Translations under genes and position numbers: made by a program | The notes under the pieces: generated by a model | What the model was told of the DNA's origin: nothing | What the model saw: the letters and a program-made list of their open reading frames with translations, nothing else | Databases searched by the model: none | In this document: positions 1-64,000 of the stretch, one piece after another | Layout of the letters: the number at the start of each line of letters is the position of its first letter | Position numbering within the stretch: position 1 is the stretch's first letter | Assembly (NCBI RefSeq): GCF_009914755.1 | Contig: NC_060932.1 | Length of the DNA: 64,000 nucleotides | Source: the human T2T-CHM13v2.0 reference genome, Homo sapiens | Strand: one strand, 5' to 3'

Positions 1-197
1 CTATTTTTTTAACTTAACATTGTATTGCCAATATCTTTCCATATTCATTTTTCCAAAACATTATTTATCATATTCCATTGTGTGCCTATACCATAATTTA
101 CTTCAATTATAGGATATCTACCTTGTTTCTGATATTTTGTTACTTTAAAAAATACTGCAGTGACTCTGTGTCTTTTCACACATTGGATAAATGTATT

Positions 198-544
<347 letters not shown>

Positions 545-1310
545 TCATGCTCACTATTTTTAATAACTCAGAAGATGTGTACTGCGTGGCATGCTGTGCT
601 GGGACATGTCCAGGTGCTCCTTGCAGGCATTAGAGCATCGTCATTCAGACGGGTCCTCACCTGGGGCGTCATGCATTTCCTAGATCAGATGAGTTTTAAA
701 GGAGGAGAGTAACTAATGACCTTAGTGGCTAAAGGCGGTCTCAAATCCATGTTTATCTTACCCCCTTTTCCCACAACTGTTAAGAAACAATCATTTCAAG
801 GCCCTGGTAGACTCATTGGAACCACTTGGAAGCAAAGTAACTTGAAGAGTAAGGGGATGAGTTCTGGGCATGCCGTTTGCTCCTGCTGATCCTGACTCTG
901 GTTCCTCCACTTGGACTTTGTCCTTGCCCTCCCGGGAGTGCCCTCTCGCAGTGGGTTCTCCTCCAGTGGCACTGACCTCTCATTTTTGGTTGAGTTTTCT
1001 AGTTCCATTTTCTCTCCAGGTGTGGAGGAGTGCAGGCCTCCTGCCCAGCTCATGGAGCCTGCATTGATGGAACCACCTTGTAAAATAATCCGACCCATTT
1101 TGCAGAGCTGAAAGGATGTGCCTCCTTGTGACCCCATATTTCCCAGTACATCCTAGAGCCCAGGTTTTTAACTTTCAGAGCTTAGGACCTCTTGATGCTA
1201 TTACTAAGGGCCAACAATTCCCCAGAGCTTCTGTTTATGTCTCTTGATGTTTATTGCATTCGAAATTAAAATGGAGAACATTTCAAATTATTTAGTGCTT
1301 CATTTAAAAA

Positions 1311-1649
<339 letters not shown>

Positions 1650-2102
1650 TTACCAAATTTGTGATGAGTAGCATTATTTTATGTTATTTTTTCAGACTTC
1701 TCTAATTTCTGGTATATTAGAAGCATGTGGAGTCTCATGTTTGCATCTTTGATGTGACATGTTATTTTGGTTCAGGTATATGAAGAAAATGCATTCTCAC
1801 ACAAATATGGAGTTAGGCCATATTGATAAACACTTTGTCATTCCTTATGTTGAAATCTGTTGGTCTGTTTTATGCTTTGGAAGGTTCTTTTGCTCATACA
1901 TGAGATTATAGCATCATGCACTGGTCATTTGGAAATTATTGGTTCACTGAATTATGCAGGTCTTCAAAATGCTGACAGATCCTATACAACATGGAAAAAT
2001 CTCATTCATTAATATCACTACCAATTTCATCAGAAAAGCCTTTAAAGTTTTGGAAAGCTTCCTGGCTCATGGTGTTAAATACAGATATTCGAAATTTCTA
2101 TG

Positions 2103-2410
2103 TTTCTTTTTTTTCTTTTTTCTTTTTTTTGAGATGGAGTTTCGCTCCATTGCCCAGGCTGGAGTGCAGTGGTGCATTCTTGGCTCACTGCAACCTCCGC
2201 CTCCCAGGTTCAAGCAATTCTCTGCCTCAGCCTCCCGAGTAGCTGGGATTACAGACACTTGTCACCACGCCCGGCTAATTTTTGTATTTTTAGCAGAGAC
2301 GGGGTTTCGCCATGTTGGCCAGGCTGGTCTTGAACTCCTGACGTCGTGATCCACCCACATCAGCTTCCCAAAGTGCTGGGATTACAGGCGTGAGCCACCG
2401 TGCCTGGCCC
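2103..2410 (-). mobile_element. AluS (Sg-like)
   Basis: poly-T, gagatggagtttcgctc...gagccaccgtgcctggcc. Confidence 0.92.
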
Positions 2411-2601
2411 AAATTTTTAAATTTCTAATTTTTGCTTGGAAGCTTAAATTTGATCACTGATAGCAAATACTTTCAGTTGTTTTTCTGAAAGTTATAGTGT
2501 CTTTGATTCTTTTTTAAAAATAGAATGTCTGCCATGTTGCCAAATCCCAATGACTGTGGTTTTGTCCATCAGTCTTTTTTCACATAAAAACAGAGTTGCG
2601 T

Positions 2602-2691
2602 GAAAGAAAGTGCCGAGTGGAGCTGACGCTGTCACAGTGAAATTGAGAAAGAAAGTGCCGAGTGGAGCTGACGCTGTCACAGTGAAATTGA
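2602..2691 (+). repeat. Perfect 2 x 45-bp tandem duplication
   Basis: gaaagaaagtgccgagtggagctgacgctgtcacagtgaaattga at 2602-2646 and 2647-2691. Confidence 0.95.
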
Positions 2692-3099
2692 GTGCTTCCG
2701 TTTAAGACAGTCGTTTCCTTTGCAGCAGAAGCGCTTTATGGGACTTTCCATTTGGTCAGTCACTCAGATGGCTGAAAAGAGCTGAGATTTAATAAAACTG
2801 ATCTTGGTTGATGCCTCATCAAGGATGTTCTTTAGTGAAACAGACTCTTTTTAAACTGCAAGTGTTTGCTGTGGAAGGTGCCATGAGGACTTGTGCCACT
2901 GGTGCTGGCTGTGTTGACTTCTTTGGAGACACCAGCAAGCAGCTAGCTCTCCCCTATGTGTGCACTGTTAGGCAACCCTCATCATTATAATGAAAGTAGT
3001 TTTGACGTCTTGAACCCCTGAAAGAGTGTCAGTGGCTCCCAGGAAAAGGTTGTCCACACTGCCTAAGAGAAATTTTTTTAAGGTGCATAATGTGGCGTT

Positions 3100-3295
3100 T
3101 TTAAAGTTACCAGTTTTTTGTGTAGTGAGAAAATTCGAGATCTATTCTCAGCACATTTTATGTGCGCAATACAGTATTATTAACTATAGTCACCATGTTG
3201 TACAATAGAACCCCAGAACCTGTTCATCTATAAGTGAAAATTTGTATTACCCTTTGACATTTCTCCATCCCTCTCGCCTCCCTTCAGCCCCTAGG
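3100..3295 (-). mobile_element. L1MA-type 3' end fragment
   Basis: caatacagtattattaactatagtcaccatgttgtacaatagaacccc...cagcccct. Confidence 0.75.
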
Positions 3296-3830
3296 AGAAA
3301 CTCTTATACAAGTGACCAAGAAATGTGTTCAAAATGTTCACGGACGCAGTATCTGTAATACTAAAATTTGGAAACACATATAAATGTTCATTGACTAGAG
3401 AATGTATAAATTGTGTTGTATTTATAATGTAACTGAATATTACACAGCAGTGGAAAATGAACTGCAGCTTCATACATCAGAAAGGGTATATCTTAGAAAC
3501 ATCCCATAGAGAATAAAAAGCAAGTCATACAGGGAGACATATAATAGGATTGGATTTAGATAAAGTTTAAAAACCTGGAAAATAAGCAATATATTGATTA
3601 TGGTTACATATATGATACAACCATAATAAAAATCAAGGGACTAATTAGTTGAAAATGCATGACACTGGTTAGCCTGGGTGGGGAAGAAGATGGCCAGGGA
3701 GTTGTGTCCAGGAGTCTTTGAGGGTAGGGCTGGTATGGTAGGTTCATTGATGTAACTTTCCTTGTTATTCTGAATACCTTAGATGTATAGGTGTTAGTTT
3801 GCTGTGTCTAATATTTAACTAAATTAGAAA
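3296..3830 (+). mobile_element. L1ME/L1MC-type 3' end fragment
   Basis: aatgttcacggacgcagtatctgtaata...ggaaac...aaatgttcattgactagagaat...gaatattacacagcagtggaaaatgaa. Confidence 0.65.
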
Positions 3831-4849
3831 AATTTTAATGGTCTTTCCATTTCAAATGGTCATCAGTTGTTCCCTAACTGCCTAGAAGAGAACGAGGATT
3901 TTTAAAAAGACAAGCAAATAGCATTCCACAGAACGGTTTCATTTTCAGTACAGAACTGCCAGTGCCTGTTGTACCAATTTGTCTCTGCTTGGCCAATATT
4001 GATCTCTGTGAAAGGCCATGAGAGTTTGAAGGTTTGCCATTGACACCAGGCGTCATCACCTGGCAGGTCTTCATGCTCATGGAAGCTCACCCGTGTATGC
4101 TGTATTTGAGTTTGCTTCCCGAAGACTGCGAGCCTGTCTCAGAAACCACCTTCCCAGGCGCACATTTGCCTCTTCACCTCACATATGTTTATGGAGTTAA
4201 ACCTGTGGTGCCTTTCTTTTCATAGTATCCCCCTTACAGCTTTCCAAGTGCCCAGCGAGGCCTCTCAATGTCAGAAGCAGGTGCGTCGCTCTGTTTCCAC
4301 CCACTGGAATCTTGTGTGTCCATTCATCCTCCTCCCTCCTCCCCACTGCTGCCTGCCCCAGTGTCAGTTTTTGGAAGTAAATTCTACCTTCTCTGTGTGC
4401 TGCTCTGTGTGAGGTTCCTTGATCCCCATTTCTGAGCCCCGGGTTGGGTGGGCTTCCTTCTTGGCTTGTCTGCCTTAACAGGGTTGCTGCACACGGATGT
4501 TACTCATTTATAATACGTGGGATCTACTACTTGGAGTGACAGTGCTCCGTTTTTCTTTTTTTCCCCAAAACTTCAAGGCTTTTTTCACTTAATGTTCCAG
4601 ATAAACTTTTGAATTATTATCCCAACTTCCTCAAAAAGTCTTACATGAATTTTAAATAGGATTGCATTGTTGCAATCTTCCGGCTTGGGAAGAATGGACA
4701 TATTCCCAATATCTTACCTTGTTGAACAAATGTGGTGCCCTTGCCATTTGCAGCTCTCTGTTCTCATCTGTAGTTTTCCTGGGAACAACAAGGGGTGGCG
4801 GCCTTGAGTGGCATGTGTTGCTCGGTATTAAGAACACAGACAGCAGCCC

Positions 4850-5050
4850 AGACCGCCCAGATTGAAGTCTTGGCTTTAACCTTTTGGGCCCTGTGACTTT
4901 GGGAGGCTTATTAACCCCTCTTCCTTCATAGCCCTCTTCAGAAAGATGGGGTGATGGTGGAGTTAAATTCCCTGGTGGGGCTGTTTTGAGGATGGTTACC
5001 AACACAGGCCAAATGTTGACACTAGTACCAAGCACATTGTATAAAGCAAG
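4850..5050 (+). mobile_element. MIR SINE
   Basis: ctgtgactttgggaggcttattaacccctct...agaaagatggggtgat...ggctgttttgaggat. Confidence 0.65.
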
Positions 5051-6784
5051 CTTGAGATATATAATTTGTGTGTGCGTCTGGTGCATTTCTTTTGAGTTTA
5101 TTTCTCACGGGCTTCACTTCCTGTGCAGTGGTGGATGTGATATTGGAAACTTTTCCACTGTGCACAGCGTCTGAAGACTTGCAGCCGACAAGCTGTGCTC
5201 CCCAGGAGCTCAAAAGCTGCTTGGCAAGGCCAGGCCTTGTTAGGAAAACACAGTGTGCCCCAGAAAGCTCATGGTTATTTGGTGCATGAACGGTATTGAC
5301 AGGGTCACAGTGAGTGTGTGGGGGTGGCTGGAGATCACTGCAGGCTGGTGTGGCCAGTGAAGGCCAAATGAGAGGACCCTCTCAGCTCTGAGAATCATCT
5401 GTCCACCCGCTGGTTCCTGGCATGACAGGGGCCACAGCCCAGACACCACTCAGAGTTTTCTGAAGGACCAGGGCAGGAGGGGCCACAGAGCCACGCATCA
5501 TGGGCATCAAAACACCCCTGAAACCTGATATTTTAGACTGCTGCCTCCGTTTTCCTACACCCACATTCCATTTACAGATCTAATACATGTGATGGCAAAA
5601 TAGCCAAAGATTTTCCACACTTGTCAATTCCAGTTACTTAGGCAAGGGAAGCCCTCTCCAATCTGTCCTGAGGTCTAACCATGATTCAGGGTTTATTTTA
5701 TGCTTTTCCAGGTACTTTAGTGCACATGTGTCACTGTTTAAATGGTATTTAAGTGGGAACAGGATTATCGTGGTTGTCCAGCAACTTGCTTCTGTCATTT
5801 CTTATACATTTCCATGAGAGAATGGATGAAATTGAGTTTTAATTTTGTTTTCACATTTCACACCTCCCCTCCTGTTCATCAGAGCTATCTTACTAGATTG
5901 CTCCAAGACACACACATCAGGGTCTAAGAAATGTCACCTGTCAGTTGTCCTGGCTTATAATTTCAAGCACCCAAGCTGGTTGGAAAGCTCAGACCATTTG
6001 CAAAGATGTGGGAGAGGAGGTTTTCTTAAAGAATCAGAGTCAGTTGGAAACATGGGGAATGAGGCCTTTAGCTGGCTTCGGAGAGAGTCCTGGACCTGGC
6101 ATAGGATGGATAACGGCAAGAGCTGGGGGCCTTTGAAGGCAGGGTCAGTGCTTGTGGGACAGCCAGAGGCCCCTCCAGGGCCTCCTGTCTTCCCCATGGC
6201 ACCACGGATGACCCTGGAAGAGGAGCCAGGGAAACCCAAGGGTGCATTCCATCGGCCCTGTGTGTGGAGTTCAGGTTAAAAGTTGTCCTTCGTTGATCTA
6301 TAGAAAACGCAGGGCTGCTGTGTCTTGGAAGCTGGGTTTAAAGCGTATTTTTCACCCGTGACTCCATTATGCTCAGAACTCTCATATGTCCAAAACACCA
6401 GCCTAGAGATGCTGATATTAGGCCACTGCTGATGTGTATTTGGATTGTGTCCATGTTCTACCGTTAGAAACGGGCAGCAGTGTTCATCTTTGTGCTCCTG
6501 TCATTATTTCAGAGGGATACATTGTTGCAATTTCTTAGTGTTGAAATAGTCAAATGACTGTCCTACATAATGACCGTCATTAATGACAGTATCTCTAATG
6601 CCTTACCCTTGTCAGTCTAGTTTTATTAATCTTTCAAAAATCTTTGTCATTCAGCTGTGTTTATTTTATTCCAGCAGAAATGAACATTTTAGAAGAAGGT
6701 GTAGGCTGGTAATAATATGTGTCTAATTGGTATAGTTTCTCATTATGAAAGAAATTATATATGGGAAAAATATTTTAAAAATAT

Positions 6785-7385
6785 TTTTATTGTGGGAAAA
6801 ATATATTAAAAACATAGGATTTCCCTCACCTGCCATTTTAAATGTCCAATTCAGTGACATACAATACGTTCCTGGTGCTGTGTGACCCTCACCACTGTCC
6901 ACCTCTGAAACTCCGTCATCCCTGTAGAAACTCTGTGTCATTAAACAGCAGCCCTCGCTAACCCACCCCCAGCCCCTGGCAGCCTCTGTTCATTCTTTCT
7001 GTGTCTATAAATCTGACCATTCTAGATGTTTCTCAAAAGCGGAGTTATACAATATTTATAATGTTGATCTGGCTTATTTCAGTTAGCATGATGTTTTCAA
7101 GATTCATTTATGTGGTGGCCTGTGTCAGAACTGCATTCCTTTATATGTCTGAACAGTAATCCATTGTGTGGACACCCCCCCACCGCCGCCATGTTTTGTC
7201 GATCCATTCATCTATTGATGGGCATTTGGGCCATTTCTGCCTTTGGCTGTTGTGAATAGTCAACAGTGGACACTGGGGCATGAGTATGCGTGCAGGTCCC
7301 AGTCTTCCCCTCCGTTGCTCATCTCCCTCGGGAATGACCTACAAGTGGAATTGCAGGGTCATATGGTGATTCTGGTTTTCATTGT
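6785..7385 (-). mobile_element. L1MB-type 3' end fragment
   Basis: ccattttaaatgtccaattcagtgac...cccagcccctggcagcctct...tggcttatttcagttagcatgatgttttcaagattcat. Confidence 0.8.
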
Positions 7386-9155
7386 TTCTGTGGGGATGAG
7401 AGATGGAAGCGGCTCATTCAGACATCTTTCTGGAATAGTGTTTTGCAGGCATTCCAGTGATTGTAATGCCATTAGTTATTGGAAATTAAACTAGACCTCC
7501 AAAAAAAAAAAAAAAAAAAAAACTTTTCCCGGGGATGTTAATGATGGGAAAGACCCAAGAAAAATCAAGCCATGCAAATGGAAGCCTCGTGCTTCTGTGT
7601 TGTATTTAGGGCATATTTCTGTATCTAGCATACCAAAGGTTAGAAGAGTTTCAGTAGTTTAGTTGAACCAAGTCTTCAACTATTGAACCAAGGTATTGAA
7701 ATGGAAAGGGCATATTGTGAGACTTAGAATGGGAGCAGGATCTACAGGAAAAGATTTGATGATGGGACAGGAGACAGTTGCTCGGAAATCTTATACATAC
7801 AAACTATGCAATGAGAACATAAGGTGGCTTGATATGATTTTATTAAAGAAAATTTAGATGTTTTGGTGTGTGGGCTTTTGAAGCATTGATGCTGAAGATT
7901 ATGCAGCAACAAAATGTCTTTCCACGGATACAATCCAAATTCAGTGAGAAGGGCATGCTATGATAATATCCACATAATTTTAATTATGGCTATGTAGAGG
8001 GTGCTTGCATATGACTAAAAGCTAACAGTAATAAAGTGATAATATGTATTGTGTCAGGGTAGTTGGATAAAAATATATTTCCTAATTTTTTAATAAACTT
8101 GCTTATACGTCTCCAAAAGACATGTAAAAGAGTGAGTGTTTCAGAGGAAAGAAGAGTTGTGTAAGTGCAGCAGCTGGTGTTGTGGCTCTAATGTTTTGGG
8201 GAAGGAGGTCTCAAGTGCATTTGTGTGGCACACATGACAGAATAATTGATGTCTGCTCCACTGTCACGGATGAGCCAGGCAGGGCTGGGTCCCTCAGAGA
8301 AACGGCCCTGTCCTGTGAGAAACGCCACTGCAGTCACGATTTTCCCACAGCCTTAGCTCTGAGAATGCCCTGGCTCATGCTGGCTTAGAATGTGGTCTTG
8401 AAGAGCTTGAAGATGGTGCTGTCTTCTGTGTCCAGGGCAGCCTTGTGCAACAGAAAGCTCTGTGCCCGTCGTCACAAGGCTTGCTTCCTCACTGGGATGT
8501 GAGTCCACTGGGCAACACTCTTCATTCCATTGAACTTGAGTGTGGTCTTCTGGGAAACTGTTACTGGTTGCCAGTCATGTGACATTGTGAGAGTTAATTC
8601 ATCATGGGTGTGAGAGGTCTCTGTGAGAGATGCAAGGTCTGATTGGCTCAAGGGCAAATAGCTTGTCCATCTGACATTCACTTTTATTTTAAACTAAAGA
8701 GGAGAGAATATGACTATATTCTCATTTATAAGAAACATTCTCAAGTCATTAAAAACAATGATTTTCATGCTCATATAAAATGAGTTTTATTTAACTTATT
8801 GATGAGGCAAATTGAGTGAACAGCTGTCTCAAAAAGGATTTACATAGTGAGGAAAGGAATACTGAAAAAAGATAGTTATGCTAGGTATAAAACTGAGTAT
8901 TGTTCTACAGGGCAATAAACTGATGTTTGAGGATTATCCTCTCTGTTAGAAAGTAATAAAATCTTCAACCCTTAAGTTTTCTAGTTAGGCTCTAAGTTTA
9001 AAAGGTTTTAAATGTTAATAATTTGTTAGTCACGGTTATGTTTCCAAAGATGGCCCAGTTCCCCTCATATGGGTTCTTACATGCTGTTAGAAGTGCATAT
9101 AGTCATCTTTAAAAATTTATTTCCAAGTTTTGGGCAATTATTCCTGAAGTATATC

Positions 9156-9460
9156 TTTTTTTTTTTTTTTTTTTTTTTTCCGAGACACTCTCACGCTGTC
9201 GTCCATGCTGGAGTGAAGTGGCACAATCTTGGCTCACTGCAACCTCCACCTCCTGGCTTCAATCGATTCTCGTGCCTCAGCCTCCAGAGTAGCTGGGATT
9301 ACAGGCAGGCACCACCACGCCAGCTGTTTGTATTTTTAGTAGAGACGGAGTTTCACCACATTGGCCAGGGTGGTCTTGAACTCCTCCTGACCACAGGCAA
9401 TCCGTCTGCCTTGGCCTCCCAAAGTGCTGGGATTACAAGCATGGGCCACCACTCCCGGCC
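9156..9460 (-). mobile_element. AluS
   Basis: poly-T plus antisense Alu body; degenerate TSD ctgaagtatatctt / ctgaattgtatctt. Confidence 0.92.
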
Positions 9461-9626
9461 CTGAATTGTATCTTCTGTGATCGTAAATCTCCCTAATGAT
9501 TATTCTTTATCATAAAAGGCTACTCTCACTTGTGTTCATACAAAGACCGTTAATTGAATTTGTTGTTTAGTCAGCTGGTATTTACTTATCTGATAGATAC
9601 TGGAAATTGGACATACATTTAATTTA

Positions 9627-9861
9627 CAGATGCTCCTCGACTTATGATGGAGTTATAGCCCGATAAACCTATTGTAAGTTGAAAGTATTGTAAGTTGAAA
9701 TGCATTTAATACTCTGATAAGCCCATGGTAAAGTTGAAACATCATAAGTTGAACCATTATAAGTCCAAATGCTTCTTGACTTACGATGGGGTTATGTCCC
9801 AATAAACTGATTGTAAACTCAAAAATTGTAAGTTGAACCATCATAAGTCTGGAACTGTCTG
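9627..9861 (+). mobile_element. MER47/Tigger-family MITE (TcMar)
   Basis: TA|cagatgctcctcgacttatgatgg ... catcataagtctggaactgtctg|TA: terminal inverted repeats, TA TSD, internal repeat of the TIR. Confidence 0.75.
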
Positions 9862-12800
9862 TATGCCATTTATACAGTTATGATTCCAAAAAGTAATTGT
9901 GCTGCCATTGATATTCTTTTTCATCAATTTTCTAATTTGGAGAAGGGATTCTGCACAGACCCCCAAGTTGACACCAATTCAGTGGTGGCTCTCTCATGTT
10001 GCCTGTGAACGATACTTAGACGTTGTACATATTCCATTAGGCTTGCCTGATCTGTGCACATAGATGCATTAAAAGGTCTTGGTTAGTGTACATACTTCTT
10101 CATATGTGGTCTGCGAAAGCTGGGGCCATACAATATCAAGGCCACTGACTTCTATCATGTGGCTTTGTAAAGTTCCTGATGTCTTATTTTGACCCCTTCA
10201 GTCATTCCAGAACTGTGTGCTCAGGAAAATGAGTTCCATCATCAGCTCATTTATTTTCAGGCTTGGATCCAAGAACCGTCCAGTTTGACTCCACACAATT
10301 TTGCATATTTCACCTGTAACAGAGGGTGTATGCTTCTTTCTAGAAGTCCCTGTTTGCCGAGGTTCTGGCTTGCAGAAGTGACATTCTTTTCTTTCTTTAA
10401 GGTGTGTACTTAAGCCAAAATGTAGACACCAGTTCTGTTTCTAAGGAGGGCTTTCTGAATATCATTTCTATATAGGGGGAGCTGTCCTGGCTGTGCAACA
10501 GTGGGACCTGTCATTTCATTGAATGATATTTTCCTTAAATTTATACACAAGTATTTCTGATTATTAAGACATTAGAATTAATACATTTTCAAAGTAACAT
10601 ACTAGTATTTTTATTTTCTTTTAATTAAAACATAACTATGTGAAAATTATGGGAGATATGAAAGAAATTTATCCCGACATTCTGACATTGTTAAAGTTAT
10701 ACGTTTGTGTAAATTTTTTGTTTTCTTCTCTGGTAGAAATAAGGGCAGGTTCTTATTGAAACTGTAAAAGTAACTAAACTGTCATGATGAGTACTGGACT
10801 CGGGAAGTCTTCATAGACCTTTTGATCACCATGTGGAGTGGCTTTGCTGGCAAGGCCGATCAATATGTGGATTATTTTCTCCAGCGTCATCATGGACGCC
10901 ACCAGTGTGGCCATCCACACAGAGATTTGATTGGTTTCAGGCTATAGTAGTTAGAATGAATATAATTTAAGTGTAATCATTAATGAGATTTCTAAGCTTA
11001 GCATTTGTAAAAGCATTTCTCTGAATTGTAATTATCATAGTCGTCATCATACTTGTGTTTGGATGGCTCATTTTCTTATAATTTGCATTATATTTTCCAT
11101 AGCACATTTTTACCAAATTCTGAGGAATTAGTTGGAACAAGATACCAGTGAAAGGGTCTCCCATCTCAAGTAGTAAAATTACAGCTAAAAACAGATGGCG
11201 AAGTAAGGAGAGGGGCTTCTTCCCCTGGCCCTAGAAAGCAGAACACTGAATACAATTAAATTACCCTCATCAGTGCCATCCGGTCTCCATAATTAACTTT
11301 TGTTCTGCCTGATCTTGGGTCAGCAGCTGCCAGTGCAAGTCGCTTGCCTTTGGAGTCAGTGTCCAGGAGTTGCTGACCCGTCCTTGCACTGTGGCCGTGG
11401 GGCGCTGCTGGGAGTCCATGCTGGGGTGGGCGCCTTGAGGGAGCCTCCTGGGGCTGCTCACATGGGCCCTGGCCTGACCTGTGCTCCCAGAGACTCCTTT
11501 TGAGGTCACCTGCTCCAGCAGAGGCCCCCGCCCTCCGAGAGGGGAGTGGGAAACCAACCCTGTGACAAAATGGAGAGGCTCCGCTTGGTATTCCCGGCAA
11601 CAACGACATCAGATGGAGCAGAGTGGAACCCTCCCTGGAGACATGATGTGCTATGACTCCACAGGGGTGGCCGTAGCGGCAGGGGTGGTCACGGCAGGGA
11701 GCATGGCCCTCAGCACCCAGGCGCAGGACACTTTGCTGTGGCCCTCAGGTGACAAGAGCCTTGGAAACCCTGATGGCCTTCGTAGGATCCATCTGTGGGT
11801 GGCTTTCATGCCAGGCTTTGTGACCGTGCCTCCCTCCATGCTGAGGTACCGACTGCAGCAGCCCATTCCCATGGTCAGGAGGCAGGTCTTAGGTTCGGGG
11901 TCCTCTGATGGGAAAAGTGTGGGAATGGGCAGCCCTCGCACAGCCATGCTGGCTGCTGTGCCCCTCTTATCCGGGACTGTGTGGGCTTCGGTGCGGGCGC
12001 CATCCAGGAAAGCACCAGTGACATCAGCATGAAAAGCAGCAACAGCGGTCACCCCTCGGAGCTTCTTGTGTCGAAGGAGAGTCCACACCCAGGAAGGAGA
12101 TGGCCACTGGTCTCATAGGACCTTGCCTGCAGGGAGCAGAGGTGGATGTAGCTTCGCCACCCCACGACCCCATTTGGAAACAGTGTTTGAAAATGAGTAT
12201 TTCAGAAGGCACCCTACGTAAGGCAAGTCAGCTCTCAGATGTGAGGGAGAAACAAAAGTTAGCAGCTTTGGAGTGGACGTATTTTGGAATGTGAGCTCCC
12301 TGGGCAGATTACACAAAAGATAAAGAATAACCTTTTACTGCCTTTTCTTATTTAATTACCAGTCTTCTCTATGTATATGGTACATATATGCATTTTTGCT
12401 TATTAATTTTAATATAACTTTTATGTATGTAAAATATTCATATGGATGACTATTAAAGTAAGCGTTAAATGTAATTCCTCTCAACACAACGTAAGCAAGG
12501 AATAATCACATTAATTTTATCATCTTAATTGGAACTTTACAAAAAGGAAATTGAGACAGTAAAAACTGTGGTTGGTGACCCCCAGGACCTACTCTTGCTC
12601 TGCCTCGGTGAATTTAATTTAATATTGTCTGGGTAACCAAAGATTTCTCATTTATTAACTCAATATTATTTCAAGATCCTAATGTCATTTATGAACAGTA
12701 GGAATTCCATTAAACATTACATAAAAGACCCAGCACCATCACAGTTAACATGAAAAATTTGACAGCGGGATGACATTTAAAATTTTTGTGCAATTAATAC

Positions 12801-13825
12801 AAGTGTAAAGCCAAGTCCAGGTGGCTTGCAGCATTGCCTGAAGTTCGAAAGAACTGACTCTTTTTTTATCCTCTAGAGATCACTTATTAAAATTCAACTT
12901 AGTCGACCCAAATGTGTATATTTTTATAATCTCAAACATTATTTGGAAACGATAACTGATAAAACTATATGGAAAACTTTAGGAAGTTTATGCTTCCCAC
13001 GAGAAAACAAATTCAAGTCTTATGTAAAATAAAATGCATGCTTCCCTTGTATTCTATGTCGTGATACATTCAGGGAGACATAAAGCTGTTTTTAAACCCC
13101 AAATTTTTGAACCTATCTGACGTCTTCAGGGATTCACCTTAATTTGAAGCATGATAGTCCTGTGTCTAGGTGGACTCTCTGTTTATAAACCAGTAATGAA
13201 AAAGTGCTTCACAGAGGGCTGTTCCCGCATGTTTTTATGCACGCAGCCCTGGTGGCGCTGTACTGTCGTGGACTCTGCTGCGACGCAGTTGTCACTTGCT
13301 GTCCTGCGTTGAAGACCTTTCTGTGTAGACACACAATTCTCCCACAGAGCAGAGTCGCAGAGGACCCAGCCTTTTATTCAAAGCCTATCGTAAGTCAAGA
13401 ACAATTATTTCTAACATGCTGTGCCTATCTCCAGGTTCAGCTGTTTATTTGAAACGTAAACAGAGTCCTTGGGAAATGTTGCTGGTATCTGCCGTGTTCC
13501 CCACGCGGGAAGCCAGAGAGCGTGGCAAGTGTCTGTCCCATCCTGGGGCCTCGGCCTCCTAATGTTCCTCACCAAGGCCTGGTCCTTCTTCAGGGGTCCC
13601 AGTGTGGCTTCTGCCCACACCCAAGGGGCCCAGGCCTTTGGACATTTGCTCTCAAGGGTGGGCACCGCCTCCACCTACCCTCCCCCGAGGGCCACACTTC
13701 CTGCTGCTCTGTGCAGATTCTACTGGAAGCCCTTCCAGTGCTGCCAGGCTCGGATCCTGGTGGCCTTGCGATGGCCTTTGGCTCCGCCTGTGGCCATGCT
13801 CCGGGGGGTACTGCCTTCCCGCTCG

Positions 13826-14630
13826 CTGAGCCCGACTTCCACGTTCACACGGCACTGTCGCCACCGCACACACGGCTCCTGAGCCCAACCCCCGCGTGCA
13901 CACGGCACTGTTCACCTCACATGGCTCCTGAGTCTGACCCCTGCGCTGCACATGGCACTGTTCACCACACAGAGCTCCTGAGTCTGACCCCGCACTGCAC
14001 ACGGCAGTGTTCATCACACACGCGGCTCCAGAGCCCGACCCCCGCATGCACACGGCGCTGTTCACCTCACAGGGCTCCTGAGTCTGACCCCTGCGCTGCA
14101 CACGGCACTGTTCACCACACAGGGCTCCTGAGTCTGACCCCGCACTGCACACGGCACTGTTCACCTCACAGGGCTCCTGAGCCCAACCCCCGCGTGCACA
14201 CGGCACTGTTCACCACACAGGGCTCCTGAGTCTGACCCCTGCGCTGCACACGGCACTGTTCACCACACAGGGCTCCTGAGCCCAACCCCCGCGTGCACAC
14301 GGCACTGTTCACCTCACACGGCTCCTGAGTCTGACCCCGCACTGCACACGGCACTGTTCACCACACAGGGCTCCTGAGTCTGACCCCGCACTGCACACGG
14401 CACTGTTCACCTCACACGGCTCCTGAGCCCAACCCCCGCGTGCACACGGCACTGTTCACCTCACACGGCTCCTGAGTCTGACCCCTGCGCTGCACACGGC
14501 ACTGTTCACCACACAGGGCTCCTGAGTCTGACCCCTGCGCTGTACACGGCACTGTTCATCACACACGCGGCTCCAGAGCCCGACCCCCGCATGCACACAG
14601 CGCTGTTCACCACCGCATGTGGCTCCTGAG
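13826..14630 (+). repeat. Minisatellite, ~49-50-bp unit, ~16 copies, 4 interspersed unit variants
   Basis: gctcctgagtctgacccctgcgctgcacacggcactgttcaccacacagg and variants. Confidence 0.95.
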
Positions 14631-16467
14631 CCTGAGGAGGAGCGTGGTGGCAAGGACAGCTACCATGAGTCTGCAAGCAGCCAGGTACCCTTCTCCTGGG
14701 CTGGAGCCAGTGTAGAGGACGGGGACTCTCAGCTCTGCCGTGACCCCCGTGGTCTCCCAAGGACAAGCGCCATTCTTGAGGGACGATCACAGCTTCTCGC
14801 CAGACTCCCTGATGAGGTCAGTCACGCGCTGAGACCAGAGCAGGGGCATCATCCTCGTTTCTTGCACAGTAAACGCAGCTGTAACATCTGGACCAGTGGA
14901 GCCAGTTGTGGGAATCCATAGGAATTTGAGTTTCAGCGATTGTTCCAGGCAGCGTTTTCCCAGGAAGTGTTTACCAGTTGTCCACGTTGGGGTATGAATG
15001 AGTGAAGCTTCATGAATGTAACTTTGAACACTTGATCAGAAAGAGAAAACGGATGACATGTTTCTGATAAATCATGACTAAGATGATTTTTTAAAATATC
15101 ATTTAAAAAGATAAGTATCGAGGAAGCTTCCATTTCAAACCAACTCCGCAGGAAAGTTTTAGGGTGAATCAAACATCTTTTTCTGTAGTTGAGTTAGTAA
15201 CTCTAAATATATCCATTTGGTCTTTGAGAATGCTTTCATATCTTTTTTTTAAAAGTTTTTAATTTTCAAACTTTTTAAAAAATGACAATGGATGAATAAG
15301 TATTTTTGGTAATGATTAGTTTATGCTATGCACACTGCTTTGTAACCTTCTTTTTCCCTCTAACAAAATGTGATGTGATGGGTGTTATCTTTTATCCTCT
15401 TTCACGGTTTTTGCTACTGGTGGAGTCTTTTACATCTGGGTTTATTCAAACACATAGAAGCAAATGGACTGAGAGTGAGCATCTGCCTCTCCTCACATTT
15501 CCTACGCTAGAAATGACTGTTGTTAGGATGGTCAACCTTCTTCCAGCTTTATTTCCACGCCTGTAAAATAAATGTGTCTGTATGTAAAATATACTTCTTT
15601 TTCTCACAAATTGATCCTGAGCTTATTTTGTGCTTCACTGTGCCTTTTGTCACTTGACATACATCAGATAAATCTACTGGCCATTGATGTGTCTCTTGCA
15701 TTTGAGTGGCTGCGTGACATTGCAAATATGGATGCTCCATCACATGTGTCATGTGGACATTTGGGTTACTTTTCTTTTAAATGAATGCTGAAATAAACTT
15801 CTTTGTGTATTTACCTTTCTTGATTATACAGATGTCTTTCCAGCACAGGCTCCTTGGAGAGGTGGCTGGGCCATCGCTGACATTCGTGCTTTCACTGCCC
15901 GTGTCATGTGCTCATACACTGTACACGTTTAAACAGTTCCTTACTGATGGACAGTGAGATTCTTTCCCCATGTTAGTTTTTCCTAAAGTTTGTTCTAGTT
16001 TGAAGAAAATGGGAATGAGCCCAGCTTAAGCGCATATCCCTTTCGAACATGAAGGTTCAGATAAGGCATGAACTTGAGAATTCTGTGCCGCTTAGGCTTT
16101 GGGTGCCTGTGGTTTTGAGAGTGAGTAGATTATTCTTACTCATTTGATTCTAAGAAAAAGTAGCTGTTGCTGAGGCTTAAGATGCCCTTAATTGTTTGGA
16201 TGCCTTCATGAATTTCAGATTTATTCGTGTTCAATAGTTGTATGGAAAGATAAGGATGTGAAACCTAGAATTCAATTCAGAGCAAGAGGAAAAGTTCAAA
16301 ATTTTGACATGCATGGCTATTTCAACATTTCAATGCACAATTTGACTTAAATTGTGGATTTTTTTCTTGGATGGGTTGTGGATTTCTGAGAAATGTACAA
16401 ATACCTATGTACATTTATTGCTGAAAGAGGTTTGTTTTACTACTGTATAAAATCTTAAAGGATCCCA

Positions 16468-16532
16468 AAAGTGGTGTTCAACAAAGAGGTGTATATATAT
16501 ATATATGTATATACACCTCTTTGTTGAACACC

Positions 16533-16594
<62 letters not shown>
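16468..16594. repeat. 70-bp near-perfect palindrome followed by (TA)29 microsatellite
   Basis: 30-bp arms 16468-16497 and 16508-16537 are exact reverse complements; TA run 16537-16594. Confidence 0.95.
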
Positions 16595-16598
<4 letters not shown>

Positions 16599-17469
16599 CT
16601 TTAAACTCCCTAGAACTGAAAGTATAACAAACAGGTGTTTTCTTCATGATGACTATGATGTTGTTTTTCTTTACGTCAGTATCTTCACTGTATTTAGTCT
16701 GTAGCTTCTCTCCTGATACACAAATGCACTCACACACGTGCTCATTTGCCCTCATGCTGACACAGATGCACACACATTGTTATTCACCTGTCTTCCCAAT
16801 TTTTCTTTCCTTTTGTGTTCCCTCAGTTTTGAATTTTAATTTGGTGACTTCAGGCAGAGTCTGATTTGTGACTTCTGTTTATGTTGTAACTTGGGAATAT
16901 CTGACTTTTACTGAATACAAGCCACATGTGGGCAGTAAAAGGAAGATGATTATGACAGCTATGCCCGTGGGGCCCCTGCCCCCAACCCCCCAGCTGGTGC
17001 TTTGCTGATTCCTTTCAGCTACCGACCCACCTAATTCTCTGAGAACCTTTCATGGTCAGATGGTCAGTAGGAATGGGAAGCATGGCCCCTGTGAGCTGAA
17101 GTGACTTATGGGGGCTCCATCAGTGTGGAGGTGTTCACAGGAAGTCCACAGGGAGGAACTCCAGAGCCTGTGCCTCCTGCTCCCTGCCCACATTCCTCCA
17201 GGTCCTTGCATTCACTCGTGCACTTCTACTAGAAGACGGGGCTCCCTGGGATCCCTGTGGGGCTCCTGTTCCATACTAGCCTCCCCTGGTGGCGGCCAAG
17301 CCCCAAGCCAGCGCCATGAGTGCATCCTCAGTTGGGAGGGCTGGGCAGACTTGACCACCTTTATTTCCACTCTGTTTAAGTTTTTGTAACATACAGGGAC
17401 GAAAGAAAGAAAGCCCTTATACATGCACTGGGCAGCACCTGTGTCGGCGAGTGACAGGCTTTCAGCAGC

Positions 17470-17710
17470 ATGGTATGTCCTCACCTCACGTCTTCAGTAG
17501 GGTTCCTGGAAGCTGCGACTCCACGTATAATGAGTCGCAGTGGATCCACGTATAATGGATCCACGTATAATGAAACCGATGTTTTTTCCTCATCCACCTT
17601 GTAAGGAATCAAAGTTGAACTAAAAGACATTACGGTGGGATTTGCTGTAAGTTGTTTCACCTAAAGTCACAGTTCCCGCGAACCAATCAAGGACATTGAG
17701 GACTTGCTGC
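17470..17710. mobile_element. MER82-like Tigger MITE fragment
   Basis: gtcctcacctcacgtc...ggttcctggaagctgcgact ... aaagtcacagttcccgcgaacc...tgaggacttgctg (degenerate TIRs). Confidence 0.65.
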
Positions 17711-17715
17711 ATAGT

Positions 17716-18155
17716 GTGTGGGTTCATCTGTGGCTCAGCTCGTGTGGGCCATGGGGTTCCCAGGCATCAGTCAGATGTTCTTCTGGGGATGCCTGGAGGC
17801 ATTTCTGGATGAGAGTCTCATGATAATTTTTTGCCTCAGTGAAGCAGACCTCTCCCCAGGGGGGATGGGCTCACGCAATCCCCTCAAAGACCTGACTAGA
17901 ATGAAGGACACCTTCCACCAAGTCTGAGAGAATTCCTGCTTCATGGCCTCCGATGTCAGCTCTTCCTGGGTCTCCAGCCTGCAGGCTTCAGACTGGAACT
18001 TCACAGTTGGCTCCCTGGGCCTCCCGCTGGCCGACACACTCTGCAGATCTTGGGACTCGTCACCCTCCATGCGCGAGTGAGCCAATCCCTTGAAATCTCC
18101 TTCTCTCTACACGTGCACAGCCTATTAGTTTCTCTGGAGACTCCTGACGAATACA
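17716..18155 (+). mobile_element. MLT2-type ERVL solo LTR
   Basis: TG...CA ends; gtgggccatggggttcccagg, tttctggatgag, tcctgggtctccagcctgc, gtgagccaatcccttgaaat, gtttctctggagactcctgacgaataca. Confidence 0.8.
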
Positions 18156-18187
18156 CAAACCAGTGCAGGTTTGTAGCCCAGCAAACC

Positions 18188-19164
18188 CAGTGTGCTGGAG
18201 CAGCTCGTACTGGCTTGCAAGAACCAACTGTTAAGTTTTTAGGAATCTTGTGTGCCAGTTAGAAAAAAAAAAAAAGATATAAACTTAAATAATTATATTA
18301 CCAACAAAGATAATACATATTCAAAACCTGTTGTGTCCTAGGTACTTTGTGGGTGCTCTAAAAGTTCCTTATTTCTCTCTTGTCTGCAGGGAGGTGCAGT
18401 TCATGCTATGCTGCTGCAAACCTCCCCTCAGCTCCCTGTTCAGTGATGTCATAAGGGTGGCTTGGAGGGAGCCTGGTGGGAGAATTTACACAGTGGGAAT
18501 CAGCAGATATTTTGCATCAGACTCTGATTTATTGTTTTGGTGATCGTGTAGACTTAAAGTGATGGGGAATATGTTATTAGTACAGATTAAACCTAGAAGT
18601 GTATTACATCTGTGGCCATTATATTGTCAATAGCATAAACATTTGAGGTTATGTTCTTTTAATATTCAAAACTATTATCTGATTCAGCAAAAAATTGTTC
18701 ACACCATTGACAAATGAGTGAAATTCTGACATGGTTCAGCAAAAAATTGTTCACACCATTGACAAATGAGTGAAATTCTGACATATATCTTCATTTTTTT
18801 CATTTTTATCCTGCTCATTAACCTAAAGAAAAATGTCCACCGGCATTCATTTTGGAGCTGCAGTCATTTGTCAATGACACCAGCAGCTTCTTTGCTGAGT
18901 CAGATAGTGATCAAGCTTTTCTTCATCATCTTATTTGGTGACAATATTGTTACTGATAGAGTTATAAAAATTGATGGTGGGTTTGCAAGAAATACCAAGT
19001 CACAAAGAAATTATAGGTGTGTTGACTTTATAGTAAGGATGTTATATATTTTATTTTTAAAAAATTGTGTGCAACTCATTTTTTACATAGCAAACCTACA
19101 AAGACACATATACACATTTTTCTCCAGAGAGGTGGCTGATCAACGTTTATCAGCCCACCACTGC
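18188..19164 (+). mobile_element. MER63-like hAT-Blackjack DNA transposon
   Basis: cagtgtgctggagcagctcgtactggcttgcaagaacc ... cgtttatcagcccaccactg. Confidence 0.75.
18683..18784 (+). repeat. Tandem duplication, 2 x 50 bp separated by 'gg'
   Basis: ttcagcaaaaaattgttcacaccattgacaaatgagtgaaattctgacat at 18683 and 18735. Confidence 0.93.
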
Positions 19165-19849
19165 TTAAGGACAAATGGCAGAATTCTTATCATGACTTTC
19201 CCTTGCCATCTGTACTTGGATACATTTCTTCTGTAATAGGAATAGAACAGGCCTGTTTTTTGGACTAATGTAAACATGAGGGATTAGATTTTGTAAGAAT
19301 ACTTATTTTGAGAATAACACTGTATTGTTTGTTTTTACAAACCAAGGCTTTTTTCTTCTAAACTGTCTGAGAAATGGGAACATGTGTGTTCTGTGTCCTT
19401 AGAGACATGTAATTATTTTAACAAATGGCTCTTAAAATTTAGTGTAGGAAAAAATGCCTTAATCAACTAAATGGGTGATAGAGACTTGAGCTGCACAAAG
19501 CTTCTAGTATATTCTATGACCTTGATTTTAGCCTTAATAACACACCAAAGAGATGCAATGAAATTTCCATTGTCAGACCCCAGACTATCTTAACCTTGTT
19601 AACGATTATATACTTCTAAGAAAATGTAAAATTTCAATGTTTAAGTAATGTGCATTATTTTCTGCTAGAATGCAAGTGAAGAAAATAAATTTTACCTCCA
19701 TGTTTAACCGTAAACCTTAGAGTCTGCCCATCAGTAGTGTGGCTCTCCTGTTCAGATCAGGATCTTAAATGGTAACTTGAAAACCTGGGAGTATGAATGA
19801 AAATTCAGGACTTATTTAGATAATTGGACTTTATCAAAATGAGTAATTT

Positions 19850-20004
19850 TTGTGGTTTCGAGGACACCATCCGGAAACTGAACAGCCAACGTAGAGGATG
19901 GGAGAAAGTATTTTCATATCAAATACCTGTATGTATCCAGAATTCATAAAGAACTCTTGTAACTTAACAATAAAATGACTAATAACCCAACTGAAAAGTG
20001 GACA
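19850..20004 (+). mobile_element. L1M late-ORF2 fragment
   Basis: gatgggagaaagtattt...gtatccagaattcataaagaactctt...aataacccaactgaaaagtggaca. Confidence 0.7.
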
Positions 20005-21324
20005 GAGGGTTTCTGCTCTGACACATAAGGGCATTGGAAGTCACCACTGTTATCCTCCTCACAAGAGAAGTGCTGAACTCGCTGAAAATTGACAACTTTT
20101 CTTAGATCCCTGGGTAAATTGAGGTCACAGGGCACGTGTTCCTCCCCAAAATTGGAGCAACCAGCAGATGGATGCAGGAATCACAGCTTGTTACCACCAC
20201 TGGGAGAAGCAGCCCCAGCTGGAGTCAGCACCCACTGGGAGCACTGAAACCACATTGTCAAAGTGCTGGATTCTAAGCATGGACTTGCTTGAGAGAGAAG
20301 ACTCTGGAGAGCCCATTCTACTTGTGTGAGTTTTATTTCTAGGAGCCACACCAGGTTGCTCAGGTGAAGATCATAGAAAAATACCCGCATACTTCTGCCA
20401 GGAATAGGGAAAAGTCATCATCATGGAGTACTCTCAGAGGATTGTATTCTGAGCAAGGCCTGCCCTCAATAGAAATCTGTTTTTCAAGCCTCACAGACTT
20501 GGGTTTTCTGGGATCCTAAGCAATGAGAGTGAAGGGGAATTCTCAATTCCAGCCCCATTGTCTTCCTTCCTTACACAGGGGGAAGAAAGCTAAGAAGCAC
20601 TTGTGATGGTTGCAGCCCAGGGGTACAGGCTTATTATAGAACTGAGACCCAATCATAGCATTGTTCGGTGGCTCTTTTCCTTCAACACCTTTCCACCACA
20701 TCAGTAGGGCTCCTGTATAATAACATGGAACTAGAGCTGAAAGGGGTCATTGCTAGATTCAGGTCCTATTTAAGAAGTCATCTTGGGGAAACCAAAAGTT
20801 GTAACAGGAGAGACAAAAACAAGGACAACACAGGACATTTTAACCTCTTAAACCTACATCTATAGCAGACATAAACACAGCCTGACTCCTAGATGGACAG
20901 ACATAAATCTCACCCTAAAGTTTCATTTATCTTAGTGCACTTTTACCTGCTTCACTATATCCATCATGCAACGAAAAACCTACAAGGCATGCGGAAAGGA
21001 AGAAATGAAAGATAATCTGAAGACACAAAGCAAGCACCAAAATAAGACCTAGATATAGCAGAGACTGAAATTATCAACAGATAGTGCTAAGGGTTCTAAT
21101 GGAAAAAAAGTGGACACTGACAAGAACAGATGAGTGATATAAGCAAAGAGATGGAAACTCTAAGAAAATCAAAGATAAAAAACATAGCTGGGCATAAAAA
21201 ACACTGTGACAGAAATGACAAATGCTTTTGATGGTCTAATCATTAGACTGGGCATAGGCCAGGTAAAAATCAGTGAGCTTAAGGAACTTCCAAACTGAAA
21301 AGCAAAGGTAGAAAATATTTTTTT

Positions 21325-22394
21325 TTGTATTTTTTTCTTTTTTTTTTTCTTATTTATTTATTTATTTATTTATTTATCATTCTTGTGTGTTTCTCGCAGA
21401 GGGGGATTTGGCAGGGTCATAGGACAATAGTGGAGGAAAGATCAGCAGATAAACAAGTGAACAAAGATCTCTGGTTTTCCTAGGCAGAGGACCCTGCGGC
21501 CTTCCGCGGTGTTTGTGTCCCTGGGTACTTGAGATTAGGGAGTGGTGATGACTCTTAACGAGCATGCTGCCTTCAAGCATCTGTTTAACAAAGCACATCT
21601 TGCACCGCCCTTAATCCATTTAACCCTGAGTGGACACAGCAGATGTTTCAGAGACCACCGTGTTGGGGGTAAGGTCATAGATAACAGCATTCCAAGGCAG
21701 AAGAATTTTTCTTAGTACAGAACAAAATGGAGTCCCCTATGTCTACTTCTTTCTACACAGACACAGCATCAATCTGATTTCTCTATCTTTTCACCACATT
21801 TCCCCCTTTTCTATTCGACAAAACCGCCATCGTCATCATGGCCCGTTCTCAATGAGCTGTTGGGTACACCTCCCAGACGGGGTGGCGGCAGGGCAGAGGG
21901 GCTCCTCACTTCCCAGAAGGGGCGGCTGGGCAGAGGCGACCCCCACCTCCCTCCCAGACGGGGCGGCTGGCCGGGCGGGGGCTGTCCCCCCACCTCCCTC
22001 CCGGACGGGGCAGCTGGCCAGGCGGGGGCTGTCCCCCCACCTCCCAGACAGGGCGGCTGCCGGGCGGAGACGCTCCTCACTTCCCAGACGGGGTGGCTGC
22101 CGGGCGGAGGGGCTCCTCACTTCTCAGACGGGGCGGCCGGGCAGAGACGCTCCTCACCTCCCAGACGGGGTCACGGCCGGGCAGAGGCGCTCCTCACATC
22201 CCAGACGGGGTGGTGGGGCAGGAGGCGCACCCCACATCTCAGACGTTGGGCGGCCGGGCAGAGATGCTCCTCACTTCTTTCCAGATGGGGTGGCAGCTGG
22301 GCAGAGGCTGCAGTCTCGGCACTTTGGGAGGCCAAGGCAGGCGGCTGGGAGGTGGAGGTTGTAGTGAGCCGAGATCACGCCACTGCACTCCAGC
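21325..22394 (-). mobile_element. SVA retrotransposon, older SVA_B/C-like: poly(A), SINE-R, short GC-rich VNTR and only the 3' remnant of the Alu-like domain; no CCCTCT hexamer
   Basis: T-rich tail 21325-21377; SINE-R (gcagagggggatttggcagggtcataggacaatagtggagg...) ~21378-21870; VNTR units (ctcctcacttcccagacgggg) ~21870-22290; Alu-like remnant ending gagatcacgccactgcactccagc at 22394. SINE-R variants (aacaaaatggagtc, aatctgatttctctatc) look older than SVA_D-F. Confidence 0.95.
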
Positions 22395-22710
22395 CTCTGC
22401 TTTTTCTCAGTTCCAGCTCCTTTCTCTTTCACGGTACCTCAGTTGCTTCTACTTTATCGGATAGTGTTGGAGATCATGGAGGGAAGGCAAATATACGCGC
22501 GGCTGAGCGGAGGCGAATCCGGAGCGCGAATCCGGGGCTCGGGCCCGTGGCCCCGCGGCGGTCCGGGAGGTCGGGGCGGGCGGTGGCGGCTGCGACCACG
22601 GGGCCAGGCCTCTTCCCCTCCTCCGCCACCGCCGCCACCGCCACCGCCGCCACCCCGGCTGGAGAGCGCTGGGCGCAAGCTGCGCGCGCAGACCGGGCCA
22701 CTCGGTCGCC
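22395..22710 (-). other. Captured (5'-spliced/transduced) CpG-rich first-exon/5'UTR-like sequence fused to the SVA
   Basis: Non-SVA, non-L1 sequence lying inside the TSD (agaaaatattttttt 21310-21324 / agaaaagattttttt 22711-22725). The minus-strand junction ...AAAAAGCAGAG|GCTGGAGTGCAGTGG falls where SVA has CCCAG|GCTGGAG. About 35 CpGs in 22495-22710; (GGC/GGT)n run. Confidence 0.85.
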
Positions 22711-25066
22711 AGAAAAGATTTTTTTAAAAATGGAACAGAATATTGAAGAACTGTAGGAGAAATACAAAAGAAGTAACATATGTGGAATGGTAATACCAGA
22801 AAGAGAAGAAAGAAAGAAAAGAAAAGAAGAAATATTTGTAGTAAAAGTTGATGAGAATTTTTCGGAACTAATGGTAAGACACCAAACCATATCCAGGAAG
22901 CTAAAAGAACCAGCAAGATATATATTAAAAATCCACAACTAAGCATTTCATATTCAAACTATAGAAAATCAAAGATGAAAATGAAATCTTGAAAGAAGCT
23001 ACAGAAATAAAATGGCTCACGTACAGAGGGGTAAGGATAAGAATTACTTAAGTCTACTCTTTGTAAACCATGCAAGCAGGAAAAAAGTTGATTCAAATAT
23101 TTAAAGTGTTGAAAGAAATAAGTAAAACACCAACCCAGAATTCTGTCTATAGATGACTTCATCCAAAACAGCAGAAACACATTCCTCTCAAGCTTATATG
23201 GAATATTCATCAAGATAGAATATATTCTGGGCTATAAAACACACCTTAAAAATTTAAAAGACTAGAAGTAACACAAAGTCTGCTCTTAGACCATAGTGGA
23301 ATTAAACTAGAAATTAGTAACAGAAAGATAGCCAGAAGTTTCCAAAATATATAGATACTAAACAACATACTTCTAAATAACACATTCGTCAAAGAAGAAG
23401 TCTCAAGATAAATTTTAAAATATTTCAAACTAAGTAAAAATGAAAATTCAACTTATCAAAATTTTTGAGATACCAAAAAGGCCAGATTAAAAGGAAATGT
23501 ATTTACCATTGAATACATATTTAGAAATGGAGTAAGATCCAAAATCAATCATCTAAACTTCTTCTTTAAAAAACTAGAGAAGAGCAAATTAAATCCAAAA
23601 TAAGCAGAAGAAAAGAAATACTATGAATGAGAAAAGAAATCAATGAAACTGAAAATAAGATATTGGTATAGAAACTTAAGCCAAGAGCTTGTTCTTTGAA
23701 AAGATCAAAACACTTGACGAACCTCTGACCAGGCTAATGAAGAAAAAAGGGAGAGAAGATCCAAATTACCGAAATCAGAAATGAAAGAAGGGCCATCAGT
23801 CCTGATTCCAGGAACATTAAAAAGATAATAAAAGAATACTATGAATAACTCTGTGTCCAAGAATTTGATAACCTGCATGAAATGGACAAGTTGTTTGAAA
23901 AACAAACCTGTCAAAACTCACACAAGAAGGAATAGACAATCTGAACAGGCCTATATCTATTAAAGAAATTTAACAAATAACTAATAACTTTCCAAAACAG
24001 TAAGCACCAAGCCCGCATGGGTTCATTGGTGAATTCTATCAAATATTTAAGGAAGATAATTATTTCAGTACTCCACAACCTATTCCAGAAGACAGAAATA
24101 GAGGGAATAAATGCTAAATAATTCTATAAAATTATTTAGCATTCCCCTCAAATCAAAACCAGAAAAAGACATTTAAAGAAAGGATCACTGCAGACCAGTA
24201 TTTCTCATAAACATAGATGTGGAGATCCTCAGCAAAGTATGAGGGAATCAAATCTAACAACGTATAAAAATAATTTTACACCATGACCAAGCTGGATTTA
24301 TCCAGGTATGCAAGGCTGGCTCAACATCTGAAAATTGTAATCATTCACAGGCTAAGGAAGAAAAAATTACATCATGTCTATAGTACAGCAAAAGCATTTG
24401 CCAAAACCCAGCACCCATTCATAATAAAACTCTCTACAAAATAAGAATACAGGGGGAACTTCGTCAACTTGATAAGGAATATTTACAAAAAACCCTGTAG
24501 CTAAACTCATACTTCATGGTGAGAAACTGGACAATTTCCCCTCATATCAGAAGCAAAACACTCTTACCATGTTGGAAGTTTGAGGAAATGCAATGAGACA
24601 GGAAAAGGAAATAAAAGCTGTACAGACCAAGACGGGAGAAATAAACCTATTTCACAGATGACATTGTTGTCTGTGGAAAAAATCCAAAGAATCAACAAAA
24701 ATTACCCTGAAACCAATAAACAATTATAGCAAGGTTGCAAGATACAAGGTTATTATACAGAAGTCAGTTATTTTCCTATACACCAGCAATAAAAAATTGG
24801 AATTCGAAATGGAAGACACAAGATAAAATTAACACCAAAAATAAAGAAATACTTAGGTATAAATCCAAGAAAGCATGCATAAGATCTGTATGAAGAAAGC
24901 TACAAAACTCTTATAAAAGACATAACATTTTCACGATAATAAGTACAAAGTTGGAGGGATGACTTCGAGACTTATTAGAAAGGTACTGTAATGAAGACAG
25001 TGTTGTATTGGTCAAAAAATCGGCCAATAGAACACAATGGAAAGCCCAGAAAATAGACTCAGTGCA

Positions 25067-25374
<308 letters not shown>

Positions 25375-26459
25375 TCAGTGCAAATAGGGCCAACCAATCT
25401 TTGACAAAGGAGCAATTCAGTGTAGAAAAGATGGCTTTTTCAAAAACGGTGCTGGAACAACTGGACATCTACATGCAAGAAAAAATGGATGTAGACGTAA
25501 ACCTTTGACTTATAAAAAACATAACTGAAAATAGATTTTAGACCTATATATAAAATGCAAAACTGTAAAACTTATAGAAGATAGCATAAAATACCTAGGT
25601 AACCGTAGATTTAGTGATGACATTTTAGATATAGTACCAAAAGCACTGTTCATGAAAGAAATAATTGATAAGTTGAATTTGCATTAAAGTTAAAAACTTC
25701 TTTGTGAAGACCATGTTCAGAGAATGAAATGACAAGCTACAGACTGGGAGAAAATATTTACAAAACACTTACCTAATAAAATACATGGATTGGTAGCCAG
25801 GATTTATGACTTGTCTGCTTATCCAAAAATGGTACTCAGCCAAGATAAGAGGTCAGCTTCTTGCATTTCTTCACCTCTCTCACTTTCCTCCTCTTGCCTC
25901 CACTCCTGAAATGTTGCAAATGTTTCTGTAGACCAGCCCTACAGTGGGCAGAGACCCACTCCTTGCCTCTGTCTGTACCTGGTTGGTCTAAAGGCAATGA
26001 GAAAATGAAATCATTCCTTCTCTTGAAGTCTGTCTCCCTGAAGAGCACCTCCCATGTTCTTCTGACAGCTGAGGTGGACACATGCCTTTGGTCAGGCAGG
26101 TAAACAATTTTATGTGCAAATGAGTGGATTAGTTTCCATGGAGGGCACATGGCAATGTGAGGTCAAAACTAGGTTTCTGACCCCTGTGATGTGTGACACT
26201 TTCTGATATAGCAAAATATCTTTCTCCAGTAAGGTATATTCAAAGCTGCTGCTTCAAATTATTGCCAGTTAGTTTTGGGTACTTATTTTTGAACTCATGC
26301 CTCCTTGCGAACTTTTTCAATGAGTTTTAACAGGATCCATATTTTAATTTATACTTAGTAAACTCTATAAAACTGTCCTTCTTTGTGAAATATAATTAGA
26401 ACATTTTCCCTGTTATAGACTGTTTTTTAAGAGAGTTCATAGAATTTTAGTAATGTGGT

Positions 26460-28676
26460 GAGGGGTGTCGGGGATGCAGTGAGGGGCTGGGTTCTGGTCT
26501 TTGGTGACGTGGGGAGGGCGTCGGGGATGCAGTGAGGAGCTGGGTTCTGGTCTTTGGTGACGTGGGGAGGGCGTCGGGGATGCAGTGAGGGGCTGGGTTC
26601 TGGTCTTTGGTGTTGTGGGGAGGGCGTCGGGGATGCAGTGAGAGGCTGGGTTCTGGTCTTTGGTGTTGTGGGGAGGGCGTCGGGGATGCAGTGAGGGGCT
26701 GGGTTCTGGTCTTTGGTGTTGTGGGGAGGGCGTCGGGGATGCAGTGAGGGGCTGGGTTCTGGTCTTTGGTGACGTGGGGAGGGCGTCGGGGATGCAGTGA
26801 GAGGCTGGGTTCTGGTCTTTGGTGTTGTGGGGAGGGCGTCGGGGATGCAGTGAGGGGCTGGGTTCTGGTCTTTGGTGTTGTGGGGAGGGTGTCGGGGATG
26901 CAGTGAGGTGCTGGGTTCTGGTCTTTGGTGACGTGGGGAGGGCGTCGGGGATGCAGTGAGAGGGTGGGTTCTGGTCTTTGGTGTTGTGGGGAGGGCGTCG
27001 GGGATGCAGTGAGAGGCTGGGTTCTGGTCTTTGGTGTTGTGGGGAGGGCGTCGGGGATGCAGTGAGGTGCTGGGTTCTGGTCTTTGGTGTTGTGGGGAGG
27101 GCGTCGGGGATGCAGTGAGGGGCTGGGTTCTGGTCTTTGGTGACGTGGGGAGGGCGTCGGGGATGCAGTGAGGGGCTGGGTTCTGGTCTTTGGTGTTGTG
27201 GGGAGGGCGTCGGGGATGCAGTGAGAGGCTGGGTTCTGGTCTTTGGTGTTGTGGGGAGGGCGTCGGGGATGCAGTGAGGTGCTGGGTTCTGGTCTTTGGT
27301 GTTGTGGGGAGGGCGTCGGGGATGCAGTGAGGTGCTGGGTTCTGGTCTTTGGTGTTGTGGGGAGGGCGTCGGGGATGCAGTGAGGTGCTGGGTTCTGGTC
27401 TTTGGTGTTGTGGGGAGGGCGTCGGGGATGCAGTGAGGGGCTGGGTTCTGGTCTTTGGTGACGTGGGGAGGGCGTCGGGGATGCAGTGAGGGGCTGGGTT
27501 CTGGTCTTTGGTGTTGTGGGGAGGGCGTCGGGGATGCAGTGAGAGGCTGGGTTCTGGTCTTTGGTGACGTGGGGAGGGCGTCGGGGATGCAGTGAGAGGC
27601 TGGGTTCTGGTCTTTGGTGACGTGGGGAGGGCGTCGGGGATGCAGTGAGAGGGTGGGTTCTGGTCTTTGGTGTTGTGGGGAGGGCGTCGGGGATGCAGTG
27701 AGAGGGTGGGTTCTGGTCTTTGGTGTTGTGGGGAGGGCGTCGGGGATGCAGTGAGGTGCTGCGTTCTGGTCTTTGGTGTTGTGGGGAGGGCGTCGGGGAT
27801 GCAGTGAGAGGGTGGGTTCTGGTCTTTGGTGTTGTGGGGAGGGCGTCGGGGATGCAGTGAGGTGCTGGGTTCTGGTCTTTGGTGACGTGGGGAGGGCGTC
27901 GGGGATGCAGTGAGGTGCTGGGTTCTGGTCTTTGGTGTTGTGGGGAGGGCGTCGGGGATGCAGTGAGGTGCTGGGTTCTGGTCTTTGGTGACGTGGGGAG
28001 GGCGTCGGGGATGCAGTGAGGTGCTGGGTTCTGGTCTTTGGTGTTGTGGGGAGGGCGTCGGGGATGCAGTGAGGTGCTGGGTTCTGGTCTTTGGTGACGT
28101 GGGGAGGGCGTCGGGGATGCAGTGAGGGGCTGGGTTCTGGTCTTTGGTGACGTGGGGAGGGCGTCGGGGATGCAGTGAGGGGCTGGGTTCTGGTCTTTGG
28201 TGTTGTGGGGAGGGCGTCGGGGATGCAGTGAGAGGGTGGGTTCTGGTCTTTGGTGTTGTGGGGAGGGCGTCAGGGATGCAGTGAGAGGGTGGGTTCTGGT
28301 CTTTGGTGTTGTGGGGAGGGCGTCGGGGATGCAGTGAGAGGGTGGGTTCTGGTCTTTGGTGTTGTGGGGAGGGCGTCGGGGATGCAGTGAGGTGCTGGGT
28401 TCTGGTCTTTGGTGACGTGGGGAGGGCGTCGGGGATGCAGTGAGGGGCTGGGTTCTGGTCTTTGGTGTTGTGGGGAGGGCGTCGGGGATGCAGTGAGAGG
28501 GTGGGTTCTGGTCTTTGGTGTTGTGGGGAGGGCGTCGGGGATGCAGTGAGGTTCTGCGTTCTGGTCTTTGGTGTTGTGGGGAGGGCGTCGGGGATGCAGT
28601 GAGAGGGTGGGTTCTGGTCTTTGGTGTTGTGGGGAGGGCGTCGGGGATTCACTGAGGGGCTGAGTTCTGGTCTTTG
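26460..28676 (+). repeat. G-rich minisatellite, 53-bp unit, ~42 copies
   Basis: gggatgcagtgaggggctgggttctggtctttggtgacgtggggagggcgtcg; period 53 (26471, 26524). Confidence 0.98.
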
Positions 28677-29759
28677 CCACGCGGGCATGTGTATATCATC
28701 TGGTAAGGCATTTCAATGGTGGGATTTTCCCCAGAAGTGAATGAAGACTTTTCAAACAGCTTACCTTTTGATAAGCTTGACAAAACCAGGTTTCTTTACA
28801 CATTCCCAGTTAAAAATAATGCTGATCCCAAATACTCATAGCCAAAAATGTATGACATATTATTGCAAAAATAACTCCGTAATCTTTCTCTGCTGGCAAC
28901 GAGTTTAGGGTTTGCTGGTAGATCAGCAAGATTGGTGAGAGACCCTGTTAGGAAGCTTGGGATACTCCCCAGCTTGTTCCCACACTTCATTCTCCGCAGG
29001 AGTGTTCAGGAGCATGCAGTCCGAATGCTAGCCCTTGTCATTAAGAATTCTAAATTGGGGGTGGGGGATGGCGACTGCAGTTCTTGAATCCAGGTGAGCT
29101 CAACATTGTTAAGATTCTTCAAAAGCAATCACACTGACTTCACAAAGGAACATAATGGCACCTAGCATCTCTTCTGATGGGATTATAATGACAAACTAAT
29201 AAAAACAGTAAGCAAATGGAGATTACAGCTTTAAATATACTGACATCCGAAGGAGTGGGAAAATAGATGCTAAGACTGATGGGAATCTCAGTGGATATCC
29301 ACCCCACAAGGGAGAAATTGAGTAGTTGAACCTAACAGCAGACATAATAGTCTGTGATTTTATCCTTTTTCTAAAAATGTGCTGCCACCAAAGTGACACA
29401 GTGATCTTGTTCCCAGCCTCACATCCCTGACCTGTAACTGGAGAGACAGGAGACATGGTATTGTAATCAACTTGTGAAATTTGAGAAAAAAGTGCTTGCT
29501 GATTATCACTGTGTGGGCAGGTTTTGCACCTGCCTGTAATGATGGAGTAATTTCTCATTATCAGGTAAAGGGTGATCCTACTTTGAAATGAGAACTGCCC
29601 TCTGAGCGTCAGGAAGGGGTTGGATTGGTGGAAACTAGGTGTGAAGCATGGCTATCCACCCAAAATGACCCATTGTTTTCAGGCACATGTGCCAGTCCTT
29701 TCTCTTGCATGCAGTTTTAAGGAAGGATTAGGATATTTTGAGATGTAACAGTTTTGTCA

Positions 29760-30350
29760 CATGGCCTGCCTAAGTGAAAGAAGGGAAACATTTGCAGTCT
29801 TGGACACTCAGTCCTTTGGGAGGAAGTTTGCGGTTTCCTTGGGTTTGCCATTCTGTGTTCCACATCACAGCTGTGGTAAGAAAGAGGAGTGAGAGAGGGG
29901 CTGGGAGTGAGGCACGCAGAACCATGGAGCTGCTAAGGGGAGATGTCTGTCTGCAACCTCTAGGACTTGGCAACTGTTCAAAGGTGGATTTGTGGAAGTT
30001 TTGGCTTCAGTGACTGGGAAAACGATAGTGCCATTCGTGCATGGGACACCAAGGCCAGACTCAGAGCTGGGATTCCGGGAGTCAGGAGTGACTGAAGAGG
30101 AGACCTCTCAGGAGACAAATCTATAACTTGGAGGGATTCAGGCCAGACTTTGTGATTTGAAAATCATCTGCGTGGACATTGTAGCCAAAGAAACGGGATG
30201 GGAGGAAATATCCATAGAAGGTGCAGGGCCCACCGTGTGGAATGGTGGAATCCTACATTTTGGTTAATGACCTGGGAAAGACATGCTTTGGGCTATTGAT
30301 GGCTGTAGGGTCCAGATTGCAAAAGCTCAGCAGTGCGTAGGGATAGACCT
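29760..30350 (-). mobile_element. L2 fragment (highly diverged)
   Basis: gttttggcttcagtgactgggaaaacgatagtgccatt; gatttgaaaatcatctgcgtggacattgtag. Confidence 0.55.
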
Positions 30351-30864
30351 TCTAAAAACACAAAGTCAACTATTGCAGTTAAACTGCATGTAATCAGCCA
30401 CAATTGAACCAAGTTTCCATTTCCTGTGTCATCCTTGTACCTGAGAGTGCCTTGGAGCAGGGATTGGGAACTGTGACCTTGGGTGCTTATTTCTGTTCTC
30501 TCTTCGCCAATTCATTCGCTCAAGGTTGTGAAACACGTGCTGTGTGCTGTCCATGGCGCTGAACTCTGTTGACACAGAGGTGAATCCAGGTGGGCAGGTA
30601 AGAGGAGGAGTCAGTTAAAGCAGCCGTGCTGAGGAAGGAGAGACTCCAGCAGGAAGGAAGGAAGCTGGGTTCCGGGAGGACACGCTGGCTCAGCTGAGGA
30701 GACAGAGATGCAGGATAGGGAATGGGGGCTCGACAGGTGGCAGCTGAGCGTTTGGATGACCTGGGGCCAATGGGAGAGGGAGGGATAGGAGTGGACAACG
30801 GGCAGCAGTTAGGGAACACACAGGAACGCCTGGAATTCTAGACTGAGGAGCTGAGACATTCGTG

Positions 30865-31850
30865 TGATAGTGGCAAAATGTACATAACATAAAATTTACC
30901 ATTTTAATCATCTGGGTTCACAGTTCAATGGTATTAATTATATCTATAATGTTATGTGACCAACATTACCATCTATTTCCGGAAAATTTTCCTTAGGCCA
31001 CATAGAAACTCTATCCCTGGTGAAGACTGGCTTCCTGTCCCCTGCCCCAGACCCTGCACCTGTAACCTACTGTCTGTCTCTCGGAATTCCCCTATGCTAG
31101 ATATTTCATGTAAGTGAGATCATACGGCATTTGTCCTTTGGTGCCTGGCTTATTTCACTTAGCATAGTGTTTCCAAGGCTCATCTGGGTTGTGGCATGCA
31201 TCAGAATACCGTTGCTTTCTGGGGCTGAGTTGCCCCTCCTTGTAGGCATAGACCATATTCTGTTGATCCATGTACCTGCTGATGGGGACTTTGGCTGTGT
31301 CCCACCTTTTGTCTATTGTGCTATTGTGAATAAGGCAACAACGACACTGGTGTCCCAGTGTCCACTTGAGTCTCTGCTTGTGATTCTTTGGCTTTGTATC
31401 TAGGAGTGGAAGCGCTAGGTCATTTGGTAAATCTGTTTAACCTTTTAAGGAATAGTCAAACTGTTTGCACAGCAGCTGCGCCGTTTTACATTTTACCAGC
31501 AGCGTACGAGGGTTCCAGTTTCTCTGCATCCTCTCCAATATGGTATTTTTTGTTGTTTGATAGTAGCTGTACTAGTGAGTGTGAGGTGGTATCTCACTGT
31601 GTTTTATATTTGCATTTCCCTGACAATTAGTGACGTTGAGCACCTTTCATGTATTTATTATCCATTTGTTCATCTTTGGAGAAATACTGATCCAAATCCT
31701 TTGCTTATTTTCTAATTGGTTTGCTAATGTGTTGTTGACTTGTAGAAGTTCTTTATATATTGTGGATATTAATCTCTTCTCAGATGTTTTGTTTGAAACT
31801 ATTTGCTCTTGTTCTATGAATCCTCTTTCCACAAAGAGTTTGAACTTTAA
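30865..31850 (-). mobile_element. L1MB-type 3' end
   Basis: aaatgtacataacataaaatttaccatttt; ttgtcctttggtgcctggcttatttcacttagcatagtgtttccaaggctcatc; gtggtatctcactgtg...tttgcatttccctga. Confidence 0.85.
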
Positions 31851-32124
31851 CGTTGAATGGGAATCCAGTGCATCTCCGTGCCTGCGGGTCTTCCTTGTTT
31901 TCTGCTGTTCACAGGTAAACTGGATACCACATCCCTGGCCTTGGAAGTCATCTCTGGGCAGTGCTGTCCTTTTGCTCCTCCACCTTTAAACTTGCTTTGC
32001 TCCTGGCTAACCATGTCTCCTCTGCACAGCATGGGACAGGTTAGTTAGGAATGCTCTTCAGCCTCCCAAGGGGCCTGGCTCTGGTGCCTTCCAGTGGAGC
32101 GAGTGTGGACAGGTTGTATAACTC

Positions 32125-32280
32125 CACTGTGTCTCAGTTTCTGCATTTCTTCATCTACGGAGCAGAGATAATAACAGTACCTAACCCACGGGTGACCGTG
32201 CAAGACCCGTTAATGGATGAATGCACATGAAACCTTGGAACCATGCCTCAGCAGGCACTCAGCATGTGCGACAGTTTTTA
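32125..32280 (+). mobile_element. MIR fragment
   Basis: ctgtgtctcagtttc...tcatct...agataataacagtacctaacc. Confidence 0.6.
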
Positions 32281-33149
32281 CTGTAATATTTTTTATTTTC
32301 AACTAGACTCAAGAGCTGTTGATATTTTTGTGGCTTCTTTACTCTTATCTCATTCTTTTACCTCTGCTAAGTGGAGCTGTTTAGCAATCAGTCGATGGTT
32401 TGAGTGACTTCTCTGTGCCTAGACCCACAAAGGGCTTTTCTCTAGAAAGAGTTTAGAAAGATTTTTATGAAGTGATAGATATTTTTTCTTTGTCAAGGAA
32501 AAATAGAGCCTTATAAAGAAGGCCAACTTGCTATGGAGGGAAGCGAAGGTGAAGAGGCTTAGGAAGATGAGGATTCTTTGCTATAAAATAAAATTCTTGC
32601 AAGAAAAATAAATGCAATATGGATATGAGCAAATTCTTGGATTTGTGGTCTCAAGACTTTTGTGAATGCTGCTGACCTAACCAATAAGTCTCTGCACTGT
32701 GCTCGGACCTAAAGCAGCTGGGCTACCTTTCGTATGGAGCTTTCTAGTCCACAGTTGGTCCGTTTATACTGCCTGGTACTTTAGTATTTGTGTTCATTTT
32801 TTATCTGCTTTAATACACTCTAGGAATTTTAAAGGTAGGATTTTTTTTTTTTTTTTTTTTTTACATTTCTGATCCCTTCGTGGGTTTTTGCACAAAAAGC
32901 TCCTTAAGAAAGATTTGCCAAATGCGTATATCTGCTTTAGTTTCCTATTTCTATATAGAGCCTCCCTTTAGATAGGGAGCTGTTTGAAAAATAAGAGCTA
33001 CTATTCACTTTTCCTGCGGGATAGGATCAGGGCAGGGTGAACTTACCCGATGGACCTGACGGACTAGCCGGCCTTGGTCCACACAGCACAAGTTTCCCAT
33101 TTAGATAATGTTCTCTTGAAAATCGGACACTGATGGACCTTTAAATATG

Positions 33150-33473
33150 CCCTTAGAATCCACGTGTTGGTGGAAGGTACAAGTCCTCGAGATGTTCTTG
33201 TGTCCCTTAGAATCCACGTGTTGGTGGAAGGTACAGGTCGTTGAGATGTTCTTCTGTCCCTTAGAATCCACGTGTTGGTGGAAGGTACAGGTCGTCGAGA
33301 TGTTCTTGTGTCCCTTAGAATCCACGTGTTGGTGGAAGGTACAGGTCGTCGAGATGTTCTTCTGTCCCTTAGAATCCACGTGTTGGTGGAAGGTACAGGT
33401 CGTCAAGATGTTCTTCTATCCCTTAGAATCCACGTGTTGGTGGAAAGTACAGGTCCTTGAGATGTTCTTCTGT
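33150..33473 (+). repeat. Minisatellite, 54-bp unit, 6 copies, one CACGTG per unit
   Basis: cccttagaatccacgtgttggtggaaggtacaggtcgtcgagatgttcttgtgt. Confidence 0.96.
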
Positions 33474-33601
33474 TCAAATTCCACCTTCATCGTACATACC
33501 CTGGATATGTCACGTAACTTCCCTGAGACTCAGTTTACTCATTTGTTAATTGGGTGACTCTGAAGATAAAAAGAGGTAGCATTTATTTTAATTTTTTTTA
33601 A

Positions 33602-33893
<292 letters not shown>

Positions 33894-35279
33894 CTGAGGT
33901 AACATTGCTAATGCCCGGTGTGGTGCCTTGCTATTCCAGGATTCCTGAGGAAGAGTGTGCCGAGCACACAGAAGTCAGAGAAATGGTCCTTGGGTGCGCG
34001 GGCGGTCACTCCTCCCGGTGTCTCATGTGTAGCTTTTGGGCACCTGTCCCTACCTCGTAGCAGGAAACTGTTTATTGGGATTCCCAAAAGTAAGTATTTT
34101 AAAAATCATATGGAAAGAATCTTGAATTGAGACTTAAACGTCCTGGATTCTAGCCCAGTTTTGCCGACACCTGACCTTGGGCACAGCACAGCTTTGTCAG
34201 CCTGTTTTCTTCTATGCGAGGTGAGCTGTCTGAGCTGGTCAAAATCTCTCTCAAGGATAATATTCTCTGCCTCTGTGAAATCCCAGTGCATGCCTTTCAT
34301 TTTTGCTCAGTCCATAAAAAAACTTCACTAAAAGCTTTTAATTGTGCCCTTACAGGGCTCAAAGCCCCTGCCTCCAATCCAGGAGCTGGTAGCTCTCAGA
34401 GGGCCCTGTTTCTAAGGGGTTGGGCCTAGGTTTATCTTGGTTGTGGGGATGGTCAGCTTGGCCCACGCTCCTGGCCACAGACCAAACCACGGCCGTGCCT
34501 GGCATCTTCCCTGCAAAGATTGTGTAGAGCAGGCCTGGCGCAGTAGTGAGAACAGCTCTTGACACATCTGCCACTCTCCAAGAACAGCGGTGTAAAGAGC
34601 ACGGCCTCCCAGTCAATACGCCGACCTCACTTAAAGACAGGACGTGATTAGCTGAGATGTGTTTAGATGTACAGCTACCCTTATTGCATCTGTTTTTACG
34701 TTTTTAATTATTTAGAATTTGGGTTGCTGAGTCCCTCATAAGTGATTGGTTAGGACAATGAATGCAAGTGGCATAAACAAATGCACCTGATTCTTCACTG
34801 GTCATAAAATGAGGGTGACCTGAATTTTTCTTTGTCTGTGTCTGTTACTATTGATCATCATAATGGGAACGATAGCTAGGCTCCTAACCTCACCTCAAAA
34901 TAATTGCTTCCTGTGTGTATTTATCTAAATGCTAAGCTTAAACAGAACAGATGTGAAATGTCTCAGGCATACTTCCAAATAAATCTTGAGGGGAAAGTAA
35001 AGCAAATATTTATAAAGAGCCTCAGAGTTTGCATAATGTTTCCACGTAGTCATATCTTGAGAGTGATCATGCCAGAGATCTTCGGGTATTTCCAAGGTCC
35101 CTGGCTGAGCATGGTTGTGTGCAGGTTACAGCCTGATCCAGAGGAAAGAGAAATCAGTGGAAATGAGTCAAGATACAAGGTCCGAAGGCCTGGCTCAGCT
35201 CTCCACACCCACTGTCCGTAGATGTGTGTCCTTCAGCACGGTCTCATGTAGAATGCTCACTGTTGGCATGGTGGGTACA

Positions 35280-35440
35280 TAAGCTTCAGAGTCAGATCTA
35301 ATGCTGTGTAGGCAAGTTGCTTAATTCCTCAGAACTGTGATTTCCATACTGACAAAACAAGGGCCATGACAACCACCTCATGGTGTTGTCAGGATTAAAT
35401 GAGATCATCCATGTGCCAGCACATCCGTAGTCTCAAAGAT
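35280..35440 (+). mobile_element. MIR fragment
   Basis: agagtcagatct...ggcaagttgcttaattcctc...tgttgtcaggattaaatgagat. Confidence 0.65.
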
Positions 35441-35924
35441 GTTAATTTCCCTGGTCTTTCACCAGTTGCTTAGCAAGTATATGTGATTAATGCAGGTAAA
35501 ATTTTACAAAGAGAATTTATTATGCTGTGAAGGAGAGTTGACCAATCAAATCATGTAGGAGGTTTATAATGTTTTATAACATGAAATTCTAGTAAGTACA
35601 ATCTGTATTATCTGAGAGAAGAATATCTGGTAATGGCAGAATATTTTGCCTTTGTTAATTTCCCTAAAATATTGAGAATTTGTCATGAGAAAGATTATTT
35701 CAAGGTAACGCTTATCTTTGGCCTTTTGATCCCAGTGTTTCCCCAGATGTGAGAGTGAGGGATGTGTGGTTCATTAGCAGCAAGGACCACAGGCACAGGA
35801 GCTGCCCATTTGCTCAGTCGATCACCTGACAAACCCCCTGTTTCAGCTCCTCGATGAAACCCTCTTCCTGGGCCTCCCTCCCTGAAGATGCTCTTGGTGG
35901 AATAAAAACTTCCTGAAGAAGATG

Positions 35925-36160
35925 CTCATTAGAGGGGAGTATGACTAGTTAGGAAGAAGTTTCTGGAAACTCTTGATATCCCCATTATTAGGGGGGAGTA
36001 TGGCTGGTTGGGAAGAAGTTTCTGGAAACTCTTGATATCCACGTTATTAGGGGGGAGTATGGCTGGTTGGGAAGAAGTTTCTGGAAGCTCTTCATAGCTC
36101 ACTTATTAGTAGGGAGTGTGACTGGTTGGGAAGAGGCTTCCGGAAGCTCTTGGGATCCCA
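35925..36160 (+). repeat. Minisatellite, 59-bp unit, ~4 copies (diverging)
   Basis: ttattaggggggagtatggctggttgggaagaagtttctggaaactcttgatatcc; period 59. Confidence 0.9.
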
Positions 36161-36277
36161 AAGAGCTTAGGATGTTTAGCACAGCAGGGGTAGGGAGAGC
36201 TGTGTCAGCCTGTTGAGCTGCATGGCTTCTGTGCCGGGTTTCCTTTATGCTAATGGCAATGTGAATTAAACTTTTCT

Positions 36278-36367
36278 TTTTTTAAAAAATTTCACTTTAA
36301 GTTCTGGGATATATGTGCAGAACGTGCAGGTTTATTACATAGGTATTCATGTGCCAGGGTGGTTGCA
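36278..36367 (-). mobile_element. Severely 5'-truncated L1PA (~90 bp) with 14-bp TSD
   Basis: actttaagttctgggatatatgtgcagaacgtgcaggttt...cataggtat (L1PA 3' end, antisense); TSD aattaaacttttct 36264-36277 / 36368-36381. Confidence 0.88.
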
Positions 36368-36618
36368 AATTAAACTTTTCTCTAGACATTTTAGTATCTT
36401 ACTTTATGTGGTTCCTAATTATTATCTAGTGTTAAGTGTTGCATAAGTATAATTTCTTACTTAGAGTTAAAAATTACAGCTAAAACAAAGTTTCTTCCAA
36501 TTACTGAGAGAGAGAAAGGGGCTGTGTTCTGAGGCAAGTGGAAGGAAGGACTGGAGGAGAAAAGGAGACTAATAATGTATTTACTGGGCACCCACTGCAT
36601 GTCAAACACTGTATTTGA

Positions 36619-36915
36619 TTTTTTTTTTTTTTTGAGACAGAGTCTCACTCTGTTGCCTAGGCTGGAGTGCAATGATGCAATCTTGGCTCACTGAAACCTG
36701 CTTCTCCCAGGTTCAAGTGATTCTCCTGCCTAAGCTTCCCAAGTAGCCAGGATTATAGGCACCTGCCACCATGCCTGGCTAATTTTTGTATTTTTGGTAG
36801 AGATGGGGTTTTGCCATGTTGGCCAGGCTGGTCTCAAACTCCTGACCTCCAGTGATCCACCCGTCTCGACCTTCCAGAGTACTAGGATTACAGGCATGAG
36901 CCACCGCACCTGGCC
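36619..36915 (-). mobile_element. AluS
   Basis: poly-T, gagacagagtctcactctgttgcc...gagccaccgcacctggcc. Confidence 0.93.
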
Positions 36916-38479
36916 CCTTGATTTTTAGTAATGTGGTATCATTTAATGTATACAGTAATCCACAAGGAGGAAGTAAAAATCATGGAGCAAATCCCTGGTG
37001 AAATCAGGTTCGAATTTGATTTTTTTCTGCTTCACCAAACTCCCGTCTTTTTTCCTATACTTCTTTGGGCATTTCGGTTCTTCCTGAATTCTCTCTGCTC
37101 TCCTTCCTATTCAGTGGTGCCACCGGAGGTTGGTTTGTGATGGTGTCTTTGCAGGAGTGCCTGGTGCCCTGGCCGGGGTCGCCTGAGATCAGGAAGCCTG
37201 GGCAGAGATGGTCAGTCACCATGTCTGAGATGGTGAGCTCAGCTGCAGGTTTAGGACGTGTCCACGGGTCCTGCTGGGATTCTGCAGGTCTCAGTGGGGC
37301 TGGGCTGGGAATTGCCTTTGGCCTGGCTTGCACAACTGTAGAAATCGTGTGGAAGGAGGCATCATCACCTCCCTTGGCTGCAGCCCATCCTGTTTTGAAG
37401 ATCAGGTCTCCAGAGACCACAGGAGGAAGAGACAGGCCCAGCACAGTTCTGCCGGATGCCCCCACGACCTTCCCTTGTCCATTTTCCAGTCTCTGTTGTT
37501 GAACTACTGGTTTTGTGGTTACCCTGGAAACTCAGCCAGCAAACAAAATAGACAAACTGCTTATTTGTCAAGATCTTTAGCTTCCTGGTCTTACTGCAGC
37601 TCGTGGGAATCCTGCTGTCTTCCCCTTGAATAGTAACCTCAGCTTTTCTGCCTGGAGGTGGGTAATTAGTCCAAGCCGACGACAAGCCCACTCCTTTCAC
37701 CAAGGCAGTTGCTATTTAAGCGCTTCTCACTTTTACTCACACCGGGTGCTTCCTGTGTGCTGGCTTCTTCCCCAGTTTCCCCCAACATATGACAGATAAA
37801 AAGGATCCTCTCTTTCAGCTGTTAATTTCCAACTCACCTAGGATTCTATTACATGTTTTACATATGTGGTCAGCAATATTCTCCGTATGTATTAAGGAGA
37901 TCAGTGCTTCTCTGTGGCTTCAGTGATATCCATCAAAACAAGTCTGGTTCTCGATGTAGCTTCTAGCACCATTGAATTTTCCTCCATGTGCACCTGACTG
38001 GGGAGGAAACTGTCTAAAGGGGCCTAGCATGGTTCTATTGTCATAGGCCCTGATGGGAGTTGCGTTATTTTCTATGGTTTTCACGTTCTTATAGGTTGGT
38101 AGCTAATCGCATGATTTTTATGTGGAATGTATTTTCTAAAGAGTATGTATTTAGTACCCTTTAGTATTCAGATAGAGAAATAGGTCCCAAATCACCTTCA
38201 GATGCAAAACAGAATTTTATAAGTGTGCATTTTAAAAAGCAAATAGATTTTAGCTTCAGGGTCACTGTGGAATCTAGAAGTGAAACTGAAGCCCTGTAAG
38301 TCTCTTGGCAAAGTGTCATTCTTTATTCTTCTCTCCGAAGCTGCAGGTAACACTCAGCCTTAAATTCTCTTATTACCTGCCCAAAGTCATTTCCTTTGGT
38401 ATTCATTTCACATGAAGGACAGGGATGTGGCGTCTTCTTTTTAATTTGCAGTTTGTTTGGCAACAACAGGCCTTGAAGA

Positions 38480-39300
38480 AAACCCTCCCGGCTCGGCCTC
38501 TGTTCAGCCTTGATCTGGCTTGTCCCTGGGGGTGTCTGGCCTCAGCCTCCTCCCTTCCAGGGTCTGATGTCCCACCCCACGTGGACCTTCTCTCCTGGGC
38601 TCCTGCCTCCTGGCCGTGATTTGCCGTGGCTCTGACCTTCCATCTGATGTGTTCCCTGCCTGCCCTGTCCACCTGCCCTCTGGTTCCTGGCCTCCATCTC
38701 CACCCTCCCTAGACCCAGGGCCTGTCCCCCGGGGACCTGGTGAGTGCATGGCTCTCCTGACCAATCCTGCTTTTTCTGCATCATTTCCAAGCTCCACTGG
38801 TGGCACTGCTGTCCCACAGTCACCTGCATGAGAGCCCCTGGAGTTTCTCAGATGCTTCTCTGTCCTCTGACAATGCAGGTGCCTCTCCACATGCTGTGGA
38901 TTTTTACCTCTTTTCTTCTCAGGTCACCTCCTCTCCGTCGCTGCCTGCACTGCCTCCGCTCGCGGCTCCCTGGACCTTGTCTCTGCTGTCGAGGGCTCTC
39001 CAGGTTGGCCAGGAGACTGTTTTAAAGCACAGATCCCGTCTAGTCAGCCTCCATTGTGACGACCGCAGTGCAGTCCCAGCCTTCAGCCCTGCGCGGCACC
39101 ACCTTGCCGTGTTCCACACTGGCCTTTGATCAGAGCACTTGGGGGGCTCTCCCGCATGCCACATCAGGGCCCAGCAGTGCTCCCCCGGAGTCCCTCTGGG
39201 TTCCCAGGAAGGAGCACCCCTCCCCACTTCACTCACCCACATCCTAACCTCCTCTCCATCAGTGGACGGCTGCTCTCCCAGGGCCTGAGGGAGGGGCTGT
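38480..39300 (+). mobile_element. L2 fragment (diverged, GC-shifted)
   Basis: L2-like motifs: ggtggcactgctgtcccacagtcacc...cctggagtttc; gtggatttttacctc; ccaggagactgttttaaagcacagatc. Confidence 0.45.
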
Positions 39301-40260
39301 CTTCGGGTTTTTTATGCCTGACACCTTATCCATAGTAGACGTCCAAACCTTGCTTGCACCTGAATCGGCCGCACTTGTGTTTTTGGCCTCTCCTGTGTCC
39401 TGGGCGGCTTCACTTCCTCTGTCCTCTACATCTGGGGTTCCAGCTGCAGTCGACGGAAATACCAGGATGCAAAGGCTTTGGTACCAACTTTCTCACATGT
39501 CATGTGTGATTGTGACCCAGCAGGACGAGCTCTTCCTGCCCTGGGGTCAGGCTCTTAACCGCGTTGAAAGGTAGACATTCCTTGAAGGCTGATATGTATG
39601 ATTCTGCTCCATCTGGAACCTGAGAAAAGTGAATGATTGACATAATTGCTAAGAGTCTGAAACTGCAATTAGTTTAAAATTTTGAAATTGGCTTAATCTT
39701 ATGAAATACATAATATTGTTTTTGTATTTTGAGATTCAGAAATTGAGGCTTCCCCAGGGTCCCTGCTAATGACTGGCTATGTGGCTTTGGAGGAAGTCTC
39801 TCATGACACCAGCTGCTCTTGTCACTTAAAAAATTATATGATTTTTCTAAGTCTTTTAAAAATAACTGAATTGTAATTTGCATGCAGTGAAATGTCGCTG
39901 TTGGGTGTTGGGTTCGATGAGCTCTGAGGAACGTATTCCTCAGAAAGCCTCTCTTGCCGCTCCCAGCCAACCTCCTGGACCACTGTGCCAGCATGATGGC
40001 TTCATTACAGATCACTGCTTCCCACTGTAGAATTTCATGAAAGGGGTCATCTACGACTTCAGTGCTGTGTTACCTCCTTTCTATCAGCCTGATGATTTGA
40101 GCTCCATCCATGGTGTTGTTTGTATTAGTGGTTCATTCTTTTTGTTGGTGAGAGTATTCCCAACTTTTCACCTGTTATATTTGTGTCGTGATGTTGCCAT
40201 GTGGGTGCCCAAGTCCTGCGCTGCATGGGAATCGACCTTCTGAAGTTTTCTATGAAAGTG

Positions 40261-41173
40261 GCCCAGACCCCCTGCACCCCCATACTCGGAGTTCCTGTTC
40301 TTCTCTCCCACCTTGCCCAGACCCCCTGCACCCCCATACTCGGAGTTCCTGTTCTTCTCTCCCTCCTTGCCCGGACCCCCTGCACCCCCATACTCGGAGT
40401 TCCTGTTCTTCTCTCCCTCCTTGCCCACACCCCCTGCACCCCCATACTCGGAGTTCCTGTTCTTCTCTCCCTCCTTGCCCAGACCCCCTGCACCCCCATA
40501 CTCGGAGTTCCTGTTCTTCTCTCCCTCCTTGCCCGGACCCCCTGCACCCCCATACTCGGAGTTCCTGTTCTTCTCTCCCACCTTGCCCAGACCCCCTGCA
40601 CCCCCATACTCGGAGTTCCTGTTCTTCTCTCCCTCCTTGCCCAGACCCCCTGCACCCCCATACTCGGAGTTCCTGTTCTTCTCTCCCTCCTTGCCCGGAC
40701 CCCCTGCACCCCCATACTCGGAGTTCCTGTTCTTCTCTCCCACCTTGCCCGGACCCCCTCCACCCCCATACTCGGAGTTCCTGTTCTTCTCTCCCACCTT
40801 GCCCGGACCCCCTGCACCCCCATACTCGGAGTTCCTGTTCTTCTCTCCCTCCTTGCCCAGACCCCCTGCACCCCCATACTCGGAGTTCCTGTTCTTCTCT
40901 CCCCCCTTGCCCAGACCCCCTGCACCCCCATACTCGGAGTTCCTGTTCTTCTCTCCCTCCTTGCCCAGACCCCCTGCACCCCCATACTCGGAGTTCCTGT
41001 TCTTCTCTCCCTCCTTGCCCAGACCCCCTGCACCCCCATACTTGGAGTTCCTGTTCTTCTCTCCCCCCTTGCCCAGACCCCCTCCACCCCCATACTCGGA
41101 GTTCCTGTTCTTCTCTCCCCCCTTGCCCAGACCCCCTGCACCCCCATACTCGGAGTTCCTGTTCTTCTCTCCC
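40261..41173 (+). repeat. C-rich minisatellite, 54-bp unit, ~17 copies
   Basis: gcccagaccccctgcacccccatactcggagttcctgttcttctctcccacctt. Confidence 0.98.
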
Positions 41174-41811
41174 ATCTCCAGGAACTTCCAGGGGCGTTTG
41201 TTTCTGCTGGTCATCTCAGCTCGTGTTCTCCTATTGCTGATGCCTGGTGTGTATCCTTTCTCCTGTATCAAGCGTCTCCTTCATGGGCGATTCTGCCATT
41301 TAGCCTGAGAGGACGTCAGTACACTCGTGCCTCTCAGGGATATTTATATTTCAACATAGTGGCCAGAGGAGCAGTTCTCTAGATGCAGACTTTAAGACAC
41401 CATGCAAGCAAACTGATTGGCTTTTTTTTTTTTTTTTTTTGGTGTGTGTTTGTATTTTTGCTTTCTGTTGAGGGCCTTTCTAGGGCCTTTGATAATACAC
41501 CAGTTAGCTGTGTCGTTTCAGCTACTTAGAGGCTTGACTCTAATAGCAGATCCCGGCTGGTAATTTTCCCTTTTTGGTTTGTAATTGTGGAGTAGACTTA
41601 GTATAGAGAATGAAAGTGCTGTTTATTAGTATACTTTTGTATTTACACTCTAGCAGTGCACTTAAACCCAGCAGGCGTTGCGTACACAGTACTATGGTGG
41701 TTTTTGGATGAGACTGGTGTTTTCGTATTAGAAATCGCCACTGCACTACAATGTCATTAGTGATTATTATTGGGGAGTTTTGCGAAGTAGATAGAAATTA
41801 TTTTGACCTAA

Positions 41812-42138
<327 letters not shown>

Positions 42139-45100
42139 TAATAACGGTTGTCTCTGGGAGTTTTCCAAGGCTCCAGATCCTCAAGAACAGTGCTCTTAAC
42201 TTGTCTAATTCTGCACCTGTGCTGCTTCCTAGAACACGGTAGGTGGGAGGGCTTGGGATGGATGCATCCTTGCCTTTTAAGATGCATTTACACACAGGGG
42301 CTGGAACTCAGCTCTGTAGGAGATGGCGTGATCCATCATCATATGACTGCTGGGCATTGGAGAGAGCCTGAATAGTTACAGGTCAGACCTGCTCCCTTGC
42401 TGGCAATGAAGCAAGTCCCCAAAGTGTGATTCAAGTTCCATATCACAGCAGACGAAGAGTCATTCAGCTCCAGTTTACGGACTGCTGGGGTATTTTACAC
42501 TTGAGTGCATTTTGCTTTAATGACCTAGGAAATAGAATGTCTAAGGAAAATCGGACAACGGTGGTACAGTTGGCATCACGGGGGCAGGGCACATATTTAG
42601 TACCTGAAATAGGTATTCTTCAACTTACCTTTCAAGGTTCTGGAATAGATTCTAATGCTGTTCTGTTCAGGTTAACAGTCTCAGAGTCCATAAACATGTC
42701 TGTAAATTATTGAGCAAATGAAAAGGAATACATAAAATTGTTTTTATTGCCTCAGACAGTCTTTTAATTGGGTAATATTGAAAAAATCACATTTTTTCAC
42801 ATTATACTGTATAAAGCAGTATAATTTTTTCACATTACCGTATAAAACAACTGTTTTGTGGGAGGAAGTGGGTGAGGTTGGAAGTGTGTTGCACTTAGAA
42901 TAAGCACTCTGGTTTCTGTGACATCAGTTTTTTGATTTTTAAGAAGTTAAAATCCAACTGCAGTTGATAGAAACATCTTTTGATGTCAATGAAATATTAT
43001 AGTAACTTTGTAATTAAACATTTTATTTCTTGAAAGATGTTTCTAATTAACAGTGATTTATATTCCACACAATCAAAAACCAAGTCTCATTATGATTTAA
43101 TAGTTTTCGTCTTATAGTTTGCATTGCTGGATTTTAGTATTTCCATTACATATATGCATAACCATAGCCCTTCCAAATAGAATTTGTACCACAAATGTCA
43201 GCCATGCTGTGCTTAGTTATAGGAAGAATCTCCCCTGTCCCCCTTAGGAAGTGGCATGCACATATTTCTATTCAAGATCTAAGATGGCTAACACACCAGA
43301 AACAGAAGTGACTCAGCATGGGTTGTTTACAAGCAGCAACTGTTTCAGTTAGAAAAATACTAAAATAGTTTGAATCTTATTTATGAAAAGTAGAAGTGGT
43401 TGCCATAAATTAGGTTCCCCCTGTTTGGTGATGCTGGGGTGCTAACAGCATAGAGACTTGGGGAAGTGAGACGTGTCCCTCCATGGAGGGTTAAGCTTAT
43501 GGCTTCACAGGTGGGCTGGGGGAAGCAGGAGACTAAAGAAAAGATGGGATTTTTGTTTTCTTTGGCTGTAGTGCAGGCAGGAACCAAATAGGCTCCTGGC
43601 ACCTGAACATCCCTCCCTTTTCCATGTGGTTCTGAAGTCAGCAAAGGCAAGGCCATTGTCAGTTACTTATCTGGAATTAGACTCAGGAGAAATCCAACCA
43701 CAACACCGTTTAAAGTAGTTCCTCAGACCAGTATGCTGTGTTCTTCTGGCTCCAGGGACCACTCCCCTCTGTTCCTCTCCACTCCAGAGCTGAGAGAGGA
43801 CTCACAGAAGGCAGGAACTCTCTGGCTAGACCAAAGCCTTCTTTACTGATAGTAACTTTTCTTTGATTGTGAGATGGAGGCTGTGAGTTACTTCCCCAGA
43901 ATCACTCAGGTTTCTTTCTGGGGGGGTCATTCCTGTCGTTTAGAGACTACAGAGCTCTTCTCCGAGGGCCCCAGTGTCACCATGGGAACAGGGAAGAAAT
44001 GGCGTCTGAGCAGGGTATGGATCCCGTGTCCTCAGCGTGTGTGCTTTGAGCAAAGCAAAGGCCGTTCTGGAGGCTGCTGGCTCCCGTGCTGAAGGAACAT
44101 TGTGTTAGGGTGGAGTGGCCGGAGGCTCAGGTTTGTGCCTGTCGATGGGATGTGGCTACATTAATGAAAGTCCTTCCGTGAGTGAGGCTGTTTGTTCTCA
44201 GTTCTCTCATGATGGAGAGACAAGTTTCGTTATCAACCTTATGAATATAAAAGGATCTTTGCAGAAGGTTTTGTCTGTTCAGTAGTTTTCAGCCTTTAAA
44301 ATATTCCATGGAATGAAACCCCCTCAAGTTAATCGTCATCATTCACTGTTTAATACTCAGTTCTCCAGCCTGTGTTGATTGCTGGCCTAGTTGAAGAGGA
44401 AGTGAGGAGAATCATAAGTGTGAGTTAATATGCGTGGCAGACATCTATCTAAACAGTAGTAGAGCTGGTTTCTTCTGAGAAAGCCCCCAAGAACTTACAC
44501 ATAGATTTTAAAGCTGCCACCTTCCCACAAGTCACACTGTGACTCACCATTTTTAGAATTTCGCTTTGGAACCCTTCATAGACCAGGAATCTATCTGGAG
44601 GTACATTAATCTTATCTCATGTGGACAACAATGTATGATGGAAGGCATTGATTGCTGTGTTTTTCAGCAGTAGGAGAATAGAGAAAGTATAATATACATG
44701 CATGTGACGGACTGTTTTGTTCATTGTATGAAAATTGAGAAAAAAACAAGTTATAGAATAGCATGATCCTAATTTTGTAAACTATCTCATGATCCTCAGT
44801 TTCTGAGTAGAATTCACTTAGCAACAGCATGCTTTGGGAACTTAAATTTTCAGACTGAAATATTAACCCCTACTGATTTACATGGGAAATGAATTAAAAT
44901 ATTGAAATTAATTCATGAAAATTACAAAATATTACATTCAAAAATGCTATTTAAATATCTGGGGAGCCCGGATCATTTTACTTGATACTTTTCCCCTGTC
45001 CTTTTTAGATTATCTTTTTTTAAATGAAAAGATACACATGTTATAAGACATTGAACCAATATAGAAAACTACAAAGAAGACAACAACTGATCACAAAGCC

Positions 45101-45439
45101 TTCTACTCCTCAGGAGTAACCATCATTCACTACCAAACACACACAGTATAAAATGTAGAAGCACTTCATTAAACGGGATGATACTCTGTGGTATTTTAAA
45201 ATAAAGCATAAAATGTAACTATTTGATTTTAATAAAACTAATAAATTGACTTGAAAAATGGAACTCATTCCTATGCTTCACACAAACGTTTGTTCATCCC
45301 AGTAAACATAATTCTTTAAAAGCCTAAGAATAAAGAAAGAGAAAATTTAAAACAATATAATTTTTGAAAAATGAAAGTACTATTCCTGCGTTTTCTCGTG
45401 CATTTTCTCCTCTACCACAAAAAGTTAAATTTGCTTATA

Positions 45440-45852
45440 CCTATGCATACATACAAACACGCATACACGTGTGCATACATACACACATACACACACACAT
45501 ACACACATGCATAAACACCCATGCACATGCATGCATACAAACATGCACACACACCCATGCATACAGACAAACACATCACACATGCATACACGCATGCATG
45601 TACATGCACAAACACGTGCACACAAACATGCATAGACATGCACACAAACATGCATAAACATGTGCATACAGTCATACACAGAAACATATACACATGCATG
45701 TGCACACACACGTGTCTGCACAGAAACATACACACGTGTATGAACACAAACATGCATACACATGTGCATACACAACACACATACACACATGTATACACAC
45801 AAATGTGCATGCACACATAAATACACACATACACATGCATGCATGCACACAC
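45440..45852. repeat. CA/TA/TG alternating low-complexity tract
   Basis: catacacacacatacacacatgcat... over ~410 bp. Confidence 0.9.
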
Positions 45853-45938
45853 GGGTTGGCACTGCTCCATCTGTGTCATGTCATACAACTCCTCAGCTCC
45901 TACAGAGGCTCATCTTTACTTTTAGTCAGTTTATCTAG

Positions 45939-46225
<287 letters not shown>

Positions 46226-46998
46226 CTCATCTTTTTTACTTTGATCTCTTTGCTGGTCAGTTTTATTATTGAGTTGTTCTTTTCTGCATGGGTCATGAGG
46301 GTTTGCTTCACGATTTCTTCCTAGGTGAGAATGCCTGCCCTTTGCTCTTATAATCTGAGGAAAACTTGGGTTCTTTTAAATGTTTGGCTCATACCCTTTC
46401 TTTCCTTGGAGCTTGAATATACTGTTTCACTGTCCTCATAACAGCAGTCTTTATACTGTGTATATTTTGGGGGAACTGGAATGTGTTGTGGCATCCCTGT
46501 CTCCAGTGCAGGGGCCTGGGTTTCTGTTTCCTGCATTGTTCATGTGTGAAGCCACAGCTGCTGTTATCCTGAAGGATACGTGGGCTGGTTGTAGCATGCT
46601 TGGGTCATGTTACCTGTAGAATCCTGAGATCAACATTGCTGCCTCCAGATGAACCATACCAGGTTAGCTTCTTCCTCCATGCTGTGCCTATGTGATTGAT
46701 CATCTTCTTAAAAATATGTATTTAAAGCTTAACCTAGTTAGGACATTTTCTGATATTTGTTATTCTGCACAAAGTTGAGAGTACAGTTAGTGCACCTGTC
46801 CAGTCCCCTCCTCACGCCAGAGATACTTTCTCCTCCCGTGTCGGTGGAGCTGTTTTGTCTCCTGCTTGTTTTCATTTGGTGTTGTCCTTTGCTGCTGCTT
46901 CTCTGGCTGTGCCTGTGACCCTTCCTGTGTATTCCCCTTTCCATCTCCTGTTACCTCTTCTCTCACTTTTCTCATCTTCTTTCCCTTGTTGAATTTAA

Positions 46999-47402
<404 letters not shown>

Positions 47403-47515
47403 GGTGGTGTGGTTTTAATACTCAGTTGAGTTCCTTTCCTGTGCAATTTCTTTTTTCATCTCTTTTATTATCTCATTTTCAAGTTCTTGCCCTGTTGAAT
47501 TAATGTGCTTGCTAA

Positions 47516-48450
47516 GGATTTTCTCTAGAGCAGACAGATCCGGGTGGAGGTGGTTTTCTTTTGCACTGGATTTTCTCTAGAGCAGACAGATCCGGGTGGA
47601 GGTGGTTTTCTTTTGCACTGGATTTTCTCTAGAGCAGACAGATCCGGGTGGAGGTGGTTTTCTTTTGCACTGGATTTTCTCTAGAGCAGAGAGATCCGGG
47701 TGGAGGTGGTTTTCTTTTGCACTGGATTTTCTCTAGAGCAGACAGATCCGGGTGGACGTGGTTTTCTTTTGCACTGGATTTTCTCTAGAGCAGACAGATC
47801 CGGGTGGAGGTGGTTTTCTTTTGCAGTGGATTTTCTCTAGAGCAGACAGATCCGGGTGCAGGTGGTTTTCTTTTGCACTGGATTTTCTCTAGAGCGGACA
47901 GATCCAGGTGGGGGTGGTTTTCTTTTGCACTGGATTTTCTCTAGAGCGGACAGATCCGGGTGGGGGTGGTTTTCTTTTGCACTTGATGTTCTCTAGAGCG
48001 GACAGATCCGGGTGGAGGTGGTTTTCTTTCGCACTGGATTTTCTCTAGAGCGGAAAGATCTGGGTTGGGGTGGTTTTCTTTTGCACCGGATTTTCTCTAG
48101 AGCAGACACATCCGGGTGGGGTGGTTTTCTTTTGCACTGGATTTTCTCTAGAGCGGACAGATCCGGGTGGGGGTGGTTTTCTTTTGCACTTGATGTTCTC
48201 TAGAGCGGACAGATCCGGGTGGAGGTGGTTTTCTTTCGCACTGGATTTTCTCTAGAGCGGAAAGATCTGGGTTGGGGTGGTTTTCTTTTGCACCGGATTT
48301 TCTCTAGAGCAGACAGATCCGGGTGGGGTGGTTTTCTTTTGCACTGGATTTTCTCTAGAGCCGACAGATCCGGGTGGGGGTGGTTTTCTTTTGCAATGGA
48401 TTTTCTATAGAGCGGACAGATCTGGGTGGGGTGGTTTTCTTTTGCACTGG
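47516..48450 (+). repeat. Minisatellite, 52-bp unit, ~18 copies, with a 207-bp higher-order duplication
   Basis: ggattttctctagagcagacagatccgggtggaggtggttttcttttgcact; identical variant pattern at 48012 and 48219. Confidence 0.97.
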
Positions 48451-49899
48451 TGTCTAGATTTGGTTTTTGCATGTGGTGTTCCATTTACGGATGCATTTTT
48501 GTTATCCTAATTGCTCTGTTATTACTTTTCCTCTTGGTTATGAACTGTCCGGTATTACTGTTTGCTTTGATGTGGATAAATTCTTCTCCAAGGTATTTTT
48601 GTAGCCTTGATCTTTACTCAACGTCGACTGCAGGGGCGTTGGGGGTGAGGAGGGTGACGGTGTGGAGGTGGCTCCTCAAGACTCCAAGCAGCCTCTGTGG
48701 ATGGCCTGCTTCTCTTCTGCGATGTGTGTGGACAGGTGTGGGGGGAGAGGAGAGGGAGACCTTGCTCATCGGGTGCTGATTCTTGGTTCCATGCGGCGTC
48801 CGAGAGTGCCTGGGAGCAGGTGAAACTCCCCTCCAGGGATTTCCTCAGTGTAGGCAGGAGTGCCGCTCACCCTGTTCGCTGTGCCATTTAAAATCAGGAG
48901 GTGTCGATGACATTTGCAGGCTATTGTTGATAGTTTCCACTCACTTCTCTGAGTGGCAATGACAGAGGGAATCACAATTTCTCCACTCTCTTCTTTTGAT
49001 ATAAAACATTTATTCATGAGTGTGTGCCCCTTTTTCTTGTATGCTTGCTGCTATAGATAATGTTTTTGGAGGAGACTGGAGAGCTTTGACTATTTTTCAC
49101 ATTGTATTGTGATCAGGACAGGGTTGTACTGCACACAGCCTTTCTCCACTGGCTCTGTCAGAAGCCTGAGAACTTGACATCATTTTATCGAGAAGTCTGC
49201 CGAGCAGTTTTTGAACAAAAACATAAGTTTGTGTTACGTCCATGTATTCATTTATGTCTAATTTTTATCCTTTTTAGGCCAACATTTTGACAAACTTAAA
49301 GTAATATTTATAATCTCTCAAACTTTTCATCTAGAAAATGTTTTTGTGTCCTGATACTATTATTGATGAGAGCAAATGCTTTTGATTATAAAACACTGTA
49401 ATAATTAAAATATTGAGGAAGGTGTCATGAAACCTCAAACGAAAGTTACGGAGAAATGATTGGAAAAAACCGAATTGCTCTTAAGTGCAAAACAGAGGTA
49501 ATATTTTAGAACTACATTTATTTTAGCTATAGCATTCAAAGTAATATTGATGTTATAGAAGTTGCCAAGTCCCATGAGTCTGGCAGCAAGCCATTTATCT
49601 TTTTCTCTACTATTGCTGTAACGTACACACACATTTGAATGTCCTTCCTCCACTCCCCCAAATTTCCGTTACAATTTCAAGAACAAGGAACAAGGAAGAA
49701 ATCTTGACACTCAGAACAGATCCTGGCCTGAGGGTCTGGGGGATAATGCTGCTGATGCTTTGAGGCTCAAGAAAGGGCTTGGTTTGAAAAGTGATCCCTG
49801 TTAAAGCGTGTTTGAGCTTAAAAATGGTCATATGAACCGGGCGAATTGACTCTTTTCTGAAAGGTTTTAATTTTCCTACACAATATACGATACGGGCAC

Positions 49900-50080
49900 T
49901 TAGCATATTCTGGGACTGTGCTACCTGTTTACATAGATTTCCTCAATTGTCTTCCACCTGCTTAAATGAACGATGATGCCTATCCCTTTCCGCAGATGAA
50001 GACCCCCAGGCCCAGGGAATTCGATCACTGGCTGAGAACTCACAGCTAAGGAGGGGGAGCCTGGGATTCCTTCCTGGTGC
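49900..50080 (-). mobile_element. MIR fragment
   Basis: tatccctttccgcagatgaagacccccaggcccaggg...tcacagctaagg...cctgggattc. Confidence 0.6.
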
Positions 50081-51384
50081 TCACACCCGAGACCCTTTTG
50101 TCACTGTGTTCAAAGGCACTGCTGCACAGACGTGATTCTTCTTTCAACGAACATCTCCAGGACTTCCTCCGGGGTCTGTGACCTCATCTATAATTAAAGG
50201 GAAAGAGATCTTCCTGAGATTAGCCCATTTAACTTGTTTAACTAGATGCATGCTGCAAAAACTGTTTTCAAGAAATGAACAATTGACTATTTAAAAAGAG
50301 CCAAGCCTTAAAAGAAGACCAGGTTTTAATAGGGAAAACATTCAGTAAAATATTATTCTGCAGTAACTTGTGGAATGACTGCTGTACACACAGCTCTGGG
50401 CTGGGTACCTGGAAGCTCACGAGCTTGTTTGGCCTCCCCTCCTGGACACAGGAGGTGTCAAGGCTGTGGTCAGCAGAATCTACCCAGCTGGACACTGAGT
50501 GGACGCCCTGTGGGGTGGCTGTGAAATGGGTCCACTTTGTAGTGGCAGCATCCCTGATAGTACTTCTGAAAGGGACAAGATAGAAAAGCAAACCAAACTG
50601 AAACTGAGAAGTCGTGGATGATACCAGGGGCGCACAGTGGCTGACAGGAAGAGACTGCCTGGGGGGTCTCGGAGCCAGTGGCTGGAGTGGAGTTAGTTTG
50701 ACCGAGTCCTGGACTAGGGAGGGGACCCCCAAAGCATGCCCAGCATGGCGCTAGTGGGGCCCAGGCACCCCATGTCCCAACGACTAGAACCAATAATCAG
50801 GTTAACACTCATTAAATAAGAAGTGTCTGTGCCTCCTGGGATAAAAATCCTTTATAACGATCTGGGACGCGAGCTCAAGTCCCTGTTCCCTTGTCCTCCA
50901 CAGCAGTGTGCAGCGTGGAACTCGGCGGTTCGGGGTCCCTGAGTCCCTGAGCCACTGTCTACCCCCTGCTCCATCCCAAATGCAGAGACCCCTGAGCACT
51001 CATGTGGACATGCCCCACCATGCCCTGGCTGCTCCTTCAGGATGGCGCAGGGCCACCGCTATGGGAGGACTCTAAAGGGTGGGTCTCAAGCCCTCCTCTG
51101 CTTACCCTAAATCAGGAGAGCAAACCGAATGCACTGCCCTCTTCCTTCACTCCTGCATCCCATCCCCCGCTATGGCCTCACTATCAGGTGGGCATCTGTG
51201 CTCCTAGTTTTCATGGGTGGCCCGACGGGGGCTGCAGAAAGTTCATGCATCGCATCACCCATCAGTGTAAGGTGCAGTGATCCTGCCACATGTGTCTTTG
51301 TCACAGGTCACTAGATTAAAGGCTAATATATCCATGGGTGGATGGAATATTTATTTGGCCAAATTGTTGTCTAACAATCCATTG

Positions 51385-51760
51385 GTTTTGGTTATCTATT
51401 GCTGAATAATAAGCCATCTCAACATTTAGTAAGCAGTGAGCATTGGTTGAAGCCACTGTTCCTGATGGCCAAGGTTGCCCAGGCTCAGCTGGGTGGCTCT
51501 TCTGCTCTGTGATGTGAGCTGGGGCTGAGCATCTGGAGATTTGACTGGGCAGTCAGGCACTCACTCACACAGGGCAGGTGGGGCTGGCTGTCAGCTTGTA
51601 GCTCATCTAGGGCTGTTGTCTGAGCGCCTGGATTCTCTCTCATGAGACCTGTCCAGCACCTTGGTCCCCCCATACCCCAGAATGGTGGCTCGGCCCTAAG
51701 TGGGAACCATTGAGTTAATGATGACATGACATTCTATCAAGAGATGATACCACAAGCCAT
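51385..51760. mobile_element. MLT1-type MaLR LTR
   Basis: ggttatctattgctgaataa...aggctcagctgggtggctcttctgct...cactcacacagggcag...gctggctgtcagct. Confidence 0.65.
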
Positions 51761-53249
51761 ACAGACATTTCTTACTTGTGTTTTTGTCATCATGTTTCAG
51801 CTTGTTTTAGCTTGGTGTCCCCCTCCCAAAAGATTGTAAATTATTCCAGTGCCAGGAATATATTTATTTCAATTCTTTTTTACCATTTTTTTTATTCTCT
51901 TGATGTTGCCTGGCACAAAATAATTGCCCGATACATGTTAGGACAGAAGTGACATTTGGATTGTTTCCGATCTTTTGGCTTTTATAGTATTAAAACAAAA
52001 ATTTAATTTCCTAAAGCTTTTTCCATACAAATTAAAATTCCCCTAGAATTGTTCCTACAAATGGAAACACTGGCTCTAAGTATATGAATGTTGTAGACTT
52101 GCAATACACACTTCCAAGCTGCTTTTTCTCTAGGGACCACACATATTTATGTTGCCATTGGCAAGCGTGACAGAAACCTCCCAAGCAGCTTAACCAGCAT
52201 TTGGCCACTTTAATTTTGTCTTTTATCTTCATAAATTTGGTAAGCTACAGTGACATTTTATTGCTTTAATTTGCATTTTGAGATTATTACCTGCTGTTTC
52301 AAATAGGTGAGCTCTACTTTTTCAAATACACGTCCAGATTTGGCTTGACTTGGAGTATTATATTCAAAATAGAGTCGGCCACAATCAGGGTTGGAAGTAC
52401 CTAAGTTGTCATCTGGAATCTCCCTTTGGCCTCACGACTCTCTTGAGTTTCAGACCCTCCTGTATAGTGCCTGTGAAGGGATCGGATTGTGTCCACAGCT
52501 CGCACACTGAGCCTCTGGCTCAGTCACAGCTTAGAAGTGGTTACCAACTTAATTTCATTTTCTTAGGAAGGTGGGAGTGTCTCCAGTATGTGCGGCATCT
52601 TTCTCAGCTGGGAGGTCGGCTTCACACCAGTAGGTCGAGCCCTGTCTTCACTGCGCTCTGCCCTTGGTGGAGAGACCCCCGTGGCCCAGTATTGCAGCTG
52701 AAGTGTCCATGTCAAGGCATTATCATATGTTTTGTATCCTCAACTGTAGCAAAATGAAAATGTGATGCAGTGGGCAGAACTCAGGCAGGAGGGGGCTGCT
52801 GTCCGGCACCATGCAGGAAGGCTGCGTGGCAGCAGGGATGGTCACAGGCACACACAGGGCCCTGGCTTTTTGGCTGGGTCTTGTGTAGTGGTTGAATGAG
52901 ATGTGACCATGGAGGGCAATGAGTGAAGAGCACACAGAAACTCTGTCTTCCACTGCCCTTGTGTCTTCCTGTGGATGGATCGTTATTTCCAAAGAAAAGA
53001 TCGAAAGTAGTGTCACTGGTGCATCTATGTGGAGTTCCTGGCCCACTGATTGAGGCTACTGACCTCACCTACAGTTTGGAGCCCTTTCTGTTTTCCCAAA
53101 ATACATTTGCTTGGCCTTGAGGGAACAGCTGTGGAGCTTGTGTTCTTGGAGTGAATCAGCCTTCCTGTGACTTCTACTCAGAAAGTCTGCAGAGAATGTC
53201 ATAGAAAAGGGAGCCGCGTCCTTAGCAAGGCAGCCCGTCAAATAGTTGA

Positions 53250-53602
<353 letters not shown>

Positions 53603-53812
53603 CTACATCCCCAGTGTTTAAGCCATGCCTTGTGCCCTGGGAACTGCAGACACCAATCTGGATAATCTCTCTTGTACTTGTATTGAGTGTCCCTGTTGAA
53701 ATTCAATGACCCAAATAATACCTTCAGGGAATGTGCTCCAGATGTCCCATGACTGGCAGAACCAGAACTTACGTAACGGGGAGTGAGGGAGATCAAAGAA
53801 ATCTCACACCCT

Positions 53813-54136
<324 letters not shown>

Positions 54137-54159
54137 CTATGCTTCTGGGGAGGATTGTG

Positions 54160-55112
54160 CCTTTATCACATCGAGGACGCCATGTGTCTGAAGTCTCAGA
54201 ATACGGTCCTTTATCACGTCAGGGGTGCCCTGCGTCTCAAGTCTCGCGAGGTGGTCCTTTATCACGTCGGGGACACCATGTGTCTGAAGTCTCGGGATGT
54301 GGTCCTTTATCACGTCGGGGGCGCCCTGCATCTCAAGTCTTGGTATGTGGTCCTTTATCACATCGGGGACACCGTGTGTCTCAAGTCTCAGGATGTGGTC
54401 CTTTATCATGTCAGGGACACCGTGTGTCTCAAGTCTCAGGATGTCCTTTATCACGTCGGGGGCGCCCTGCGTCTCAAGTCTCGGGATGTGGTCCTTTATC
54501 ACGTCGGGGACACCATGTGTCTGAAGTCTCGGGATGTGGTCCTTTATCACGTCGGGGGCGCCCTGCGTCTCAAGTCTCGGGATGTGGTCCTTTATCACAT
54601 CAGGGACACCGTGTGTCTCAAGTCTCAGGATGTGGTCCTTTATCATGTCAGGGACACCGTGTGTCTCAAGTCTCAGGATGTCCTTTATCACGTCGGGGGC
54701 GCCCTGCGTCTCAAGTCTCGGGATGTGGTCCTTTATCACGTCGGGGACACCATGTGTCTGAAGTCTCGGGATGTGGTCCTTTATCACGTCGGGGGCGCCC
54801 TGCGTCTCAAGTCTCGGGATGTGGTCCTTTATCACGTCGGGGACACCGTGTGTCTCAAGTCTCAGGATGTGGTCCTTTATCACGTCAGGGACACCGTGTG
54901 TCTGAAGTCTCGGGATGTGGTCCTTTATCACGTTGGGGACACGTTGTGTCTGAAGTCTCAGAATACGGTCCTTTATCATGTCGGGGACGCCGTGTGTCTG
55001 AAGTCTCAGGATATGGTCCTTTATCACGTCGGGTATGCCGTGTATATGAAGTCTCGGGATGTGGTCCTTTATCATGTCGGGGACACCGTGCATCTCAAGT
55101 CTTAGGATACGG
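54160..55112 (+). repeat. Minisatellite, 48-bp unit (45-bp variant), ~20 copies, with a 237-bp higher-order duplication
   Basis: ggtcctttatcacgtcggggacaccatgtgtctgaagtctcgggatgt; same variant series at 54297 and 54534. Confidence 0.97.
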
Positions 55113-58029
55113 TCAGTCCCACACTCTTCATGTGTCTGCACGGGTTGTCTCCGTGACTGCTGTGATTTCCTGGAGGGGTTTGCTGGAGGACCTGGCCGGC
55201 CGCTCTCAGGTGCCCACGTCTCACTCTGGTGACTTCTGTGTGCTGTAACCAAGGGGGAGTGAAGCAGAAGGAAGACCAGCATTTTCCTGCTACCTTTGAA
55301 TATTGGCCATCATGGCCCATTTTACCAAGCCCTTCAGGCAAGAGCAAGTCAGCTGACTTACATCCCAGGAGGGAAAGATGTGTCTCTAACTAAATCCTAG
55401 GGAGGCAAGGCCAGCGGATGTACACGAAGCCATGTGGCCATAGTCTGGCATGCTCCCTTTAAGGCTGAAGGCACCAGTGGTCCAGTGGTGGTCTTCTCTA
55501 TGGGTAGTTTTTTTTTTTGGGGGGGGGATCTTCTGTGAGTCAACTGGCTCTGTCGTCCATCTCTTTAGGAGTCAGCAGTAGCAATACCTGCCAGCAGTGA
55601 TGGAAACCTTCATATAAGGAAGCAGCTGATTTGGGTGTATAGTGAACTGTATTTTATGTTGCTGTGAAATTCATTCTGATTTTAAGGACAATGCTTTTGG
55701 TTAATTTGTGCCCAGTAACATAAAAATTTATAAACTTCTCAGTTTTTATGGCAAGGTCATTTTAAAAGGGAAAATGTCCCATAGTAGGGGAGGGAATCAA
55801 CCCACTCCATGGCGCCCGGTCCGTCTCGCTGGTGACAGGACGCCCTCCATAAAGAAGGGGATGTGTTCTTTTCCTGTGATGGATGAGCAGGGCCCTGAAT
55901 GTGCACCTTCAAGTTATTAGTTGAAAATGACGTGCACTCTCCAGGCTAGAATAAGTTTTAAAGTATTTTCTTTTTCATCCAAATTGATTAGTGAAGAAAG
56001 ATCCTGATCTACCTTCCCATTTGGACATAATTTTTGTTTGAAATCAGGAACTAGTTGAAACATTCAAGGTCAAGATCTTGATAAAAGATAAATGTCAGTA
56101 GTTATTACGTAGAACAAATGCTAAGACAAAAACAGGCCATTTGAAAACTGGCTTGCCATTAGTTTCTATGAAGAAGTTAAAACATTTCAGCTTTGTTTAC
56201 CTTCCTTTGCACAACGAGTGTCTATAATGTAGCCCAAGCCAGGAAATAGTGAAAACTGGTATTGATTTTGCAGATATGGTTTTAAGATAATTATCATATT
56301 CTAGTAATAGGCAACTCAACTTTTAAAAAGAAGTAATTGTGTTCTTGGAAAGGAAACAAAGCTAACATTTGTATATAAAATCATATTTTCTTATTGATGC
56401 ATTATAATTTCCGATGGCTGTTCCTGAACAAGAAAAAGTTAAGACTTGCATGAAAACTTGATATAAAATCTTAAATGCTTAGAGCTGCCTTTGTCAGTGG
56501 AAGCCAATGTCCTTTGCATGGTTCTTACTGTGCCGTAATTAAGCTGGAGAACAGCTGTCCGCCTCTGCAGGAGGACTGGTACTCACTACATCGCCATGCC
56601 AGGGCCGGTTCCCCGCTCCCCCACCCCAGCACTGAGGGTCCGTCAGGGAGCAACCTCCACCTGCTGCATGGTGCTGCGCCCCCACTGGTGTGCATGGGAA
56701 CTGGGAGAGGGGCCCCGGGCCTCCTAGTCCTGATTCCGCCCAGGCAGCTCCGAACATGGGTGAGACCACATGGCCCCTTCTGACACCCAGATGCAACCCT
56801 GTGAGGAGCTGGAGTCAGGTCAGCAGCACCCAGAGGCTCCTGGGTATGCAGAATCGCACTGCCATGGCCAGACCCTTCCTCGCAGGCCTCCAGTACCCCT
56901 TCCCACCCATGGGATTTCCCTGGCAAAAGCTGGGTGGGGGCCCTGATGGGGGGCAGGCAGGAGTGTAGCTGCACAGCCCAGCCTGGGGACCCTCTTCCAT
57001 GTGGCCGAGGGTGGTGTTCCTGCAATGCTTGGTCAGCTCTGCCTCCTGCTTTCCAATCTCCTAAGGCCCTGGACACCCACCTCCCAGTTCTGTCCCCCAA
57101 AACTCTCCTTCCTCCCCTCCTTCAGTGGAATGCATTTTCTTTTTGTTCGTCAAGTCCCAGCAGAACAGACATTAGAATGTTCCCAGTTTCCATTTTATTA
57201 GAACATTTCATAGATGTCATGTCGGATAACGGGCTTTTTCTATAATGGTTTATTTGACCTAAGGAACACATAATAGATTTTTGGAAGGAGATTCTAAATA
57301 TTGAGAATTAGATTGTTATTCAGAGTTAATACCCTAGGACAGACTTTTGGTATTGCTTCTGACATTTTCTTTGACTGAATGATGAAGTGAAATTTCTAAA
57401 TTCAAATGTGGGAATTAGCTTTACACGTGGGAATTTTTTTGAGCTCACACTGTTCATAGTGGAAGTGGATGGAGTCAGTGATTATGTCTTGTTTCAGTTG
57501 GAAGCAGAGTCCATTACCTGGACTGACTTAGCTCAATGTTGGTTTTCATTCTTCGAGGAACTTGCATGATGAAGAACCAGAAATGGAACCTTTTCCTTTC
57601 ACCTGCTGCGTGTGTAGAGTGGGCCACCTCTCATTTGTCTCCACAGCCTAGACCTTGCTCACATAATCCTGGCGCTTTGCAGAGGAAGGAGGTGGTAATT
57701 TTGCAGATTATTATCTAAACCAGATAAAATATCAAATGCCCATTTATCTGTTGGAAATACCTCATAGGAGATTGTGTTTGGAATTGGTTTTTCATTAACA
57801 AGCCAGTAAGGTCTTGTGTTTTTGCACAGTTGATTGAAACAATGGAAGCTGCTAGCACAACTTATCTTTCTGAAGAAGTTTCCAGGTACACCTTATGCTA
57901 AAAAGAATGTCAGTATTTCACTGTTGTTGCTTTTAATATCGTGGTATCAGTGAGCTAAGGACTTACTCATCTTCAACAAACTAAAGATTTTTAAAATATC
58001 TTAATTAATCACAAGCTACTTAACTACAT

Positions 58030-58418
58030 ATATGCACACACACCTATGCACACACAGACACATGCACACACATGCATGCACATGTGCACACTCAGATATC
58101 AGTTTTATACACACATACACACATGTGCCCACATATGCGCACACATGCACACACACATTCTCACATATGTGTGTACACTCAGATATCAGTTTTATACACA
58201 CATACACACATGTGCCCACATATGCACACACATGCACACACGCACTCATTCTCACATGTGTGCACAGTCAGATATCACAGTTTTATACACACATACACAC
58301 ATGTGCCCACATATGCACACACATACTCATATTCTCACATATGTGTGCACACATGTGCACTCTAAAATACTACACATTACCCACATATGGGCACACATAC
58401 GCCCACACACACATACAG
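58030..58418. repeat. CA-rich tract with ~87-89-bp higher-order repeat (3 copies)
   Basis: tcagatatcagttttatacacacatacacacatgtgcccacatatgc at ~58092, 58179, 58268. Confidence 0.88.
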
Positions 58419-58756
58419 AGTTCGGGCAGTGAAGAGTAGAGCCATTTTACTGGTAATCTGCAAGTCCAGTTTCACTTACGACATCAAATGGAGCTTAATG
58501 ATATAAACAAAACCTGCAAGAATGGGTGAGGCTTTTCCCATAGCTAGCCACCTGAGTGGTGTCATTTCAGGAACCTAAGAATAATTTCCTCTCAATTTCC
58601 TGCCGTAATGCTTGATTTTTGCCCTCAGAAATGAATTCCTAAGTGTCTTGAAGACTTTTTGTTTTTAGTTAAACTTTAAAAACACCTCAGAGATCTAAAC
58701 CCCAGGGAGCATCACGGGGCTCCTCTCCTCTGGGTCCAGCCACAGGCAGGGGCCTG

Positions 58757-59731
58757 CACAGTGAGCCCCAGGCGAGGGGCCCCTCAGTCTACACAGTGGG
58801 CCCCAGGCGAGGGGCCTCAGTCTACACAGTGAACCCCGGGCGAGGGGCCTCAGTCTGCATGGTGAGCCCCGGGCGAGGGGCCTCAGTCTACATAGTGAGC
58901 CCTGGAATGTGGGGCCTCAGTCTGCATGGTGATTCTGGGCAAGGGGTCTCAGTCTACACAGTGAGCCCTGGAATGAGGTACCTTAGTCTGCACAGTGAGC
59001 CCGGGCGAAGGGCCTCAGTCTACACAGTGAGCTCTGGAATGAGGGGTCTTAGTCTACACAGTGAGCCCTGGAATGAGGGGTCTCAGTCTGCACAGTGAGC
59101 CCTGGAATGAGGGGTCTCAGTCTACACAGTGAGCCCTAGAATGAGGAGTCTCAGTCTACACAGTGAGCCCTGGAATGGGGGGTCTCAGTCTGCACAGTGG
59201 ACCCTGGAATGAGGGGTCTCAGTCTGCACAGTGAGCCCTGGAATGAGGGGTCTCAGTCTACACAGTGAGCCCTAGAATGAGGAGTCTCAGTCTACACAGT
59301 GAGCCCTGGAATGAGGGGTCTCAGTCTACACAGTGAGCCCTGGAATGGGGGGTCTCAGTCTGCACAGTGGGCCCTGGAATGAGGGGTCTCAGTCTGCACA
59401 GTGAGCCCTGGAATGAGGAGTCTCAGTCTACACAGTGAGCCCTGGAATGAGGAGTCTCAGTCTACACAGTGAGCCCTGGACGAGGTTCCTCAGTCTGCAC
59501 AGTGGGCCCTGGAATGAGGGGTCTCAGTCTGCACAGTGAGCCCTGGAATGAGGAGTCTCAGTCTATAGAGTGAGCCCTGGAATGAGGAGTCTCAGTCTAC
59601 ACAGTGAGCCCTGGACGAGGGTCCTCAGTCTGCACAGTGGGCCCTGGAATGAGGGGTCTCAGTCTACACAGTGGGCCCTGGAATGAGAGTCCTCAGTCTG
59701 CACAGTGGGCCCTGGGCGAGGGTGTCAGTCT
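58757..59731 (+). repeat. Minisatellite, 33-34-bp unit, ~29 copies
   Basis: cacagtgagccctggaatgaggggtctcagtcta; period 34 (59057, 59091). Confidence 0.96.
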
Positions 59732-60341
59732 GAGGCACAGATGTGGAACCAGGAGTTGTGGATGGACGTTTTCCCAGGGCTTTGTGTTTTACCGAGGATG
59801 CTCTCTTGCCCTCTGCTCCACCTGGGCGTGTAGACGGATGTCTCGGCTCACTCTAAATTCAGGCTGGTTGCCTGAGTGGCTCAAGTCCAGGGGCATGGCT
59901 TTCACAGAAGATGTTTTATAGGCCCTGCAAACACATGCCAGGTCCTTCACATGCATGGCCCGTGTCGCAGGAAGACCAGACTCTGTTCCCCACTTGCAGA
60001 CTCAGCCAGGTGCAGCGGTATCCCCTTGCTAGGCTGTGTGATTTTCTCCTTGAAGTTCTGCCTTTTAATTTTCGTCCTCACTCAGGCCTGACATGTCTGA
60101 CACCCCTGCTGACTTCCATCTTTGACAGGCTTAAATCCCCATCCCTTCGCTCTTCCTGTAGTCCTGTCTGTTGCACGGATTACAGTTAAAATAGAAGACG
60201 AAGAACGCACTCTCGGAAGCCCGTCTGCCACACAGATACTGTACTGTGATAGAAAGCGCCCGCGGCAAATGCTTCTTGGACCCACAGGCTGCTGCGCGAG
60301 CGAGGATCTCCAGTAGTCTCTGTGTGGCTGCCTCTGCGGGA

Positions 60342-60710
60342 ACTTCCAGCGGCAGTGTGGACACCGTCTGACCAGCCCCCCACTTCAGCGGCAGTGTGGA
60401 CAACGTCCGACCAGCCCCCCCACTTCAGCGGCAGTGTAGACACCGTCCAACCAGCCCCCCACTTCAGCGGCAGTGTGGACACCGTCTGACCGGCCCCCCC
60501 GACTTCAGCGGCAGTGTGGACACCGTCCGACCAGCCCCCCACTTCAGCGGCAGTGTGGACACCGTCCGACCAGTCCCCCCTACTTCAGCGGCAGTGTGGA
60601 CACCGTCCGACCGGCCCCCCCACTTCAGCGGCAGTGTGGACACCCTCCGACCAGCCCCCCACTTCAGCGGCAGTGTGGACACCCTCTGACCAGCCCCCTA
60701 CTTTCCAGTG
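60342..60710 (+). repeat. Minisatellite, 39-41-bp unit, ~9 copies
   Basis: acttcagcggcagtgtggacaccgtccgaccagcccccc. Confidence 0.95.
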
Positions 60711-60854
60711 TTCCCCCGCCTCCACCCATCACGATAAGCACGCCAGGTTCTGCTGAGACCACTGTCCCATGAGTATGTGTCGTGTGCCTGGCGATTGCAT
60801 CTGTGTGTTCCTGTTTAACCTCTCTGCAAACAGAGGGGGTCCCTGCCAGTGTGG

Positions 60855-60950
60855 CTTCAGTTTTGCAGATGAGGAAGTTGAGACTGTGGACTAGGAAGGT
60901 GTTTCCCTTCTTCCTGCAGCTCACAGATGCTGGGGTCTCCATGCTTCCAG
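60855..60950 (-). mobile_element. MIR fragment
   Basis: cagttttgcagatgaggaagttgagact. Confidence 0.55.
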
Positions 60951-61470
60951 CCCTCCGGCCCCTGGGCACCTATGTTCTTTGTGGTCCATTATTATGTCTT
61001 TTCCCTGTTCCAGTTTTTGATCTAGTTACTGAAAGGCCTGTGCTGCTAATTCCTTTCATACGTATCAATAGTCAAGGGCTATGTGTATAGACTTTCAGCA
61101 TTTGAACTACGTTATTGGTGTGAAAAGTTAAGCATTTGTGAACTAAGTGCCCACCATGTACTGCCCTGTGCAGGATACAGTAGAGCTTTGAGCATCTCGT
61201 AGGTTGATAAGGAAAAGCCACAGGCACAGATTAAAGGACAAGAGGAGAGGGGAGAGCCTCACGCTTGTTTGTAGAGCCGGTGTCCTGACTCTCTAGGGAG
61301 AAAGATGGGAGGTGCTGCTGGACCAGCAGGAATCGGAATAGGAGGCAGATGAGCCAGCCTTTCCCAGGACGGGCAGCATCACAGGGTCTCTGTGGGGGCG
61401 TGATGGGGGTGGGTGATGATGTTGCCGCAGAGGTCTCCAGACAGCACTAGTGTGACCTGGCCCAGCAAAC

Positions 61471-62310
61471 GGACAGACGGCGCCTCCACTGTGTGTGTGA
61501 CCAGGACAGACGGTGCCTCCACTGTGTGTGTGACCAGGACAGACGCCTCCACTGTGTGAGACCAGGACAGACGATGCCTCCATTGTGTGTATGACCAGGA
61601 CAGACGACGCCTCCACTGTGTGTGTGACCAGGACAGACGGTGCCTCCACTGTGTGTGTGACCAGGACAGACGGCGCCTCCACTGTGTGTGTGACCAGGAC
61701 AGACGATGCCTCCACTGCGTGTGTGACCAGGACAGACGGTGCCTCCACTGTGTGTGTGACCAGGACAGACGACGCCTCCACTGTGTGTGTGACCAGGACA
61801 GACGGCGCCTCCACTGTGTGTGTGACCAGGACAGACGATGCCTCCACTGCGTGTGTGACCAGGACAGACGGTGCCTCCACTGTGTGTGTGACCAGGACAG
61901 ACGGCGCCTCCACTGTGTGTATGACCAGGACAGACGGTGCCTCCACTGTGTGTGTGACCAGGACAGACGGCGCCTCCACTGTGTGTGTGACCAGGACAGA
62001 CGCCTCCACTGTGTGTGTGACCAGGACAGACGATGCCTCCACTGTGTGTGTGACCAGGACAGACGGCGCCTCCACTGTGTGAGACCAGGACAGACGGCGC
62101 CTCCACTGTGTGTGACCAGGACAGACGATGCCTCCACTGTGTGTGTGACCAGGACAGACGCCTCCACTGTGTGTGACCAGGACAGACGATGCCTCCACTG
62201 TGTGTATGACCAGGACAGACGACGCCTCCACTGTGTGTGACCAGGACAGACGGCGCCTCCACTGTGTGTGTGACCGGGACAGATGACACCTCCACTGTGT
62301 GTGACCAGGA
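61471..62310 (+). repeat. Minisatellite, 28-33-bp unit, ~26 copies
   Basis: cctccactgtgtgtgtgaccaggacagacggtg; period 33 (61483, 61516). Confidence 0.96.
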
Positions 62311-62493
62311 GCCTTTTGGCTTGTGTTTCCTGTGGGGTTTCCATACCCAGGGCTGTAGAAGCAGGACGGGGACTGACTGAGCCTGCAAGGGGCCTGCCGT
62401 GGGCGGGTAGACTCGTCTGAGTGCAAGTGGCCACCTCACTCCTCTCCACGCTACTGGGTTCATCCCTGTCCCAGGCCTCCAGCTGCTTTAGTT

Positions 62494-62680
62494 CAGGGCA
62501 GGCAAACTGTGGCCTGCATCCTGCCACTGAGTTTGCAGAGAAAGTTTGATTGGACACAGCCACACCTATGGCTTTGTAGTGCTTGGGGCCACTTTCCTAG
62601 TTGTGGCAGAGAACAAGTGTACCCCACAACCTGAACTATTCCCACCCCATCCCTTTGTGGAAAGCGCTCACTGACCCCTG
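62494..62680 (+). mobile_element. MER58A-like hAT MITE
   Basis: cagggcaggcaaactgtggcc...aaagtttgattggacacagccacacc...ccctttgtggaaag...ctgacccctg. Confidence 0.7.
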
Positions 62681-62897
62681 CCCCTACAGGCCCTCCGTCC
62701 TCAGCTTGGCCCTGCTCAGTCAGCTGCATTGACCAAGACTCTCACATGACCCCTGCCCCTACAGGCCCTCCATCCTCATGCTTGGCCCTGCTCAGTCAGA
62801 TGCATTATCCTAGACTCTCACATGATCCCTGCCCCTATAGGCCCTCCGTCCTCAGCTTGTCCCTGCTCAATCAGATGCGTTATCCCAGACTCTGACA
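62672..62897 (+). repeat. Tandem repeat, 75-76-bp unit, 3 copies, starting in the MER58 terminus
   Basis: tgacccctgcccctacaggccctccgtcctcagcttggccctgctcagtcag... at 62672, 62747, 62823. Confidence 0.92.
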
Positions 62898-64000
62898 CCA
62901 TAGGACTTCCTTCTTTGAACACTGATTCCGGCTGATGTTCAGTGTGTGACTAAACTGAGCTGTGAAGAAACTCAATTGATTTGACCACAGCATGTTTTAC
63001 TGGGATTCTATTTTGCATTAGGTTGGGAAGTCCTCCTGCAAGCAAACCTGGTTTATTGTCTTATTAGTGAGTGCCCTAGCTCTTGGCTGCCCTATGAATG
63101 GCAGTCACTGCCAGGCTCAGCCAGGCCTGCCCTGCTGAAGTTGACCAGCAGTCCCAGTGGCTGAAGGCCTGGAGGCAGCAGTGACTCTGTCCTCCTGGGT
63201 CTGCCTGTGCTGGGCTTTAAGCACACATTGCTCTTGGCAGAAATTAAAGTTTATCTGTCCTCATAATTACGTTGAGGTCTCCTACATTAAGTAATCTGTG
63301 ATATTTAAACAAAGTTCATACTTTTTACATTTAATTGACTATTTTAGGTCATATTCCTTATCAACTGGAAATATTTTGTTAATTCAAAGGAAACACATTT
63401 CAGCAGTCACTTTAACTAAAAAGTCTTTGCTATTTGAGATTTTATCTTCTTGTCTGTTAAAAAACTGTTTGGCACCTTAATTTGCATGAATCGATTTCCA
63501 GTCGCTCAAATCCAGTTTGTGCAATGACAAGCTGGTGTGGCTGAAACGGCAGTTGCTCAAGAGCATTAGAACAGCCTTCACCATGTGGGTTTACATGGAC
63601 AGCACGGTCAGCAGACAGTGAGACGGGCGCTTGTCCACTCGTCTGACACCGTGGGGCCATAGGAGGCAGCGACTGAGAAGGTCAGTCCCATTAAAAATGC
63701 CCTTTGGCTCATCTGGAAGCTGTATCTCTGGTCATGCACCATGCCAGCCACGCCAGCCACGCCAGCATTATCACGGCATGTGCTTTAAAATCATGCAGAC
63801 GTTGTTCTAGAGTGAGTGTGAACAGCTTTCACACTTGGGCACTGTGCCGGTTCCCATGCTGGCTTTCCCACATGCACACAGGTGGCTGGCACGCAGCTCT
63901 GCACCTCTTACTGTTGGGAGCTCAGAAGCCTCTCTCTGTGGTGGTTTTTCATCTCGGGATAATTGAACCCAGCTGGGAAGTACCAGGACCAGAGAATCTC

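What the first reader, a model, noticed from the sequence alone, without database searches (positions are those of the whole stretch)
21310..22725. Chimeric retro-insertion: a foreign first-exon-like sequence spliced onto an older SVA and retrotransposed as one unit
Seen: one 15-bp TSD with 1 mismatch (21310-21324, 22711-22725) brackets both the SVA and 316 nt of unrelated GC-rich sequence. The L1M ORF1 host text is continuous across the insertion. On the element strand the target reads TTTTT|AAAAAAA, the L1 endonuclease consensus. The SVA has no hexamer and lacks most of its Alu-like domain. The foreign sequence ends ...AAAAAGCAGAG, like an exon end, and joins at GCTGGAGTGCAGTGGCGTGATCTCGG, immediately after the CCCAG of the SVA Alu-like region. 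Established: SVAs trap upstream exons via cryptic acceptors in this Alu-like region, the best-known case being MAST2 exon 1 in SVA_F1. Inference: the SINE-R looks SVA_B/C-like and I do not recognise the captured sequence as MAST2. This would be an independent exon capture from an unidentified gene with a sense-oriented intronic SVA, possibly one member of a small promoter-swapped SVA family.
Basis: partly seen in the sequence, partly recalled or inferred. Interest (0 to 1): 0.85.

Follow-up and report, generated by a model that had tools for sequence, protein, structure and literature searches.

The report
SVA retrotransposon carrying trapped NAA38-upstream exons
This is an SVA jumping element that picked up two spliced exons from a chromosome 17 gene and copied them into chromosome 8, a well-known kind of event with a different source gene from the famous MAST2 case.

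Summary
On the minus strand, one 15-nt target-site duplication (14 of 15 matching) brackets 316 nt of non-SVA sequence, a 5'-shortened SVA (86 nt of Alu-like region, VNTR, SINE-R) and an A-rich tail.

The 316 nt are not MAST2. They are exon 1 (215 nt, CpG island with a GGC repeat) spliced to exon 2 (101 nt) of a minus-strand transcript at CHM13 chr17:7.79 Mb. This lies between NAA38 and CHD3. Canonical GT/AG sites sit at every boundary. Exon 2 ends at a GT donor exactly where the SVA begins, just after the CCCAG of the Alu-like region.

The genome holds two more chimeras. A chr10 copy has the same junction and its own TSD. A chr6 copy carries exons 1, 2 and 3, joined 128 nt further upstream at a second Alu-like acceptor. 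Its SINE-R belongs to a different SVA clade (14 of 14 diagnostic columns), so the same gene was probably trapped twice.

No SVA remains within 60 kb of the source. I could not name the subfamily, check ape orthologues, or read the 2009 catalogues that probably list this group. Verdict: a real, well-supported exon-trapped SVA, and a new member of a known kind.

The parts
22711..22725 (-). 5' target-site duplication (aaaaaaatcttttct), preceded by ttttt
   Evidence: It is the only 15-mer pair with at most 1 mismatch between the two 200-nt neighbourhoods.
22496..22710 (-). Captured exon 1 of the chr17 transcript: a CpG-island first exon with a shortened GGC repeat. One extra 5' G is absent from the source.
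   Evidence: Matches C17:7790786-7790497 on the minus strand at 92-93%. Of 10 mismatches, 7 are CpG decay in the copy. GC is 0.81 and CpG o/e 1.02. The source exon is followed by GTGGGT.
22395..22495 (-). Captured exon 2 (101 nt), ending ...aaaaagcagag
   Evidence: Identical to C17:7788663-7788563. In the source it is preceded by TTTCAG and followed by GTAGGG.
22309..22394 (-). Remnant of the SVA Alu-like region, starting at the cryptic acceptor (gctggagtgcagtgg...)
   Evidence: In 18 of 19 canonical relatives the preceding bases are CCCAG.
21867..22308 (-). SVA VNTR
   Evidence: TRF array, period 40, 10.9 copies, with an inner 47-nt array at 21940-22045. The direct-repeat families agree.
21375..21866 (-). 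SINE-R domain (boundaries approximate)
   Evidence: 96-97% identical to 39 other SVA copies, out of 40 scored from 2263 candidates. It is sister to the chr10 chimera in the tree.
21325..21374 (-). (AATA)n / A-rich tail
   Evidence: The chr10 copy carries a similar (AATA)n-AAG-A tail.
21310..21324 (-). 3' target-site duplication (aaaaaaatattttct)

Best explanation
An SVA once sat in sense orientation inside a minus-strand chr17p13.1 transcription unit. That unit starts in a CpG island between NAA38 and CHD3 and most plausibly consists of alternative upstream 5' exons of NAA38.

Transcription began at the gene's own promoter. Intron 1 was removed normally. [quoted passage not shown] This removed the hexamer and most of the Alu-like domain. 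The chimeric RNA was polyadenylated at the SVA end.

L1 proteins then inserted the RNA by target-primed reverse transcription at a TTTTT|AAAAAAA site in a DLGAP2 intron on chr8, antisense to DLGAP2. The result is a 15-nt TSD around one unit.

Shown here: the structure, the source exons, the splice-site dinucleotides, the TSDs and the sibling copies. Inferred: the intronic source SVA (none is present today), L1 as the mobiliser, and the NAA38 assignment.

A second SVA from another clade trapped exons 1-3 of the same gene through an upstream acceptor (GGTGGAG|ACGGGGTTTCGC). That event gave the chr6 copy.
For: Source mapping: the 316 nt map to C17 in pieces at 7790786-7790497 (92-93%) and 7788664-7788563 (100%). 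No other genome hit spans more than 85 nt apart from the two chimeras. 14 of 14 first-look candidates were scored.

Splice sites: exon 1 is followed by GT, exon 2 is flanked by AG and GT, and exon 3 is flanked by AG and GTAAGG.

Direction of transfer: 7 of 10 mismatches between chr8 and the source are CpG to TpG/CpA changes in the copy.

chr10 copy: it has the same exon 2|GCTGGAGTG junction, its own TSD (aaattacctagtctc) and a different 5' end.

chr6 copy: it carries exons 1, 2 and 3, with exon 3 identical to C17:7771884-7771817. The join reads ...accatg|acggggtttcgc. Its TSD is aacaatattaag.

Acceptors in canonical relatives: AG precedes the downstream site in 18 of 19 copies and the upstream site in 18 of 19. 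The upstream site follows a T-rich tract.

chr8 and chr10 are sisters: SH-aLRT 88, 4 shared private SINE-R states, one shared exon 1 change (position 178) and a shared GGCTCACTAC state in the Alu-like remnant.

The extra 5' G not found in the source in chr8 and chr10 fits reverse transcription of the cap, as mentioned for SVA in passages of PMC4859970.

Gene context: a minus-strand ORF at C17:7762213-7762815 matches NAA38 (PDB 7mx2_C, E 6.5e-36). CHDNT, PHD and Chromo domains lie on the plus strand at C17:7796-7801 kb, and KDM6 JmjC at 7757-7759 kb. Exon 3 ends in ACCATG, and the NAA38 coding exon begins in phase 0 after gcgcag|.
Against: No SVA or SVA remnant lies within C17:7741001-7801000 in this genome. 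The required intronic source element is therefore inferred, and for two captures two such elements must have been lost.

No transcript data were available to confirm that the three chr17 segments are annotated exons or belong to NAA38. The only support is that the retrocopies themselves record the splice joins.

The downstream acceptor has a poor pyrimidine tract (...CTCAATGTTGCCCAG).

The age signals disagree. Exon 2 is unchanged in the chr8 copy. The chr8 SINE-R has 7 private changes but has lost almost none of its CpGs (mean 0.3 of 8.5). The chr10 copy has lost 34% of its CpGs.
Confidence: 0.9

Rival explanations
1. It is an ordinary SVA_F1: MAST2 exon 1 fused to SVA_F.
For: [quoted passage not shown]
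Against: The 316 nt map to chr17:7.79 Mb as two exons. The only chr1 hit is 38 nt of GGC repeat at 110 Mb. Only 3 chimeric copies exist, against at least 84 reported for SVA_F1.
Confidence: 0.01
2. The chimera arose by template switching of the L1 reverse transcriptase from SVA RNA to an mRNA, or by read-through from an SVA that landed next to a processed pseudogene. Under this reading it was not made by splicing into the SVA.
For: Template-switch chimeras are reported for SVA (processed pseudogene plus SVA; PMC12593883 passages). No intronic source SVA is found.
Against: The join lies exactly at the last base of exon 2, before a GT donor, and exactly after an AG in the SVA. The chr6 copy repeats this with exon 3 and a second AG. 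A random switch point would not hit exon ends twice.
Confidence: 0.04
3. All three chimeras descend from one capture event rather than two. Under this reading the chr6 form is ancestral, and the chr8/chr10 form arose from it by a second splice from the exon 2 donor to the inner acceptor.
For: All three share exons 1 and 2 of the same gene. The inner acceptor CCCAG|GCTGGAGTG is present inside the chr6 copy.
Against: The SINE-R domains belong to different clades. The split has SH-aLRT 99. In 14 of 14 diagnostic columns chr8 and chr10 carry the state of one clade and chr6 the state of the other. chr8 and chr6 are 92% identical, while each is 96-99% identical to its own clade. No derived substitution in the exons is shared by all three copies.
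Confidence: 0.15

Closest known systems
SVA_F1 (MAST2 exon 1 - SVA_F chimeras, human-specific)
   Same: [quoted passage not shown] The element then retrotransposed as one unit with a TSD (PMC6139936 section 10; PMC12593883 passages).
   Different: The source gene is on chr17 (the NAA38/CHD3 interval), not MAST2. Two exons are carried rather than one. There are 2 copies with this junction, or 3 counting chr6, against at least 84. The SINE-R clade is different and more diverged. I did not show by sequence that the acceptor is the same. The site lies 302-398 nt after the detected hexamer start in 9 canonical copies, against 'position 385' of SVA_F.
Other spliced 5'-transduction groups of SVA (Damert et al. 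2009; Hancks et al. 2009), chimpanzee pt_SVA_D6 (STK40 exon 1), and the polymorphic MRPS18A exon 1-SVA
   Same: An upstream exon of a host gene is spliced into an intronic sense SVA and mobilised. The resulting groups are small and share one 5' transduction. Extra exons are sometimes carried (exons of 8 other genes in pt_SVA_D6; MRPS18A at the SVA_F1 site).
   Different: Here the source gene differs, and the same gene appears on two SVA clades through two acceptors. I could not check whether this group is already in the 2009 inventories, because those papers are not held.
Pathogenic exon trapping by intronic SVA (for example FKTN, CLN7)
   Same: Cryptic acceptors inside a sense-oriented intronic SVA capture the upstream exons of the host transcript (passages in PMC10681720, and PMC4859970).
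   Different: Those cases are transcripts at the insertion site. Here the trapped transcript was itself retrotransposed, and the trapping element is gone from the source gene.

Membership tests
SVA retrotransposon | VNTR followed by a SINE-R domain and a poly(A) tail | tested here: met
   VNTR array at 21867-22308. The SINE-R is 96-97% identical to 39 other genomic SVA copies. An A-rich tail follows.
SVA retrotransposon | 5' (CCCTCT)n hexamer and a full Alu-like domain (canonical full-length form) | tested here: not met
   There is no hexamer and only 86 nt of Alu-like sequence. Canonical relatives have about 300-400 nt before the same point. The element is therefore a non-canonical SVA.
L1-mediated retrotransposition | A target-site duplication flanking the whole unit, a TT|AAAA-type target and a 3' A tail | tested here: met
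   15-nt TSD matching at 14 of 15, unique in its neighbourhood. The target reads TTTTT|AAAAAAA. The chr10 and chr6 copies have their own TSDs. Paralogues of the host repeat lack the insertion.
Spliced (exon-trapped) 5'-transduced SVA | The 5' non-SVA sequence ends exactly at an exon's 3' end, with a GT donor following in the source locus | tested here: met
   The source reads GCAGAG|GTAGGG at C17:7788563/2. The exon 1/exon 2 intron is precisely removed, with GT...AG at its ends.
Spliced (exon-trapped) 5'-transduced SVA | The SVA part begins immediately after an AG in the canonical SVA sequence | tested here: met
   18 of 19 canonical relatives, and the chr6 copy, read CCCAG|GCTGGAGTG.
Spliced (exon-trapped) 5'-transduced SVA | A sense-oriented SVA present downstream in the source gene | tested here: not met
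   There is no SVA in C17:7741001-7801000. My recollection, not checked here, is that the MAST2 source element is also missing from the reference. This weakens the case but does not exclude membership.
SVA_F1 | The 5' part is MAST2 exon 1 | tested here: not met
   The 5' part maps to chr17 exons and there is no MAST2-locus hit.
SVA_F1 | SVA_F-type SINE-R, human-specific | not testable with these tools
   Only relative placement was possible. chr8 and chr10 sit in a clade of canonical SVAs that is distinct from the chr6 clade.

The most novel reading that the evidence does not exclude
The CpG-island promoter upstream of NAA38, divergent from CHD3, was captured twice and independently. Two different SVA lineages were involved, using two different Alu-like acceptors: exons 1-2 at CCCAG|G and exons 1-3 at GGTGGAG|A. 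Both intronic source SVAs have since vanished from the gene. This would make the locus a recurrent SVA driver that the existing catalogues have not pointed out. It would also be a natural record that sense-oriented, gene-trapping SVAs are purged from their host gene while their offspring survive. A bolder add-on is that the chr10 copy, which starts 18 nt further in and also has an extra 5' G, was transcribed from the captured CpG island of a chr8-like master. That would mean the trapped exon acts as an internal promoter, as reported for SVA_F1.
Probability: 0.3. Interest if true: 0.45.

Novelty: new member of a known kind. Interest (0 to 1): 0.3.

Why it matters
The element is a clean, fully resolved example of exon shuffling by SVA. 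Every step is legible in the sequence: promoter use, two or three normal splices, a cryptic splice into the Alu-like region, and L1-type insertion.

It shows that the SVA_F1-type architecture arose more than once in the human lineage, from a gene other than MAST2. The same host promoter was probably used by two SVA lineages.

The three retrocopies preserve fossil records of germline splicing of an NAA38-upstream transcript. They also carry shorter forms of its GGC repeat.

For genome annotation, window 22395-22710 is a retroposed copy of chr17 exons. It is not a local promoter of DLGAP2.

Tried and rejected
1. MAST2/SVA_F1 identity: rejected.

2. Source SVA in the chr17 gene: BLAST of the whole element against C17:7741001-7801000 found only short Alu-type and A-rich hits.

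3. L1 ORF1 in the flanks: 0 of 59 ORF pieces matched an L1 family. Continuity of the host repeat was shown through paralogues instead.

Only relative clades were obtained. PMC7353768 passages say that SVA_D-derived elements carry short deletions in the SINE-R relative to SVA_A. The only indel between my two clades is 2 nt plus 1 nt, and I could not polarise it.

5. Idea that the captured CpG island stayed unmethylated relative to the rest of the element: not supported. Exon 1 shows 7 CpG decays, while the chr8 SINE-R lost only a mean of 0.3 of 8.5 CpGs. The numbers are too small to say more.

6. More family members: the exon 3 query found only chr6 and the source (2 of 2 candidates). In the SINE-R tree only chr10 pairs with chr8 among the 28 relatives examined. 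5'-truncated members without the exons cannot be recognised.

7. Literature: Damert 2009, Hancks 2009 and Hancks & Kazazian 2010 are not held. Searches for SVA with NAA38, LSMD1 or CHD3 found nothing relevant (6 papers; 8 papers, none on SVA transductions). The search found no paper describing this group.

9. Dating: private SINE-R changes (7 in chr8, 5 in chr10, over about 450 columns) and end branches of 0.023 and 0.015 suggest millions of years, not a recent polymorphism. No calibrated age or ape check was possible.
Full report
**1. What is there**

Read on the minus strand, the window shows one compact insertion:
- a 5' TSD, aaaaaaatcttttct (22725-22711), preceded by ttttt;
- 316 nt of non-SVA sequence (22710-22395);
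- SVA Alu-like sequence beginning gctggagtgcagtggcgtgatctcgg (from 22394);
- a VNTR (TRF array 21867-22308, period about 40, 10.9 copies; repeat families);
- a SINE-R;
- an (AATA)n/A tail;
- the 3' TSD, aaaaaaatattttct (21324-21310).

The two TSD copies are the only 15-mer pair with at most 1 mismatch between the two 200-nt neighbourhoods. NCBI's repeat mask, as given by the hub, stops at 22403. That fits a non-repeat 5' part.

Both flanks belong to an old dispersed repeat with 68-77% identity to its copies. Among the 39 non-self hits listed for each flank, two loci occur in both lists. In both, the flank matches are collinear and 63 and 41 nt apart. An empty site predicts 51 and 31 nt. The host sequence is therefore interrupted by this one insertion.

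I could not confirm that the host is 'L1M ORF1'. None of 59 flank ORF pieces matched an L1 family in Pfam.

**2. Where the 316 nt come from**

A search of the window's own genome (14 of 14 candidates scored, 17 matches) gave these results:
- the window itself;
- three pieces on C17: 7790786-7790694 and 7790656-7790497 at 92-93%, and 7788664-7788563 at 100%, all on the minus strand;
- two long matches on C10 and C6;
- 11 short hits of 35-85 nt confined to the GGC-repeat part.

There is no MAST2-locus hit.

At the chr17 locus, the first block ends ...GCCGCGCG and is followed by GTGGGT. The second block is preceded by TTTCAG and ends ...AAAAAGCAGAG, followed by GTAGGG.

The foreign segment is therefore exon 1 (window 22710-22496, 215 nt) precisely spliced to exon 2 (22495-22395, 101 nt). 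Exon 2's donor sits exactly at the point where the SVA begins.

Of the 10 mismatches between the chr8 copy and the source, 7 are CpG to TpG/CpA changes in the copy. This identifies chr17 as the source and chr8 as the retrocopy.

The chr8 copy begins with one G that the source lacks. Passages of PMC4859970 mention reverse transcription of the cap for SVA 5' ends.

**3. The acceptor**

Among the 28 closest canonical SVA relatives, 19 loci include the Alu-like region. Of these, 18 read CCCAG immediately before GCTGGAGTGCAGTGG, and one reads CCCAA. The chr8 SVA part therefore starts right after an AG.

The site lies 86 nt before the VNTR. It is 302-398 nt after the detected start of the hexamer in the 9 relatives where a hexamer was found.

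[quoted passage not shown] A polymorphic MRPS18A exon 1 chimera uses the same site (PMC12593883 passages). The chr8 site is compatible with that acceptor. I did not compare it with an SVA_F1 sequence.

**4. Relatives**

*chr10 copy (L002).* It has the same exon 2|GCTGGAGTG junction, its own TSD (aaattacctagtctc, possibly 17 nt), a 5' end 18 nt further into exon 1 that also carries an extra G, and a similar (AATA)n-AAG-A tail.

*chr6 copy (L021).* It has TSD aacaatattaag and carries exon 1, exon 2 and a further 68 nt identical to C17:7771884-7771817. That stretch is a third exon, flanked by AG and GTAAGG in the source. It is joined as ...accatg|acggggtttcgc to a point 128 nt further upstream in the Alu-like region. 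In canonical relatives, 18 of 19 read TTTTTGGTGGAG immediately before that point, and one reads GGAT. This is a second cryptic acceptor with a good T tract.

An exon 3 query found only chr6 and the source. CHM13 therefore holds 2 + 1 chimeras. 5'-truncated members cannot be recognised.

**5. One capture or two**

The evidence points to two SVA lineages.
- The chr8 SINE-R is 96-97% identical to its 39 best genomic matches (40 scored of 2263 candidates).
- The chr6 SINE-R is 98-99% identical to a non-overlapping set (40 scored of 2791 candidates).
- chr8 and chr6 are 92% identical. chr6 is 94.2% identical on average to the 28 chr8-type relatives, against 96.5% for chr8.
- In a 37-row tree, chr6 falls with its 6 sampled relatives (SH-aLRT 99). 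chr8 and chr10 are sisters (SH-aLRT 88) inside the other group.
- In 14 columns that separate the groups, chr8 and chr10 carry one state 14 of 14 times, and chr6 carries the other 14 of 14 times.
- chr8 and chr10 share 4 private SINE-R states, one exon 1 change and one Alu-like change.
- No derived exon change is shared by all three copies.

Together with the different exon content and acceptor, two independent trappings of the same gene by two SVA lineages is the better reading. I rate a single capture at about 0.15.

The sampling is limited. Both sets are the best hits and so are biased towards little-mutated copies.

**6. The source gene**

Pfam and PDB anchors place the three exons as follows.
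- KDM6-type JmjC exons lie on the plus strand at C17:7757-7759 kb.
- An NAA38 exon lies on the minus strand at C17:7762213-7762815. It has an LSM domain and matches 7mx2_C with E 6.5e-36.
- CHD-type CHDNT, PHD and Chromo exons lie on the plus strand at C17:7796-7801 kb.

The exons run on the NAA38 strand, towards NAA38. Exon 3 ends in ACCATG. The NAA38 coding exon starts in phase 0 directly after gcgcag| with GAT TCG GAC. Splicing exon 3 to it would give an in-frame start in an ACCATGG context.

This makes alternative upstream exons of NAA38 the most plausible identity. It is an inference, because no transcript data were available. One passage of PMC9338934 lists the same repeat call under both CHD3 and NAA38. 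That is weak support for overlapping annotation.

The names KDM6B and CHD3, and the gene order, rest on recall plus these domain hits.

**7. What is missing**

No SVA or remnant lies in C17:7741001-7801000. This span covers introns 1-3 and NAA38. The source element or elements are therefore inferred and must have been lost or never fixed. That would be expected if sense-oriented, transcript-trapping SVAs harm the host gene.

I could not inspect ape orthologues or date the insertion properly. Private changes (7 in chr8 and 5 in chr10, over about 450 columns), the degenerate tail and the TSD mismatch point to an insertion millions of years old. However, exon 2 is unchanged, and the chr8 SINE-R has kept nearly all of its CpGs.

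**8. Comparison and novelty**

Exon trapping by SVA with retrotransposition of the chimera is established. [quoted passage not shown]

The 2009 genome-wide inventories (Damert et al.; Hancks et al.) probably include these reference elements.

My searches of the open library found no paper linking SVA to NAA38, LSMD1 or CHD3. They also found no paper describing this group.

I therefore rate this a new member of a known kind. The modestly new point is that one host promoter appears on two SVA lineages through two acceptors.

Noticed in passing
L018 (C17:7790660-7790730, minus strand) versus window 22620-22660: The source exon 1 carries a long uninterrupted (GGC)n run of about 30 units in CHM13. 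The three retrocopies carry only about 7-14 units, interrupted by GGT or AGC. Those interruptions are the expected CpG-decay products. Either the source repeat expanded later or the copies contracted.
   Followed up: partly
L019/L023 (C17:7771817 and C17:7762525): Exon 3 of the source transcript ends in ACCATG. The NAA38 coding exon starts in phase 0. Together they predict an N-terminally shortened NAA38 isoform beginning M-DSDGE. This was not checked against transcripts.
   Followed up: partly
window 21375-21866: The chr8 SINE-R has lost almost none of the CpGs present in its relatives (mean 0.3 of 8.5). The sister copy on chr10 has lost 34% and the chr6 copy 23%. This could be chance, hypomethylation or gene conversion.
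   Followed up: no
L021 1665-1710 (chr6 copy, 3' end of exon 1): A cluster of 6 non-CpG substitutions, mostly transversions, lies within about 40 nt relative to the chr17 source. The adjacent exons 2 and 3 (169 nt) are unchanged.
   Followed up: no
window 20925-21324 and 22711-23110: The insertion sits inside an old dispersed repeat with hundreds of first-look candidates (585 and 892) and 68-77% identity. The family was not named. No L1 ORF1 signal was found in Pfam.
   Followed up: partly
L002 2760-2805 and window 21325-21380: The chr8 and chr10 copies share an unusual (AATA)n-AAG-A-rich tail in place of a plain poly(A). This suggests the tail pattern was inherited from a common master element.
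   Followed up: no
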